In this document: positions 1 to 64,000 of the stretch, in pieces
Position numbering within the stretch: position 1 is the stretch's first letter
Layout: each line of letters opens with the position of its first letter
DNA from: Candidatus Aminicenantes bacterium
Lineage (GTDB): Bacteria > Acidobacteriota > Aminicenantia > Aminicenantales > Saccharicenantaceae
Direction of reading: 5' to 3'
DNA: 64,000 nucleotides
NCBI GenBank assembly: GCA_037447475.1
Contig: JBBIGP010000004.1
Location: 7,713-71,712 of the forward strand
Made by a program: the position numbers and the translations under genes
The notes under the pieces: generated by a model
Seen by the model: the letters and a program-made list of their open reading frames with translations, nothing else
The model's database searches: none
What the model was told of the DNA's origin: nothing

Positions 1-2751
<2,751 letters not shown>

Positions 2752-2918
2752 TTATCATCTTCTATCAGAAAGACCCTGGAAAGTCAATTTGCGGCCGCCC
2801 TGGCGCTTTACAGAAGTCCCTGTTTCCCCTATAATTGGACGCCTTGCCCCCTCCCGGAAGAACGGGGCGAACCCCGTCGAGCTCCGAGAGGGAAGGCTGT
2901 ACGGAGAGGAATTTCGGC

Positions 2919-3161
2919 ATGACGCTCATCGAAGCCCCGCTCGGAACCCCCCTTCGGATCGTCGACCTGGCCGGCGGCGAAGGGATCCGGCGCCGGCTCA
3001 TGGCTTTGGGCTTCCACAAGAACGACATCATCGAGCTCGACGGCCAGGCCATCCTCCGGGGCCCGCTCCTCGTCCGCAACGTCACGACTGACACGAAGGT
3101 CGCGCTCGGCCGGGGGGTCGCCCAGAAGGTCGTTGTCGAAGAGGTTCATGAGCGGTCCTAG
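2919..3161 (+). CDS. feoA: ferrous iron transport protein FeoA (start trimmed to internal ATG with RBS)
   Basis: Small SH3-like FeoA: MTLIEAPLGTPLRIVDLAGGEGIRRRLMALGF...; directly upstream of and overlapping feoB. Confidence 0.8.
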   Translation: MTLIEAPLGTPLRIVDLAGGEGIRRRLMALGFHKNDIIELDGQAILRGPLLVRNVTTDTKVALGRGVAQKVVVEEVHERS

Positions 3162-5079
3162 GGTCCCCGTCGTCGTCTTCATCGGCCAGCCGAACAGCGG
3201 CAAGAGCACCCTGTTCAATTCCATCGCCGGGCACAAGGCCGAAACGTCGAATTTCCCGGGCACGTCCATCCAGCATACCCATAGCCGCGTCAACATCGAG
3301 GGCCGGCTCCTCGACATCGTCGACCTGCCCGGCACCTACACCCTCTGCCCCACGGACCGGGCCGAGCAGGTCGTCCTCTCCCACCTTTTCTCCGAGAAGC
3401 CCGACCTCGTCGTCAACGTCGTCGACGCCTCGACGCTCAGCCGGAGCCTCGAGCTGACGCTCGAGCTCGTCGAGCTCGGGTACCCCCTGGTCGTCGCCCT
3501 CAACATGATGGACCTGGCGGAGAGGAAAGGCATCGAGGTCGACGCCGCGAAGCTCGGGTCCCTCCTCGGCGCGCCGGTCGTCCCGATCATTGCCGCCTTC
3601 GGCCGAGGGATCAGGGAGCTCCTGGAACAGGTTTTCTCGGTCCTGGACGGCGGGCAGCGCCTGCAGGGGATACAGGGGTCCGGGGACGTGGAGGACATGA
3701 TCGCCGAGATGGAAAGGCTTGTCCCCCCGGGCTTTCCCATCGTCGGGAACCGCCGGTTCACGGCCGTCAAGCTCATCGAGGCGGGCGGGATGGCCTGCGG
3801 CGACCTGATCGGCGAGGTCGACCCGGAACTGGCCTCCATTCTGGCCGGCATCCGAAAGGGACTCGAAGAGAGCCGCGGCGCGCCGGCCTACGAGATCATC
3901 TCCGCCGAACGCCACCACCTGGCCATGAAGTTCTTCGAGGAGTCGTGCCGCGTCCTGCGCGGCAGGCGCCTGACCTGGGAGACCAAGGCCGACGCCGTCC
4001 TCATGCATCCCGTCCTCGGCTATCTCATCCTGATCGCCGTGTTCCTGGCGTTCTTCTTCATCATCTTCAAGGTCGGCAACCCCCTCGAGGCCCTTCTCCT
4101 CGGGCCCTTCGAGGGCCTCAAGGACACGCTGGCCTCGCGCCTGGGCGACGGATTGGTTTTCTATCTCGCCGAAGGGCTCGTCCAGGGCGTGGGCGGGGGA
4201 GCGGCCATCGTCCTGCCCTATTTCCTCCCCCTGCTGTTCCTGATGGCCCTGCTCGAGGACCTCGGGTACCTGGCCCGGGCCGGCTTTCTCCTGGACACGT
4301 TCATGCACCGCATCGGGCTGCACGGGAAGTCGGTCTCGCCGTTCATCCTGGGCTTCGGTTGCAACGTCCCGGCCATCGTCTCGACGCGCATCCTCGAGTC
4401 GCACCGGGACCGGGTCCTGACTGCGCTGCTCATCCCGTTCATCCCGTGCGCCGCCCGGACGACGATCATCCTGGCCCTAGTGGCCTCCTATCTGGGCCCG
4501 CTCTGGGCCATGGGCTTCTATGTGGCCAACATCGCCGTCGTCGCCCTGGTCGGGGGCCTCCTCAGCCTGTTCCTCAAGGAGCCCTCGCCAGGGCTCATCC
4601 TGGAGATCCCGTCCCTCAAGGCGCCGCGGCCGGGCTCCGTTCTCCGCAAGACATGGCTCCAGATCCAATCGTTCATCAAATTCGCTTGGCCCATCCTCAT
4701 CGCCGGCAGCCTCGTGCTCAGCCTGATGGGTTTTTTCGGCCTCGACCGGCTGGTCAACGACATCCTCGCCCCTCTCGTTTCCAAGGGCCTGGGCCTGCCC
4801 CGCGAGCTGGGGGTCACCCTCGTTTTCGGCTTCCTGCGCAAGGAGCTGTCGCTCATCATGATGCTCCAGGCCCTGGGCGTGGAATACCAGGACCTGCTCT
4901 CGGCGATCACCCGGGAGCAGATCATCGTCTTCACGGTCTTCATCAGCTTTTTCATCCCCTGCCTGTCCACGTTCGCCATCCTCTGGAAGGAGATCGGGAA
5001 GAGATGGGCCTTCGTTTCGGTCGGCCTGAGCGTGTCCGTGGCTTTGGCACTGAGCTGGCTCGTCCGTTTGGTGATCTGA
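3148..5079 (+). CDS. feoB: ferrous iron transporter FeoB (GTPase + membrane permease)
   Basis: G-domain P-loop GQPNSGKSTLFN, then long polytopic membrane domain with 'Gate' motifs; alternative TTG start at 3133. Confidence 0.92.
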   Translation: MSGPRVPVVVFIGQPNSGKSTLFNSIAGHKAETSNFPGTSIQHTHSRVNIEGRLLDIVDLPGTYTLCPTDRAEQVVLSHLFSEKPDLVVNVVDASTLSRSLELTLELVELGYPLVVALNMMDLAERKGIEVDAAKLGSLLGAPVVPIIAAFGRGIRELLEQVFSVLDGGQRLQGIQGSGDVEDMIAEMERLVPPGFPIVGNRRFTAVKLIEAGGMACGDLIGEVDPELASILAGIRKGLEESRGAPAYEIISAERHHLAMKFFEESCRVLRGRRLTWETKADAVLMHPVLGYLILIAVFLAFFFIIFKVGNPLEALLLGPFEGLKDTLASRLGDGLVFYLAEGLVQGVGGGAAIVLPYFLPLLFLMALLEDLGYLARAGFLLDTFMHRIGLHGKSVSPFILGFGCNVPAIVSTRILESHRDRVLTALLIPFIPCAARTTIILALVASYLGPLWAMGFYVANIAVVALVGGLLSLFLKEPSPGLILEIPSLKAPRPGSVLRKTWLQIQSFIKFAWPILIAGSLVLSLMGFFGLDRLVNDILAPLVSKGLGLPRELGVTLVFGFLRKELSLIMMLQALGVEYQDLLSAITREQIIVFTVFISFFIPCLSTFAILWKEIGKRWAFVSVGLSVSVALALSWLVRLVI

Positions 5080-5101
5080 TGCGGCGGAAGGAAAGGACCC
5101 C

Positions 5102-7231
5102 ATGAACCACAGCGCCCCCGTCCCCGAACGCATCGGCCGCTTGGCCGAGCTCGCCGACAATCTCTGGTGGAGCTGGCATCCTCCGGCGAGGGCGCTCTTC
5201 AAGGCCGTCAGCCTGCCGCTCTGGCGGGCAACGCTGCACAATCCCGTCCGGATCCTCCAGACGGTCAGTCCGGAGCGCCTGGACGCCTTGTCCCGGGACC
5301 CGCGGTTCCTCGACCTCTATGACCGGGTCATGACGGCCTTCGACACCGAGCTGAAGAACGGCCATCTCTGGTTCCCGAAAAACCATTCCGAGCTGCGGGA
5401 TCCCGTGGCCTATTTCTCGGCGGAGTTCGGTCTTCACAGCTCCCTGCCGATCTATTCCGGGGGGCTCGGCGTCCTCTCCGGGGACCACTGCAAGGAGGCC
5501 GGCGATCTCGGGCTGCCGCTCGTCGGCGTGGGCTTCATCTATCCGCAGGGCTATTTCCGGCAGATCATGCCGCCCGACGGCTGGCAGCAGGCCGTCTATG
5601 ACACCCTGAATTATGATCATGTCCCCCTCCACCTCGTGACGGGAGCGGACGGCAAGAGGCTGCTCGTCGAAGTGACGCTCAAGGCCGTCCCCATCTACGT
5701 CCAGGTCTGGCGGGTCAACGCCGGCCGGGTCCCCATTTTTCTGATGGACACGAACATCGACCGCAACGCCCCCTGGGACCGGGACCTGACGGCGCGGCTC
5801 TACGGCGGCGACCAGGAGGTCCGCGTCCGCCAGGAGATGGTCCTCGGCCTCGGCGGGGTCCGGGTCCTGCGGGCCCTGGGCATCGATCCGGCCGCCTGGC
5901 ACATGAACGAGGGCCATTCGGCGTTCCTGCTCCTCGAGCGTCTTCGCGAGGCGACCCACAGGGGCCTTCTGTGGGAGCAGGCCATCGACGAAGTCCGGAG
6001 AGCGACCGTCTTCACGACCCACACGCCCGTTCCGGCCGGCCACGACGCTTTCCCGTTCCACCTCATCGACGAATATTTCGGCCGGTTCTGGCAGGACATG
6101 GGCATCAGCCGGGAACAGTTCCTGGCCCTCGGCGAGTTCGACGGCCGGTTCAACATGACCGTGCTGGCCCTGCGCCTGGCCGGACGGTCGAACGGCGTCA
6201 GCCGGCTCCATGGCGAGGTCTCGCGGCGGATGTGGCAGCCCGTCTGGCCCGACAGGCGGCCGGAGGACGTGCCCATCGGGGCCATCACCAACGGCGTCCA
6301 CGCCCCGGGCTGGATCGCGTCGTCCCTGAAATCGGTCTTCGCGGAGCGCTTGGGAGGCGACTGGCTCGACCGCCACGACGATCCGGCCCTCTGGGACAGG
6401 ATCGACGACGTCCCCGACGAGGTCCTATGGGCGGCCCACATGGACCTGAAGGCCAAGCTGTTGGCCAGGATCCACGACCGTTCCCGGCAGCGTTGGACGT
6501 CCGGCTCCATGGACGCCAGCCAGATCATGCCGTCGGGGGCCCTGCTCGACCCCGACGCCCTGACCATCGGCTTCGCCCGGCGATTCGCCACCTACAAGCG
6601 GGCGACGCTCGTGTTCCACGACGAGCGCAGACTGAACCGCATCCTCCAGTCCGAGAGCCGGCCCGTCCAGATCATCTTCACCGGCAAGGCCCACCCCGCG
6701 GACGGCCAAGGCAAGGAGTTCATCCAGAAGGTCTATCACTATGCCCAGTCCACGGAGTTCGGCGGGAGGATCGCCTTCTTGGAGGACTACAACTTGCACA
6801 TCGCCCACTTCCTCGTCCAGGGCGTGGACCTCTGGCTCAACACGCCCCGGCGGCCCAACGAGGCCAGCGGGACGAGCGGCATGAAGGCGGCCATGAACGG
6901 GGTCCCGAACCTGAGCGTCCTCGACGGATGGTGGGCGGAATCCCACCGGCCCGCGGCGGAAGGGCGGGCGGCCAACGGCTGGGCCTTCGGCGAGGCCGAA
7001 TACGGCGACTGGGACACCCAGGACGAGATGGACAGCCAGGCCCTCTACCGCCTCCTCGAGGAGGAGATCGTCCCGCTCTATTACGACCGCGGCGCCGACG
7101 GCATCCCGAGAGGCTGGATCAAGGTCATGAAGGAGGCCATGAGGACCAGCCTGGCCGCCTTCTCCATGCGCCGCATGGTCAAGGAGTACATCGAGCGGAT
7201 GTATCTGCCGGCCATGCGCCGCGAGGGTTGA
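5102..7231 (+). CDS. glgP: alpha-glucan (glycogen/maltodextrin) phosphorylase, GT35 'alpha-glucan phosphorylase' subfamily
   Basis: 709 aa; N-terminal LAELADNLWWSWHP signature of the short bacterial/archaeal alpha-glucan phosphorylase family; PLP-lysine region ...FTGKAHPADGQGKEFIQ...SGTSGMKAAMNG. Confidence 0.85.
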   Translation: MNHSAPVPERIGRLAELADNLWWSWHPPARALFKAVSLPLWRATLHNPVRILQTVSPERLDALSRDPRFLDLYDRVMTAFDTELKNGHLWFPKNHSELRDPVAYFSAEFGLHSSLPIYSGGLGVLSGDHCKEAGDLGLPLVGVGFIYPQGYFRQIMPPDGWQQAVYDTLNYDHVPLHLVTGADGKRLLVEVTLKAVPIYVQVWRVNAGRVPIFLMDTNIDRNAPWDRDLTARLYGGDQEVRVRQEMVLGLGGVRVLRALGIDPAAWHMNEGHSAFLLLERLREATHRGLLWEQAIDEVRRATVFTTHTPVPAGHDAFPFHLIDEYFGRFWQDMGISREQFLALGEFDGRFNMTVLALRLAGRSNGVSRLHGEVSRRMWQPVWPDRRPEDVPIGAITNGVHAPGWIASSLKSVFAERLGGDWLDRHDDPALWDRIDDVPDEVLWAAHMDLKAKLLARIHDRSRQRWTSGSMDASQIMPSGALLDPDALTIGFARRFATYKRATLVFHDERRLNRILQSESRPVQIIFTGKAHPADGQGKEFIQKVYHYAQSTEFGGRIAFLEDYNLHIAHFLVQGVDLWLNTPRRPNEASGTSGMKAAMNGVPNLSVLDGWWAESHRPAAEGRAANGWAFGEAEYGDWDTQDEMDSQALYRLLEEEIVPLYYDRGADGIPRGWIKVMKEAMRTSLAAFSMRRMVKEYIERMYLPAMRREG

Positions 7232-7304
7232 GGCCGGGCAGGCTCATAGAGGGGATATCTATCGAGATCGCGGGGGCATATCTGCCCGGAATCGGCAAAG
7301 GGAG

Positions 7305-9095
7305 CTATTTCTTATTGAGGTTCTCCCGAACCTTGGCGGCGGCCGTTCGGCCGACGATCCTCTCCAGATCGGGGACCGGGGCGGCTTGGACCGCCTCGAG
7401 ACTCCCGTAGCGCGCCAACAGAGCGGCCTTTTTCTTGGGCCCGAGGCCGGGGATCCCATCGAGCTCCGAGGCGAAGCTGCGCTTTTCTCGCCGGCCCCGG
7501 TGGTAGGAGATCGCAAATCGGTGGGCCTCGTCCCGGACGGCCTGGACGAGCTTGAGGGCCGCCGACGTCCGCGGCAGACGGAGACCTTGCGGCGCCCCGG
7601 CGGTGAAGAGGATCTCCTCGCGCTTGGCGATCGAGACGAGCGGAAGGTCTTCGAGGCCGAGGCCGGAGAGGGCCTTGCGGGCGGCCGAGAGCTGGGGCCT
7701 GCCGCCGTCGACCATGACCAGGTCGGGGAGGGGCCCCCGCTCCTCGAGGACCCGGCGGTACCGCCGGATGATGACCTCCTCGAGGCTGGCGACGTCGTTG
7801 GGGCCCTCGACCGTCCGGACCCGATATTTCCTGTAGGCGTCCTTGTCGGGCCGGCCGTCCCGGAAGACGACCAGCGAGCTGACCGGTTCCTCGCCGCCCG
7901 TGTTCGAGACGTCGAAGCCTTCGATCGTCCGCGGCGGTCTTTCCAGGCCGAGCGCCTGTTGCAGGGCTTCGAGAGGGCCCGGCCCCGGGGCCGTCTTGTG
8001 AAGGTGGGCCTCGGCGTTGCGGGCGGCCAGGGCCACGAGCTTGAGGTCCCGGCCGCCCCGGGGGACGTGAAGGGGTGAGCGGCGCCCGGTCCGCCCGCCG
8101 AGGACGGTCTCGAGGGCTTCGGCGTTCGTCGGCCGGAAGGGGAGCAACAGGCGCGGCGGGATCTCGCGGTCCGAAGGGCTCCCGTAGAATCCGGCAAGGA
8201 GCTTGCCCAGGACATCGGCGTCCGGCACCCCGGCGGGAGCCTCGATGAGGGCCGCCTCGGAGCTGCGGATCTTGCCCCGGCGCATGAAGAAGACGTGGAC
8301 GGCGGCCCGGTCCCCCTCCCGGGCGAATCCGGCCGCGTCCTGGTCCTCGAGGGCCACGGAGATCGACCGGGGCCGGTCCCGCATGTCCTCGACGGTCCGC
8401 AGGACGTCGCGCCAGCGGGCCGCCTCCTCGAACCTCTGCTCCCGGGCCGCCCCTTCCATCCGCTCGCGAAGGGTTCTTGCCAGCTCGGGCATGCGGCCTT
8501 CGAGAAAAAGGCATGCGGCCTCGACGTCGCGGCGGTAACCCTCTTCGGAGATGAATCCCACGCAGGGGGCCGAGCAGAGCTTCAGCTCATATTCGAGACA
8601 GGGTCGCTTCCGTCCCCGGAACACGGCATTCTCGCATCCCCGGACGCCGAAGAGCTTGTTGACGAGGTGGATTGACGTCCGGGCCCGGCGGGCGGGGCTG
8701 AACGGGCCGAAGTAGCGGGACGCGTCGCGCTCGACCCGGCGGCTCGAATAGACGCCGGGGAACATCTCGCCGGCCGTCACTTTGAGGCAGGGGAAGCTCT
8801 TGTCGTCCTTGAGCCGGAGGTTGAAGCGCGGCTGGTGGCGCTGGACGTAGTTGTTCTCGAGGAAGGCCGCCTCCTTCTCGGAGCCCGCCAGGACATAGTC
8901 GATGGACGCCGTCTCCCGGAGGATCGCCCGGACCTTGACGTCGGGGTCCGGCAGGAAGTACGACCGGACGCGGTCGCGCAGGGAGCGGGCCTTGCCGATG
9001 TAGACGACCTCGCCGGCGGCGTTCTTGAAGAAGTAGATCCCGGGCTTGGCCGGCATCTCCGCGGCCCGGGCCTTGAGGCGGTCGTCGGCGCTCAT
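7305..9095 (-). CDS. uvrC: excinuclease ABC subunit C
   Basis: 596 aa; GIY-YIG N-terminus (PGIYFFKNAAGEVVYIGKARSLRDR), UvrBC-binding and C-terminal HhH; adjacent to uvrB. Confidence 0.93.
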   Translation of the reverse strand: MSADDRLKARAAEMPAKPGIYFFKNAAGEVVYIGKARSLRDRVRSYFLPDPDVKVRAILRETASIDYVLAGSEKEAAFLENNYVQRHQPRFNLRLKDDKSFPCLKVTAGEMFPGVYSSRRVERDASRYFGPFSPARRARTSIHLVNKLFGVRGCENAVFRGRKRPCLEYELKLCSAPCVGFISEEGYRRDVEAACLFLEGRMPELARTLRERMEGAAREQRFEEAARWRDVLRTVEDMRDRPRSISVALEDQDAAGFAREGDRAAVHVFFMRRGKIRSSEAALIEAPAGVPDADVLGKLLAGFYGSPSDREIPPRLLLPFRPTNAEALETVLGGRTGRRSPLHVPRGGRDLKLVALAARNAEAHLHKTAPGPGPLEALQQALGLERPPRTIEGFDVSNTGGEEPVSSLVVFRDGRPDKDAYRKYRVRTVEGPNDVASLEEVIIRRYRRVLEERGPLPDLVMVDGGRPQLSAARKALSGLGLEDLPLVSIAKREEILFTAGAPQGLRLPRTSAALKLVQAVRDEAHRFAISYHRGRREKRSFASELDGIPGLGPKKKAALLARYGSLEAVQAAPVPDLERIVGRTAAAKVRENLNKK

Positions 9096-9096
9096 G

Positions 9097-11088
9097 TCAC
9101 AGGTCCAGCTCGAGCTCGCGCTTCTTGAGGCGGGTCAGCTCGTCGCGGTAGCCGGCGGCCTTCTCGAACTCGAGGGCCCGGGCCGCCTCCTTCATGAGCT
9201 TTTCGAGCTCCTCCATCCGTTTCTTGCGCTTCTGCGGCGACAGGTAGATCTCCTTGTCCTCGGCGACCCGGGTGTAGTCGAGGTAATCGCGCTCGTAGAC
9301 GCTGGACAGGACGGCGTCGATGCCCTTGACGATGCTCTGGGGCGTGATCCCGCGGGCCGCGTTGTAGTCCCGCTGGAGGAGGCGGCGCCGGTCGGTCTCG
9401 TCGATGGCCGCCCTCATCGAATCGGTCACCGTGTCGGCGTAGAGGATGACCCGGCCGGCGACGTGGCGGGCCGCCCGGCCGAAGGTCTGGACGAGGGCGG
9501 TCGCCGAGCGGAGGAAGCCCTCCTTGTCGGCGTCGAGGATGGCGACCAGGGAGACCTCGGGCAGGTCCAGGCCCTCGCGGAGAAGATTGATGCCGATGAG
9601 GGCGTCGAACTCCCCCTTGCGGAGGTCGCGGAGGACCTTGACCCTGTCCAGGGTCTCGACCTCGGAATGGAGGTAGCGGACGCGCAGGCCGAGCTCGTGA
9701 TAGTGGCGGGCCAGGTCCTCGGCCATCTTCTTGGTCAGGGTCGTGACCAGGACCCGCTCGTTGCGGGCGGCCCGGGCCCGGATCTCGCCCATGAGATCGT
9801 CCACCTGGCCTTTGACGGGCCGGACCTCAAGCTCGGGGTCGGTCAGGCCGGTCGGCCGGATGATCTGCTCCACGACGCGGTCCGGGGCCTTCGCGAGCTC
9901 GTAGGGGCCGGGCGTCGCCGAGACATACAAGACCTGGCCGACGCGCCCTTCGAACTCGTCGAAGTTCAGAGGCCGGTTGTCGAGGGCCGACGGGAGCCGG
10001 AAGCCGTGTTCGACGAGGGTCGTCTTCCGGGAGCGGTCGCCGGAGTACATGCCGCCGATCTGGGGGACGGTGACGTGGGATTCGTCGATGATCGTCAGGA
10101 AGTCCCCGGGGAAATAGTCGAGGAGAACGGCGGGCGGCTCGCCGGGCCGGCGGCCGCTGAGATGCCGGGAGTAGTTCTCGATGCCCGGGCAGTATCCGAA
10201 CTCGCGGAGCATGTCGAGGTCGTAGAGGGTCCGTTCCTCGATGCGCTCGGCCTCGACGGCTTGCCCGCGGCGCAGGAAGTGCGCGACGCGCTCGGCCAGT
10301 TCCGCCTCGATCCCGGCGACGGCGGCGCGGAGGACGTCGGGGGGGGTCGAGAAGAACGTCCGGGGGTGGATCATGACCGACTCGAGGGACTTGAGCGTCG
10401 TGCCGAGCAGGGGATCGACGAACGAGAGGGCCCGGATCGCCCCGTCCTCGAGCTCGATGCGGATGGCCGAGTTCTCGTAGCTCGGGAAGACCTCGACGAT
10501 GTCGCCCCGGACGCGGAAGCTGCCGCGCTTGAAGTCGCCCTCCTGGCGCTCGTACTGGACGGCGACGAGCTTGTCGAGCAGGGCCTTGCGGGTCGTGGGC
10601 CGGCCGACGGCCAGGCTGAAGCTCATCGAGTAGTAGGTCTCGGGGGCCCCGATCCCGTAGATGCAGGAGACCGAAGCGACGACGATGACGTCGCGGCGGG
10701 CGAAAAGGGAGTTCGTGGCGCAGAGGCGGAGACGGTCGATCTCGTCGTTGATGGTCGCTTCTTTGGCGATGTAGACGTTCGAGGCGGGGATGTAGGCCTC
10801 GGGCTGATAATAATCATAGTAGCTGACGAAATACTCGACGGCGTTCTGGGGGAAGAAGCGCCGGAACTCCTGGTAGAGCTGGGCGGCCAGGGTCTTGTTG
10901 TGGGAGATGACCAGGACGGGGCGGCCGACGCGCCCGATGATGTTGGCCATCGTGAAGGTCTTGCCGGATCCGGTCACGCCCTTGAGGACCTGGTGGCGTT
11001 CGCCCTTCTCGAGTCCCTCGGTCAGGCGGTCGATGGCCCGGACCTGGTCGCCCTTGGGTTCGAACTCGGAGCGTAACGTGAAATTCAT
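9097..11088 (-). CDS. uvrB: excinuclease ABC subunit B (start trimmed to Met63 of ORF = [15 protein letters not shown])
   Basis: [14 protein letters not shown] Walker [33 protein letters not shown], helicase C domain and C-terminal UvrB/UvrC interaction coiled coil ...[18 protein letters not shown]. Confidence 0.95.
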
Positions 11089-11146
11089 GGCCGCCGACAG
11101 CGGGTCAAGCCTTCGTCCTTTCCGGCCTTCCGACGGATCTCGAGGC

Positions 11147-11527
11147 CTAGGACTTGGCTCCCGTCCGGATGCCGCCCTTGAATCGGGCTCCGTCCGCGAC
11201 CGTGATCTTCGGGGCGGCGACATCGCCGTCCATCCGGGCGGTATCGAAGATCTGGACGCGTTCGCCGGCGTCAACGTTGCCCGCGAGCTCCCCGTGAAGG
11301 ACGAGGGTCCGGACCTTGATCTCGCCCTCGGCGCGGGCCCCCTTGGCGACGGTCAATGTCCCGGACGGGAGCGTGATCGTTCCTTTGAGCCGGCCTTCGA
11401 TGAGGACGTCCTCGTGGGCCTCGAGATCCCCTTGGACGACGACGCTCGGCCCCAGGCGCGTGGCGCCGGGACGCCCGGTCCGTTCCGAGGATGAGTTCTG
11501 GGCCTGGCTGGCTTTTTCGTCCGACAT
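11147..11527 (-). CDS. bactofilin-family cytoskeletal protein (DUF583)
   Basis: 126 aa, beta-helical repeat pattern ...[66 protein letters not shown]... with N-terminal disordered tail. Confidence 0.75.
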
Positions 11528-11646
11528 GGGTGGTCCTCCCGTCTGGCCGGTCTGAACGGTCCACTGCGATTATAGGGGGGCCTCCGGAGCCTGTCAACGC
11601 TGCTTTGAAACGCCCGGGAAATGTGCTAGAATGCGGCTTTCCGTGA

Positions 11647-11721
11647 GCGGGCATAGCTCAATGGTAGAGTACCGGCTTCCCAAGCCGGGTGTTGTGGGTT
11701 CGAGTCCCATTGCCCGCTCCA
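11647..11721 (+). tRNA. tRNA-Gly (anticodon CCC), CCA encoded
   Basis: gcgggcatagctcaatggtagagtaccggcttCCCaagccgggtgttgtgggttcgagtcccattgcccgctcca: 7-bp acceptor, D-arm, anticodon loop ttCCCaa, T-arm GGTTCGAGTCC; coordinates read by hand, +/-2 nt. Confidence 0.85.
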
Positions 11722-11729
11722 TTTTTTTA

Positions 11730-11819
11730 GAGGGGGTCAAATCTCCACTTATTAAATTTTGGACGGCGCGTCGACCATGAACGAAAAATTCGATAATAAG
11801 TGGAGATTTGACCCCCTCT
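11730..11819. repeat. AT-rich ~90 bp palindromic element, copy A (30-bp inverted arms gagggggtcaaatctccacttattaaatttt around 24-bp spacer)
   Basis: Left arm at 11730-11760 is the near-perfect reverse complement of 11785-11819. Second copy at 46834-46921. Sits between tRNA-Gly 3' end (preceded by T7 run) and the LipB-like gene start. Confidence 0.8.
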
Positions 11820-11863
11820 GGTCTTTGATCGTTGAGCCGGAACCCCTCCCCGGGGCCCGGAAC

Positions 11864-12613
11864 ATGGCCGTCGACGAGCATCTTTTCTTCTTGGCTCAGG
11901 CCCGGCCGCGAACTTTCCTGCGCTTCTACCGCTGGGAGCGGCCGACGGTCTCCCTCGGCTTTTCCCAAGAGGCGGACAGAGTCGCCGACCTCGATTTCTG
12001 CCGGAGGAACGGCATCGATGTCGTCCGGAGGCTGACCGGCGGCAAGCTCGTCCTCCATCACCGAGAGGTGACCTACTCCGTCGCCTCTTCGGACACCGCC
12101 CGCTTTCGCGAGACGGTGCGCGACTCCTACCGGCTCATCTCCCGGGCCCTGCTCGCGGGTCTCGAGCTCCTGGGAATCCCCTCCCGGATGGCCGGCCCGG
12201 CCCCGCCGTCCTACGCCCGGGGGACCATGCCCTGTTTCGCCCACGCGGCCCGCGATGAGATCGAGAGCGGCGGCCGCAAGATCATCGGAAGCGCCCAGAA
12301 AAGGCTCGGGCCGGCCTTTCTCCAGCACGGATCCATCCCCCTCGAGGACGACACCGCCCTCCTGGCGGCCGTGTCGCGTCCCGGCGGAGCGGGGCCCGGC
12401 GGAGGAATGACCTCCCTCTCCGAGGCCGCCGGCCGCCCCGTCGATTTCGCCGCCGCCGTGTCCGCCCTGTCCCGTGGCTTCGCCGATTCTTTCGGGGTGG
12501 AGCTCGTCCCGTTCGCCCTCGGTCTTGCCGACGAGAGCGCCGTCTCCGCCCTCCGATCCGCCAGATACGGCGACGAGGCCTGGACCCTGCGCCGCCCGCC
12601 CGGGCCTCGTTGA
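11864..12613 (+). CDS. lipoate-protein ligase/octanoyltransferase family protein (BPL/LPL catalytic domain)
   Basis: Trimmed to MAVDEHLFFLAQARPRTFLRFYRWERPTVSLGFSQ...RRNGIDVVRRLTGGKLVLHHREVTYSVA; typical LipB/LplA core with conserved Lys in ...GRKIIGSAQKRL... Confidence 0.7.
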   Translation: MAVDEHLFFLAQARPRTFLRFYRWERPTVSLGFSQEADRVADLDFCRRNGIDVVRRLTGGKLVLHHREVTYSVASSDTARFRETVRDSYRLISRALLAGLELLGIPSRMAGPAPPSYARGTMPCFAHAARDEIESGGRKIIGSAQKRLGPAFLQHGSIPLEDDTALLAAVSRPGGAGPGGGMTSLSEAAGRPVDFAAAVSALSRGFADSFGVELVPFALGLADESAVSALRSARYGDEAWTLRRPPGPR

Positions 12614-12663
12614 CTTTTCTTTCGGGGCGGTGTTACACTTCCCTCCGGAGCGAAGACGGTCCC

Positions 12664-13563
12664 ATGAACGAGATCGAAGAACTTTCCAAGGTGGACCCGG
12701 CCAGCCTTCCGCCCCTCCGGGCCATGCTTCTCGACGACCTCTACCAGAGCGTCCTCAAGAACCTCCACCTGGAGCTCGGCAGCGGTCCCGTCCTCTACCT
12801 CCTCTCGCCGAGCTATTCCGTCCTCAATCCGGCCGCCGACGCCCGCATCTCGGATTTCATCACCCGCCACGAGCCCGTCCTCGACTGTCTCAAGGAGTCC
12901 ATCGTCCAGAACCTGGCCGTCCACTCCGTCCTGGTCGATATCAGCAGCTACTTCATCGAGCAGAACAACGGTCTCGTCCTGGCCCGGCTCCGTGACCGCA
13001 ATGCGGAGGGCCGGCGGTTCGAGATCAAGTTCTACACCCATTCCCCGAAGGAGCTTCTCAGCCATTACGAGGACAAGATCTACATCGGGCGCGACTTCCT
13101 CGACCTGTTCACCCCCCACCGGAAATACTTCGGGATCAAGGACTTCATCGTCTCCCTGAAGGCCCAGTTCGACCGCCTCTCCGAACGGGCCGGGGCTAAG
13201 CTCAAGAAGGCCCAAGAGTTCGGGTCCTATTTCCAGGAGATCGGTGAGTCCGTCGGCGAGCTCCACACCGAGAGCCTCCTCATCCTGCAGAGCCTGCCGC
13301 CGCACCTCGACCTGGCCAAGCTCGGGGCCCAGGACCTCATCGACATCAACGCCCAGTACCGGACCATCAACCACTACGTCATCGAGCTCCACGACACGGT
13401 GGCCGAGTTCGAGAATCTGCTGCGGTTCAAAGAGAAGTCGGATTTCGTCCGCTATGTCACGAAATACAAGAAGGACGTGACCAACCTCATCTCCTATTTC
13501 AATATCAAGATCAACGGGGCCATCACCCAGCGGATCTACCAGTGCAGGAACCGCCACGCCTGA
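12664..13563 (+). CDS. hypothetical protein (no recognisable domain)
   Basis: 300 aa from MNEIEELSKVDP...; coding periodicity and GC3 consistent with neighbours; no motif I can name. Confidence 0.4.
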   Translation: MNEIEELSKVDPASLPPLRAMLLDDLYQSVLKNLHLELGSGPVLYLLSPSYSVLNPAADARISDFITRHEPVLDCLKESIVQNLAVHSVLVDISSYFIEQNNGLVLARLRDRNAEGRRFEIKFYTHSPKELLSHYEDKIYIGRDFLDLFTPHRKYFGIKDFIVSLKAQFDRLSERAGAKLKKAQEFGSYFQEIGESVGELHTESLLILQSLPPHLDLAKLGAQDLIDINAQYRTINHYVIELHDTVAEFENLLRFKEKSDFVRYVTKYKKDVTNLISYFNIKINGAITQRIYQCRNRHA

Positions 13564-13572
13564 CGGGCGGGC

Positions 13573-14886
13573 TCAGAATTTCCTTCCCGCCTCCTTGATG
13601 CGGATGTCCGCGTAGGTCGTCTCCAGGTAAAGGGCCGGCCTGTCCGCGCGGTCCTGGAAGGCCTTGAGAACGGACGACCCGTTCGACGTCACGGCGTCGG
13701 GCTTTCCGTCGAGGCCCCAGTCGACGGCCCCGCCCCTGGTGCGGGCCTCGAGCCGGGCGGCCTCTCCGGCCGGCCAGTCGAGGAGGATCATGCCGTGCTC
13801 GTTGCGGACCTCCATCCCGTGCTTCAGATCGATCGGCTTGAGGACGGCGTTGCCGTTGCGCAGGACGACCGACACTTCGGCCGAGAAGCCGTCCAGCTCG
13901 ACGTTCGCGTAGGACGTCCGGACCGAAACGCTCCCGCCGCCGACGCGCGTCGCCGAAACGGAGCCGTTCCGGGAGGCGACTTTGAGATCGCCGCTGACGT
14001 CCGTCGCCCGGACCCTTTGATAGCTCGTTTCGATGTCCAGGTCCCCTCGGACCGTCGCCGCCGTGATCGAGGAGTGGCGGGCCCGGACGACGGCCGGCCC
14101 GACATCCTCGAGCGCGACCTTCTGGTAGCTCGTCTCGACCGAGACGGGGCCCCCGACGCGCCGCGCTTCGACCTCCATGTGGCGCCCGACGATATCGGCC
14201 CGGCCCCCGACATCCTCGACCCGGGCCCGGGCGTAGCTCGTTTCGACCCGCAGGCCGCCCGACACGGATGCCGCCCGGACACTGGCGTGTTTGCTCGTGA
14301 TCGAGCAGTCGCCGTCGACGCCGTCCACGTCCGCGGCTTGATAGCTCGTCTCCAGCGTGCAGGGTCCTCGGATATCCGAGACGAAGAGCTTCCCGTGCCG
14401 GTTCCGGACGACGAGCCCGGCCACGGACTCGACACGGACCGGGCCGTGGGCGTTGACGACCTCGACCGTCATTCTCCGCGGGACCGTCAGGATGAAGCCC
14501 GTCTCGAAGTTCCGCCTGCGGAATTCCTCACGGTTGGTGCCGAGGGCCAGCCGGTCCTCATCCCGGCGGACGGTGTATTGCAGCTGCCCGGCGACGTCTT
14601 GGGCGTCCTCCTCGCTTCGCCGCCGGATGATCTTCTTGAAGGTCAGCTCGATGTGGCCCTGATCGCCGCCCCGCACCTCGACCCATCCGTGGCCGTTTTG
14701 GACCTCGAGCGCCGCGGGCACGGGGGCCTCGAAGACCAGGGTCTCCTCGTAGGAATACTCCCGGCTCAGACCGAACCACTCCTCGTCCCAATCGAACCGG
14801 ATGTCCCAGCCGCCGGTCTGGACCTGGTAGACGACGAACCCGGCGACCAGCAGGACCGCGAGAAGAACGATCTCACGGAATCGCAT
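13573..14886 (-). CDS. DUF4097 'toastrack' beta-helical repeat protein, N-terminal membrane anchor (LiaG/LiaF-C-like putative adhesin fold)
   Basis: 437 aa; N-term TM (MRFREIVLLAVLLVAGFVVY); body is ~8 tandem ~25-aa repeats with recurring (V/L)ETSY(Q/A)xxxxxxV motif ending ...LETTYADIRIKEAG. Confidence 0.7.
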   Translation of the reverse strand: MRFREIVLLAVLLVAGFVVYQVQTGGWDIRFDWDEEWFGLSREYSYEETLVFEAPVPAALEVQNGHGWVEVRGGDQGHIELTFKKIIRRRSEEDAQDVAGQLQYTVRRDEDRLALGTNREEFRRRNFETGFILTVPRRMTVEVVNAHGPVRVESVAGLVVRNRHGKLFVSDIRGPCTLETSYQAADVDGVDGDCSITSKHASVRAASVSGGLRVETSYARARVEDVGGRADIVGRHMEVEARRVGGPVSVETSYQKVALEDVGPAVVRARHSSITAATVRGDLDIETSYQRVRATDVSGDLKVASRNGSVSATRVGGGSVSVRTSYANVELDGFSAEVSVVLRNGNAVLKPIDLKHGMEVRNEHGMILLDWPAGEAARLEARTRGGAVDWGLDGKPDAVTSNGSSVLKAFQDRADRPALYLETTYADIRIKEAGRKF

Positions 14887-14890
14887 GGCC

Positions 14891-15106
14891 TCAATCCTGC
14901 GGCGGGGCCGGCGGCTTCTCGCGCTCGCGCCTCTCCTTAAGACCGAGCATGAGCTTGTTGGCGCCCCAGACGATCAGGATGACCGGCCAGAGCCTCCAGA
15001 CATAGCGCCAGACGGCGACGTCGAATTGCTCGAGCAGGAAGATCCCGCCGAGGACGATGAGGATGATGCCCCAGACGAGCGAATCGCGCTGTCTCTGCTT
15101 TGCCAT
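14891..15106 (-). CDS. small membrane protein with LiaI/LiaF-like TM hairpin
   Basis: 71 aa: WGIILIVLGGIFLLEQFDVAVWRYVWRLWPVILIVWGANKL, paralogous to C-terminal half of the upstream 165-aa protein. Confidence 0.5.
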   Translation of the reverse strand: MAKQRQRDSLVWGIILIVLGGIFLLEQFDVAVWRYVWRLWPVILIVWGANKLMLGLKERREREKPPAPPQD

Positions 15107-15118
15107 GATGGTCCTCCT

Positions 15119-15616
15119 TCAGTTCCCGTTGCCGTTCTTCTTCCTGGCCATGGAGTCGGTGACCAGCTTGAGTCCGATGGCGATGACCGCGACGGGCCAG
15201 AAATCGAAGAGGGTCTCGTAGCGGATGACGTCGAAGTTGGCCAGGATGAGAAGGCCGCCGAGGCCGATGAGAACGGCCCCCCAGAAGATCGAGCCGGATG
15301 GCACGATCTCGGGCAGGCCCTGTATCCCGGCTTCGTCCGGCTTCTCGCCGGCGGCCTTCAGGTTGATGGCCTTGGCGACCTGGACGCTGTCGATGACCTG
15401 GAAGACGTAGAACCCGGCCAGCAGCAGGGCCTTGAAGGGCTGCCCGCCGCCGCTCTCTTGGATAGTGATCAGACCGGCGAAAAGGATCATGTAGAAGATG
15501 CCCTTCGCGATCTGCCCGTTGTAGAGGGCCCCGGTGCCGGGGAAGACGGCCGACAGGATGCCGGCCGCCGCCGGCGACTTGGGCGGCTTCCGCGGGATGA
15601 CGGATCTTTCGTCCAT
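15119..15616 (-). CDS. membrane protein, PspC/LiaF-like N-terminal TM region plus LiaI/LiaF-like TM hairpin
   Basis: 165 aa; FPGTGALYNGQIAKGIFYMILFAGL (PspC/TM2-like motif) and WGAVLIGLGGLLILANFDVIRYETLFDFWPVAVIAIGLKL. Confidence 0.5.
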   Translation of the reverse strand: MDERSVIPRKPPKSPAAAGILSAVFPGTGALYNGQIAKGIFYMILFAGLITIQESGGGQPFKALLLAGFYVFQVIDSVQVAKAINLKAAGEKPDEAGIQGLPEIVPSGSIFWGAVLIGLGGLLILANFDVIRYETLFDFWPVAVIAIGLKLVTDSMARKKNGNGN

Positions 15617-15636
15617 GGAAATGACCTCCGTTGATG

Positions 15637-16152
15637 TTAGGGTTTATCCTCGCCGGCCTTCAAGAGATCGAAATCCTTGAAGGACCTGATGACGTTTCCC
15701 GTGAACTCGCCCAGCCCGCTCTTGATCGAGCCCGCCTCGGCGTAGAGCTTCTCGACCGTGCCGACGCCCCGGTGGAGCTGGACGTCGATCGTTTTCCGGA
15801 CGGCCTGTCCCTCCGGGTGGAAGAGGACGAAGGACAGGGCGACGAGCAGGACGGTGAACGCGGCGTAAACGGGCTGGAGGGCGGGCCGGACCAGGAGGTC
15901 GATCGCCGCCCGGACGCCCCTTTTCCTCCCGGCTCTCTCGCCGGGGATCCCGTACAGACGGGCCATGAGGGCGGGGGAGGGCTCGGCCTCGGGGAAGACG
16001 GCCATGGCCCCGGTCACCTCCCGGAGCGCCTCCAGCAGCCCCGCGCAATCGGGGCAGGCGGCGAGATGGATTTCCGTCTCGGCCCGCTCCGCGGCGCCCA
16101 GCTCGCCCTCGAGGTAGGCGGAGAGAAGCCCTTCGACGCGTTCGCAGGTCAT
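15637..16152 (-). CDS. anti-sigma factor, zf-HC2 type with single TM helix
   Basis: Trimmed to MTCERVEGLLSAYLEGELGAAERAETEIHLAACPDCAGLLEAL...; ATGA start/stop overlap with upstream ECF sigma gene; TM helix YAAFTVLLVALSFVLF. Confidence 0.7.
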   Translation of the reverse strand: MTCERVEGLLSAYLEGELGAAERAETEIHLAACPDCAGLLEALREVTGAMAVFPEAEPSPALMARLYGIPGERAGRKRGVRAAIDLLVRPALQPVYAAFTVLLVALSFVLFHPEGQAVRKTIDVQLHRGVGTVEKLYAEAGSIKSGLGEFTGNVIRSFKDFDLLKAGEDKP

Positions 16153-16703
16153 GACGTCCCTCCCTTGGCTTCCCGGAGGACCCGGGCCAGCTGGATCCGG
16201 GCCCGGTTGACGCGCGACTTGACCGTGCCCAGCGGCAGGCCGAGCAGGCCGGCCATCTCCTCGTAGCTGTGCCCCTGCAGGTCCCTCAGGACGATGACCG
16301 TCCGCATCTCCGGCGACAGGCGATCGAGCCCCTGCCAGACGAAGGCCTTGGTCTCCTTGTCGGCGAGGCTCTCCTCCGGGCCGTCGGCGGCGGCGTGGGC
16401 CAGGACGCGTTCGTCGAACTCGTCCCGCCGGGCGCGCTCCCATTTGGTCCGGCGGTACTCGTCGATGAGGTGATTCTTGGCCAGGGTCAGGAACCAGGCC
16501 TGGAAGTTCTTGGCGGGGTCGTACTTGGGCAGGGCCCCGTGGAGCTTGAGGAAGACCTCCTGGGTCATGTCCTCGGCCTCCTGCCGGCTCCCGCTGAACT
16601 GATAGGCCATGTTAAAGATCCTCCCGGCGAACTGGTCCACCAGCGTTCTCCATGCTCCCTGGCTCCCGGCCAGGCACTGGCTGACGACTTCGCTCAAATC
16701 CAC
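16149..16703 (-). CDS. RNA polymerase ECF-type sigma-70 factor
   Basis: 184 aa; region 2 (...MTQEVFLKLHGALPKYDPAKNFQAWFLTLAKNHLIDEYRR) and region 4 HTH (SYEEMAGLLGLPLGTVKSRVNRARIQL). Confidence 0.9.
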   Translation of the reverse strand: MDLSEVVSQCLAGSQGAWRTLVDQFAGRIFNMAYQFSGSRQEAEDMTQEVFLKLHGALPKYDPAKNFQAWFLTLAKNHLIDEYRRTKWERARRDEFDERVLAHAAADGPEESLADKETKAFVWQGLDRLSPEMRTVIVLRDLQGHSYEEMAGLLGLPLGTVKSRVNRARIQLARVLREAKGGTS

Positions 16704-17052
16704 TCAATCCACCCTGGTTGACGGGACCGGACGGCGAAAAGTTCCGTTTCCGGGCCCATTTTCTTATAAAAACGCCCCCCGGGCAACCCGGAAAGGAGGT
16801 GCTTCTGCCCGGCTCGGGACGTTCCTCTCGCGGCGCACCCCCGTCCGTGCTCGCCGCTCCAAAGGGCTCTTCGGCATCAGCGGCTGCGCACGGGCGGGGG
16901 GCCCCCACGCCGCTGCGTCACTGTCCCTCGCCCTTCCGAGTCCGGCCTCCTCAGGCCCTGGGGCGGGCGTGCCGGGCGGGGGCCGTCTTGCTATAATGAA
17001 AGAGGGGCGGGAACGCAACTTTCCGCCCCCTGAGGAGTTAAAGGTAGTGAGC

Positions 17053-17637
17053 ATGGACGAACAAGAGCTGATCCGGCGCGTCCAGGACGGGGACGAATGG
17101 GCGTTCGGCCGGATCATGGCTCTTTATAAGGACCGCATCGTGAACTACTTGTACCACTTCTCGGGCGATTATCAGAAGGCCGTCGAGCTGGCCCAGGAGA
17201 CGTTCCTGCGGGTCTACTTCAAGGCGGGGAAGTACCGCCCCATCGGTCCCCTGTCCTCGTGGATCTATACGATCGCCTCCAACCTGGCCAAGACCGACGC
17301 CCGCAGGTCCCGGCGGGCGGCCACCGTCTCCCTGGAGGACATCCCCAACGACTTCGCGAGCGGCGCCTACTATGAGGACCCGGTCGATCCCGGGCTCGTC
17401 AGGAACCTTCGGGAGGCCCTCGACGAGCTCCACCCCCGCTACCGGATCCCCGTCGTCCTCAAGGACGTCGAGGGCTTCTCCCAGGAGGAGATCGCCCGGA
17501 TCATCGACCGTCCGGTCGGGACGGTCAAGGCCCGCATCAGCCGGGGCCGCGACCAGCTCAAGCGGAAGCTGGAGAAGGCCCTCGAAGGCCGGGTCACGCA
17601 AGTCGACAGCGAGGTGAGCGAACATGGAAGGGCATGA
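17053..17637 (+). CDS. RNA polymerase ECF-type sigma-70 factor (second copy)
   Basis: MDEQELIRRVQDGDEWAFGRIMALYKDRIVNYLYHFSGDYQKAVELAQETFLRVYF... region 4 SQEEIARIIDRPVGTVKARISRGRDQL. Confidence 0.9.
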   Translation: MDEQELIRRVQDGDEWAFGRIMALYKDRIVNYLYHFSGDYQKAVELAQETFLRVYFKAGKYRPIGPLSSWIYTIASNLAKTDARRSRRAATVSLEDIPNDFASGAYYEDPVDPGLVRNLREALDELHPRYRIPVVLKDVEGFSQEEIARIIDRPVGTVKARISRGRDQLKRKLEKALEGRVTQVDSEVSEHGRA

Positions 17638-18049
17638 CATCCTCGGCAAGATGAGAAAGGTCGGCGCCCCGCCCGACTTCGACCAGAGGGTCTTTTACCG
17701 CCTGCGGGAGGCCCGCAGGGAACGGGCCCGGCGCCGGGCCGTCGCCCGCTATGCCCTGGCCGGCTCGGCGGCCCTGTTCCTGGCCGCGTTCCTGATATTC
17801 GACAGGGGCTTCATGCGGCAAGGGGCCTTTCCGTGGTCAGCGGGGAAGCGTGCCGCCGAGGCCGAACAGAAGCTCGAAACGAAGGATCCGTCCCCATGGC
17901 GGGGGCCGGAGGCAGCCGGCCGGCCGTTCGTCCCGGTCCTCGAGACCCTGGACTACGCGGCCGATGTCCGGCGCGACTCCCCCGGGCCCCGGACGGTTTA
18001 CATACTGGAGCAGGTTTCCGATGTCCGAACGTCGGGAATCATCTACTAG
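17624..18049 (+). CDS. putative membrane-anchored anti-sigma factor
   Basis: 141 aa overlapping sigma stop; charged N-term (RLREARRERARRRAV) followed by TM helix ALAGSAALFLAAFLIF; position is the only basis for the functional call. Confidence 0.45.
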   Translation: MEGHDILGKMRKVGAPPDFDQRVFYRLREARRERARRRAVARYALAGSAALFLAAFLIFDRGFMRQGAFPWSAGKRAAEAEQKLETKDPSPWRGPEAAGRPFVPVLETLDYAADVRRDSPGPRTVYILEQVSDVRTSGIIY

Positions 18050-18064
18050 GAGGTCTTCGCAGCC

Positions 18065-19711
18065 ATGAATATGAAACATGGATCGGCCCTCACGGCAATG
18101 GTCGTCCTTTTCGTCGCAGGCCTCTCGCCGCTCGCCGGGCCGGCGGCGGCGATGGGCGCTCAGCGCGACAGCGCGGATATCGCGAAAAAGGTCTACCCGT
18201 CCGTGGTCCGGGTCGAGGCCCAGAACCACACCCGCAAGGTCGCCACGGGCGTCGTCGTCGAAAAGGGCGGGTACATCGTGACGACGGCCCTCATCTCGCC
18301 GCGCGACCAGAGGATCGTCGTCACCACGGCCGACGGCAAGACGATCGAGGCCGAGTTCCTCGGCTTCGACACCGAGACCCAGCTGGCCCTCGTCCGGGCC
18401 AAGGATGCCGCCGGGCTTCCCGCCCTGGCCGCAGGGAGGGCCGCCGACCTTTCGGCGGGCTCCTGGATCTGTGTCGTCGGGGTCTCCCCCGAGAGCGCGC
18501 CGGCCGTGACCCAGGGCATCGTCAGCTCCATCGCCGAGGACCGGCTGCGGCTCAACGTCTGGGTGACGCCGGGAACGAGCGGCGGCCCCGTCGTCGACGA
18601 CAAAGGCCGGATGGTCGGGCTCCTCCGGGGCATCTACGTCGAGGAGAAGCCCGTCGTCTTCCAGTTCCGCGACCGCGAACAGACGGGCTCCGGTCTCGTC
18701 ATCAGCCGCGGCGAGGCCCCGTCGTCAGGGATGGCCGTGGCCGTACCCGTGGACGTCGTCAAGGACGTCGCCGCCCAGATCAAGGACAAGGGCTGGGTCG
18801 AACGCGGCTGGCTCGGGGTCGGCATCGGGCAGGACGCCGACGGCCGGATCATCATCGGCCAGGTCGACAGGGAAAGCCCGGCCGAGCTGGCCAAGCTCCG
18901 GCCCGGGGATATCATCCTCAAGATCGGGGACAAGGACATCGCCGGACCCGACCAGCTGGCCGCCGAGATCCGCAAACGGAAGCCGGGCCAGGAGGTCACC
19001 CTGAGGATCGAGCGGGACGGAAAGCCCCAGGACGTCAAGGTCAAGCTCGGCGAATACGCCGAGGCCGACGCCAGGCGGGAGCTTGAGTTCCGCTTCCCCC
19101 GGCTCTTCCCTCCGCCGCCGGAACAACCTGCCGCGCCGGCGGCTCCCAAGGGACTGGCGGCGCCGGCCGTGCCGGCCCGTCCGGCTTGGGCCTTCGAACA
19201 GCGGAAATACATCGGGATCTATCCCTTGGAGCTCAACCGGGAGCTGGCCGAGCACTACGGCGTCAAGGATGGCACGGGGCTGCTCGTCTCGCGGCTGACC
19301 GCCGGCGGCCCGGCCGAGAAGGCCGGCCTCAAGGTCGGCGACGTCATCGTCCGGGTGGACGGCCGGCGCGTGGAATCGACCAACGATCTCATCGACCGCA
19401 TCCAGGCCAAGGCCAAGGGCGACAAGGTCAAGGTCGAGGTCCTGCGGGAGAAGAAGACCGTCAGCCTCGAGATCGAGGTCGCCGAGGAGAGCTCGGGGGG
19501 CTTCTTCGGCCCCGAGGGCCTGAGGGACGCGCTCGAGTCCTGGCAGGGCGCCACCGATGCCTTCGAGACCGTCCTCAAGAGATGGCGGTCCGATCATCTC
19601 CCGGAGATCCGGGAGAACCTGAAGAGGATCCAGGAGGAGATGGCAGTCAAGAGCAAGGAGTCAGCCAAAGAGGTCGCCGCTCTCGTCAGGGGGGTCTTGC
19701 GAAGGGTCTAA
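18065..19711 (+). CDS. htrA: periplasmic serine endoprotease DegP/HtrA family (S1C) with two PDZ domains
   Basis: 548 aa; signal peptide; catalytic triad context ...TTADGKTIEAEFLGFDTETQLALV..., GTSGGPVVDDKGRMVGL serine motif; two PDZ-like segments (…GDIILKIGDKDIAG…, …GDVIVRVDGRRVES…). Confidence 0.9.
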   Translation: MNMKHGSALTAMVVLFVAGLSPLAGPAAAMGAQRDSADIAKKVYPSVVRVEAQNHTRKVATGVVVEKGGYIVTTALISPRDQRIVVTTADGKTIEAEFLGFDTETQLALVRAKDAAGLPALAAGRAADLSAGSWICVVGVSPESAPAVTQGIVSSIAEDRLRLNVWVTPGTSGGPVVDDKGRMVGLLRGIYVEEKPVVFQFRDREQTGSGLVISRGEAPSSGMAVAVPVDVVKDVAAQIKDKGWVERGWLGVGIGQDADGRIIIGQVDRESPAELAKLRPGDIILKIGDKDIAGPDQLAAEIRKRKPGQEVTLRIERDGKPQDVKVKLGEYAEADARRELEFRFPRLFPPPPEQPAAPAAPKGLAAPAVPARPAWAFEQRKYIGIYPLELNRELAEHYGVKDGTGLLVSRLTAGGPAEKAGLKVGDVIVRVDGRRVESTNDLIDRIQAKAKGDKVKVEVLREKKTVSLEIEVAEESSGGFFGPEGLRDALESWQGATDAFETVLKRWRSDHLPEIRENLKRIQEEMAVKSKESAKEVAALVRGVLRRV

Positions 19712-19941
19712 GCCTGATTTATTCACGAGTCGAGGCGGCTGCAGATGCCATCCCTTCGCAACGCAGCAGATGCGGCCGGATCGGCTCGCCCGGAGGGTGA
19801 AAATGCCGGTCTTTCTGAGAGGCGCTTGTAAAAAGCCCTGGAAAAATTGGAGAGCTGGATATCCTGCAGATATCGCAAGACTTAGAGAACACATCGGCAT
19901 TTTCATGAATAGGTCAGGTAAGAGACCTGCTCCTGTCTATA

Positions 19942-19975
19942 GGGGGACATGCACTTCTGGTCCCCCTTTCTTTCT
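19942..19975 (+). terminator. putative rho-independent terminator (agggggac...gtccccc stem + TTTCTTTCT)
   Basis: 7-bp GC stem gggggac/gtccccc with 11-nt loop followed by T-rich tract, inside an unusually AT-rich 260-bp intergenic segment between convergent htrA and trmH-like genes. Confidence 0.5.
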
Positions 19976-20558
19976 ATTCGAGCTCCAGCCACTTTCTCCG
20001 CAGCTTCTCAAGGTCCTCGGCGGGCAGGCGGGGCGCGTCTAAATAGCCCTTTTCCGACCTCTGGCGCAGGGCTTCGTAGAGGATGACGGCGACCGAGACC
20101 GACAGGTTGAGGCTCTGGACCATGCCCAGCATGGGGATGCGGACGATCCGGTCGGCGAAGGCCAGGGCCTCTTCCGAGATGCCCTCGGCCTCGCTGCCGA
20201 AGACGACCGCCGTCGGGCGGCAGAAATCGATCTCCGTGTAAGGGACCGAGTCCTTGCGGAGATGGGTGGCCAGGACCTGGAAGCCCGCCGTTTTCAGCGG
20301 TTGAAGGCCCGCGGCCGGCGTGCCGTGGACGCCGATCTCGAGCCACTTGTGGGCCCCCGTCGAGATGGCTTCGCTGAAATGGAGGAGCTCGGGATTCGGC
20401 GAGACGAGGTCGAGATGGAGGACGCCGGCCGCGTCACAGGTCCGCATGACGGCGCTGGCGTTGTGGGCCATGGCCACGCCTTCGAGGACGACCCGCAGGT
20501 CGGGCTGGCGAAGGAATAGGACGCGGTCGACCTTCTTCGTCCGCTCCGGCGTCGGCAT
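19974..20558 (-). CDS. SpoU/TrmH-family RNA 2'-O-methyltransferase
   Basis: Trimmed to MPTPERTKKVDRVLFLRQPDLRVVLEGVAMAHNASAVMRTCDAAGV...; C-terminal SPOUT knot motifs FGSEAEGISEEALAFADRIVRIPMLGMVQSLNLSVSVAVILYE; alternative start at 20594. Confidence 0.8.
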   Translation of the reverse strand: MPTPERTKKVDRVLFLRQPDLRVVLEGVAMAHNASAVMRTCDAAGVLHLDLVSPNPELLHFSEAISTGAHKWLEIGVHGTPAAGLQPLKTAGFQVLATHLRKDSVPYTEIDFCRPTAVVFGSEAEGISEEALAFADRIVRIPMLGMVQSLNLSVSVAVILYEALRQRSEKGYLDAPRLPAEDLEKLRRKWLELE

Positions 20559-20796
20559 GGATGAAATATACCAGAGGGGCGGGGGACGGGGCAACCATTC
20601 GGCCGTGCAGGTCAGGGAGGCATCGGGCCTGGGTAGAACAATCCGGAAGAGCGGGCGAGGTCCGGCCCAATCAGGATTTGGGAAGCCCCGACGGATAGGT
20701 GAAAGTCCTTGGTGAGAAAGGGAATGAAGCCTATTCGATCAACAGAGGTCCCGTTATTGAAAAGAGGCGGCTTTTCCCTTATAGTGAACGGGCCGC

Positions 20797-20882
20797 GCCG
20801 GTGTGGCGGAACTGGCAGACGCGCTGGACTCAAAATCCAGTCCGGAGCAATCTGGGTGTGGGTTCGATTCCCTCCACCGGCA
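20797..20882 (+). tRNA. tRNA-Leu (anticodon CAA), long variable arm, CCA not encoded
   Basis: gccggtg...ctggactCAAaatccag...ggttcgattcc...caccggca: 7-bp acceptor, anticodon loop ctCAAaa, long variable arm, T-loop TTCGATT; one U.U mismatch in T-stem; coordinates +/-2 nt. Confidence 0.75.
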
Positions 20883-21021
20883 TACCGTTCTTTCTCATAG
20901 GCCCCCATTTCTCAAGCCCCCGGCGCCCCTCGTTTGACAACCCTGCCCCGCGGGACTATCATGCTTCCTTCGCCGGCACCCGGTATCCCCCCGGCGTCCG
21001 CCGGCATCCCTTGCGAGGAGA

Positions 21022-21936
21022 GTGACGATGAAGAGACGCGGGATCCTCGGCGGTTTGCTCCTGACGGCCGTTCTCCTGGCGGGCTCGCCCGGCCCGGCCC
21101 AAGAATACGACTGGGAACAGTACAAGAGCTACGACGTGCCCTTCGTGCCGACCCCCATGGAGGTCGTCGACGAGATGCTCCGCCTGGTCGACATCAAGGC
21201 GGGCGACATCCTCTACGACCTGGGCTGCGGCGACGGACGGATCGTCGTCGCGGCGGCCAAGCGATACGGGATCAAGGCCATCGGCATCGACATCGATCCC
21301 GTCCGCATCTCGGAGAGCAAGCAGAACGCCATCGAAGGCGGGGTCGCCGACAAGGTCAAGTTCATGGAGGGCAACCTCTTCGAGGCCGATTTCAAGGACG
21401 CCTCGGTCATCACCATGTACCTCCTGACCTCGGTCAACCTGAGGCTGCGGCCCAAGCTGCTGGCCGAGCTCAAGCCGGGCACCCGGCTGGTCTCCCACAG
21501 CTTCGACATGGGGGACTGGAAGCCGGACAAGACCTCCATCGTCGGAACGGCCTACGATGACGAACGCCACGTGTATTTCTGGATCGTCCCGGCCAACGTC
21601 AGCGGCCGGTGGGATTGGACCGTCGCGGAGGGAGGCAAGAACCGGCGCTACACGTTCCAGGCCGAACAGAAATTCCAGGCCGTCAGCGCAACGGTGACCG
21701 CGAACGAATGGCCGCTGGCCGCCAAGGACATGAAGCTCGTGGGGGACCGGATCTCCTTCCGGCTCGACGTCGATGTCGACGGCAAGATGACGCCCTACTT
21801 GTATGAGGGCCGGGTCCAGGGGCACGCCATCGATGGCACGGCCCGCCCCCTCGGCAACCCCAAGAACTCGGAATTCAAATGGCGGGCCGTCCGCGACCCC
21901 AAGACCGTCGTGCCTCTCGACACCGGCGACGACTGA
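21022..21936 (+). CDS. secreted class I SAM-dependent methyltransferase
   Basis: Signal peptide (MKRRGILGGLLLTAVLLAGSPGPAQE), SAM-binding motif I ILYDLGCGDGRIVVAAAKRYG and motif II/III (VKFMEGNLFEADFKDASVITMY). Confidence 0.7.
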   Translation: MTMKRRGILGGLLLTAVLLAGSPGPAQEYDWEQYKSYDVPFVPTPMEVVDEMLRLVDIKAGDILYDLGCGDGRIVVAAAKRYGIKAIGIDIDPVRISESKQNAIEGGVADKVKFMEGNLFEADFKDASVITMYLLTSVNLRLRPKLLAELKPGTRLVSHSFDMGDWKPDKTSIVGTAYDDERHVYFWIVPANVSGRWDWTVAEGGKNRRYTFQAEQKFQAVSATVTANEWPLAAKDMKLVGDRISFRLDVDVDGKMTPYLYEGRVQGHAIDGTARPLGNPKNSEFKWRAVRDPKTVVPLDTGDD

Positions 21937-21964
21937 GCCTGCCTCGGGCGTTGCGGGGGCATCC

Positions 21965-22666
21965 GTGAAGCGGATCGGCCTCATCGGCGGCATGACCTGG
22001 GAGTCGACGCTCGAGTATTACCGGATCATCAACGAACAGGTCAAGGCCCGGCTCGGAGGCTTCCACTCGGGCCGGATCCTGATGGATTCCCTCGATTTCG
22101 ATGAGATCGAGGCCTGCCAGAGCCGGGGCGACTGGGACGGATCCGCCCGCATCCTCGGCGACTCGGCCGAACGCCTGGAGAGGGCGGGCGCCGACCTCCT
22201 CCTCATCTGCACGAACACGATGCACAAGGTCGCCGACGCCGTGGCCGCGAGTGTCCGCATCCCGCTCCTCCATATCGTCGACGTCACGGCCCGCAGGATC
22301 CTGGCCGCCAGCTTGAGGACGGTCGGTCTCCTGGGCACGCGCTTCACCATGGAACAGGACTTTTACAAGGGCCGGCTCGCGGCGAAGTTCGGCGTGACGG
22401 CCCTGGTCCCCGGTCCCGAGGAGCGGGCCGTCGTGGACGGCGTCATCTACAACGAGCTGACCTTCGGGATCATCTCGCCGGAGTCGAGACGAAAGTACGT
22501 CCGGACGATCGAGGGTCTGGCCGAAAGGGGGGCCCAAGGCGTCATCCTCGGCTGCACGGAGATCCCGCTGCTCGTCCGGCAGGAGGACGTCCGAGTCCCG
22601 GTCTTCGACACGACCCGCATCCACGCGGAAGCCGCCGTCGAAGCCGCTCTCGGGATCAGGGATTGA
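21965..22666 (+). CDS. aspartate/glutamate racemase family protein (GTG start)
   Basis: VKRIGLIGGMTWESTLEYYRIINEQV... and second catalytic Cys region GVILGCTEIPLLV; typical Asp/Glu/hydantoin racemase fold. Confidence 0.8.
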   Translation: MKRIGLIGGMTWESTLEYYRIINEQVKARLGGFHSGRILMDSLDFDEIEACQSRGDWDGSARILGDSAERLERAGADLLLICTNTMHKVADAVAASVRIPLLHIVDVTARRILAASLRTVGLLGTRFTMEQDFYKGRLAAKFGVTALVPGPEERAVVDGVIYNELTFGIISPESRRKYVRTIEGLAERGAQGVILGCTEIPLLVRQEDVRVPVFDTTRIHAEAAVEAALGIRD

Positions 22667-22693
22667 AGACCCGCCCGGGCCGGGAGGGGGGCT

Positions 22694-23062
22694 TCAGGAG
22701 ACCGAGGAGGGGATGCCTTCCCGTTCGCTGTAGAGGTGCCGGATCAGCGACAGAAGGGTCTGGGATATGCTGTGAAGGAACTCCACGCCGATCTCGAAAC
22801 GCTCCCCGTCCTCGCTCTTGCGGGTCCATTTGACCTCGCCGTCGATCTTCAGGGACTGGTGGGTCCTCTCGAGGTCGATGACGATCCGGATGACGCTGCC
22901 CACGGGGAAATCCTGCTGGCTCGAGATCCGGGCCCCGGACAGGGACAGATCCCGGGTGCAGGCGTTGATGCCGCGGTTGCCGGCCGCTTCCCGGGGTTCC
23001 AACGCCCCCTTGATGACGACGTTGTTCTCTTCCACGAAACGCTTATCTTTGCGGTGTTCCAT
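22694..23062 (-). CDS. PilZ domain protein (c-di-GMP receptor)
   Basis: 122 aa; RKDKRFVEENNVVIKG (RxxxR) and DLSLSGARISS (D/NxSxxG) motifs. Confidence 0.65.
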   Translation of the reverse strand: MEHRKDKRFVEENNVVIKGALEPREAAGNRGINACTRDLSLSGARISSQQDFPVGSVIRIVIDLERTHQSLKIDGEVKWTRKSEDGERFEIGVEFLHSISQTLLSLIRHLYSEREGIPSSVS

Positions 23063-23212
23063 GTCAAGGTCCTCCGGGCGCCTTCACGGCGATCGTTCCA
23101 AGCGGCATTCTCATACGACCCCTTCGAGGGGTCAATCACCCCTAAAGGTGATTCGAAGGGTGATATCTCACCCCCTCGAGGTCACCCCGTCACCCGATCC
23201 TTTTTCTATCCT

Positions 23213-24283
23213 TCACTTCCTCCTTGTCAAGCTGAATGCGAGGAGGGTTTCCAGGACCTGGCGATAGCGGCGGTCGACAGGCAGGTCCCGGATGGCTGCC
23301 CCCGCGAGGCGCCCGTGACGGTCCATGGTCCGGCGGACGTCGTCGTCGATCCCATAGCGCCTGGCGAGCTCCCTGACGGCCCCGATGTCCTCTTCGGAGG
23401 CGTCCCGGCATCCGAGGATGGCCGTCAATCTCCTCCGTTCGCCGGCCGTGGCCTTCTCGAGCAGCTGGAGATGGATGAGCGTTTTCTTGCCCTGCCGGAT
23501 ATCGGACCCCACCGGCTTGCCCAGGACCTCCTCCTCGCCGAACAGCCCGAGCTCGTCGTCCTTGATCTGGAAGATCAGCCCCATGGCCTCGCCCAGGCGC
23601 TCCAATCGCCTCCGGACGGGGACTTTCCCGCCTCCGAGGACCCATCCCGCGGCCAGGGGGAGAGAGAAGGAATAGCGGGCCGTCTTGAACCGGTAGATGT
23701 CCAGGATCTCCTTTTCCGCGACGGACCGGGAGGAGGCCCCGGCGTGGATGTCCCGCATCTGGCCCAGGCCGACGAGGGCGAACGTGCTGGCGAAGAGCCT
23801 CTGAACGGCGGACGCCCGGTAGGGCGGGAGGCGGGGCGAGAGACCGGCCAGGGCCTCGAAGGCCAGGAAAATGGCGATCTCGCCGGCGCAGACGCCCATG
23901 CTGACCCCGAAGTGATCGGCGTCGGGAAGCCCCTCCTTTTCGGCCAGGAGGGCGTATTGGCGGTGGAGGGAGGGGGCGCCGCGCCTCCGGGGATCCCTGT
24001 CCATGATGTCGTCGTGGACGAGGAGGGCCGACTGGATGAGCTCCAGCGCGGCCCCCGTCCGGACCGCGTCCGCGGAGACGCGTCCTCCAGCCATCTCGCA
24101 TCCGAGGCAGACCAGCCCGCCGCGGATGAGCTTGCCTTTGCGGGTGAAGCCGGCCAGACGCCCGACGACGTCCTTCCCCCAGGGCCCGAGCCGGGCCATT
24201 TCGGCCTTCTTGCCTTCCAGGAAGCCGTCGAGGAACCTCAGCAGCCTCTTTCGGGTCCGCTCGAAATAGGTCTCGAAGGCCAT
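23213..24283 (-). CDS. polyprenyl diphosphate synthase (GGPP/FPP synthase, CrtE/IdsA-like); start trimmed to MAFETYFERTRK
   Basis: First DDxxD LVHDDIMDRDPRRRGAPSLH and second DDxxD FQIKDDELGLFGEEE motifs; start overlaps stop of upstream gene (TGATG). Confidence 0.85.
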   Translation of the reverse strand: MAFETYFERTRKRLLRFLDGFLEGKKAEMARLGPWGKDVVGRLAGFTRKGKLIRGGLVCLGCEMAGGRVSADAVRTGAALELIQSALLVHDDIMDRDPRRRGAPSLHRQYALLAEKEGLPDADHFGVSMGVCAGEIAIFLAFEALAGLSPRLPPYRASAVQRLFASTFALVGLGQMRDIHAGASSRSVAEKEILDIYRFKTARYSFSLPLAAGWVLGGGKVPVRRRLERLGEAMGLIFQIKDDELGLFGEEEVLGKPVGSDIRQGKKTLIHLQLLEKATAGERRRLTAILGCRDASEEDIGAVRELARRYGIDDDVRRTMDRHGRLAGAAIRDLPVDRRYRQVLETLLAFSLTRRK

Positions 24284-25128
24284 CAGATGCCTCCCCGCGG
24301 CTCGAGGACGTTGCGCAGCCCCGTGACGAAGATCCTGGCCCTCGACGGCCGGACCTTGCGGCGGAAGACGATGAACGGGTCGGCCGCGATGCGCCCGGCG
24401 GTCCATTCATACATCCGGGCGGCCGTCCGGACCGGGGCCCGAAAACGCCGGGGGATGAAGGCGTATCCTTTTTCGGCCTCGGCCTGCCAGGTCCTGTACC
24501 TGCCGATCTGCCCACCGACGAACTCCCGGAAGGCTTGCGGCCGGGACCTGGCCTCCTCTTCCGCCAGGGAGGACAATCCCGCCGCCCGCATCTCGTCCCG
24601 GGGGAAATAGATCCGGCCGAGGGCCAGGTCCTCCCGGATGTCCCGGAGGAAGTTGATGTACTGCATGGCCCGCCCCAGGAGACGGGCGCAGGGAAAAGCC
24701 TCGGGGGCGAGCCCCAGGATGCGCGACATCATCAGGCCGACGACCTCCGCCGACCCATAAACGTAGGACAGCGTCTCGCCGAGGGTCGCGTATTCCGTCT
24801 TGACGAGGTCCATGGACATCGAATCCAGGAAGGCCTCCGTCCAGGCCGGATCGAATCCGCGTCGCAGGGAGAGGTCGACGAAGCGGTCGATGACCGGCCC
24901 GGCCGAGGCCGTCTTCCCGTCCCGGCGGCCGGCATAGGCCTCCCGGAGCTTTCGGAATCCCGCCGCGTCCTGGGGCACGCGGTCGACAAGATCGTCGGCC
25001 GTCCGGACGAACCCGTAGAGGATCCCGACGTCCTCGCGGACGGGCCTCGGGAAGAAGCGGGAGCTGCGGAAGTAGGTCCGGCTCCCGCTCCGGAAGATGC
25101 CCGAGAAGACGCGGCCGTCAGTCTTCAT
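24283..25128 (-). CDS. phytoene/squalene synthase family protein (CrtB/HpnD-like)
   Basis: 281 aa; ILYGFVRTADDLVD (first Asp-rich motif), ...GRAMQYINFLRDIREDLALGRIYFP (second motif region). Confidence 0.8.
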   Translation of the reverse strand: MKTDGRVFSGIFRSGSRTYFRSSRFFPRPVREDVGILYGFVRTADDLVDRVPQDAAGFRKLREAYAGRRDGKTASAGPVIDRFVDLSLRRGFDPAWTEAFLDSMSMDLVKTEYATLGETLSYVYGSAEVVGLMMSRILGLAPEAFPCARLLGRAMQYINFLRDIREDLALGRIYFPRDEMRAAGLSSLAEEEARSRPQAFREFVGGQIGRYRTWQAEAEKGYAFIPRRFRAPVRTAARMYEWTAGRIAADPFIVFRRKVRPSRARIFVTGLRNVLEPRGGI

Positions 25129-25991
25129 GGACGACCCGTTCCGCGGCGGGCCCGGGCCTCCAGCCGCTCGACGACCTCGGAGATCAGGCTCTCGGGCGTC
25201 GAGGCGCCGGAGGCGATGAACACGGCCGCGTCGTCAGGGATGTCGATCGTCTCGACGCTCTCCGCGCTGTCGACGAGGTGAGTGCGGGGATTGATCCTCT
25301 CGGCGATGTGGAAGAGGTGCATGGTGTTGGCGCTGCGGCGGGAGCCGATGACGATGACGCAGTCGGCCGACCGGGTGTGCCGCTCCACCTCTTGCTGCCG
25401 GCTCTTTGTCGGCTGACAGATGGTGTCGTGGAAGACGACCTCAGGGACGACCTCGCGGATGCGCTCCAGGATGCGCCGGGCGTCCGCCTCGACGAACGTC
25501 GATTGGACGACGACGCCCGCCCTCGCGACGCCCTCGAAGAGCTCCGGGGTCACCTCCTCGGGCCTTCGAACGACCAGGGCCCGCCGGACCTGGCCGACGA
25601 TGCCCTGGACCTCCTCATGGCCGACCTGCCCGATGACGACAGGGGTGAGGCCCTCGGCTTCGATCTCCCGTATCCGTTCGTGGATGATGCGGACCATGGG
25701 ACAGGTCGCGTCGATGAACTCAAGCCCGCGCTCCCGGAGCTCCAGGTAACGGCGCAGGGGAGACCCGTGGCTCTGGAGGAGGACGACCCCGCCGGGCGGG
25801 ACCTCCTCCAGGGTCTGGACGATCTCCAGCCCCTTGGACCGCAGGGCCTCGATGACGTGCTCGTTGTGGACGAGCTCCCCGAGCATGTAATAGGAACGGT
25901 CCTGGTTCTCCGCCAGCAGCCGCTCGGTCAGGTCGAGCGTCTTCCGGACGCCGAAGCAATAGCTCAACGTCTCGGAAAGCACGATCTTCAT
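25125..25991 (-). CDS. ispH: 4-hydroxy-3-methylbut-2-enyl diphosphate reductase
   Basis: 288 aa; MKIVLSETLSYCFGVRKTLDL..., conserved Cys (SYCFGV, IDATCPMV, HDTICQPT) coordinating the 4Fe-4S cluster, ...ANTMHL... Confidence 0.92.
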   Translation of the reverse strand: MKIVLSETLSYCFGVRKTLDLTERLLAENQDRSYYMLGELVHNEHVIEALRSKGLEIVQTLEEVPPGGVVLLQSHGSPLRRYLELRERGLEFIDATCPMVRIIHERIREIEAEGLTPVVIGQVGHEEVQGIVGQVRRALVVRRPEEVTPELFEGVARAGVVVQSTFVEADARRILERIREVVPEVVFHDTICQPTKSRQQEVERHTRSADCVIVIGSRRSANTMHLFHIAERINPRTHLVDSAESVETIDIPDDAAVFIASGASTPESLISEVVERLEARARRGTGRP

Positions 25992-26009
25992 GACGGCACA
26001 GGACCTCTC

Positions 26010-26258
26010 TCAGGCGTTCCGGACGTCGAAACGCCGCGGGGCGTAAAGGAACCCGAAAGACCGGGCTTGGCCCTTGCCGAAGCTCTGGTGGCGGTCGGCA
26101 TGCGCCCGGACGATTCGCTTGAGGTAGAACGTCCAGGGCTTGAGACGGAGCCCCCGGACCCGCTTATGGAACATGACATGCTTGTGGGTGGCCCAAGCCA
26201 CGCCCTCCATGAGGACGGCGACGGACAGAGCGAGCAGAATGGCGGCCGCGGCGATCAT
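26010..26258 (-). CDS. miniature fatty-acid-hydroxylase/CrtZ-like membrane protein (82 aa, two His boxes only)
   Basis: MIAAAAILLALSVAVLMEGVAWATHKHVMFHKRV...RAHADRHQSFGKGQARSFGFLYAP - resembles the first His box and the C-terminal HxxHH...FGF(I/L)YAP end of beta-carotene hydroxylase CrtZ, but half the length; ORF-track start at 26414 adds a TM-like leader. Confidence 0.45.
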   Translation of the reverse strand: MIAAAAILLALSVAVLMEGVAWATHKHVMFHKRVRGLRLKPWTFYLKRIVRAHADRHQSFGKGQARSFGFLYAPRRFDVRNA

Positions 26259-26419
26259 CGGTGTTCCCTTGGAGAGGCTATCTTGGCAGAAGTCCGAAGG
26301 CCTGTCAACGCGCGAAAAACTCGAGGAGCCGCTCGTTCGGCCTCGCTCCCAGCGGAACATCCTGGCGGAGAGCAGGACGCCGATGACCAGGGGCCCGGCG
26401 AGGACGGCGATCACCGTAG

Positions 26420-27430
26420 TTACCGGGAGAGGGGGTTGCCGAACGTACGCCTATAATGCTCCCAGCCGTCGCGGACCGTCTTTTCGATAGGGGTGTACGC
26501 GTGCTCGAACCCCAGCCGGCTCTTGGCGTTGTCGTAATAGGCCGTCCATCCGCTCAACCGCCCGTACGCGGCCGTGAGCAGCGGCCGTCGCCTGCTCACC
26601 CGGCTGACCCCTTCGAGGAGGCCGCCGAGGGCGGCGAGCAGGCCGGCCGGCAGCGGGAAGGGATGCGCCCGGCGTCCGCAGGCCCCGGCGATGAGGCGGA
26701 TGACCTCCCGATAGGGCAGGTTGGCCCCGACGACGAGGTAGCTTTCGCCGCACCGGCCGCGCCCCTCGAGCGCCTTGAGGATGACGGCGACGAGATCGCG
26801 GACATCGACCACGGCCAGTCCTCCCGAGAACGAGCCGAAGAGGCGTCCGTTCGAGATCCGGCGATAGAGCTCGTTGTGCGGGCTTTTCAAGTTATGGTCG
26901 CCCGGGCCCATGATGGAGGCCGGGTTGAGGATGACGGCGGGAAGCCCGTTTTCACGGACGGCCCGTTCGACGAGGTCCTGTCCGCGCCGCTTCGAGCCCA
27001 TGTAAAGGATATCCGGCGGCCAGTTGAAGGGGGTCGATTCGTCCGCGGGCCGGCCGGACCTGTCGAAACCGATCGCGCCCACCGAAGAGATATGGATGAG
27101 CCGGCTCACGCGGGCGGCCAGGCAGGCCTCGATGATCGACCGGACGCCGTCGACATTGATCTCGTCCAGCCAGCCGGCGTCCCCCTTCCAGTACGAGATG
27201 AACCCGGCCAGATGGACGACATGGGTCTGCCCGTCGACGGCCCGTGCGACGGAGGGACGGTCCCGAATGTCGCCTTCGAACAGGCGGATCCCCGACCGCC
27301 TCCAGGCGTCGGACAAGGGGTCGCCGGGCAGAGCGAGAGCGGAAACGCTCTCCCGACCGTAACGGTCGACGAGTTCCGGGACCAGGACGGAACCGACGAA
27401 ACCCGTCGCCCCGGTGACGAGGACCTTCAC
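26420..27430 (-). CDS. NAD(P)-dependent epimerase/dehydratase (extended SDR)
   Basis: MKVLVTGATGFVGSVLVPEL Rossmann motif, YxxxK region (YMGSKRRGQ). Confidence 0.8.
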   Translation of the reverse strand: MKVLVTGATGFVGSVLVPELVDRYGRESVSALALPGDPLSDAWRRSGIRLFEGDIRDRPSVARAVDGQTHVVHLAGFISYWKGDAGWLDEINVDGVRSIIEACLAARVSRLIHISSVGAIGFDRSGRPADESTPFNWPPDILYMGSKRRGQDLVERAVRENGLPAVILNPASIMGPGDHNLKSPHNELYRRISNGRLFGSFSGGLAVVDVRDLVAVILKALEGRGRCGESYLVVGANLPYREVIRLIAGACGRRAHPFPLPAGLLAALGGLLEGVSRVSRRRPLLTAAYGRLSGWTAYYDNAKSRLGFEHAYTPIEKTVRDGWEHYRRTFGNPLSR

Positions 27431-28134
27431 GGCCTCTTTTCCCGCCTTCGCAGAAAGAGAATGGTGTCCGTGGCCACCCCCGCCGCGGCGTGGAGGATGA
27501 ATGGATAGAGGAACGAGCCCGTCAGCCAGGCGATGATCCCGAAAACGAGCCCCGCTCCGGCCGCGGCGAAGACCTCGGTGTCGGGGTGCCCGATATGAAG
27601 GAGAGTGGAGATCATCGTCTGCACGGCGAGGGCCGGGATGAGCCCGATGGCCGGGACGAGCGGCAGGAAGAGGACGCCCCGGAAGACGAATTCCCAGGGG
27701 AGGTAGTAAAGGACGACGAACGCGGCCTCATAGGCCACGAAGGTCCGGGCCGAGGCGCAGGCGTCCTTGGCGAAGGGGTACATGCGGGCCATCCCGGGAT
27801 CGCGGGCGCCGATGGCGCTGGCCGCGACAGCCACGGGGATGCCGACCGCGGCGATGAGCGCTCCCAGGTCCGCCCGCCCGAAGGTCCAGCCCCAGGAGGC
27901 CAGCGTGATCATGGGTTCGGCTGCGGCCAGGCACACGATGAGCAGGGGAGCGGCCAGGGCGAGGCCGAAGAACGAGACGAAATAGAGCCGGACGGCGCGC
28001 AGCTCGGGCCTCTTCTCCCGGAGGCGCCGGAAGTGAAGCCCCGTCGCGAGCAGGGTCAAGGCCAGAACCAGCTCCAGATAGACCAAAGACAGAGGCCATT
28101 TCAAGCCGGCGGCTTCATCGATCCACGCGCCCAC
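27427..28134 (-). CDS. CPBP family intramembrane glutamic endopeptidase (CAAX protease/Abi-like)
   Basis: Polytopic; EFVFRGVL (EExxxR-like motif 1) and ...STLLHIGH... / FILHAAAG (His motifs) typical of CPBP. Confidence 0.7.
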   Translation of the reverse strand: MGAWIDEAAGLKWPLSLVYLELVLALTLLATGLHFRRLREKRPELRAVRLYFVSFFGLALAAPLLIVCLAAAEPMITLASWGWTFGRADLGALIAAVGIPVAVAASAIGARDPGMARMYPFAKDACASARTFVAYEAAFVVLYYLPWEFVFRGVLFLPLVPAIGLIPALAVQTMISTLLHIGHPDTEVFAAAGAGLVFGIIAWLTGSFLYPFILHAAAGVATDTILFLRRREKRP

Positions 28135-29119
28135 GGTCCCTCCCTTCGAGATACCAGGCGACGATCTCCGCGAACTGCCGCTCGACGTCGTCGTCCGGAT
28201 CGTAGCCGAGCTCGGCGATCGTCTTCGAGATGTCGTAGGTCGTCTCGGTGGTGATCCGCTTGATCCGGTAGTAATTCAACTGCCGCTCCATCCGCGGGAA
28301 GATCTTGGACATGAACCCGGAGGCCCCGGCGACCGCGAAGGCGAACCAAACGGGGATATAAACGCGCTGTCGCCGCCCGAGCCCGGCCTGCAGGGCCCCG
28401 AAGAAATCCCGCCACGTCGGCATGACGCGGTTGGTCACGGTGTAGGCTCGGCCCTCGATCCCGTCCCGGGTCAGGGCCAGCTCCACGGCCCGGCAGAGGT
28501 TGCCGACATGGCAATAGCCGAACCGCCAGCGGCCGTTCCCGACGATGAGCGGCGCACCCCGTTCGCATCCCCGAAGAAGTTTGGCGCAAGTGACCCGGTC
28601 GTTGGGACCGAAAACGTCACCCGGGCGGAGGAGGACGAGAGGCAGCCGGCCGGCGGCATGTTCGGCCAGCAGCTCCCTCTCGGTCCGGATCTTGTGGCGG
28701 ACGTAGGGCATGAACTCGGCGGATTCCCCCGGCCGCCCTTCGGAGATGTCGAGGCCGTTGTACCCGAGGGTCAGGGCCGAGGAGAGATAGACGAAACGCC
28801 GCAGAGGGGCCCCGGCCGAACGCAGGCCGTCGACGAGGTTCCGGCTCGTGTCGAAGATGTTCGACCTGCATTCTTCGTCGTCCGCCATGTCGGAGACGAG
28901 GGCCGCGGCGTGGACGACGTACGGGACATCGCCGGGGAAAGCGATCCCCGCAGGCTCCCGGAGATCGCCGCGGATGAGACGGACATCGAGACCCTCGAGG
29001 AAACCGAGGTCCGAGGACTCCCGGACGAGGCCTTCGACGCGCCAGCCCCGTTCGATGAGGAAACGGCAGAGGTTGGAGCCGATGAAGCCGTTGGCGCCGG
29101 TGATCAGGACGCGCTTCAT
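28115..29119 (-). CDS. NAD(P)-dependent epimerase/dehydratase (extended SDR); trimmed to MKRVLITGANGFIG
   Basis: Rossmann motif ITGANGFIGSNL, YxxxK (YVRHKIRTE); ORF-track 681-aa frame is a spurious N-terminal extension across the PAP2 gene; ATGA overlap with upstream stop. Confidence 0.8.
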   Translation of the reverse strand: MKRVLITGANGFIGSNLCRFLIERGWRVEGLVRESSDLGFLEGLDVRLIRGDLREPAGIAFPGDVPYVVHAAALVSDMADDEECRSNIFDTSRNLVDGLRSAGAPLRRFVYLSSALTLGYNGLDISEGRPGESAEFMPYVRHKIRTERELLAEHAAGRLPLVLLRPGDVFGPNDRVTCAKLLRGCERGAPLIVGNGRWRFGYCHVGNLCRAVELALTRDGIEGRAYTVTNRVMPTWRDFFGALQAGLGRRQRVYIPVWFAFAVAGASGFMSKIFPRMERQLNYYRIKRITTETTYDISKTIAELGYDPDDDVERQFAEIVAWYLEGRDRGRVDR

Positions 29120-30039
29120 GGCCCCTCGCCGGCCCGCCGGCTGGCCCGGGAGTCCCATGCCTTCCGGACGACCGGCGACACGAGCAGGACGGGAACGGCC
29201 ACGGCGATGCCGATGACGGCATCGGTGAAATAATGGAAACGGCCGTAAACGGTCGAAACGTAGACGGACAGGACGATGGGGGCCAGCACCCAGAATCCCC
29301 ACCGGGCGTGTCTCTTGGCCATGAACCACATGACCGTGGCCGCGGCGCAGTGGGGGCTGGGGATGGTCCCGCCCGGGGCGTGGAAATGCGTCCGGATGTA
29401 CTCGGCGGCCTGTCCGAATCCGCGGACGGGGAGAGGCTCCGTCAAAAGGCCCCGGACGCTGTCCCAGTGCAGCGGGCCCTTGACGGGAAACAGGATGAAG
29501 CCCCATCCGCAGAGGAGGTTCACGAGCCCCAACCCGAAGAGATAATCCTCGTTGGCGGACTCGCCGCGCCGGAAATAGATGACCGCCCCGAGCAGGGGAT
29601 AGATGACGACGTAGGCGACGTAGACGAAGAACATCCAATCGGAGAGCAGGGGAGAATAGAGCTTCTGGATCCAGACGAGCGGCTGGGTCTTGAAGAGCGC
29701 GCTTTCCCAGCGGAGCACGGCGTTGTCGTTCCAGCCGAAGAACAGCAGCTGGAGATCGCGGCTCATGAGGTAGATCTGCAGCAAAAGGATCTGGACCGAT
29801 CCCGTCCGGACCAGGAATCGCAGCCAACGGGGACGCAGGCTGGGAAGAACGGCGACGGCGGCCAGATAGGGGAAAAGGAAGAGGAGGTGCCGCCCGATGA
29901 TCGGCCAGGGATCGGCCAGCCTCGCACGGAACACGACGGCCAGGAGGACGAGCACCGCGCTCCCGCCGAGGACCACGGCGTCGGCGGGCCTCAGGCCTAG
30001 CCCCAGGATGCGGACGGAGAGTGGACCGCCCTTGGTCAA
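29116..30039 (-). CDS. PAP2-superfamily membrane phosphatase/phosphotransferase (IPC-synthase-like)
   Basis: 307 aa polytopic; PAP2 motifs ...PSPHCAAATVMW (PSGH-like) and GRFHYFTDAVIG (SRxxxxxHxxxD-like). Confidence 0.6.
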   Translation of the reverse strand: MTKGGPLSVRILGLGLRPADAVVLGGSAVLVLLAVVFRARLADPWPIIGRHLLFLFPYLAAVAVLPSLRPRWLRFLVRTGSVQILLLQIYLMSRDLQLLFFGWNDNAVLRWESALFKTQPLVWIQKLYSPLLSDWMFFVYVAYVVIYPLLGAVIYFRRGESANEDYLFGLGLVNLLCGWGFILFPVKGPLHWDSVRGLLTEPLPVRGFGQAAEYIRTHFHAPGGTIPSPHCAAATVMWFMAKRHARWGFWVLAPIVLSVYVSTVYGRFHYFTDAVIGIAVAVPVLLVSPVVRKAWDSRASRRAGEGP

Positions 30040-31034
30040 GCGCTTTCTCCCCGGCGACGTGGCCTTCCGGGCACGACCGCGTCCGCCGCCCGCCGGACGG
30101 AGTCCCGCATGGTCCTCTCCGCCCGGAAACCCAGGTCCCGTTCGAACCTCGAGCCGTCATAGATCCAATGATAGGCCCGGCCGGACCTTACGATCTCCCG
30201 GGTCAGAAGGGGCGGGCGGCGGCTGAGGCGGGCGGTCTTCTCGGACAGCCAGGCGGCCATGATCTGGACGATATAGGGCACGCGCAGGACCGGTCCTCGG
30301 AGCCCGAGCTCGTCACGGACGGCCTCGAGGATGTCCTTCCAGGCATAGGCCCGGCCGTCGGTCACAAAGAAAGTCTTTCCGACGCTGCGGGGGTCCTCGG
30401 CCGCGAGGATGAGGGCTCTGACGAGGTCCTCGACGTCGATGAGGCTCGTCCGGGGGCGGCCGTTCCCGAGCGAGGGGACGATCCGCCGGCGCATCATCCT
30501 GACGGCTTCCTCGAGCTCGGGCTGCCCCGGGCCGAGCACGTTCGGCGGGCGGAGGATGGTCGCCGGGAGGCGGTCGAAGGCGGCCCTGACCAGCTTTTCG
30601 GCCTCGAGCTTGCTGCGGCCGTAGGGCGAGACCGGCCGGGGCTCGGCGTCCTCGTCGAGGATCCCGCCCTCCGGGCTCGGGCCCGCGGCGGCGATGCTGG
30701 AGACGAAGACGAAGCGTTCGAGACCAGGGGCGGCCCGCAGGCAGGCTTCGAGAAGGTTTGACGTCCCCCGGACGTTGGCCGCATCATAGGCCTCCCAGCT
30801 CGGGGCGCTGATGGCACCGGCCAGGTGGAAGACGACATCCCGACCCTTGACGGCCGGGAGCAAGGAAGCGGCGTCCCGGAGATCGCCTTCGATAAGGGAG
30901 ACCGGGAGGTCCCGAAGCCTGGTCGTCCGGCTCGTCGGGCGGACGAGGCAGGAAACGTCGGCGCCCCTGCGGACCAAGGCTTCGACGAGATGACCGCCGA
31001 TGTAGCCGCTGGCGCCCGTGACCAGCGCCTTCAT
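30036..31034 (-). CDS. NAD(P)-dependent epimerase/dehydratase (extended SDR); trimmed to MKALVTGASGYIG
   Basis: Rossmann VTGASGYIGGHLV, catalytic YGRSKLEAE. Confidence 0.8.
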   Translation of the reverse strand: MKALVTGASGYIGGHLVEALVRRGADVSCLVRPTSRTTRLRDLPVSLIEGDLRDAASLLPAVKGRDVVFHLAGAISAPSWEAYDAANVRGTSNLLEACLRAAPGLERFVFVSSIAAAGPSPEGGILDEDAEPRPVSPYGRSKLEAEKLVRAAFDRLPATILRPPNVLGPGQPELEEAVRMMRRRIVPSLGNGRPRTSLIDVEDLVRALILAAEDPRSVGKTFFVTDGRAYAWKDILEAVRDELGLRGPVLRVPYIVQIMAAWLSEKTARLSRRPPLLTREIVRSGRAYHWIYDGSRFERDLGFRAERTMRDSVRRAADAVVPGRPRRRGESA

Positions 31035-31202
31035 GCCGCCCTCTCTGACAATCGCCCTCCGGTCGGGATGGAATGAAATGGGTTTGATTCTAGCAAAAGC
31101 CGAGGGCCGAGCCAAGCCCCCCCGGCGCCGGCCCCCGGCGCCGGACGCCCCGTCGGATGACCTCGCCCGGCCTCGGGCCAAGGACCGGCGGGAATGCCCC
31201 GG

Positions 31203-31688
31203 TCAATCCGTTCTATGGATCGGTTGACTCGTGGCCCGCAGGAGAAACGAGCGGCCTGCCCGGGTGACGGCCCGGACCACGACCTCGGCCCGGGTCCCCG
31301 TTTCCCACTTGGGACCGCCCCTTGCGATCTTCTCGAGCTGATGGGGATGGAGGCCGTCGCGGGGCCTGTTCTCTCCCGAGAACGCCGTCTCCCAGACGTC
31401 CCGGCCGTTGATGACCCAGAGGCGGTCGGCGTCGAGGTCGGAGGGGAAAGGCTGGAGGTCGACGGCCGTGATCCGCACGACGGCCCTGAGATCGGAGCCA
31501 TCGGGAGGGCTGACCGGCATGAAGTCGCGCCAGAGAAAGGTCTCTAGAACGTACTTTCGCCCGGCGACCTCGATCTCCAGCGGGGCGGACAGCAGTTCCT
31601 CCAGAGGAACGGAAGGGACGGTCGGGCCGGGGCAGCCGACGGCCAAGAAGACCGCCGCGGCGGCGATCCTAGGGAACGGCTTCCTCAT
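31203..31688 (-). CDS. hypothetical lipoprotein
   Basis: Trimmed to MRKPFPRIAAAAVFLAVGCPG (lipobox L-A-V-G-C); no recognisable domain. Confidence 0.4.
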   Translation of the reverse strand: MRKPFPRIAAAAVFLAVGCPGPTVPSVPLEELLSAPLEIEVAGRKYVLETFLWRDFMPVSPPDGSDLRAVVRITAVDLQPFPSDLDADRLWVINGRDVWETAFSGENRPRDGLHPHQLEKIARGGPKWETGTRAEVVVRAVTRAGRSFLLRATSQPIHRTD

Positions 31689-31867
31689 GGGACGGACACC
31701 TTCAATAAAAATAGGGCCATCGAGGGAGGCTGTCAAGCGCACCCTCTGATCTGTCAGCGCTCATGTCCGCACACAGAGCCCTTCCGGGCCTTGACTTGCG
31801 AAGGGGAAATGATTAATTATCTGAATATCGAGAATCCGAAACTCATATTGTCAAAGGAGGGAAAGAA

Positions 31868-34576
31868 ATGAAAAAGCCGCTCATCGCGCTGGGCATGATA
31901 GCCCTGTTCCTCATGACGGCCGCCGTCTCCGCGCAGGAGCGCGGCTCGGTCCGCGGCGTCGTCAAGGACCAGGACGGGAACGCCATCCAAGGCGCCACCG
32001 CGACGATCGCGGGGGCATTCCTTCCGCGGGGGAGGGAGTTCGTCACCGGCCGTGACGGGATCTTCCTCTTTCAGGCCCTGCCGCCGGGCAATTATACGCT
32101 TCTCATCATCCATCCGCAGATGATGGACTATACGTCCGATGTCATCGTGGCCCTCGACCGGCAGACGGCCGTCAACGTCACGATGTCCGCCGTCGGCCGG
32201 GTCCAGGAGGAGATCACGGTCATGGCCGCCTCGCCCATCGTGGACCTGAAATCGACGTCGATCTCCGCGAGCTGGCACAAGGACCTCGTCGAGAAGCTGC
32301 CCATGGGCCGGTCCTACGCCTCGCTCTTCCAGCTGGCCCCCGGGGTCGCGGACAACCGCGATTTCGCGCCCAATGCCGGGGGGAACAAGCAGGACAACGT
32401 CTATCTCTACGACGGCTCGAACATCACGAATCCCCTTTTCGGGTATCTCGGGGCGAACTTCTCCGAGCTCGACATCCAGGAGGTCAACATCAAGAGGGGA
32501 GGCGTCACCGCCGAGTTCGGGCGGGCCGCGGGAATGGTCACCAACGCCGTCACTAAATCGGGCTCGAACACGGTCTCAGGCTCGATGCGGTTCATCTTCG
32601 AGCCCGCCGCGTTCACGGCCGGCTTCGTCGACCCCAACATCGTCACTAAATACAACCAGTACCAGCCGGCCGTCGGCGTCGGCGGCCCTCTCGTCAAGGA
32701 CAAGCTGTTCTGGTACGTCTCGGGGAACCTCCCTTACTCCCTGACCACGGGCCGGGTCAACAACTTAGGCAGCGTCCCGGATTCCAAGAGGACCTCGAAC
32801 GAGTTCTTCGGCAAGATCACCGCCAACCCCCACAAGGCCCACACGATCACCCTGAGCATCCGCAACAACGACTACAAGAACAGAGACGCGGGGATCGGCG
32901 TCAACGACCATCCGAGCGCCGCCTACGACAGCGAAGGATTGAACCGGATCATCTACGGATCTTGGGTCTGGACGATCTCCCAGAACACGATCCTCGAGAC
33001 CCGCTACAACCACGTCAACGAGGACTATTCCGCTGTTCCCATTACGGATCTCGGCTACCGCCCGGCCTTCGACATCAACAACCTTCCGGCCATGGGCTAT
33101 TTCCGGACGGCGACAGGCTATATCGTCGGCGGGGCCACGGCCAGCGGCCAGTTCGTCGGCGGCTATTCAATGAAAGACACCCAGAACTTTTTCCGGGATG
33201 AGCTCAAGTTCGTCCTGAGCCACTATGCGGATTTCCGCGGGCACTCCCATGTGCTGAAGGCGGGATTCTCTTACGACGACGGCGGGGAGTACCTGGACAG
33301 GATCGCCAACGGTTGGGGCTCCATCACCGTGACCACCTACGGAGGCCAGCCCGTTTTCCGGGCCGCGTATTACTCCGAGCAGGCCCCCCAGGATTCCCGG
33401 GGCCGGACCTATTCCATCTTCATACAGGACACGGCCACGATCGGCGAGCGCTTGACCCTGACCGCGGGCCTGCTCTTCAACCGGGACGAGTTCAGCGCCA
33501 AAACGGCCGCCGAAAAGAACACCTTCCTCAGATTCAGTTTCGAGCAGGAAGTCCAGCCGCGCATCGGGCTCGCGTTCACCCTCGACCCCAAAGCCGGCGA
33601 CAAGATCTACGCCAACTGGGGCCGTTACAACAACATGGACAACCGCAGCCTGTCCCGGGCCGCAGCCCCTATCCGGATCTTTCTGTCCGATGCCTATTTC
33701 CTCCGCTCGGACGGCTCCCTGATCGCCGACCTTCCCCGCACCGCGGAGACCGGCAAGGTCATCCTGCCAGGCCTCAAACCGACCTACACGGATGAGGTCG
33801 TGGGCGGATACAGCCGGCCGCTCGGCCGCGTCTGGAGCATCGATGTCTGGGGCCAGTATCGGACCATGAAGAACGTCATCGAGGATTTCCCGACCCGTAA
33901 CAGGGAAACCTCCCCAAGCCAGTATGTTTACGCAAACCTCAACGGGCAAACCATCTCTTATGGCGGGAACCCTGCGTTCGAAGCCGGCAAGGCCCGCCGC
34001 GTCTACAAAGCCGCCAGCTTCGAGCTCAAGAAGCAGTACGCGGACCGCTGGTCGATGACGTTCATGTACACCTGGAGCCGTCTCGAGGGGAACTGGGACC
34101 TCGACTATGCCGCGTCGGCGTTGTTCTACGCCTCTTCCGCTCTCGAGGATGGCCCCGGCCTGTACGTCAGCGACCCCAACCGCGACGGGCTCCTTATCGG
34201 GCACAGGACCCACGTCCTCAAGTTCTTCGGAAGCTGGGAATTCTACAAGAACTTCACCCTGGGCTGGTTCAGCCGGATCCAGAGCGGCCGTCCTTGGGAA
34301 TCGCGGGGCTTGGATTACGTCAACAGCTACCGCAGATACCTGGAGCCGGCCGGATCGAACACCCTCAAGGACTGGGGCAACCTCGACCTACAGGTGTCCT
34401 ACGCAATCCCCATTGGCCGGACGTTCCACGGCATAATTGAGGCCCGCATCATGAACCTCTTCAACGACCAGACGGCGCTGACCATCGACCAGCGCGCAGA
34501 CCAGCCCACTTTCAAGAACCCGACATCCTATGCGCCGCCGAGGAAGTTCGCACTCTCGTTCCACCTCAACTTCTGA
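31868..34576 (+). CDS. TonB-dependent-receptor-like outer-membrane beta-barrel with N-terminal carboxypeptidase-regulatory (CarbopepD_reg) domain
   Basis: 902 aa; signal peptide MKKPLIALGMIALFLMTAAVSAQE; VRGVVKDQDGNAIQGATATIAG...GNYTLLIIHP Ig-like domain; C-terminal ...FALSFHLNF beta-barrel terminus; AT-rich promoter region upstream. Confidence 0.75.
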   Translation: MKKPLIALGMIALFLMTAAVSAQERGSVRGVVKDQDGNAIQGATATIAGAFLPRGREFVTGRDGIFLFQALPPGNYTLLIIHPQMMDYTSDVIVALDRQTAVNVTMSAVGRVQEEITVMAASPIVDLKSTSISASWHKDLVEKLPMGRSYASLFQLAPGVADNRDFAPNAGGNKQDNVYLYDGSNITNPLFGYLGANFSELDIQEVNIKRGGVTAEFGRAAGMVTNAVTKSGSNTVSGSMRFIFEPAAFTAGFVDPNIVTKYNQYQPAVGVGGPLVKDKLFWYVSGNLPYSLTTGRVNNLGSVPDSKRTSNEFFGKITANPHKAHTITLSIRNNDYKNRDAGIGVNDHPSAAYDSEGLNRIIYGSWVWTISQNTILETRYNHVNEDYSAVPITDLGYRPAFDINNLPAMGYFRTATGYIVGGATASGQFVGGYSMKDTQNFFRDELKFVLSHYADFRGHSHVLKAGFSYDDGGEYLDRIANGWGSITVTTYGGQPVFRAAYYSEQAPQDSRGRTYSIFIQDTATIGERLTLTAGLLFNRDEFSAKTAAEKNTFLRFSFEQEVQPRIGLAFTLDPKAGDKIYANWGRYNNMDNRSLSRAAAPIRIFLSDAYFLRSDGSLIADLPRTAETGKVILPGLKPTYTDEVVGGYSRPLGRVWSIDVWGQYRTMKNVIEDFPTRNRETSPSQYVYANLNGQTISYGGNPAFEAGKARRVYKAASFELKKQYADRWSMTFMYTWSRLEGNWDLDYAASALFYASSALEDGPGLYVSDPNRDGLLIGHRTHVLKFFGSWEFYKNFTLGWFSRIQSGRPWESRGLDYVNSYRRYLEPAGSNTLKDWGNLDLQVSYAIPIGRTFHGIIEARIMNLFNDQTALTIDQRADQPTFKNPTSYAPPRKFALSFHLNF

Positions 34577-34799
34577 TCCGGCGTTTCGTTCGGGAAGAAA
34601 AGGGCGGCGACGTCTTCTTTTCGGCGGCGAGCACCCCGGCGGCCATGAACCCCCGGGGGGACATCTCCTGGATCCAGACCCGGATCGTCTCGAGAGGGGC
34701 GCCGATGGATTCGTGGACGGCCTCCGTGACGGCCGCGAGCAGGGCCTTCTTCTGATCGTCCGTCCGGCCTTCGAGGAGGTGGATCTCGATGAGCGGCAT
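34566..34799 (-). CDS. 4-oxalocrotonate tautomerase family protein
   Basis: MPLIEIHLLEGRTDDQKKALLAAVTEAVHESIGAPLETIRVWIQEM, catalytic Pro1 after Met. Confidence 0.7.
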   Translation of the reverse strand: MPLIEIHLLEGRTDDQKKALLAAVTEAVHESIGAPLETIRVWIQEMSPRGFMAAGVLAAEKKTSPPFSSRTKRRIRS

Positions 34800-34906
34800 G
34801 GGCGGCTCCTTTCGGGCCTATTCTATCAAAAAAGGGGCAGTGATTCCGGCGCGCGGTTGACTTTGGCCAGGGCTTCTGATAAACAAATGAGCGAAGGCGG
34901 GCCATC

Positions 34907-35254
34907 ATGACCATAGCGACCCGAGACACGGACGGCGTTGTCATTTTCGACATCACGGGCGAGATCCGGCGCTCCGACAACATGGAAACGACTCTCCATC
35001 ACCTCGTCAAGTCCCACCTCGACCGGGGCAAGCGCAGGATCATGCTCAACTTGGAGAAGGTCGATTTCATCGACAGCTTCGGCGTCGGCGAGATCCTCGC
35101 TAGCTACATCTCCACCCAGAACCTGGGCGGGAGGTTCAAGCTCTTCAGCATCTCGAAAAAGCTCCTCCTCATCTTCCAGATCACGATGCTGACCAAGGTC
35201 CTCGACATCTACGAGGACGAGGGCTGCGCCCTGCGGAGTTTCGAACAGGCGTGA
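34907..35254 (+). CDS. STAS-domain anti-sigma-factor antagonist (SpoIIAA/RsbV-like)
   Basis: 115 aa; ...VVIFDITGEI...LNLEKVDFIDSFGVGEILASY... with phosphorylatable Ser in DSFGVG context. Confidence 0.8.
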   Translation: MTIATRDTDGVVIFDITGEIRRSDNMETTLHHLVKSHLDRGKRRIMLNLEKVDFIDSFGVGEILASYISTQNLGGRFKLFSISKKLLLIFQITMLTKVLDIYEDEGCALRSFEQA

Positions 35255-35281
35255 CCGGGCCGGCGCTGAGCGCGACGCTCC

Positions 35282-37849
35282 ATGCCTGACGACGGCCGGC
35301 TGAACAGGTTCCTGAACCGTTTCGGCTTCGCCGATGTCCGCGTCCCCGAAACGCGGGCCGTGTCCTATCTCTTCGCCCTCTTCTTCCTGACGACATTCTC
35401 GTTCTACATCATCAAGCCGGTCAAGGAGACCTTCCTCATCGGGGTGACTCCCGCCTGGTGGCCGTACGCGGACCTGGCCACGGCCCTGCTCATCGGCTTC
35501 GTCGTGGCCCTCAACGCCAGGCTCCTCAACCGCCTTCCGCGGCGGGCCTACTTGACGGGGACCGTCCTGTTCTTCGCCGCCTGCTTGTTCGTCTTCTGGT
35601 ACGTTTTCGACGCCGCCCTGCAGCTCCAGATCCGGACGCCCGTGATCCACTCCTCGGCCATTTTCGGCGTCATTCCCTTCCAGGTCGCCGTCCGCAACAT
35701 CTGGCCCCTTCCGGTGTTCGCCTTCAGCTTCTTTTCCGATGTCTTCATCGCCATGTCCGTCACCCAGTTCTGGATCGCGGTCAACGATACCCTCGATCCC
35801 TACCAGGCGAAGAGGACGGTCGGCCTGTTCGTCTCGGGGGGGCTGTTGGGCGGGATCGCCGGCGCCCTCCTGACGTCCCTCCTCGTCCGCGTCGTCGGCC
35901 CCGAGAACCTTCTCCTCGCCTGCCCCGGCATCCTCCTCGTCGTCCTGGCCGCCGTCCGCCTCGTCTACGGCGAGCAGAAAAAGCACAGGGGGGAGGCCGA
36001 GCCCTCGGCATCCCCGCCCAAGGCCCGGGTCGGCTACCTGGAGAGCTTCGGCGCCGTCCGGAGGAACAGGTATCTCCTGCTCCTGGCCGGGCTCCTGGCC
36101 TCGGCCATGGTCGCCGGGTCGCTCATCAACTATCAGTTCAAGATCGTCGTCAAGAGCGTCTTCGCGAGCAGCGTCGACCGGACCTCGTTCCTGGGCTCGT
36201 TCTTCTTCGCCATTCTCGTCCTCTCGACCCTTTTCCATCTGGCCGCCACGCGCCTCGTCCTGAAGAATTTCGGCATCCGGCTGGCCCTCCTCGTGGCCCC
36301 CGTGGTCCTGCTCCTCGGCTCGCTCTCGGTCTTCCTCCTCCCGGCCGGCGCCCTGATGGCCTGGGCCAGTCTCGTCAGGGGCGGCGACAAGATCTTCGAC
36401 AACACGATCGGCCAGTCGGTCCGGGAGCTGCTCTACATCCCCGTCCCGGACGAGATCAAGTACAAGGCCAAGATCTTCATCGACATGTTCGTCAACAAGT
36501 TCGCCGTCGGGCTCGGGGCCGGGCTGTTCCTCCTGCTCTACCACGCGTCGCGCTTCGCCTACAAGGCCGAACCGGCGCAGGTCCGGGAGGTCGGCGTCCT
36601 GGCCGTCGCCTTCATCGCCCTCTGGATGGTTCTCACGGGCGTCGTCTACGGGGAGTACCCGAGCGTCGTGAAGAAGGACCTGGCCCGCAAGTGGAAGGAC
36701 GCCGACAAGGTCGTCGAGGAGAGCGTGGACGTCGATGTGACCCGCCGCGTCTTCGACACCGTCCAGAGCCGGGAGCGGAGCGCGACCCTGTACGTCATGA
36801 ACGTCTTCGACCTCATGCGCCGCGGCCGCCTCAGCCCCGAGCTCAAGGAGCTCTTGGGATCCCAGAGGGACGAGCTCAGGGCCCGGTCCATGGACTGCTT
36901 GTTCGACGTCGGGGGAGAGGTCTTCTTCCAGGGGTTCGAGGAGGCCATCGCCGACGAGGACTTCGGGAAAGAGGTCGAGAAGGTCATCCAGTCGGACGAT
37001 TACAAGGCCCTCATGGAGGGACGCCTCGAGACGGTCGCCGGGTCCGCGTCGGAGATCGAGCGCATGGAAGCGGCCAGGCTCATCGGGATGATGGACCCGA
37101 CGCCCCGGGCCATGAGGGTCCTGAGCGTCCTTCTCCAGGACCCCTCGTCCGAGGTCGCAACGTACGCCCTCGACAGCGCGGCGATCCACCGGAGGAAAGA
37201 GCACATCCCCCTGGCTCTCTCCCAGCTGAGCAATCCCTTGACCTGCCAGGGCGCCCAGGCCGCCTTGGCCGCCTACGGCCCGGCCGCCGAGGAGGCCCTG
37301 AGAGCGGCCCTCCAGGACGAAGACCTGCCCCCCGGCGTCCGCCGGGCCATCCCCGATGTCCTGGGCCGGATCGGGACCCAGCGGGGGGCCGACATCCTTC
37401 TCGCCGAGCTCGGGAGGTGCGGCGAGGACATGGAGCCGGAGATTGTCGGAGCCCTTTACAGGATCCGCTCCGCCCGGCCGGGCGTTCTGTTCAAGGAGAA
37501 GAAGGTCCGTCCCGAGATCCTCCGCCTGGTCAGGAAAGCGGGGGAGATCTTCCTCGAGAGGGTCCTGGACGGACAGGACCCCGGCGCCACGGCGGCCCTC
37601 GACCTTCATGTCAAGCGGATTTTCGACCTGCTGACGCTCGTCCAACCGGCCGAGGACGTCGTCAAGGCCTACCAGAACATCCTTCAAGGGACGAAGCGGT
37701 CTGTCGATTATTCCCTCGAGCTTCTCGACAACCTGCTCGATCGGGAGCTCAAGAGGGCCCTCTTCCCGCTCCTCGAGGACCTCCCGCCCGAGGACAGGAG
37801 CGTCCGGCTGAGAAAGGCCCTTCGGGGCCTCGGCCGGGGCCGGGGTTGA
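35282..37849 (+). CDS. TLC/AAA-family (ATP:ADP antiporter-like) nucleotide transporter homologue fused to C-terminal HEAT/PBS-lyase-like repeats
   Basis: N-terminal ~480 aa polytopic with TLC-like signature FALFFLTTFSFYIIKPVKETFLI; C-terminal ~350 aa of repeated helical pairs (...QGAQAALAAYGPAAEEALRAALQDEDLPPGVRRAIPDVLGRIG...). Confidence 0.6.
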   Translation: MPDDGRLNRFLNRFGFADVRVPETRAVSYLFALFFLTTFSFYIIKPVKETFLIGVTPAWWPYADLATALLIGFVVALNARLLNRLPRRAYLTGTVLFFAACLFVFWYVFDAALQLQIRTPVIHSSAIFGVIPFQVAVRNIWPLPVFAFSFFSDVFIAMSVTQFWIAVNDTLDPYQAKRTVGLFVSGGLLGGIAGALLTSLLVRVVGPENLLLACPGILLVVLAAVRLVYGEQKKHRGEAEPSASPPKARVGYLESFGAVRRNRYLLLLAGLLASAMVAGSLINYQFKIVVKSVFASSVDRTSFLGSFFFAILVLSTLFHLAATRLVLKNFGIRLALLVAPVVLLLGSLSVFLLPAGALMAWASLVRGGDKIFDNTIGQSVRELLYIPVPDEIKYKAKIFIDMFVNKFAVGLGAGLFLLLYHASRFAYKAEPAQVREVGVLAVAFIALWMVLTGVVYGEYPSVVKKDLARKWKDADKVVEESVDVDVTRRVFDTVQSRERSATLYVMNVFDLMRRGRLSPELKELLGSQRDELRARSMDCLFDVGGEVFFQGFEEAIADEDFGKEVEKVIQSDDYKALMEGRLETVAGSASEIERMEAARLIGMMDPTPRAMRVLSVLLQDPSSEVATYALDSAAIHRRKEHIPLALSQLSNPLTCQGAQAALAAYGPAAEEALRAALQDEDLPPGVRRAIPDVLGRIGTQRGADILLAELGRCGEDMEPEIVGALYRIRSARPGVLFKEKKVRPEILRLVRKAGEIFLERVLDGQDPGATAALDLHVKRIFDLLTLVQPAEDVVKAYQNILQGTKRSVDYSLELLDNLLDRELKRALFPLLEDLPPEDRSVRLRKALRGLGRGRG

Positions 37850-37850
37850 A

Positions 37851-40034
37851 ATGGCCGGACGCGTCGTCTACAATGAGGGCGCAGGGGATGACATGCCCGA
37901 CTTCTACGTCTATCCCAAGACGGGCGATCCGTTCACCGTGCCGCTGAAGCCCGGCAAGATCACCATCGGCCGGGCGCCGACGAACGACCTCGTCCTTTCC
38001 GACCAGTTCAGCTCGGGATGTCACGCCTCCGTCTATCCGACGACAAGCGGATTCGTCCTTCTCGATCACGGCAGCAAGAACGGCACGTTCGTCAACGGCA
38101 AGAAGGTCACGGGGGAGATCCTCCTGGCCCGGGGGGACGAGATCCTCATCGGCTCGACGAGGATCTACTTCGACCGGGAGTTCCAGAGCAGCATCGAGAT
38201 GGTCGAGGGGACGACCTTCACCCACAGCTCGAACACCATCATCCAGGTCAAGGACATCCTGAAGAAGGCCCCCACGGCCGGCGACTACAGGACGCCCGGA
38301 GGGGAGCTCGACCTGGGGAAGCTCCAGCAGGAGCAGAAGATGATCGCGGTCATGGGGGAGGTCAGTCAGGCCCTCATCTACCACATGCCCCTCGACAAGC
38401 TGCTCAACCACATCATGGACGTTCTCATCCAATACCTGCCCATGGACCGGGGCGTCCTGATGCTCAAGGACCCGGCGACGGGCGAGCTCGCCCACAAGGT
38501 CGTCCGCGTCCAGAGCGGGTCCCTGAGGACGCAGAACATCGCCATCAGCAAGACCATCGTCCAGACCGCCGTCGAGAAGAACTCGGCCATCCTGCTGTCC
38601 GACATCCGGTCGGACGAGAGGTTCGGCGGCCAGGCCAGCGTCATCCAGGCCCAGATCCATTCGGCCATGTGCATCCCCCTCTGGAACAACCAGAACATTC
38701 TCGGGCTCATCTACGCCGACCGGGCCTCCCTCGTCGAGCAGTTCACGGAAGACGATCTGAAGCTGCTGACCCTGCTCGCCAACCTGGCCGCGGTCAAGAT
38801 CGAGAACGCCCGGCTCTACGAGAATTCCCTCAAAATGGAGCAGATGGAGCGCGAGATGGCGATGGCCGTCCAGATCCAGAAGAACTTCCTGCCCCGGGGG
38901 AACCCGTGGTTCGAACCCTACGACGTCAGCGGCAGCATGCGGGCCTGCCACCACGTCGGCGGGGACTACTACGATTTTCTGCCCGAGGCCGACGACCGGC
39001 TGGGCATCGTCATCGCCGACGTCTCGGGGACGGGGGTCAGCGCGGCCCTCCTCATGGCCAACCTGAGGGGGGCCCTGACCGAGAAGTTCCCGGTCACGCC
39101 GGACCTGGGCGAGCTGGTCGCCAAGCTCAACGACTTCGTCCATTCGAGCTCGGACAGCCATTGCTTCATTTCTTTTTTCCTGGCCGTCCTGGACCGCGCC
39201 CGGGACAGGCTGACCTACGTCAATGCCGGCCACAACCCCCCCCTGCTCGCGGACGATCGCGGCCGGATCAGCCGGCTCGAGAGCACGGGTCTCTGTCTCG
39301 GCATGTTCCCGGCCCGGGCCTACGAGCAGCGGACGATCGACCTCGGGCCGGGGGACGTGCTGTGCCTCTACACGGACGGGATCGTCGAGGGCCGGAACAA
39401 GGGCGGGGAGGAATTCGGGGAGGAGAGGCTCGCGGGGATCCTCCGGTCCGCCGCGGCCATGCCGGCCCGGGGGATCATGGAAAGGATCTACGAGGAGGTC
39501 CTCGCCTTCACGGACTGCTCCGCGGCCGGCGACGACATGACCCTCGTCGTCGTCCGGAAGAACCCGCGGCGGGAGGACGGCGAACGGTCTTCGACGGAAA
39601 GGGACGTGCGGGAGATCCGGGTCCCCGCCGCTCTCGAAGCCGTCGACCGCGTCAGGGAGTTCCTCCGGGCCTACATGGGCGAGCAACGGGTCCCCGACGA
39701 GGAGGCCCTGGCCGTCGAGCTCTCGCTCCACGAGATCTGCGTCAACATCGCGATGTACGCCTACTCCGGGGGTCCGGCGGGAGAGATGGCCGTCCGGATC
39801 TGGAACGATGACGGCATGCTGTTCCTCGAGATCCGCGACCGGGGCGTCCCCTTCGACCCCGCGGGAAAGCCGGACCCCGACCTTCTCGTCAAGGTCCGCC
39901 GCGGGCAGCGGGGCGGATTAGGCGTCTTTTTCTTCAAGACCCTCATGGACGGCTTCACTTACCGCCGGGAGAACGGGGAGAACGTCCTGACCGTCCGCAA
40001 GCGGATCCCGCCCCGGCCCGCTCCGGTTCAGTAG
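37851..40034 (+). CDS. FHA - GAF - PP2C(SpoIIE/RsbU-like phosphatase) - HATPase_c(RsbW-like anti-sigma kinase) four-domain partner-switching protein
   Basis: FHA: ITIGRAPTNDLVLSDQFSSGCHASVY...GSKNGTFVNGKKV; GAF region ~aa 170-330; PP2C motifs GGDYYDF, IADVSGTGVSAALLMANLRGAL, YVNAGHNPPLL, LYTDGIVEG; C-terminal ATPase ...ELSLHEICVNIAMYAY...GMLFLEIRDRGVPFDP. Confidence 0.8.
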   Translation: MAGRVVYNEGAGDDMPDFYVYPKTGDPFTVPLKPGKITIGRAPTNDLVLSDQFSSGCHASVYPTTSGFVLLDHGSKNGTFVNGKKVTGEILLARGDEILIGSTRIYFDREFQSSIEMVEGTTFTHSSNTIIQVKDILKKAPTAGDYRTPGGELDLGKLQQEQKMIAVMGEVSQALIYHMPLDKLLNHIMDVLIQYLPMDRGVLMLKDPATGELAHKVVRVQSGSLRTQNIAISKTIVQTAVEKNSAILLSDIRSDERFGGQASVIQAQIHSAMCIPLWNNQNILGLIYADRASLVEQFTEDDLKLLTLLANLAAVKIENARLYENSLKMEQMEREMAMAVQIQKNFLPRGNPWFEPYDVSGSMRACHHVGGDYYDFLPEADDRLGIVIADVSGTGVSAALLMANLRGALTEKFPVTPDLGELVAKLNDFVHSSSDSHCFISFFLAVLDRARDRLTYVNAGHNPPLLADDRGRISRLESTGLCLGMFPARAYEQRTIDLGPGDVLCLYTDGIVEGRNKGGEEFGEERLAGILRSAAAMPARGIMERIYEEVLAFTDCSAAGDDMTLVVVRKNPRREDGERSSTERDVREIRVPAALEAVDRVREFLRAYMGEQRVPDEEALAVELSLHEICVNIAMYAYSGGPAGEMAVRIWNDDGMLFLEIRDRGVPFDPAGKPDPDLLVKVRRGQRGGLGVFFFKTLMDGFTYRRENGENVLTVRKRIPPRPAPVQ

Positions 40035-40921
40035 AGGACCTTCTCTTCTCCGTTCATCCTGACGAGCCTGTCGATCTCCTTGAGGACGAGGTCCCTGCGG
40101 ACGAGCACGGCCTTGATCTCCTCGTCCGTGAGGTACTCGCCCACGACGCCCTTGACGGCCTCGGCATCGAGCGTCTTGATCTTGTCGACGATGGCCCGGG
40201 GCAGCTCGCTCATGAGCTTGGGGCCTTCCTTGTGCTTTTCCGTGTAGATCAGGCTCTTCGTGAACTTCCCCGAGGCCCGGAAGGACCGGGAGTGGTCGAT
40301 GAGGATCATCCGCCAGTCGGGCTGGGTGATGAGGATCTGGTTCTGGTGGCGGTCCTCGTTGGCGATGAGATTGTCCCAGAACCGCTGCAGGTAGGTCGCC
40401 CGGTTCCAATAATAGACCCTGATGGGCGGGACCTTGAGGTTCTTCTGCTCCTTGTCGCGGAGCGTGATGCAGTCCTCGACCCAGAGCTGGCAGGACCCGC
40501 GCTCCGCGCGGTAACGTCGCTCGACGGTCGGGGGGACCATGTTGAGCCCGAGGTGCTTGTCGAGGAGATAGGCGGCGACCTCGTAGTTCCAACCCTCCCA
40601 ATACCCGCCCATCCGGCCTTGGGCGTTCTTCCACAGGGCCCGGTGGGACACGTCGTCCTTTTTCAGGGTCAGGACCCAGGGGCTGGTCACGGATTCCCTT
40701 CCTGTCATCTGCCGGCTGTCGACGACCTCGGCCGTCCTCAGGAACTCCTCCCACTTCTCCCGCTCGGCCAGGTCTTCGGGCGTGAACTGGGCGGCGCCGA
40801 GTCGCGGGGCCGGCCCTCCGGGGCCGTTGGCCGGGCTCATGGCGTGGCCCAGGAGGACCACGGACAAGACGCCGGCGGCGATGGCGCCGGACACGATGGA
40901 TACGATCGCGGACTTTTTCAT
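40028..40921 (-). CDS. secreted protein with atypical kinase-like domain (HipA/CtkA/PI3-4K-like motifs), paralog 1
   Basis: Signal peptide/anchor MKKSAIVSIVSGAIAAGVLSVVLL; conserved EEFLRTAE, WKN, YEVAAYLLDKHLGLNMVPPT, catalytic-loop-like ANEDRHQNQIL (NxDxHxxN), metal-binding-like ILIDHSRSF; shares ~45% identity by eye with the next gene. Confidence 0.5.
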   Translation of the reverse strand: MKKSAIVSIVSGAIAAGVLSVVLLGHAMSPANGPGGPAPRLGAAQFTPEDLAEREKWEEFLRTAEVVDSRQMTGRESVTSPWVLTLKKDDVSHRALWKNAQGRMGGYWEGWNYEVAAYLLDKHLGLNMVPPTVERRYRAERGSCQLWVEDCITLRDKEQKNLKVPPIRVYYWNRATYLQRFWDNLIANEDRHQNQILITQPDWRMILIDHSRSFRASGKFTKSLIYTEKHKEGPKLMSELPRAIVDKIKTLDAEAVKGVVGEYLTDEEIKAVLVRRDLVLKEIDRLVRMNGEEKVLY

Positions 40922-40970
40922 TCTTCCCTCCCTGATCTATCCGGTCGATGGCCCAGCCATCTCCTCTCCC

Positions 40971-41807
40971 TCAGTAGAGGACGGCGGCTTCGCCCTGTTC
41001 CCGGACCATCTGGCGGATCTCCTTGAGCAGGAGGTCGCGGCGGGCCAGTACGGCCCGGATCTCCTCGTCCGTGAGGTACTCTCCCACAGCGGCCCGGATG
41101 GTCTCGAACGATAACTCCCGGATCCGGTCCACGAACGAGCGTGGCAGGCGCCGGAAGAGGAACGGCGTCCCCTGCATGGACGTCTGCAGGCCCCGCTGTC
41201 CGAACATCAGCCTTTTCGTGTGCTCCTTCGTCGCGCGGAACGACCGCGAGTGGTCGATGAGGATCATCCGCCAGTCCTCGGTGTAGAGGATGTTCTGCTG
41301 GTTCCGGTCCTCGTTGGCGATGAGACTGTCCCAGGCGCGGGTCAGCCACTTCATCTTTTCCGTGTGTTCCGTCACGGAGTCGGGAATGCGGATGTTGTTG
41401 TCGACGATCTTTTCCAGGCTGTGCTTGTTCTCGGCCCAGAGGACGAGGGCGCCGCTCTGTCCCTGGAACTCCCGCTCGACGGCCGGTGGGATCATGTTCA
41501 AGCCGATGAGCTTGTCGAGGCGGTAGGCGGCGATCTCGAATCGCCAGCCCTCGTAGAAGCCCAGCTGCATGCCGCTCGGGTTCTTCCAGCAGGCCGCCGC
41601 CTCGCGGTCTCCCTGTTTGAGAGTGAGCTTGAAGGGCTTGGTCACCCCTTCGCCGATCTCCTTGAAGCCGGCGATCTCGGCCGTCCTCAGGAACTCCTCG
41701 AACGCTTCTCTCGCGGCGATCTCGTCCGGGGTGAATTGCCCGAACAGGGCGGCCGGAGCCGCTATGAGCAGGAGAAGGCAAACGGCGGCCCGAAACGCAC
41801 ATATCAT
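40971..41807 (-). CDS. secreted protein with atypical kinase-like domain, paralog 2
   Basis: Trimmed to MICAFRAAVCLLLLIAAPAALFGQ signal peptide; same motifs: EEFLRTAE, WKN, FEIAAYRLDKLIGLNMIPPA, ANEDRNQQNIL, ILIDHSRSF, C-term ...GEYLTDEEIRAVLARRDLLLKEI...VLY. Confidence 0.5.
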   Translation of the reverse strand: MICAFRAAVCLLLLIAAPAALFGQFTPDEIAAREAFEEFLRTAEIAGFKEIGEGVTKPFKLTLKQGDREAAACWKNPSGMQLGFYEGWRFEIAAYRLDKLIGLNMIPPAVEREFQGQSGALVLWAENKHSLEKIVDNNIRIPDSVTEHTEKMKWLTRAWDSLIANEDRNQQNILYTEDWRMILIDHSRSFRATKEHTKRLMFGQRGLQTSMQGTPFLFRRLPRSFVDRIRELSFETIRAAVGEYLTDEEIRAVLARRDLLLKEIRQMVREQGEAAVLY

Positions 41808-41915
41808 CGAATCTTCCTCCGATGGCACCCTGATGCTCCTATCATAAGGAGGGTCAAGGGGGAAATCAAGCCCAGCCCGAGCCCCGTTTCCGCTTCGTGT
41901 GGCCGTCGAGGGGGA

Positions 41916-43406
41916 TCAGGCTTTGGCAAGGGCATCCTGGGCGGTCTTCCGCCTTCGGTAGGCGGGAATGATCTTGAGACAGATGCCGATCAGGACGGCC
42001 ACGGCGAAGACGTTGAGGAGAGCGTAGTTTTCGATGTGAAGTCCGAGAAGGTGGACGCCGATGAGGACGGCCAGCGCTGAAAGCGTGTCTCCCCCCCTGA
42101 CAAAGAAGGTGTCGATAGCCGCCTTGGCTTTATACTTCTCCTCCCGCTTGGTGACCAGGAACAGCGCGGCCTTGGTCGTATTCTGAAGGGAATAGTCGGT
42201 GCCGTTCTCGAAGGCCTTGACCCAGCGGACGAGCACGAGAACGGCTCCGAAGGAAATCAGCGTGTAGCCGCCCAGGGCGATGAGAGGAAGGAAGAGCAAG
42301 GCCCCTCCCACGCCGATCCACTTGAAGATGCGCGAGACCAGGAAGAGCTGGATGATGAGGGCGATCAGATTGGTCAGGAACTGGTAGTTCATGAATGCGC
42401 TGTGAATGGCCTTGCTCTCCGTTCCGGCGGGCAAGGCCGGGGACGCCGCCGGGCGCTTCCGATCGGCTCCATCGTCGGGAAGCGGGACGAGCCGGCCCCG
42501 CGGGCCTCCCGCGGCTCCATCGGCTATCGACTCCCTGACCGTGACGGCGGTGATGATATATTCCCCGGTCGCATTGATGAAATTATAGAGGCCGATCATG
42601 GCCGCGATGAGAAGAAGGTAGCGGCTCTTGAAGATCAGCCGGAACCCTCCTCCCGCTCTTAGCGGCTGTTCACTGGCGACGCTTTCCTCCTCGGCCTTGG
42701 CCAGGCCCTTTTCGCGGGCCTCGCGGGTGTCCCGGACGGCCCGGTTGTGGATATGCCAGGCCAAGGCGATGCAGAGCAGCAGGATGAGGCCCGCGATGAG
42801 CATGAGCTCGTATTCCCAGTTCTCCCCCAGGATATCCCTCAACCGCTTCATGATCGGCAAGGTCGCGACGAGCCATCCGAGCGTGGCTCCCAGGGCGACG
42901 AGCGGAAACGTGCGCTTTCCGACCTCGTCCGAATAGAGGTCGTTCGCGAAGCCCCAGAACTGGGCGATCACGAAATAATTGAATATGCCGATCCAGATGA
43001 AGAACATGATCCCCATGGGCTTGACGGCCATCCCGCTCAAGTTGAGGAAATAGAAGACGACGAGGTTGGAGATGAAGAATGATGTTGTCCAAGTGATAAG
43101 GATATGCCGAGGCACCCTGGAAGCGAGGCGACTGAATGCCTTGATGACGAAGATGAAGAGAACGGCTTGGGCCCCGCTCAGGTAGCTCTTGACTTGAGGG
43201 GAACCCTGGTCAACAAGGAGAAGCGACTCGCGCAGCGGCTTGAGGATGTAGTAGGCCAGAAGCAAAAGAAAGATGTTGAGGGCGAGCAGGAGGGCCTTCA
43301 GGGCTTCCCCCTTGCGGACGTCGGCGAACAGCCTGAGGAAGCCGTAGCCGATGTTCGAAGTAGCGCCGCCCGACGGCGGGATCCCCCCGCGGATTCTATC
43401 CCCCAT
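41916..43406 (-). CDS. TLC/AAA-family ATP:ADP antiporter-like nucleotide transporter (Npt/Tlc homologue)
   Basis: 496 aa, ~12 TM; TLC signature LKALLLALNIFLLLLAYYILKPLRESLLLV; internal Gly/Pro/Ala-rich ~40-aa loop insertion (…ADGAAGGPRGRLVPLPDDGADRKRPAASPALPAGTE…). Confidence 0.65.
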   Translation of the reverse strand: MGDRIRGGIPPSGGATSNIGYGFLRLFADVRKGEALKALLLALNIFLLLLAYYILKPLRESLLLVDQGSPQVKSYLSGAQAVLFIFVIKAFSRLASRVPRHILITWTTSFFISNLVVFYFLNLSGMAVKPMGIMFFIWIGIFNYFVIAQFWGFANDLYSDEVGKRTFPLVALGATLGWLVATLPIMKRLRDILGENWEYELMLIAGLILLLCIALAWHIHNRAVRDTREAREKGLAKAEEESVASEQPLRAGGGFRLIFKSRYLLLIAAMIGLYNFINATGEYIITAVTVRESIADGAAGGPRGRLVPLPDDGADRKRPAASPALPAGTESKAIHSAFMNYQFLTNLIALIIQLFLVSRIFKWIGVGGALLFLPLIALGGYTLISFGAVLVLVRWVKAFENGTDYSLQNTTKAALFLVTKREEKYKAKAAIDTFFVRGGDTLSALAVLIGVHLLGLHIENYALLNVFAVAVLIGICLKIIPAYRRRKTAQDALAKA

Positions 43407-43427
43407 GTCGACCTCCCTCCGGGACGC

Positions 43428-45311
43428 TCAGATCAGGACATGGCCCTCCCCGCGGGTCTCGATGAGCCTTTTGATGATCCGGATGATGAGGTCACGGCGG
43501 GAATGGAGGGCTTCGATCTCTTCTTTGTCGAGATGGGGCGACAGAAGGAGGAAGACCGCCTTCCTGTCCCACCCCAGGAGCTTGCCGAAGAGGTCTTTCG
43601 AGCACTTGCGGATCTCGCATCCGGGCGGAAGGCTCTTCCGGGGCGCGAAGGCTTCCGAGAAATCGACGCGGTAGATCCGCTGGTCGTCGCGGCTGACGAG
43701 CACGTCCCGGTCGTTGTCGCACTCTTCGTGGACGAGCATCTCGAAGAGCCGCAGGTCTTCCCGGTCCCGCTCGAAGGCCGCGGGCCGGGCCGGGGCGAGC
43801 TTCTGCTCCTTCCAGTCGAATTCCGAGATGGCGTTCTCGACGAAGACCTGCAGGGAGCCGGGGATCCCGTCGATCTCCCGCTCGATGACAGGCGGGACGA
43901 ACGCCAGCTTGAGGTACTTGGCGAGGTCGTAAGCGGCCAGCTCGTAGCGGTAGCTGTCGGGGAGCGGGTGAGGGCGGCGCCGGTCGATGTACTTGAACAT
44001 GGCCCTGCGCGTGACGCCGTCCTTCTCGAGGGTCACCCGCCAAGGCTCCGTCCGCCCGGCGGCGGCCGTCTTGCGGGCCATGGCCTTGGCCGTCCTGAGG
44101 AACTCCTCGACGGCTTTGGCCGAAGCGAGCGGTTCCGGGCGGGTGACGACCGGAGAGCTGCGGGCGGCGGCCTCTTCCGTCTCGCCCCAGAGCTCGAACC
44201 GTCCGTCCTCGTAGATGAGGGCCGCGGGCAGGCCGCCGTAAAACTCGGAGATCCCGGTGTCGATGACGAAGACCTTGCCGCCGAAGCGGCTGACGGTCTC
44301 GAGGGTCGCGATGGGGCTCGACCCGGCGTTGTTGACAGGCAGATAGCTGTGGCCGACGACGATGGCCCGGGCCCCGAGGTTGTCCAGGATACGGTCGACC
44401 TCGGCCTGAGCGGTGCCTTCGATATGGGTCGTCAGGCCCCGGAACCAGACCGGGCCGTCCGGCGCGTAGACGAGCTTGGGCTTGAAGGGCCTAAAATAGC
44501 GATGAGGGGACTTGATCCTCTCCCGGAACTCCTCGAGCTCCTTTCTCATGAGGTCGTTCGTCTCGCGCAACGGCCGTTTCGAGTAGTGCTCGTTGACGCC
44601 CCCGTGGAGGTAGACGACGTCGTTGATCTTGATGATGGTGTTCTTCGTCAGCAGCCAGCTTCCGTACAGGTCGTTGAAGGCGTTGACATAGGCCAGGCGG
44701 GCCTCCCGGTCGTGGCGGATGACACGCTGCCAGTAGGCCCGCAGAGCTTCGTCCGTCCCGAGATCCAGGCCCTCGGCCTCGGCCTGGCGGCGCCGGTCGC
44801 GGGGGAGCCTGGCGATGTAGGCCGCTTCCAGGGACCTGCGGACGCCGTCCGGGAGGAAGGAGACGAACTGCTCGGGCGTGACGTACTGAGGATAGTCCAG
44901 GGCGATGCCGGTGATGTTCATCTCCTCGTGGTTGCCGATGAGGACGTGGACCAAGCCGCCGGCCGCCTCGGCTTCCTTTTCGAGGCGCATGAGAAGGTCC
45001 ATGATCTTCCTGGCGTCGGGGCCGCGGTCCATGATGTCGCCGAGCTGGACGAGGTGGGCCGTCCCGGCGGTCCATCGGAGGTCCGCGTCGATGACGCCGA
45101 CCTCGGGGTTCGAGAGGATGAAGACGAACCGGTCGTAGTCGCCGTGCAGGTCGCCGACGGCGACGACGCGGCCGACGCCGGACCAGGCATAGGGGATCTC
45201 GGAGGCGGGAGAGAGCGGGACATGGAGCAGGATGAGCAGGAGAAGAATAAACAGACCTTTGAGGGGCCGACATGGGGCCTGTCGCGACCATCCCCTGCTG
45301 CGTTCGGGCAT
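43428..45311 (-). CDS. secreted calcineurin-like metallophosphoesterase fused to divergent atypical-kinase-like domain (paralog 3)
   Basis: Signal peptide ...LFILLLLILLHVPLSPA; MPE motifs VVAVGDLHGDYDRF, LVQLGDIMDRGPDARKIM, VLIGNHEEMN, ...IVVGHS...; C-terminal 250 aa aligns with paralogs 1/2 (EEFLRTAK, YELAAYDLAKYLKLAFVPP, ...GHVLI) but catalytic-loop region altered (HEECDNDRDVLV; YRVDFSEAF). Confidence 0.6.
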   Translation of the reverse strand: MPERSRGWSRQAPCRPLKGLFILLLLILLHVPLSPASEIPYAWSGVGRVVAVGDLHGDYDRFVFILSNPEVGVIDADLRWTAGTAHLVQLGDIMDRGPDARKIMDLLMRLEKEAEAAGGLVHVLIGNHEEMNITGIALDYPQYVTPEQFVSFLPDGVRRSLEAAYIARLPRDRRRQAEAEGLDLGTDEALRAYWQRVIRHDREARLAYVNAFNDLYGSWLLTKNTIIKINDVVYLHGGVNEHYSKRPLRETNDLMRKELEEFRERIKSPHRYFRPFKPKLVYAPDGPVWFRGLTTHIEGTAQAEVDRILDNLGARAIVVGHSYLPVNNAGSSPIATLETVSRFGGKVFVIDTGISEFYGGLPAALIYEDGRFELWGETEEAAARSSPVVTRPEPLASAKAVEEFLRTAKAMARKTAAAGRTEPWRVTLEKDGVTRRAMFKYIDRRRPHPLPDSYRYELAAYDLAKYLKLAFVPPVIEREIDGIPGSLQVFVENAISEFDWKEQKLAPARPAAFERDREDLRLFEMLVHEECDNDRDVLVSRDDQRIYRVDFSEAFAPRKSLPPGCEIRKCSKDLFGKLLGWDRKAVFLLLSPHLDKEEIEALHSRRDLIIRIIKRLIETRGEGHVLI

Positions 45312-45477
45312 CTGTATCCCTTATACACGTTTTTGTGGTGGGAATCAACGGCTTGGCCGTCCACGATGCGTGTCATCGATAGACACCACGGGACCGGTCG
45401 TTTCCCATCAGGGGAGTGGAGCCGAAAGAATTGACTCCGCCGCCGGGCCCCTGATATCCTGAGGCGCGCGGGCAAGG

Positions 45478-46830
45478 GTGACGAAAGGACGGTGGACCGT
45501 GCGTTTCGGATCGTTCGTTGGTGTCATAGGGCTTGTGGGAATGTTTGTCGTTCTTGCCGGGGTTTCCGGCTGCAGGGGAGGCGGGCGGCCGGTCCCCTCC
45601 GAGGATGTCGCTGTGACGGTCAAGCCGGGCGTCGAGGTCTTCCTCGAGAGATATGTCGGGCTCGTGGAGGGCAAGCGCGTCGGCCTGATCACCAACCCGA
45701 CGGGAGTGGATGGGCGCCTGCGGTCGACGGTGGACCTGTTCGCCGGGAGCCCCGATATCGACCTGGTCGCGCTCTATGGCCCCGAACACGGCGTCAGGGG
45801 GAACGCGCAAGCCGGCGAATACGTGCCGTTCTACATCGACGACAAGTACGGTTTGCCCGTTTTCAGCCTCTACGGACAGTCGTTCAAGCCCCCGCCGGGC
45901 ATGCTCAAGGACATCGACGAGCACATGCGGTCGTTCGACACGGACATCGCCGGGAAGGTCCCCGAGAAAGCCATGGTCGAGAGCGTCGACGTCCTCGTCT
46001 TCGACGTCCAGGACGTGGGGACGAGGGTCTACACCTATATCGCCACCATGGCTTACGCGATGCAGGCGGCGGCCGAGAGCGGCATCGAGGTCATCGTCCT
46101 GGACCGCCCGAACCCCGTCAACGGCGTGGACATGGAGGGGCCGATCCTGGAGTATCCCGCATTCAGCTCGTTCGTCGGGCTCTATCCCGTCCCTGAGCGC
46201 TTCGGCATGACGATGGGCGAGCTGGCCCTGCTCTTCAACGACAGGTTCCTGGAGAAGAAGGCCCGTCTGACGGTCGTCGCCATGGAGGGCTGGAAGAGGC
46301 CGATGTGGTTCGACGATACGGGACTGCCCTGGATCATCCCTTCGCCCAACATGCCGACCCTCGACACGGCCACGGTCTATCCGGGCCAGGTCTATATCGA
46401 GGGGACGAACATGTCGGAAGGCCGGGGTACGACCCGGCCGTTCGAGCTGTTCGGAGCGCCTTGGATCGACGGCCACGAGCTGGCGAAAAGGCTCAACGGG
46501 CTCGGCTTGCCGGGCGTCGTCTTCCGGGAGACCTGGTTCACGCCGTGGTTCTCCAAGTTCCAAGGGCAGCTCTGCGGAGGCTGCCAGGTCCATGTCACGG
46601 ACAGGGAGGCATACCGGTCGTTCGGGACCGCGCTGCACGTCATCAAGACGGTCCGGGACATGTATCCGGACAAGTTCGCCTTCCATGCGGACTACTTCGA
46701 CAAGGTCATGGGGACGGACAAGGTCCGCCGGGCTCTCGAAGCGGGGGAGACCGTCCCAGCGATCCTCGAGAGACTGGAGCCCGGGCTGGCCGCCTTCGCC
46801 GCGCTCCGCCGCCCGTATCTGCTCTATTAG
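45478..46830 (+). CDS. DUF1343 family protein (exo-beta-N-acetylmuramidase NamZ-like), lipoprotein
   Basis: 450 aa; lipobox VLAGVSGC; conserved ...VGLITNPTGVD...VALYGPEHGVRG...VLVFDVQDVGTRVYTYI...LDRPNPVNG... Confidence 0.75.
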   Translation: MTKGRWTVRFGSFVGVIGLVGMFVVLAGVSGCRGGGRPVPSEDVAVTVKPGVEVFLERYVGLVEGKRVGLITNPTGVDGRLRSTVDLFAGSPDIDLVALYGPEHGVRGNAQAGEYVPFYIDDKYGLPVFSLYGQSFKPPPGMLKDIDEHMRSFDTDIAGKVPEKAMVESVDVLVFDVQDVGTRVYTYIATMAYAMQAAAESGIEVIVLDRPNPVNGVDMEGPILEYPAFSSFVGLYPVPERFGMTMGELALLFNDRFLEKKARLTVVAMEGWKRPMWFDDTGLPWIIPSPNMPTLDTATVYPGQVYIEGTNMSEGRGTTRPFELFGAPWIDGHELAKRLNGLGLPGVVFRETWFTPWFSKFQGQLCGGCQVHVTDREAYRSFGTALHVIKTVRDMYPDKFAFHADYFDKVMGTDKVRRALEAGETVPAILERLEPGLAAFAALRRPYLLY

Positions 46831-46833
46831 CAA

Positions 46834-46921
46834 GAAGGGGTCAAATCTCCACTCATTAAATTTTCAGCTGCCATGTCGTCGGGAAATCGAAAAATTTAAT
46901 GAGTGGAGATTTGACCCCCTC
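46834..46921. repeat. AT-rich ~88 bp palindromic element, copy B (arms gaaggggtcaaatctccactcattaaatttt / revcomp, 25-bp spacer)
   Basis: Arms 46834-46864 and 46890-46921 are reverse complements with a single mismatch; the same element is at 11730-11819. Both copies carry compensatory substitutions (cttatta vs ctcatta) that keep each copy self-complementary. Confidence 0.8.
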
Positions 46922-47002
46922 TTGTTGCATCCTTGCCGCTGTTCCCATAAAATGAATGCTCTTGCCTTACGGAGCCACAATCATAAAAAGGAGAGCGACG
47001 AG

Positions 47003-48574
47003 ATGGCGAACAAGACCCTTCACTACGCCCTGGTCAACCCGCTGTCCAAGTTCCTCGATAAGCCGGCCGCCGACTTCACCCGGGCCGACCTGCTCAGGGT
47101 CATCGAGGACCGGCAGATCGAGCGCATCACCTTCCACTACACGGCGGTCGACGGCAAGCTCAAGGAGCTCAAGATCCCGGTCGCCGGCCGGTCCCAGATC
47201 GAGGCCATCCTGGCCGAAGGCGAGCGGGCCGACGGCTCCTCGCTCTTCAAGGGCATGGTCGATATGGCTCTGTCGGACGTCTATATCGTGCCCCAGTACC
47301 GGTCGGCCTTTTTCAATCCGTTCGACGAGGGCAGCCTGGACTTCGTCTGCCGCTATCTGACCAAGGAGGGCGACCTCGCCCCGTTCACCCCGGACAACAT
47401 CCTGGCCCGGGCCGCTGCGATGTTCCGCCGGACGACCGGCCTCGAGTTCAACGCCCTGGGCGAGCTCGAGTTCTTCCTGCTCCTCGAGCCGTCGGACCGG
47501 AGGTACCCGGCCGAGCCTCAGCGCGGCTACCACGGCTCGTCTCCCTTCGTCCGCGGCGGCCCCATCCTCGACGAGATGCTGCGCCACATCGCCCGCGTCA
47601 CCGGGGCCGTCAAGTACGCCCACAGCGAGGTCGGCCTTGTGGACAGCCTGAAGAGCGACCTCGACGAGATCCGCGGCCGCCGGGCCGAGCAGATGGAGGT
47701 CGAGTACCTGCCCAAGCCCGTCGAGGACATGGCCGACGACCTGGTCATCGGCCGCTGGATCATCCGCAACACGGCCTACCGCCACAACGCGATCGCTACC
47801 TTCGCCCCCAAGCTCGAGGAAGGGGTGGCCGGCAGCGGCCTCCATTTCCATCTCGAGTTCACCAAGGACGGCCGCAACGTCATGGCCGGCCCCGACGGCA
47901 AGCTCACCGAGGCCGCCCGCAGGCTCGTCGGAGGCCTTTGCGAATACGCCGACTCGCTGACGGCTTTCGGCAACACGGTCTCTTCGGCCTACCTCCGCTT
48001 GGTCCCCCACCAGGAGGCCCCGACCCGCATCTGCTGGAGCGACCTCAACCGCAGCGCCCTCATCCGGGTGCCCCTCGGCTGGCACGGCCTCGGAAACCTG
48101 GCCCGGCGCGTCAATCCCCAAGAGACGGGGGAATTCGTCGACCCGCGCGGCGGCCGCCAGACCGTCGAGATCCGCAGCCCCGACGGCAGCGCCAACATCC
48201 ATCTGACCCTGGCCGGCATCTGCATGGCCGCCAACTGGGCTTTCGCCTCCGACCAGGACCTCCACAAGGACCATGGCCCTCTCGACCTCGCCGAGCGCCT
48301 CTACGTCAAGGGCAATATCTTCGCCGACAAGGAGCTCCTCAAGCGCCTGCCGACCCTGCCGTCGAGCTGTGTGGAATCGAGCCGCCTCCTCCTCAAGAAG
48401 CGGGCGCTTTACGAGCGCGACGGGATCTTCCCCCCGAGCGTCATCGACTGCGTCGCCCGCATGCTCCAGGCCGAGGACGACGAGGCCATGAACAAGAAGC
48501 TCGCCGGCCTGCCGGCCCACGAGCGGCTTCACGAGATCCGCAAGATCATGCACAAGGACCTCCACAAGCATTGA
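47003..48574 (+). CDS. glutamine synthetase catalytic-domain family protein (GS-like, divergent/type-III-like)
   Basis: Trimmed to MANKTLHYAL with AAAGGAG RBS; GS-like motifs GSGLHFHLEF and ...ICWSDLNRSALIRVP...; ~520 aa with extra N- and C-terminal regions. Confidence 0.7.
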   Translation: MANKTLHYALVNPLSKFLDKPAADFTRADLLRVIEDRQIERITFHYTAVDGKLKELKIPVAGRSQIEAILAEGERADGSSLFKGMVDMALSDVYIVPQYRSAFFNPFDEGSLDFVCRYLTKEGDLAPFTPDNILARAAAMFRRTTGLEFNALGELEFFLLLEPSDRRYPAEPQRGYHGSSPFVRGGPILDEMLRHIARVTGAVKYAHSEVGLVDSLKSDLDEIRGRRAEQMEVEYLPKPVEDMADDLVIGRWIIRNTAYRHNAIATFAPKLEEGVAGSGLHFHLEFTKDGRNVMAGPDGKLTEAARRLVGGLCEYADSLTAFGNTVSSAYLRLVPHQEAPTRICWSDLNRSALIRVPLGWHGLGNLARRVNPQETGEFVDPRGGRQTVEIRSPDGSANIHLTLAGICMAANWAFASDQDLHKDHGPLDLAERLYVKGNIFADKELLKRLPTLPSSCVESSRLLLKKRALYERDGIFPPSVIDCVARMLQAEDDEAMNKKLAGLPAHERLHEIRKIMHKDLHKH

Positions 48575-48582
48575 CCCGCGAC

Positions 48583-49629
48583 ATGATGACCCCGCTCGAG
48601 CGTTGGCGGGCCGTACTCGAGGGCCGCAAGCCCGACCGCGTCCCCATGGACTACTGGGGCACCGAAGAAGCCACCCGCAACCTCATGCGCCACCTCGGCT
48701 GCCGGACCCGGCGCGAGGCCCTCCGCAGGCTCCGCGTCGACTACGAAGTGCGCGTCAAGCCGCGCTATATCGGCCCGCGCCTGCCCCGCATGACGGACGA
48801 GTTCGGCCGCCGCTTCCGGAAGGTCGACTACGGGACCGGCGCCTACCGGGAATGCATCCATTTTCCGCTGGCCGGCTTCCGGTCGGTCGCCGAAATCGAG
48901 CGCGGGTATATCTGGCCCTGCCCCGACTGGTGGGACTACTCCGATATCGCCGCCCAGGTCCGCGGCCACGAGGAGTATCCCATCCGCGGCGGAGGGTCGG
49001 AGCCGTTCCTCATCTACAAGGAGCTCCGGGGCCAGGAACAGGCCTTCGTCGACCTCATCGAGAACCCGGAGATCGTCCGCTATGGCCTGGGGAAGCTCTT
49101 CTATCTGGCCTACGAGAACACGGTCCGGATCTTCGAGCGCCTCCCCGGCCGGGTGACCATCTGCTACATCGCCGAGGACATGGGCGGCCAGACCGACATG
49201 ATGATCTCGGTCCGCCATGTCCGCGAATTCCTCCTGCCCGGCATGAAGCGGATGATCGACCTCGTCCACTCGGCGGGCGCCTACGTCTTCCACCACAACG
49301 ACGGCAGCTGCTGGCGCATCGTCCCCGACATGATCGCGCTCGGCATCGACATCCTCAATCCCCTCCAGTGGCGATGCCCCGGCATGGAACGTGAGCGGCT
49401 CAAGGCCGAGTTCGGCCCGAAGGTCGTCCTCCACGGGGGAGTGGACAATCAGTTCACGCTCCCGTTCGGAACGGTCGAGGACGTCCGCCGCGAGGTCGAG
49501 GACAACCTGCGCATCCTGGGCGCGGGCGGCGGCTACATCCTGGCCCCCTGCCACAACATCCAGGCCAACACCCCCCCGGAGAACGTCGTGGCCATGTACG
49601 AAGCCGGCCTCGAGCTCGGCCGGACCTAG
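48583..49629 (+). CDS. uroporphyrinogen decarboxylase (URO-D) superfamily protein (UroD/MtaA-like)
   Basis: 348 aa; ...RVPMDYWGTEE...ICYIAEDMGGQTDMMIS...GIDILNPLQW...GGGYILAPCHNIQANTPPENV, the (Glu/Asp)...pattern of URO-D/MtaA-CmuA TIM barrels. Confidence 0.7.
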   Translation: MMTPLERWRAVLEGRKPDRVPMDYWGTEEATRNLMRHLGCRTRREALRRLRVDYEVRVKPRYIGPRLPRMTDEFGRRFRKVDYGTGAYRECIHFPLAGFRSVAEIERGYIWPCPDWWDYSDIAAQVRGHEEYPIRGGGSEPFLIYKELRGQEQAFVDLIENPEIVRYGLGKLFYLAYENTVRIFERLPGRVTICYIAEDMGGQTDMMISVRHVREFLLPGMKRMIDLVHSAGAYVFHHNDGSCWRIVPDMIALGIDILNPLQWRCPGMERERLKAEFGPKVVLHGGVDNQFTLPFGTVEDVRREVEDNLRILGAGGGYILAPCHNIQANTPPENVVAMYEAGLELGRT

Positions 49630-49647
49630 GTCTTTTTCCGCAGAAGC

Positions 49648-51207
49648 TTAGTCTGCGCCGCCGGGCTTCAGTCCCCCGCGCTGGGCCTTGAACTCGGGGA
49701 TGAGGCGCTTCCACAGGGAATTGAACCGGTCTTGAAGTTCGGCGTAAGTCGCCGCGTTGGCCGGGTCGGTCACGGCCGCCAACTTGCCCAGCGAAACGCG
49801 TTCGTCGGTGATCTCGGCGATCGTCACTTTCTCGCCCTTCTCCCGGAGGAAGCACCAGATCGATTGGAGGGCCGCCCCGAAAGCGGCCGCCTCCTGTTCC
49901 TGGAGCGTGACGACCGGCGCGCCCAGGACGTCGGCCGCGATCTGCAGCCAGAGCCGGCTCTTGGCGCCGCCTCCCGTGGCCCGGATCTCGCTCGGCTCGA
50001 GCCCGAGCTTTCGCATCCTGGCCATCCCGTACCCGAGGTTGAGGATGGCCCCTTCCATGACGGCCCGGGCGATATGGGCCGCGTCGAAGCTCCGGCGGTC
50101 GAGTCCGAAAAGAACGGCGCACGCGAAGGGCAGCGCCGGGACCCGCTCGCCGTCGACGAACGGCAGGAAGAGAAGCCCGCCGGCCCCGGCCGGCGCCGAA
50201 CGGGCCAGGGCCTCGAGGCGGACGTTGTCGATCCTGAAGAGCGGCTTGACGAGCTCGGTCGTGTTGGTGACGTTCATCGTGCAGAGGAGCGGGAGCCAGC
50301 CCCCCGTGCTGTCGCAGAAGGATGCGATCTCGCCCCGGGGATCGACGAACGGCTTTGCGGAATACGAATAGACCGTCCCCGACGTCCCCAGGCTCAGCGT
50401 GCAGGCGCCGGGCTTGACATTGCCGCTGCCGACGGCGCCCATCATGTTGTCGCCGCCGCCGCCCGAGACGAGGACCTTGCCGAACCCGAAGCGGGCCGCA
50501 ACGCTCTTCTTTATCAGGCCCGCCGGCTCGGCCGGGTGGCTGAGGCGCGGGAGCTTGACGGCCAGGCCGGGATCGACGGTCCGGACGGCCTGCGGGCTCC
50601 ATCGTCGCCGCCGGACATCCATGAGACCGGTCCCCGACGCGTCGCCGTATTCCATATGGATGCGGCCGGTCAGGTGGTAGTTCAGATAATTGTGGGGCAG
50701 GAGAACGGCCGCGAGCTTCGCGAAGTTTTCAGGCTCGCGGCGCTTGAGCCAGAGGATCTTTGAGATCGTGTAGCCGACCGCCGGGGCGATGCCCAGCTTC
50801 TTGATCCAGCCTTTCGCCCCGCCGAGCCGGGCCAGCAGCTCCTCGGTCTCCTCGATGGTCGAGGTGTCGTTCCAGAGCTTGGCCGGCCGGATGGGCCGGC
50901 CCTTGCCGTCGAGCGGAACGAACCCATGCTGTTGCCCGGAAACGCCCAGCGAGACGACGCTCCGGGGCTCGACCCGGGACTCCCGGAGGGCCGCGGCCAG
51001 CGCCTTGTCCATGGCCCGGACCCAGGTCGCCGGGTCCTGCTCGCTGGCCCCCGGGCCGAGCCCGGCGATCATTTCGTGGGGCGCGTATCCGCGGCCGAGG
51101 ACGCGGCCCGAATCGAAGTCGACGACGAGGGCTTTCGTGCCTTGGGTGCCGGAATCGATGCCGACGGCGCATCTCGCGCTTTTCGCCCGCGACGGTATAT
51201 TTTTCAT
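49648..51207 (-). CDS. FGGY-family carbohydrate kinase (xylulokinase-like)
   Basis: Trimmed to MKNIPSRAKSARCAVGIDSGTQGTKALVVD (N-terminal ATPase phosphate-1 motif); ...GVSGQQHG..., ...LSLGTSGTVY..., ...GGGAKSRLWLQIAADVLGAPV. Confidence 0.85.
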   Translation of the reverse strand: MKNIPSRAKSARCAVGIDSGTQGTKALVVDFDSGRVLGRGYAPHEMIAGLGPGASEQDPATWVRAMDKALAAALRESRVEPRSVVSLGVSGQQHGFVPLDGKGRPIRPAKLWNDTSTIEETEELLARLGGAKGWIKKLGIAPAVGYTISKILWLKRREPENFAKLAAVLLPHNYLNYHLTGRIHMEYGDASGTGLMDVRRRRWSPQAVRTVDPGLAVKLPRLSHPAEPAGLIKKSVAARFGFGKVLVSGGGGDNMMGAVGSGNVKPGACTLSLGTSGTVYSYSAKPFVDPRGEIASFCDSTGGWLPLLCTMNVTNTTELVKPLFRIDNVRLEALARSAPAGAGGLLFLPFVDGERVPALPFACAVLFGLDRRSFDAAHIARAVMEGAILNLGYGMARMRKLGLEPSEIRATGGGAKSRLWLQIAADVLGAPVVTLQEQEAAAFGAALQSIWCFLREKGEKVTIAEITDERVSLGKLAAVTDPANAATYAELQDRFNSLWKRLIPEFKAQRGGLKPGGAD

Positions 51208-51401
51208 GCTCCCGCCTTTCGTCCGAGGAACACATCGTGATGAAGAATCGGCTTCATTGTAAGGAAGCCCGCGCGGAGGTGTCAACCGCGCTCGATATCA
51301 ATGGGCGGCAATCTCATAGCTTTGTCAGCGGCCGGACCTTGACATGCCATGAAGGGAGCCATAGAATGGCTCAACCCGAGCGTCGTGATAGCGAGAGACC
51401 G

Positions 51402-51965
51402 ATGAAGAGAACACACCTTAGGTTGTTGATCGCGGCGATCTTGGTCCTGACGGCCGGCAAAGCATGGGGGGCCGGGTTTTCGCTGACGCTCAAAGGCGGC
51501 TATTTCATGCCCGCCGACCAGGTATTCAAGGACGTCTACGGGAGCGGCCCCATCTTCGGGGCGGAGTTCGCGGCCCCGCTCGCCGGCGGCCTCCACGTCT
51601 GGACCGGGGCCGAGATCTTCACGAAGAAGGGCCTTCTCCCGGTGACCGAGGAGGAGACGAGCGCCCGCATCGTGCCCGTCTTCGCCGGGCTCCGCTATCA
51701 CGTCGGGTCCTCTTCCGTCCGGCCCTATCTCGGCGCCGCCGCCGGCTATTTCATGCTCCACGAGGAGAACCCCCTGGGCACGGCCAACGAGAGCGGCTTC
51801 GGGTTCCTCGTCCGCGGGGGCCTGCTCGTCAAGATCGCCGGCCCTCTCTCGCTCGACCTGCACGGGAATTATTCCGGGTGCACCATCAAGTCCGACGATC
51901 CCGACCCGCTCGAGGCCAAGATCGGCGGGCTCCAGGCCGGCGGCAGCCTGGTCATCCGGTTCTGA
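51402..51965 (+). CDS. small outer-membrane beta-barrel protein (OmpW/OmpA-beta-barrel-like)
   Basis: Trimmed to MKRTHLRLLIAAILVLTAGKAWG signal peptide; alternating amphipathic beta strands; C-terminal ...GGSLVIRF. Confidence 0.55.
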   Translation: MKRTHLRLLIAAILVLTAGKAWGAGFSLTLKGGYFMPADQVFKDVYGSGPIFGAEFAAPLAGGLHVWTGAEIFTKKGLLPVTEEETSARIVPVFAGLRYHVGSSSVRPYLGAAAGYFMLHEENPLGTANESGFGFLVRGGLLVKIAGPLSLDLHGNYSGCTIKSDDPDPLEAKIGGLQAGGSLVIRF

Positions 51966-52041
51966 CCGGCCTCCGCCGCTTGAAAAACCGCGGCTGGCCC
52001 GCTACACTGGATTCCCACGGAACGAAGATCCTGGAGAAGCC

Positions 52042-52671
52042 ATGAGCACCGTCCTCAGATCCCTTGGCGCCGCCGCCGCCCTGTTCATGCTAACCGTCTC
52101 CTCCTTCGCCGTCCTCAGCCCGGGAGATACGCTCATCCCGTTCTCCCTGCTCGACGTCGACAACAGGGAATACACGGTCTTCCTGGAGGACGGCAGGCTG
52201 ACCCTGACCGTCTCCGAGACGGCGGTGGGCGGGACCCGGACTGTCAAGTCCTATCCGGACGCGGTCCTCGTCGATTTCTGGGCGACATGGTGCGTCCCTT
52301 GCCGCAAGGCCATGCCCCACCTGCAAAGCCTCTTCGAGAAGTTCGGGCCGGCCGAGGGCCAGGAAGAGGGCGGGCTGTGGGTCATCGGCATCGCCCTCGA
52401 CGACGCCGGCTCGAAGGTCGTCCGGCCGTTCTATCGCAAGCTCAAGATCACCTACCCCATCCTCGCCGACTCTTCCAAGGGGGGAGCCGCCGCCGGGACG
52501 GTCATCTCGGCCAAGGATATGATGAGCCGCTACAAGGTCCAGGAGATCCCCGTCGTCTATCTCATCGACGCCCGAGGCCGCATCACCCATGTCCATGTCG
52601 GGTTCAAGGAGGAGTTCGTCGCCGAGCTCGATCACGCCGTGATGGGTCTGGTCAAGGGCAAGACGCCATGA
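52042..52671 (+). CDS. TlpA/ResA-like thiol:disulfide oxidoreductase (thioredoxin fold, exported)
   Basis: Signal peptide; WATWCVPCRKAMPHL CxxC active site in TlpA-like context. Confidence 0.8.
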   Translation: MSTVLRSLGAAAALFMLTVSSFAVLSPGDTLIPFSLLDVDNREYTVFLEDGRLTLTVSETAVGGTRTVKSYPDAVLVDFWATWCVPCRKAMPHLQSLFEKFGPAEGQEEGGLWVIGIALDDAGSKVVRPFYRKLKITYPILADSSKGGAAAGTVISAKDMMSRYKVQEIPVVYLIDARGRITHVHVGFKEEFVAELDHAVMGLVKGKTP

Positions 52672-52802
52672 AGCGCAAGCTCCCCTGGGTCCTGCTGGCG
52701 CTCTTTTCGGGGCTCATGGTCGCCGGTCTCCTGCTCGGCGAATACAAGGTCGTCTTGGAGAAGGCCGTCATGGTCTGTCTCGACTGCATCGGGATCGGAT
52801 GA
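52668..52802 (+). CDS. 44-aa membrane mini-protein with C-terminal CxxC (MKRKLPWVLLALFSGLMVAGLLLGEYKVVLEKAVMVCLDCIGIG)
   Basis: ATGA overlap with tlpA stop; one TM helix then VCLDCIG; sits between thioredoxin-like and polyferredoxin genes; could also be a non-coding spacer. Confidence 0.35.
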   Translation: MKRKLPWVLLALFSGLMVAGLLLGEYKVVLEKAVMVCLDCIGIG

Positions 52803-53695
52803 AAAAGCCCAGGGACAGAAGAGCTTGGTACCAGGCGGCGAGCGCCCTGGCCATGAACGCCTGGCTCCCGGGCTGGCTCAAGGGCCGCATCTTCCAGGGC
52901 GGAATCAAGGGCGTCTGCGTCCCGGTCCTCAACTGCTACTCGTGCCCTTCGGCCCTCGGCGCGTGTCCCATCGGGGCCATGCAGACCTCGTTCGGAGGGC
53001 TGCGCTTCAACCTGTCGATCGCCGAGAAGAAGTTCGGGCTCTACGTCATCGGCTTCCTCGGCGCGGTCGGCGCTCTGGTCGGCCGGCTGCCCTGCGGTTG
53101 GCTCTGCCCCTTCGGCTTTTTCCAGGAGCTCGTCCACAAGATCCCCTCGCCCAAGGTCCGGATGCCGTCGTTCTTCTCCTATTTCCGGTACGTCTTCCTG
53201 GCCGTCTTCGTCGTCGCGCTGCCCCTCCTCGTCGTCGACGAGTTCGGCTTCGGGGAGACCTGGTTCTGCAAATGGATCTGCCCGGCCGGGACCCTCGAGG
53301 CCGGCCTGCCCCTCGTCGCCCTCAACGCCAACCTGCGGGCCCTCGTCGGCTTCATGTATTACTGGAAGGTCGGGCTGCTCGTCCTGTTCATGGCCGCCAT
53401 GGTCCTCGTCCGCAGGCCCTTCTGCCGGGCCGTCTGCCCGCTGGGCGCGATCCTCGGCCTGTTCAACAAGGCGAGCATCTTCCGGATGGCCGTGGACGAC
53501 GAGAAGTGCACGCGATGCGACCAGTGCCTGAAGGACTGCCCCGCCGGCATCCGGATCTACGAGTCGGCCGACACTCCGGATTGCGTCCGCTGCCTCAAGT
53601 GCGTCTCCTCGTGCAAGTACGGGGCCGTGAGCTACTCGTTCCTCAAGAAGCGCGAGGTCGCCGAGGACTTGAGGGCCGCCCGCGGCCGGGCCTGA
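52799..53695 (+). CDS. membrane-bound polyferredoxin (NapH/MauN-like 4Fe-4S protein)
   Basis: 298 aa; TM helices carrying CxxC pairs (CYSCPSALGACP, CGWLCPFG, CKWICPAG, CRAVCPLG) and C-terminal 2x CxxCxxCxxxCP ferredoxin motifs (CTRCDQCLKDCP; CVRCLKCVSSC). Confidence 0.75.
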   Translation: MKKPRDRRAWYQAASALAMNAWLPGWLKGRIFQGGIKGVCVPVLNCYSCPSALGACPIGAMQTSFGGLRFNLSIAEKKFGLYVIGFLGAVGALVGRLPCGWLCPFGFFQELVHKIPSPKVRMPSFFSYFRYVFLAVFVVALPLLVVDEFGFGETWFCKWICPAGTLEAGLPLVALNANLRALVGFMYYWKVGLLVLFMAAMVLVRRPFCRAVCPLGAILGLFNKASIFRMAVDDEKCTRCDQCLKDCPAGIRIYESADTPDCVRCLKCVSSCKYGAVSYSFLKKREVAEDLRAARGRA

Positions 53696-53723
53696 GATCC
53701 GGGACTCTCCCCGCCCTTGGTCC

Positions 53724-56162
53724 CTACTTGACGACGACCTTGTCCCGCCAAACGGGATCGGACCGCCCGTCGCCGTCGGCGTCAACATAAATGGGGTTTG
53801 TCAGGGCGTAGGGAAGTGCGGCGTTCTCCGCCTGCCCGTCGCCGGAGCGGCGCTGGACGAGAGGGAAGAGCGACGCCCGGCCGACGACCTCGACGGCGAT
53901 CCAGGCGTCGCGCCCGAGCGTGAGCCGGACGCGGTCGCGGAACTTGACGACCGCGCCGGGCCTCGTCCGGACGGCCAGCGGTTCCCGCCGCAGGCCGTCG
54001 ACGACAACCCGGACCTCCGAGACATCCATCCACGGCGCTCCCGTCACTGTGATGTCCAGGTCGACGCGCCCGTTCCGGGCCGTCACGAGGTCCCCGAACG
54101 TCGCCCGGCCGTTGGCCCGGACGGCGACGACCGGCCCGGTGCTGACGAAGGACCGGCCCGCCTTGACGGCCTCGACGAGGGCCCCGGCGTCGAGCCCGGC
54201 GCCCTTGGGCCCCTTGTAGAGAACGTAGGTCCGGGCGTATCCCGGCTCGCCGCCGTCGATCGTGTGGGCGTCGGAGGTCCCGACGATCCGGATGGGATAA
54301 CCCCGATTGAGCAGGTGGAACCAGTCCTCGATGGACTGGCGGTTGGCCTCGTTGACGGCCGGCCCGTTCATGGCCTCCATGACGTCGAACCTCAGGTCGA
54401 AGGGCGCGGCCGCGGTCGCCGCGAACTCGGGGTCCAGCTGATAGGACGCGAAATAGTCCAGGCCGGGCGTGCGGGGATGGTTGACGTGGATGAGCGTCCC
54501 GGGGTTCTTCTCCCGGCTGAGGGAGAACAGCGTGCCCGGGGTCTCGTCCCGGACGCTGACAGCCCCGCGGCCGGGTTCGCCGGGCCTGACGGCGTCGGGG
54601 AAGGTGTTGTAGTGGAGGCTGCCCGTCCGGGCCGTGACCTCGTTCCCCGGGATGACCGCGAGGAACGCGTCCAATCCCAGGGCCTTCAAGTCGGGCTCGT
54701 AGTCCGTGACGAAATTGTGATCGGAGGCCACGGCGACCTCGATGCCCTCGGCGATGACGCTCCGCAGGCGCTCGGGGATGCCAACGGCCCCGTCCGAGTT
54801 CCGGGTGTGCATGTGGGAGTCGAGGGAGATGAGCCCCCGGGTGTCGACCGCTTTCTCGATCGTCAGGTCGAGCTGAAGGTTCTCGCCGTTGAGGACCTCG
54901 ATGACCCTCGTTTCCCGCGTGTATTCGGGGCCCCGGGAGCAGGCCACGAGATAGGTCCCGACGGGCAGCTGGACTTCGAGGACGTCATTCATCGGGAAGA
55001 CGGAGTTCTTGAAGGTCTCCCAGCTCCGGCCGGTCTCGATCGGGTCGTCGGGTTCGAAATAGGGGGAGGGGATCGGAGCCAACCCGATGAACGAGACTTT
55101 GCCCGGCACGTGCCTGCCGCGTCCGTCCCTTATCGCGATCTTGAGGCTGCCGAACGCCGGGACGGCCAGCTTCCATGACCGGCTCTCCGGCCGGCCGTCA
55201 ATCGCGAAGACCCGCTCGACGACCGCCGGGAAGAAATGGGCCTGAGCGCGGTACGTCCCTTTCGGCGCCGGGAACGAGATGGGGGCCGCCCGGCCGAGGA
55301 ACGTCCGGAAGAAAACGGCTCCGGTGGCGGGCTCCCGGACCAGGATCTCGACCGGGCCGTCGAACTCGCCGAGGTCGAGCTTGACTATCTCGGTCGCGGC
55401 GCCCGCCAGCCGGTAGATGCGCTCGAGGACGTCCGCGATGTCCGTGCCGGTCAGAAGACCGTAGGCGACCTTGTGGACCTGGCCGGGGCGCAGGGTGCCT
55501 GGCAACGGCTTGTCCGAGGTTTCTACAGGGTTCGGATTGAACCAGGCCAGAACATGGTCGGGCCGCTCCCAGACGCGGAAATTCAGCTTCGGAAAGGCCT
55601 CGGCATGGAAGGGGCTGAAATTGAAGTTCTGGGCGGCGCTGGCCCCCAAGCCGAAGCTCAAGTCCTCGACCACCGCCTTGCCTGCGTTCCGGATCTCGGA
55701 CGTGACGGAGATCCTGCCGGCGTCGAAGGCAAAATCGTAGCGGGTCCTGATCTCGAGCCGGGCCCCGCCGGGGCCTTCGCAGGAGGAGAGCGCGACGATG
55801 CCCGTGCCGGACCGCTCGACCGACCGGGTCGAAGCGGCCAGCGCCTTCCCGGCGATCCGCACAGCCGGCGCCCCGAACTGGGCCATGAGCCTTTTCTCGG
55901 CGCCTTTCGGCGCGAAGGCCAGCACGAAGCCGTTGATCTCGGGGTGGTCGTAGTTGATGGTCGAGAACATCGTCCGCGGCGAGCCGGCGACGACGGCCGT
56001 GTATTTCCCGTCGGTGACCAGGAGATCGCCTTTCCGGACGAACTCCCGCCACGGGGCAGGGAGCTCTCCCGTGTCCTCGACGGTCTTGATCTCGAGGCTC
56101 GCGGCGAGGACCGGGCCGCAAAGGAGCAGGACGAGGATGGCCAGACGGGCGGCTTTTTTCAT
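53724..56162 (-). CDS. large secreted protein with C-terminal PHP-type (CehA/McbA-like) metal-dependent hydrolase domain
   Basis: Trimmed to MKKAARLAILVLLLCGPVLAAS; PHP motifs ISLDSHMHTRNSDG, VAVASDHNFV, IVGTSDAHT; N-terminal ~450 aa without recognisable motifs. Confidence 0.55.
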   Translation of the reverse strand: MKKAARLAILVLLLCGPVLAASLEIKTVEDTGELPAPWREFVRKGDLLVTDGKYTAVVAGSPRTMFSTINYDHPEINGFVLAFAPKGAEKRLMAQFGAPAVRIAGKALAASTRSVERSGTGIVALSSCEGPGGARLEIRTRYDFAFDAGRISVTSEIRNAGKAVVEDLSFGLGASAAQNFNFSPFHAEAFPKLNFRVWERPDHVLAWFNPNPVETSDKPLPGTLRPGQVHKVAYGLLTGTDIADVLERIYRLAGAATEIVKLDLGEFDGPVEILVREPATGAVFFRTFLGRAAPISFPAPKGTYRAQAHFFPAVVERVFAIDGRPESRSWKLAVPAFGSLKIAIRDGRGRHVPGKVSFIGLAPIPSPYFEPDDPIETGRSWETFKNSVFPMNDVLEVQLPVGTYLVACSRGPEYTRETRVIEVLNGENLQLDLTIEKAVDTRGLISLDSHMHTRNSDGAVGIPERLRSVIAEGIEVAVASDHNFVTDYEPDLKALGLDAFLAVIPGNEVTARTGSLHYNTFPDAVRPGEPGRGAVSVRDETPGTLFSLSREKNPGTLIHVNHPRTPGLDYFASYQLDPEFAATAAAPFDLRFDVMEAMNGPAVNEANRQSIEDWFHLLNRGYPIRIVGTSDAHTIDGGEPGYARTYVLYKGPKGAGLDAGALVEAVKAGRSFVSTGPVVAVRANGRATFGDLVTARNGRVDLDITVTGAPWMDVSEVRVVVDGLRREPLAVRTRPGAVVKFRDRVRLTLGRDAWIAVEVVGRASLFPLVQRRSGDGQAENAALPYALTNPIYVDADGDGRSDPVWRDKVVVK

Positions 56163-56191
56163 GGATTCGGACCTCCTCAAGGAAGAATGAC

Positions 56192-56776
56192 CTACTTGCC
56201 GGATGTCCGGAAGACGATCTTCTCGAAGACTTCGGCGTGGGTGTCGACGGTTGTCCGCGAGGCCCGGACGACGGGCACGGCGACCGTAAAGGCGATCTCC
56301 GCGGGCGGCAGGCAGGTCGCGTCGTCGCACGCTTGGTAGCTCAGGGTCCCCTGGAGCTCGATGGTCCCCGGGGCGATCTTGCCGGCCGCCTTGAGAAGCA
56401 GGCCGAGGATGACCCGGCCCTCGTAGACGGCGACCTCGACGTCGGAATAGTCGACCTTCGTCCGGCGTCCGGCCGGGTAGAAGGTCTCGAGGAGCTCGAT
56501 CCCGGCCGCGTCTTCGATGTCCAGGGACGTAGGGTACAGGAATTCGTCCAGGGGGGCGCTGTCGTTGATGTGGAAGCCGGGCTTGACCTCGAGGATGACG
56601 GCGGCCTTGAAGGTCTCGCCGGGCCGGACGGCGTCGCGCGAGAGGAGGACTTCGATGGAGGTGATGACCTGGACCTCCTGGCCGGCGGCGCCCGGACCGG
56701 CGCCTGCGGCGAGCGTCAGAATGATAAGGGCGGCCCGGGGTCGGACCAGCGATCCCTTTCTCACGTGATCCCTCAT
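56192..56776 (-). CDS. DsbD-N-terminal (alpha) domain-like periplasmic protein
   Basis: Signal peptide; ...GTLSYQACDDATCLPP resembles the Cys pair of the DsbD alpha domain (YQ[AG]C...C.PP). Confidence 0.55.
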   Translation of the reverse strand: MRDHVRKGSLVRPRAALIILTLAAGAGPGAAGQEVQVITSIEVLLSRDAVRPGETFKAAVILEVKPGFHINDSAPLDEFLYPTSLDIEDAAGIELLETFYPAGRRTKVDYSDVEVAVYEGRVILGLLLKAAGKIAPGTIELQGTLSYQACDDATCLPPAEIAFTVAVPVVRASRTTVDTHAEVFEKIVFRTSGK

Positions 56777-56777
56777 C

Positions 56778-58550
56778 TCAGACCTTCACTTCCTTGACCC
56801 AGAGCTTCGGCAGGAGTTTGACGAGCCCGAGCCCGCTCGCGACGAAGACCGCCGTCCAGACGAGCCCGAGCGTCGTTTTGCCGTAGATGTAGCTTCCGGC
56901 CCCGAACAGGGCGGCATAGACGAAGGCGATGCCCGTCACCCAGCACAGGAGGGCGTTCGGCAGGCTGTCGGGGGAGGCCTCGACGCCGGCCTCGGCCCGG
57001 ACGGGCTCCCAGCCGCGGCCGCCAGGCCGGACCAGCCGGTAAAAGCTCACGAGGGTCATCCGGTCCGCGGGCTTGGTCAGGAAGGTCACCGTGAGCCAGA
57101 CGACCGTCGTCACGGCGATGGTCAGGACGAGCGAGACGTGCGTGGGCACGGGATGGCCCGTCCTGCCCAGGATGAAGAAGGTGAAAGCCATCAGGAAGGA
57201 GCTGGTCATGGCCGCGATCTCGCTCCAGGCGTTGATCCGCCACCAGAACCAGCGCAGGAGGTAGATGAGCCCCGTGCCGGCCCCGACCGACAGGAGCAGG
57301 TCGAAGCTCGTCTTGGCCGTGTCCAGGACGTAGGTCAGCAGGGCCGCCAGGACCATCAGCAGGGCCGTCATGACCCGGCCGGCCAGGACGTAGTGCTTCT
57401 CGCCGGCGTCCTTCTTGATGAACCGGCGGTAGAAGTCGTGGACGACGTAGGAGCTGCCCCAATTGAGGTGGGTGATCAGGGTCGAGACATAGGCGGCCAG
57501 GAGCCCGGCGACCATCAGCCCCAACAGACCCGCCGGCAGGAACCGGAGCATGGCCGGGTAGGCCATGTCGGGCCCGACGAGCTTGGGATCGACGCCGGGG
57601 AAGGCCGCCTGGATGTCCGAGAGCTCGGGGTAAACGATGAGCGAGCAGAGCCCGACGAGGATCCAGGGCCAGGGCCTCAAGGCGTAGTGCATGGCGTTGA
57701 AGAGCAGGGTCCCGCCGAGCGCGTCCTTCTCCGACTTGGCGGCCAGCATGCGCTGGGCGATGTAGCTGCCGCCGCCCGGCTCGGCGCCCGGGTACCAGAC
57801 CGACCACCACTGGACGGCGACGGGGATGATGAAGATGGACAAGGCCAGCCCCCAGTCGCCGAAGTCGGGCAGGATGCTGATCATCTTCGGGTCGAGCTTC
57901 TCGAACAGGCCCGAGAGGCCCCCGATCTGGGGCTGCTTGACGGCGAAGTAGGCCGCCGAGAAGGCCCCGGTCATGGCGATGCCGAACTGGATGAGGTCGA
58001 TGACCAGGACCCCCCAGAGTCCCGACGAGACGGCGAAGAAGATGTTGATGGCCGCGCAGATGAGCAGGGTCTTGGTCATCGGCCAGCCCAGGAGGACGTT
58101 GGCGATCTTGACCGCGGCCAGGTTGACGGTGGCCATGATGACGCAGTTGAAGAGCAGTCCCAGATAGACGGCCCGGAAGCCGCGGACGAAGCTCGCCGGC
58201 TTCCCCGAGTAGCGGATCTCGTAGAACTCGAGGTCGGTCAGGACCCCCGAGCGGCGCCACATCCGGGCGTAGAAGAAAACGGTCATCATGCCGGTCAGCA
58301 GGAAGGCCCACCAGACCCAGTTGCCCGCGACTCCCTGGGTCCGGACGATGTTCGTCACCAGGTTCGGCGTGTCGGTGCTGAAGGTCGTCGCGACCATGGA
58401 GACGCCGACCAGCCACCACGGCGCGGCCCGGCCCGAGGTGAAGAACTCGGCCGTGTTCTTCCCGGCCCGCCGGCTGAAGAGAAGAGCGGGCACGAAGCAG
58501 ATGGAAACGGAGGCGGCGATGATGATCCAGTCGATCAAGACAAGTCGCAT
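56778..58550 (-). CDS. sodium:solute symporter (SSS family)
   Basis: 590 aa, 13-14 TM; N-term ...FFTSGRAAPWWLVGVSMVATTFSTDT... typical of SSF. Confidence 0.85.
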   Translation of the reverse strand: MRLVLIDWIIIAASVSICFVPALLFSRRAGKNTAEFFTSGRAAPWWLVGVSMVATTFSTDTPNLVTNIVRTQGVAGNWVWWAFLLTGMMTVFFYARMWRRSGVLTDLEFYEIRYSGKPASFVRGFRAVYLGLLFNCVIMATVNLAAVKIANVLLGWPMTKTLLICAAINIFFAVSSGLWGVLVIDLIQFGIAMTGAFSAAYFAVKQPQIGGLSGLFEKLDPKMISILPDFGDWGLALSIFIIPVAVQWWSVWYPGAEPGGGSYIAQRMLAAKSEKDALGGTLLFNAMHYALRPWPWILVGLCSLIVYPELSDIQAAFPGVDPKLVGPDMAYPAMLRFLPAGLLGLMVAGLLAAYVSTLITHLNWGSSYVVHDFYRRFIKKDAGEKHYVLAGRVMTALLMVLAALLTYVLDTAKTSFDLLLSVGAGTGLIYLLRWFWWRINAWSEIAAMTSSFLMAFTFFILGRTGHPVPTHVSLVLTIAVTTVVWLTVTFLTKPADRMTLVSFYRLVRPGGRGWEPVRAEAGVEASPDSLPNALLCWVTGIAFVYAALFGAGSYIYGKTTLGLVWTAVFVASGLGLVKLLPKLWVKEVKV

Positions 58551-58566
58551 GCGGGAGTCCTTTCGG

Positions 58567-59349
58567 TCAGTATCTCTGCCAGTCGGGCTTGTTGTCGTAG
58601 ACCCATCGGTAGTAGGGGGCCATCTCGAGCTCCGAGGCCGCGTCCTCGTCGAGGATGACCACGGTCCGGGGATGCATCTGGAGGACCGAGCCGGGGACCA
58701 TGGCCGTGACCGGACCTTCGACGGCCTTGGCCACGGCCCGGGCCTTCTTGCGGCCGAAGGCGAGGAGGAGGCACATCCGGCTGTCCATGATCGTTCCGAG
58801 GCCCATGGTGATGACGTGGGCCGGGACCCCTCCGGGCCCGCCGAAGCCGGCCGCGGCGTTCCGCCGGGACTCCTCGGTCAGCGTCTTGATCCTCGTGCGC
58901 GAGGACAGGGAGGAAGTCGGCTCGTTGAAGCCGATATGGCCGTTCGTCCCGATGCCGAGGATCTGGGCGTCGATCCCGCCGGCCGACCGGATGGCCTGCT
59001 CGTACTGCCGGCAGAAGGCCGGGATGTCCCGGGCCAGGCCGTCCGGGATGTGGATGCGCTCCTTGGGAACGTTGATGCGGCTGAACAGATGGGCCCACAT
59101 GTAGCTGTGATAGGAGGACGGGTGGGAGGGAGATATGCCGACGTACTCGTCGAGGTTGAAGGTCGTGACGGCGCCGAAATCGAGCCCGTTCTCCCGATGC
59201 ATGCGGACGAGCTCCCGATAGAGCGACAGGGGAGTGTTGCCTGTGGCGAGGCCGAGGACGGCGTGGGGCTTGTCCTCGACGAGCCGGGCGACGATGCGGG
59301 CCGCGACCCCGCTCGCTTCGCGGCCGTCCCGCTGGATGACGATCTCCAT
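58567..59349 (-). CDS. nagB: glucosamine-6-phosphate deaminase
   Basis: 260 aa; ...VLGLATGNTPLSLY..., ...TFNLDEYVG..., ...GIGTNGHIGFNEP..., full NagB fold. Confidence 0.92.
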   Translation of the reverse strand: MEIVIQRDGREASGVAARIVARLVEDKPHAVLGLATGNTPLSLYRELVRMHRENGLDFGAVTTFNLDEYVGISPSHPSSYHSYMWAHLFSRINVPKERIHIPDGLARDIPAFCRQYEQAIRSAGGIDAQILGIGTNGHIGFNEPTSSLSSRTRIKTLTEESRRNAAAGFGGPGGVPAHVITMGLGTIMDSRMCLLLAFGRKKARAVAKAVEGPVTAMVPGSVLQMHPRTVVILDEDAASELEMAPYYRWVYDNKPDWQRY

Positions 59350-59376
59350 CTCTTCCTCCTCCGGACCGGGGCCCTT

Positions 59377-60237
59377 TCAGGGCTTCTTGACCCAGTATCG
59401 CTCGATCGCGCCGGCGACGCTCCGGCGGAACTTGTCGACGTGCGACAGGACGAAATCCGGCACGTCCAGGGAGGCGTCCCGGACGACCGGGGTCAGGTCT
59501 ATGGCGAACCAGAGCTGTTCGGCCGCGTCGGTGTGATGGGACTGGAAGTAAGAGGCGTTGGCCCGGCGGCGGCCCATTGTCGCCAGGTCGTACCTTTTGC
59601 CGCCGGCCACTTGCGAGTCGTAAACGCCGATAAGGGCCATGGCCAGTCCCTCCCGTGCCCCGACGTCGAAAGCGACCTTGTCGCCGTCGTCCATCCAATC
59701 CAAGCCCCTCCAGACCTCGCAGCCGTAGACGGCCCGGGGACGCTCTTCGGCCGGGAGCTCGCGGAGGGCGGCCAGGGCCGTGAAGACGACGGCCAGATGG
59801 GTTTCGTGCTTGTCGATGGGATTGTGAGTATAGACGAACTCCGGCCGGGCGGCCCGGAGGGCTTCGACGAGATCGGCTTTGAGCCTGCCGTTCGCGACAT
59901 CCTTGACGGCGGCGCTCGGATGGTTGAGCTGGATGAGGATACCGTAATTGCCGAGAGCGGCCGCCTTCTCCTGTTCGCGCCGTCTCAGGGCCGCCATTTC
60001 CCCGTCCGTATAGGAGGCGTACTCGCCGGACCGGGGGCTGCCGCCGCCGTTCGTGCAGATCACGGCCCCGAACCACAGGTCCCGGCGATGGAAGCACTGC
60101 TCGATGCCGTGGAAGGCCATGATCTCCAGGTCGTCCTGGTGGGCGCCGATGCCTAGATGGGTGGTCCGGCGGACGGCCTCCGGGACCGCCGCGCCGTCGG
60201 GCACGAAGATCGAGGCTTCGGAGTTGCGGAACTTCAT
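59377..60237 (-). CDS. PIG-L/LmbE-family N-acetylglucosaminyl deacetylase; trimmed to MKFRNSEASIF
   Basis: ...HLGIGAHQDDLEIMAFHG... (AHPDDE-like zinc-binding motif), ...VYTHNPIDKHETHLAV... (second His/Asp motif); ATGA overlap with upstream ROK gene. Confidence 0.8.
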   Translation of the reverse strand: MKFRNSEASIFVPDGAAVPEAVRRTTHLGIGAHQDDLEIMAFHGIEQCFHRRDLWFGAVICTNGGGSPRSGEYASYTDGEMAALRRREQEKAAALGNYGILIQLNHPSAAVKDVANGRLKADLVEALRAARPEFVYTHNPIDKHETHLAVVFTALAALRELPAEERPRAVYGCEVWRGLDWMDDGDKVAFDVGAREGLAMALIGVYDSQVAGGKRYDLATMGRRRANASYFQSHHTDAAEQLWFAIDLTPVVRDASLDVPDFVLSHVDKFRRSVAGAIERYWVKKP

Positions 60238-61676
60238 GGGCGCGCTCCTTGAGGATCTGGGGGGCCTTCGAGCTCGGGGAGGCTGGCCGCGGCCACGGCC
60301 TGGCCCACCCTCCGGCTCTTCTCGTCCAGGAGGTGGATCCGGACCCGGGCGGCCGTTCCGGGGTAAGAGGACTCCAGGACCTGGCCCGCCTTGCGGACGA
60401 TGATCTCGCCCCCGGGGCCCGACATGACCCGGCCCAGGACGAGCAGGTTCCTGAACCGGTAGAAGACCTCGTACCACGGGACCGTGTGCCCCAGGTAGAT
60501 GCCGATGGATTCGTAGACGCGGGCCGCCCGCTCGTCGCCGGCGTCCATGCGGGCCTGGATCTCCTTCAGCCGTTCGGGGAGGGGTCGATCCGGGGAAAAG
60601 ACGAAGCCCGCGGCGACGGCCAGGCGGTCGGCGGCCTGCTGCGAGAAATAGTTGGCCCCGACGCCCCTGTCTCCCGACCATTCGTCCATGGGGGCCAGGG
60701 GATTCAGGTCGACGGGCGCGAAGGCCAGCTCGTCGAGCCAGTCCATGAGATGCCCGTCCTCGTTGAGGAAGCCCGCCGCCTGGCTGGAGCCCATGGCGAT
60801 CCCCAGGACGGCTTTCTCGCCGAGCGAGAGCATCCCGGCCAGGGCCGTGACCTCGCCGTCGTTGAGGACCTCCAAGGGGACGCCCCATTCCCGTCCGAGG
60901 CGACGGAACATGCCCTTGACCTTGTCCTCGAAGACGTCCTCGGGCACGGCCCGGAAGAGCGAGGCGATGCGGACCTGGTTGTTGATGAAGACGCCCGCCG
61001 AGCTCCCGCCGATGGCGTCGACGCGGGGGAGATGGGCGGCCGCTCTCTTCAAGCCGTCCTGGATGCGCCGGTAATGATAATCGGGATCGGCCTCGACCGC
61101 GGGCGTCCAGGGGAGCTCCGCGCAGAAGACGGGCTCTCCGTCCTTGACGGCGGCGATCTTGTAATCGCTCGCCCCGAGGTCGAACCCGATCCGGCAGCCG
61201 TCGAGAAAGCCGCCCAGGTGGCGCCGGCTTTCCCTCGCTTCGGGGAATGTCCCATCGCGATGAAGGACGACCTCGAAGGGCCGCTCGTAGATGCGGCCCA
61301 TGAGGCGGATGTCGAAATCCCGCGGGCCGCCGGCGGCATATATGGCCCGAAGGCGCTCGCCGGTCCCGTCCGGGCCCAGGAAATGGATGCGCCAGCCGCC
61401 GCGCGACCAAAGCAGGAACTTGACGAGCCGTTCGACGACTTGCCGCGTCTCTTCCCCTCGAGGGTCCCCGGCCGGGTCCGGAATGGATGTCTCGAACGTC
61501 GAGACCTGACCGTCCTCGCGCTCGACCCCGATCTTGACCCGGATCTGCCCGACGCGGGCGGCCCGGTCCAGCATGTCCCGATAGGCGAAGACGATCGGAC
61601 GGAATCCGGGATCGCAGGGGGGGGCGATCGGCGGCGGCCCAGGCCCGCGGGCGTTCGAGGAACCGGGAACGGTCAT
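60234..61676 (-). CDS. ROK/BadF-type sugar kinase (N-acetylglucosamine kinase-like) with ~130-aa N-terminal extension
   Basis: ATPase phosphate-1 motif CRIGFDLGASDYKIAAV, ...DAIGGSSAGVF..., ...LGIAMGSSQAAG...; true start may be an internal Met. Confidence 0.7.
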   Translation of the reverse strand: MTVPGSSNARGPGPPPIAPPCDPGFRPIVFAYRDMLDRAARVGQIRVKIGVEREDGQVSTFETSIPDPAGDPRGEETRQVVERLVKFLLWSRGGWRIHFLGPDGTGERLRAIYAAGGPRDFDIRLMGRIYERPFEVVLHRDGTFPEARESRRHLGGFLDGCRIGFDLGASDYKIAAVKDGEPVFCAELPWTPAVEADPDYHYRRIQDGLKRAAAHLPRVDAIGGSSAGVFINNQVRIASLFRAVPEDVFEDKVKGMFRRLGREWGVPLEVLNDGEVTALAGMLSLGEKAVLGIAMGSSQAAGFLNEDGHLMDWLDELAFAPVDLNPLAPMDEWSGDRGVGANYFSQQAADRLAVAAGFVFSPDRPLPERLKEIQARMDAGDERAARVYESIGIYLGHTVPWYEVFYRFRNLLVLGRVMSGPGGEIIVRKAGQVLESSYPGTAARVRIHLLDEKSRRVGQAVAAASLPELEGPPDPQGARP

Positions 61677-61689
61677 GGGCGCGGACCGT

Positions 61690-62889
61690 TCAGCGGGCCT
61701 TGAACTCCACCGTGACCGGGGCGAGAAGGCGGGCGGCGAGATTCTCGATCCGCAGGGCCCAGTTCTGGGCGGCCGGCACGCCGGGCGAGGTGGTGCCCCT
61801 CTCCCAGGAACCCGCGACCCAGAATGTCAACACCTGGGAGGCCTGAGCCTTGAGCTTGACGGCCCGGTCGACGGCTCCTTCCTCCAATCCGGCGAACCGG
61901 GCAGGGGGGAAGATCACGGCCAATCCGATCTCGCCGGCGCCTGGCGCCTTGCCCCACCCGGCGATAAACCCCTTGGCTTCCTTGAGGGCCCGGGTCTCGG
62001 AAGCGAGCTTCTTGAGGCCGGGGCCGGCATGGATCGGCCCCTCGGCCTTCGTGTCGATGGTGACGTCATGACGGGACCAGGCGTTGTCGGCGAACGCCGA
62101 GAAGCGGACGGTCACGCCGGCCGGCACGCCGCCGGCCAGCTTGACCGTCCCGAATTCCGCCTTGACCATGGCCCGGAGGGGCCCGGAGGCGACCACGCTC
62201 AGCTTGGCCTCGGGCGCGGACGGGCCGAAGAGAGGCCGCCGCGTGTCCCCGTCCCACAGGGACAACCCGCCGAGACCGCCCGAGTCGCCGGCGTCGAGGA
62301 CGTTCATGCCCCATTCCTGCAGGCGCCTCTCGTCGGCCGGGAGCTTCTTCAGCATGAGCTCGTCGTAGGACTTGCCGTAGAACTCGATCCGGCCGTTCAC
62401 GAACTTGTAGGCGGCGAGGTTCGACTCCCAGCCGGCCGTGGACGAGCCGGGCTCCCAGCCGATGCGGGCGCCTGCCTTGGCGACCGGCATGAGCTGGAAG
62501 CTCCGGGTGGGGGAGTAGTAGCAGATCAGCCTCGTCTTGGACCGCGGCCCGAGGCTGCGGAGGAAGACGATCTCGTCGTGATAGCGGTCCCCGTCCAGGT
62601 CGTCGGCCTGGGTGACGACGAGGTTATAATCGCCGCCGGCCTCGTCGAATACGGCGTAATTGTAGCTGTTGAAATCGGGAGCGAAGGCGCGGACGGCCGC
62701 GACATCGACCACGATGGGGTGGTTGTCGAGGGCCGCGGGCCCGGGATTGGAAAGCTCGATGACGAACCGTTTCTTGAACCCGAGGACCGAGGGGTCCTGG
62801 CCCTGGGCGGCGGCCCACCCGGCCGTGAGCCAGGCCAGGGCGAGGAGGCCGGCCGGCGCGCGGACGGCCTTATGGGCGGGACGGAACAT
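61690..62889 (-). CDS. secreted hypothetical protein (possibly DUF4861-like)
   Basis: Trimmed to MFRPAHKAVRAPAGLLALAWLTAGWAAAQG signal peptide; ...FVIELSNPGPAALDNHPIVVDVAAV... reminiscent of DUF4861 N-termini; weak. Confidence 0.4.
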   Translation of the reverse strand: MFRPAHKAVRAPAGLLALAWLTAGWAAAQGQDPSVLGFKKRFVIELSNPGPAALDNHPIVVDVAAVRAFAPDFNSYNYAVFDEAGGDYNLVVTQADDLDGDRYHDEIVFLRSLGPRSKTRLICYYSPTRSFQLMPVAKAGARIGWEPGSSTAGWESNLAAYKFVNGRIEFYGKSYDELMLKKLPADERRLQEWGMNVLDAGDSGGLGGLSLWDGDTRRPLFGPSAPEAKLSVVASGPLRAMVKAEFGTVKLAGGVPAGVTVRFSAFADNAWSRHDVTIDTKAEGPIHAGPGLKKLASETRALKEAKGFIAGWGKAPGAGEIGLAVIFPPARFAGLEEGAVDRAVKLKAQASQVLTFWVAGSWERGTTSPGVPAAQNWALRIENLAARLLAPVTVEFKAR

Positions 62890-63002
62890 CGGCGTCTCCT
62901 TTCCGTGACGGTGGCGAGATGACCATTCTACCTCAATTCCGCGGAAACGGGTAGGCGCGACGACGGACTGGTCGGGCGCCGGGCCGGGTGGCGGCAGCGG
63001 GC

Positions 63003-63998
63003 TCAGCGGCACCCGTCAGGGACGGCGACCGGCCCTTTCCCGCCGCGGAGAACGCCGGCGATCTCCTCGACGAGCGGCTTCGAGCCGAGGTAGAGGGCCG
63101 TCCGCTGATGGTGATGTTCCGGGACGATGTCGAGAATGGGCCGGCCGCTCTCGTCCACGGCCGCGCCCCCGGCCTCGCAGCACATGAAGGCCACGACGGC
63201 CGCCTCGTACATCAGCCGGAGCTTGCCCTGGGGGCGGTTCTTCTTGGGGTTGGGGTGGTTGACGATGGCCGGGTACATGAACAGGCCGCCGTTGAGGAGG
63301 ATGCGATGGAAGTCGCCGGCCAGGGCCCCGAGATAGCGGAAGACGAAGGACGTCTCGTTCTTCCGGACCCACTCCTGGATGCCCGCGGCGCAGTGTTCGA
63401 GGTTGGCGGCGTTGAAGGACAGCTCCCATGTCTTGCGGTCCTCGGGCAGGACCATCCGACGGGGCTTGACGTAGTTCATCATCTCGTCGATGTGGAACCG
63501 CCAGCAGCCCGCGTCGCGCAGGGCCAGGGTGAAGGTTCCCGTGGGGATGACGAACATCCCGGCCGCCCGGAACTCGTTGCCGGCCCGGAGGTGGTTGTCC
63601 TCCGGGCCTTCGAGGTTCCGCTTGCCGATCCCGAAGAGGAACCCCACCGGCAGGTTGTGGGGGACGTTGGACGTGCCGTCCATCGGGTCGTAGTAGAGGA
63701 AGTAGCGCCCCCCCTCGACGTTCATGGGGATGATGTCCTCCTCCTCCTCGGAGACGGCGTGGATGACCCGGCCCGACCTCAGGAGGTAATGCTTGACGAC
63801 CTCGTTGGCGATGTCGTCCATCTTCATGACGTCCTCGCCCTGGACGTTGACCGAGCCGGCCAGGCCGAGGTTCCCGTGCAGGGCCCCGGTCAGATAGTAG
63901 TACTGGATGCGCTTGGCGGCGTTGAGGATGGAGTTCATGAGGATGAGGAAGTGATAGGTCCGGTGATGGCGCTCCTGGTGCTCGAGAAGGAAATCCAT
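63003..63998 (-). CDS. fbp: fructose-1,6-bisphosphatase class 1
   Basis: 331 aa; ...LYYDPMDGTSNV... metal-binding motif, ...GKLRLMYEAAVVAFMCCEAGGAAVD..., start codon at window edge. Confidence 0.9.
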   Translation of the reverse strand: MDFLLEHQERHHRTYHFLILMNSILNAAKRIQYYYLTGALHGNLGLAGSVNVQGEDVMKMDDIANEVVKHYLLRSGRVIHAVSEEEEDIIPMNVEGGRYFLYYDPMDGTSNVPHNLPVGFLFGIGKRNLEGPEDNHLRAGNEFRAAGMFVIPTGTFTLALRDAGCWRFHIDEMMNYVKPRRMVLPEDRKTWELSFNAANLEHCAAGIQEWVRKNETSFVFRYLGALAGDFHRILLNGGLFMYPAIVNHPNPKKNRPQGKLRLMYEAAVVAFMCCEAGGAAVDESGRPILDIVPEHHHQRTALYLGSKPLVEEIAGVLRGGKGPVAVPDGCR

Positions 63999-64000
63999 GA

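Follow-up and report, generated by a model that had tools for sequence, protein, structure and literature searches.

A palindrome ahead of a GS-like gene in Aminicenantes is probably a doublet of a dispersed terminal inverted repeat tied to a RAYT/TIRYT-type transposase

The question raised by this locus is whether a palindrome standing between a NamZ-like gene and a GS-like gene belongs to the control region of the latter or to something of wider distribution. The window, as the whole 64,000-nucleotide stretch of Aminicenantes DNA that was analysed is called here, holds two such palindromes, copy A and copy B. In an earlier note both had been read as hairpins with compensated arm changes, and copy B was assigned to the leader of the GS-like gene. 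The features concerned, given with terminal inverted repeat as TIR, are as follows.

11647-11721, plus strand: tRNA-Gly(CCC), just upstream of copy A (context)
11728-11755, plus strand: left TIR unit of copy A (tAGAGGGGGTCAAATCTCCACTTATTAA)
11793-11820, minus strand: right TIR unit of copy A
46828-46830, plus strand: TAG stop of the NamZ-like gene (45478-46830), 6 nt ahead of the GGGG core
46832-46859, plus strand: left 28-nt TIR unit of copy B (AAGAAGGGGTCAAATCTCCACTCATTAA); the inverted repeat itself reaches 46831-46864
46836, plus strand: polymorphic R position (A), the sole mismatch of copy B, opposite C46919; uncompensated family-wide
46854, plus strand: covarying Y position (C), pairing with G46901 (in copy A, T11750 with A11798)
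46860-46895, no strand: spacer or loop of copy B, unconserved among copies and among orthologs
46896-46923, minus strand: right 28-nt TIR unit of copy B (reverse complement AAGAGGGGGTCAAATCTCCACTCATTAA); the inverted repeat itself reaches 46891-46924
46987-47005, plus strand: AAAGGAG RBS (46987-46993), 9 nt before the ATG (47003) of the GS-like gene

The description of the two palindromes held up well. Copy A begins 7 nt past tRNA-Gly(CCC) and has arms of 26 nt with 100% complementarity (11729-11754 and 11794-11819), while the arms of copy B (46831-46864 and 46891-46924) are 34 nt each, 97% complementary and 26 nt apart, and the single mismatch reported at "arm position 3" is A46836·C46919. 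The change from cttatta in copy A to ctcatta in copy B is T11750>C46854, and it counts as compensated because the partner position has changed too (A11798>G46901). The spacers differ, as had been stated, with only A/T-rich inner ends in common, and the AAAGGAG RBS and the distance of about 82 nt from 46921 to the ATG were likewise confirmed for the GS-like gene, which runs from 47003 to 48574 and carries the domains Gln-synt_C and Gln-synt_N. Copy B is predicted to fold strongly on both strands, at -51 to -57 kcal/mol as RNA (z -9 to -12 against shuffles) and at -33 to -35 kcal/mol as single-stranded DNA (z -9.6 to -12.6).

Neither palindrome is confined to its own locus. A scan of the window with the 28-nt arm pattern, allowing up to 3 mismatches, returned three matches (one arm of copy A and both arms of copy B) where 0.00 were expected, and a one-arm pattern scan of three related Aminicenantes MAGs found 48 loci, which yielded 49 paired elements and 12 lone arms. 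The 49 paired copies collapse to about 32 independent loci, to which the window adds two doublets. In each element of about 90 bp a shared 28-nt arm, AAGARGGGGTCAAATCTCCACTYATTAA, stands twice, in inverted orientation, around a freely evolving spacer. Arm positions 1-15 and 19-23 are almost invariant among 98 arms. Because the copies were picked by a perfect 21-nt arm, conservation of the arms looks higher (0.93, flanks 0.80) than it is; the few pattern-independent views of orthologs show arm decay or replacement. Most copies lie at orthologous positions across species, and the fetched loci held no empty site or recent insertion, only remnants and replacements; on inspection the candidate empty sites held either the residue of a deletion or another TIR-type doublet. 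A metagenome scan returned contigs almost all identical to one MAG, with new lineages only at L056, L069 and L071, and gave no independent replication set; a scan of viral sequences for the repeat gave 0 matches. Two short hairpins elsewhere in the window (19943-19965 and 23128-23142) were unconvincing as family members.

This distribution bears directly on one reading of copy B, that of an operator or RNA leader (riboswitch, attenuator or sRNA) specific to the GS-like gene. The strong hairpin at 78-82 nt upstream of the ATG would suit such an element, but dozens of copies stand beside unrelated genes in either orientation, the spacer is not conserved, no Rfam family was matched at gathering score (generic miRNA-hairpin models were the sole matches) and a conserved -10-like box lies downstream of copy B, so that we consider a gene-specific element very improbable.

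The family also allows the arms to be compared in number, and their covariation is real and extends beyond a single duplicated lineage. Whole-helix covariation exceeded that of 500/500 shuffles and of all slid controls. At the Y position the paired states are UA in 26 elements and CG in 13, with 6 unpaired, and after orthologs were collapsed (L022 and L007/L033, which are neighbouring sites, being kept apart in the grouping) 27 of 32 loci were concordant (27.2, against 16.6 expected, p<=0.005). The paired Y switch recurs at single orthologous sites, as between copy A and L003 and between L004 and L024. Arm position 0, the site of the mismatch at "position 3" in copy B, behaves otherwise, with AU in 21 elements, GU in 12, GC in 3 and A·C in 11; no correlation between the arms was detected there (p about 0.8), and A·C or G·U stands in 23/47 elements. 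The earlier note had held that selection acts on the hairpin and not on the primary sequence, and had looked to further copies for arm mismatches lacking compensation. The Y pair agrees with the first part of that claim and is compensated, but the near invariance of positions 1-15 and 19-23 contradicts the second, and uncompensated mismatches do occur at position 0.

Concordance of this kind could also arise by concerted evolution, that is, by arm recombination, gene conversion or fold-back synthesis, with no selection on the hairpin and with the identity of the element unchanged. Four cases of a spacer flipped in place between orthologs (L007/L033, L010/L012, L015/L030 and L040/L071), the first with an identity of 0.98 inverted against 0.50 direct, show exchange from arm to arm, and internal symmetric deletions that leave mini-hairpins are expected of unstable palindromes. 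Against this, position 0 lies in the same arm and has escaped any homogenisation, single-arm intermediates are seen at positions 16 and 18, and a simple crossover swaps arm segments without homogenising them; the flips themselves could be assembly artefacts or population heterogeneity. We regard concerted evolution as a real contender for the concordance of the arms, though one with less than an even chance of being the explanation.

What the repeat is tied to became apparent from the lone arms, six of which flank, in inverted orientation, a 321-aa open reading frame at L017, L021 and L038, with one such frame per MAG; at these three loci and at L078-L080, inverted repeats of 28-37 nt stand on both sides of the gene. 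The protein matches Pfam Y1_Tnp above cutoff, and its best and only NCBIfam match is REP_Tyr_transpos (NF047646), at 66.6 bits against an equivalog cutoff of 80. The catalytic residues, HUH (H60, H62), Q99 and Y119-x-H-x-N-P, show no variation among 50 homologs. With an AF2 model (pLDDT 84.6), the closest PDB structure to the core was 4er8 (E 5e-6, TM 0.72), a complex of E. coli RAYT with a REP hairpin, and the ISDra2, IS200 and IS608 transposases came next; a single-sequence PDB search gave noise only, and the matches came from the profile and the structure model. The C-terminal domain resembles DnaA domain IV (fold match to the DnaA-DBD 3pvp with TM 0.75, profile E=0.002), and its tail matches Bac_DnaA_C at E=0.004, below gathering score. 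Homologs at 52-65% identity occupy one and the same chromosomal slot, and divergence of the protein has gone together with divergence of the TIRs; judged from these sequences, the Y1 gene is vertically inherited at one fixed chromosomal slot. The link between enzyme and window rests on relatives (80-87% DNA identity), because no transposase gene is encoded in the 64-kb window and its own genome lies outside the collections.

MITEs and insertion sequence ends such as the Correia elements of Neisseria and ERIC form hybrid promoters or act as terminators, and elements of the Correia/ERIC type derive from DDE insertion sequences and carry target-site duplications. A classical MITE of such an origin, with the hairpin incidental, would account for terminal inverted repeats of about 28-34 bp in an intergenic element of about 90 bp. 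Target-site duplications were absent at every boundary definition (0 to 1 matches for k>=4), however, and the sole coding partner found between these arms is the HUH/Y1 enzyme and not a DDE transposase, which leaves that origin with hardly any probability.

Recognition by a transposase, one of the options offered in the earlier note, is instead the best fit, and it is highly probable that copies A and B are non-autonomous TIR doublets of a dispersed Aminicenantes family tied to a RAYT/TIRYT-type HUH/Y1 transposase. As a mechanism, we propose that the enzyme recognises the arm sequence, that on single-stranded DNA the doublet would take the shape of a long hairpin, and that cutting, movement, flipping or repair would act on the doublet so folded. 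The arm sequence would then be under constraint, and such arm changes as are tolerated, the few at positions 16 and 18, would last mainly if present in both arms. Catalysis on these arms and use of the hairpin in vivo are what this mechanism would predict. An apparently gene-specific "regulatory palindrome" would on this account be a copy of a genome-wide, transposase-tied repeat, and annotation of the control region of the GS-like gene should allow for a repeat origin of the palindrome.

The closest known relatives are the TIRtrons with their TIRYT enzymes (Di Nocera, De Gregorio & Rocco 2013, PMC3733652), which have a GGGGWSAS motif and dimeric TIR families, and which correspond to TnpA-REP subclass 2.1 (Quentin et al. 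2018, PMC6006769) and to RAYT Group 1 (Bertels et al. 2017, PMC5581495). As in the TIRtrons so described, a RAYT-like Y1 gene lies between long terminal inverted repeats, here in the relatives only, GTAG-tagged REPs are lacking and the TIR copies are dispersed, mostly as dimers. The TIR start, GGGGTCAA, matches the TIRtron motif at 7/8 positions, the last base being A where S is expected. Subclass 2.1 is defined by the key motifs NH[YF]H, FQ and Y[IV]HLNP and by DnaA_C-like tails (PMC6006769), and the present protein has NHYH, FQ and YIHVNP, invariant in the 50 homologs with V where the pattern has L, together with a DnaA_C-like HTH tail. A TIRtron family had already been described in an acidobacterium, Koribacter (PMC3733652), whereas the literature searched contained neither the Aminicenantes host clade nor the present TIR sequence. 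No repeats were reported near subclass 2.1 genes by Quentin et al. (PMC6006769), and counts of flanking 16-mers were low for Group 1 in the work of Bertels et al. (PMC5581495), but in Aminicenantes the family is clear-cut. An uncultured, Acidobacteriota-related clade thereby offers a well-defined family of hairpin repeats alongside an enzyme whose group has generally been reported without repeat populations. Vertical inheritance of the gene at one locus is deep, its TIRs have diverged with the protein, and spacers are flipped in place; the available part of the TIRtron account (PMC3733652) describes neither covariation nor ortholog retention, and likewise no spacer flips, stop-codon adjacency or -35 spacing.

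The likeness to REPINs (Bertels & Rainey 2011, PMC3116915) is also considerable, since these too are extragenic inverted doublets of conserved units around a less conserved spacer, form a long hairpin as single-stranded DNA or RNA, and have a cognate, vertically inherited Y1 gene flanked by the same units. REPIN hairpins show compensatory changes (PMC3116915), so that the paired arm changes seen here are an already known trait of REPIN-type elements. Unlike REPINs (PMC3116915), the Aminicenantes unit is not itself a palindrome, single arms folding no better than shuffles (-2.3 and 0 kcal/mol, z -1.1 and +1.1); it has no GTAG tag, this tetranucleotide being absent from both strands of the 28-nt unit; its spacers are essentially unconserved; and its enzyme is twice as long, with the extra DnaA-like domain. 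The REP/REPIN field gains with this family a clear case outside Proteobacteria. With the IS200/IS605 elements (IS608, ISDra2) the family shares the HUH/Y1 catalytic fold, the lack of target-site duplication and hairpin DNA as the expected substrate, but the ends of those elements are subterminal imperfect hairpins and not long terminal inverted repeats, and they are autonomous and multi-copy where the Aminicenantes Y1 gene holds one fixed chromosomal slot.

The surroundings of the copies raise the further matter of what the host makes of them. By a test combining stop codons and coding signature, gene ends adjoin the element in 16/30 loci, and 11 arms use the TAA of TAAGAR. The NamZ-like stop codon directly adjoins copy B, and at L020 and L009, its orthologs, TAG and GGGG core overlap. 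Since stop codons immediately precede the hairpin, and UUCUU follows its G/C-rich base, its role is probably that of a transcript end of terminator-like kind, in which case RNA 3' ends would be expected at ...CCCCUUCUU. Each arm of the family also carries an outward-facing TTGACC, which from its position may supply the following gene with a -35 box. A -10-like box follows exactly 17 nt on in 7 independent loci, where 0.7-1.6 would be expected, with an RBS-like sequence and an ATG beyond; both orthologs of copy B are among these loci, and -10-like boxes stand at L004, L005, L009, L010, L020 and L048. The corresponding features in the window are these.

46911-46916, plus strand: outward-facing TTGACC (-35-like hexamer) in the right arm of copy B
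46925-46953, plus strand: candidate GS promoter, TTGCAT (46925-46930), 17 nt, TAAAAT (46948-46953)

The -10-like TAAAAT is kept downstream of the element in all three species (window, L020 and L009), so that a transcript containing the copy B hairpin would be that of the NamZ-like gene, with the hairpin at its 3' end; the promoter of the GS-like gene probably lies beyond the element, which would then stand outside the leader to which the earlier note had assigned it. The cis-regulatory role proposed there remains plausible through the arm TTGACC, given the 17-nt spacing at the 7 loci, but in the window a 14-nt insertion (about 46925-46938) parts TAAAAT from the hexamer and the spacing of copy B is 31 nt. 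A consensus promoter and terminator scan found nothing relevant at copy B, whose hairpin loop is longer than the limit of the scan. An outward-facing -35 in a terminal repeat and a strong RNA hairpin beside coding regions, both predicted here, are features shared with MITEs of the Correia/ERIC type.

Abutment on stop codons and the phase of the -35 and -10 boxes suggest use by the host, and the elements might even be host cis-elements outright, bidirectional terminators with a portable -35 box under purifying selection at each locus, the role of the transposase being over. Many copies are indeed kept at orthologous sites across species, with arms next to stop codons and the promoter spacing just described, and remnants retain only the G/C stem base and the A/T tracts; yet 28 invariant nucleotides are more than either a terminator or a -35 box requires, the Y1 gene lies between the same arms, which have diverged in step with it, the catalytic residues of the enzyme are intact and conserved, and the promoter spacing of copy B in the window is broken. 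This reading, which overlaps the TIR-doublet explanation and does not exclude it, is unlikely. Somewhat less so, though still doubtful, is a domesticated, long-lived system in place of a decaying parasite, in which the upkeep of the hairpin modules, whether by a flip, by homogenisation or by replacement, would fall to the fixed-locus Y1 enzyme with its DnaA-like domain, the host would employ these modules as transcript-end hairpins at stop codons and as portable -35 halves, and the arm sub-motif CTNCACT would be a "DnaA-box-like" site for the C-terminal domain. As a DnaA box proper, the arm TCTCCAC matches at 6/9 positions, which is chance level (about 0.4 expected). An ordinary terminator of like style, a parallel for the host cis-element reading, is also present in the window, at 19943-19965.

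The hairpin repeat found twice in the window is a member of a dispersed family, in which the arms also enclose a transposase gene. Each copy has two inverted arms around a spacer, and the earlier note's description of the palindromes was accurate, with the arms, the mismatch and the compensated change between the copies all recovered.

Inverted repeats in the window
11729-11754 / 11794-11819: copy A, arms of 26 nt, perfect
46831-46864 / 46891-46924: copy B, arms of 34 nt, 97% complementary, 26 nt between

The sole mismatch between the copy B arms sets A46836 opposite C46919. From copy A to copy B, T11750 becomes C46854 and its partner A11798 becomes G46901, and the pair remains Watson-Crick. 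The arm pattern gave three matches in the window with 0.00 expected, and no family copies beyond A and B were found there. Both strands of the copies fold better than shuffled sequences, whether as RNA (z -9 to -12) or as single-stranded DNA (z -9.6 to -12.6), and the inner arms are A/T-rich in a window of about 66% G+C. Two points are absent from the earlier note: copy B starts directly after the TAG stop (46828-46830) of a NamZ-like gene, and copy A starts 7 nt beyond tRNA-Gly(CCC).

One genome per species was scanned with a single-arm query, in which the variable position was N and which placed no constraint on the partner arm. It recovered 48 loci, all within three MAGs and carrying 49 paired elements plus 12 lone arms. 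Contrary to the earlier interpretation, the element of copy B is not specific to the glutamine-synthetase-like (GS-like) gene 3' of it. The conserved unit is 28 nt long, AAGA-R-GGGGTCAAATCTCCACT-Y-ATTAA, with no conservation outside it or between units; selection had been said not to act on the primary sequence, but the arm sequence is almost fixed and strongly constrained. Two of the MAGs are labelled Candidatus Aminicenantes and the third "uncultured Eubacteriales" (CAYREO01 contigs: L005-L007, L011, L012, L015, L023, L031, L037, L038, L044, L045 and L048). The third has orthologous loci and a transposase slot in common with the Aminicenantes MAGs, and its label is probably wrong. The window genome is a fourth, its DNA being 77-87% identical to two of the MAGs over aligned stretches, and both of its copies occupy orthologous sites (A at locus L003, B at L020 and L009). 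Other arm subtypes were also seen as doublets, at L033 619-697, L078 5866-5923, L045 4905-4998 and L028 1204-1285; in the last two, several arm positions are non-consensus, with identical changes in both arms.

In each MAG, two inverted arms lie 1.06 kb apart around a 321-amino acid ORF; no such transposase is encoded in the window.

RAYT-like gene between flanking repeats
L017 280-1245, minus strand
L021 153-1118, plus strand
L038 6286-7251, plus strand
L078-L080 about 6001-6975, plus strand

The protein matches Pfam Y1_Tnp over the cutoff. In NCBIfam it hits one family alone, "REP-associated tyrosine transposase", scoring 66.6 bits, below the equivalog cutoff of 80. There are more than 6,000 homologs, the close ones being 315-340 amino acids long, derived from Aminicenantales or Acidobacteriota and, where named, called "REP element-mobilizing transposase RayT" or "transposase". 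The HUH motif (H60, H62), Q99 and Y119/H121/N123/P124 are invariant across 50 homologs. An AlphaFold model (pLDDT 84.6) has as its top structural match E. coli TnpA-REP with a REP hairpin (4er8; E 5e-6, TM 0.72, rmsd 2.2 Å), followed by the ISDra2, IS200 and IS608 transposases. At the C-terminus, the model has a domain resembling the DnaA DNA-binding domain 3pvp (TM 0.75); a profile also detected it as DnaA-like (E 0.002), and Pfam gave a weak Bac_DnaA_C match (E 0.004).

Transposase homologs of merely 52-65% identity share one chromosomal slot, between a SIS-domain gene (about 725 amino acids) and a convergent lysine-2,3-aminomutase-like gene (LAM_C, radical-SAM), and the arms adjoin the stops of both neighbours. 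The flanking terminal inverted repeats (TIRs) have diverged along with the protein: both sides of the gene carry GGGGTCAAACCTCCACTTTTAC in L080, GGGGTCAAACCTACACTTTTC in L079 and a T16/C18 variant of the family arm in L078. Recognition of the element by a transposase, one of the options raised in the earlier note, is plausible. The diverged TIR variants have in common a CTNCACT sub-motif at arm positions 9-17 (window 46845-46853 and 11741-11749), similar to the DnaA-box core TT[AT]TNCACA. This match is by itself at chance level, and the arms with the sub-motif are partnered with an enzyme having a DnaA-domain-IV-like tail.

The nearest described system is the TIRtron. TIRtrons (PMC3733652) are RAYT-like "TIRYT" genes between long TIRs with a common GGGGWSAS, some of which gave rise to moderately abundant, often dimeric TIR families, one of them in the acidobacterium Koribacter. 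Quentin et al. equated TIRYTs with subclass 2.1, corresponding to Bertels Group 1, with the motifs NH[YF]H, FQ and Y[IV]HLNP and DnaA_C-like or HTH tails, and detected no repeats near subclass 2.1 genes (PMC6006769); Bertels et al. tied abundant repeats to Groups 2 and 3 only (PMC5581495). The element works as a REPIN does, but differs from REPs in that the defining palindromic unit and GTAG are missing, its single arms not being palindromes. A DDE-type MITE was ruled out, as there are no target-site duplications at family copies, and so was a known RNA family, no Rfam model reaching its gathering score. A literature search turned up no publication describing such repeats in Aminicenantes. The host clade, deep vertical inheritance, spacer flips, stop-codon abutment and -35/-10 phasing are modestly novel.

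Most copies occupy orthologous positions. Across 19 cross-genome ortholog pairs, identity was 0.93 for arms, 0.80 for 100-nt flanks and 0.69 for spacers. The contrast is exaggerated by the way the MAG copies were collected, each through a perfect 21-nt arm. Views independent of the pattern are limited to two, both of turnover: mini-hairpins at orthologous sites (L043 about 185-209, L007 about 7487-7528; for example AAGAAGGGGTcaacatcaACCCCTTCT), in which each arm is reduced to its outer ~10 bp, and replacement by another TIR type at the L022 site. The mini-hairpins resemble small bidirectional terminators. A GGGGTCAAACCTAC-type doublet (L033 619-697) occupies the site of a family-1 copy (ortholog L022 2118-2212), and another is nested beside the transposase gene in L078 (5866-5923). 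Four ortholog pairs have the spacer reverse-complemented in place between co-linear flanks, a sign of arm-to-arm exchange if it is not due to assembly artefact or population heterogeneity.

Spacer flips
L007 7072 versus L033 207
L010 1899 versus L012 4459
L015 6393 versus L030 1357
L040 1131 versus L071 3411

No empty site was found among the family loci, which leaves current mobility as no more than a possibility.

Compensatory change was assessed in an arm-only alignment of 47 distinct elements and 33 pairs, in which 87.3% of the cells are paired. The covariation score was 0.103 versus 0.075 for shuffles (0/500 reached 0.103) and 0.028-0.082 for slid controls. The compensatory changes claimed earlier held at two interior positions. 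At position 18 (the Y of the unit; UA 26, CG 13, AU 1, UG 1, unpaired 6), with orthologs collapsed to 32 loci, 27.2 were concordant versus 16.6 expected (p<=0.005), and at position 16 the figures were 28.2 versus 23.9 (median p 0.005, worst 0.035). Compensation did not extend to position 0, the R and site of the copy B mismatch (arm position 3 in the earlier note), where the arms were uncorrelated (p about 0.8; AU 21, GU 12, GC 3, A·C 11); pairing is thus kept at interior stem positions and not at the stem base. Switches were seen at single sites: copy A has T:A with G:C at position 0 versus C:G with A:T in its ortholog L003, the spacer still being homologous, and L004 versus L024 and L010 versus L012 switch at positions 18 and 16, respectively. 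L020, an ortholog of copy B, has a T·G intermediate. Pairing is favoured by selection or homogenisation, and compensatory changes were already reported as common in REPIN hairpins (Bertels & Rainey, PMC3116915).

The elements lie close to gene ends. At 16 of 30 independent loci, a reading frame whose coding signature is clear ends no more than 11 nt from the GGGG core on one or both sides (both at four loci); for 11 arms the TAA opening TAAGAR serves as the stop. With its GGGG...CCCC stem base and the UUCUU after it, the hairpin is like ordinary terminators of the organism, such as that at 19943-19965 (GGGGGAC...GTCCCCC then TTTCTTT), which lies between convergent ORFs and looks like a bidirectional intrinsic terminator. 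Each arm also has an outward-facing TTGACC. A spacing of exactly 17 nt from it to a -10-like hexamer farther out is seen in 11 of 94 arms, representing seven independent loci where 0.7-1.6 would be expected (P 1e-5 to 1e-3), and an RBS-like sequence and ATG follow each time; the 10 intervening nucleotides are unrelated from locus to locus. Judged from these motifs, the element may serve as a promoter half and as a terminator. The copy B orthologs are among the seven (L020 TTGACC-17-TAGAAT, L009 TTGACC-17-TAAAAT). In copy B itself, a 14-nt insertion puts the conserved TAAAAT (46948-46953) 31 nt from TTGACC and TTGCAT (46925-46930) 17 nt from it. The element had been placed in the leader of the GS-like gene, but this -10-like box is downstream of it; if the box is used, the element would lie upstream of the transcription start, and the hairpin RNA would close the NamZ-like transcript at its 3' end.

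Elsewhere in the window, Pfam gave no match for a 776-amino acid candidate ORF (43104-45434, plus strand) 5' of the NamZ-like gene; an ORF overlapping it in antisense is comparable to it in coding signature. Many short GGTGA / TCACCCC inverted repeats, unrelated to the hairpin family, occur in the intergenic stretch 23120-23200. Consensus sigma-70 promoters seem to be in use in the organism, given a perfect TTGACA-17-TATAAT facing the bactofilin gene (11597-11569, minus strand) and TTGAAA-16-TAGAAT with a TG extension 5' of tRNA-Gly (11605-11632, plus strand).
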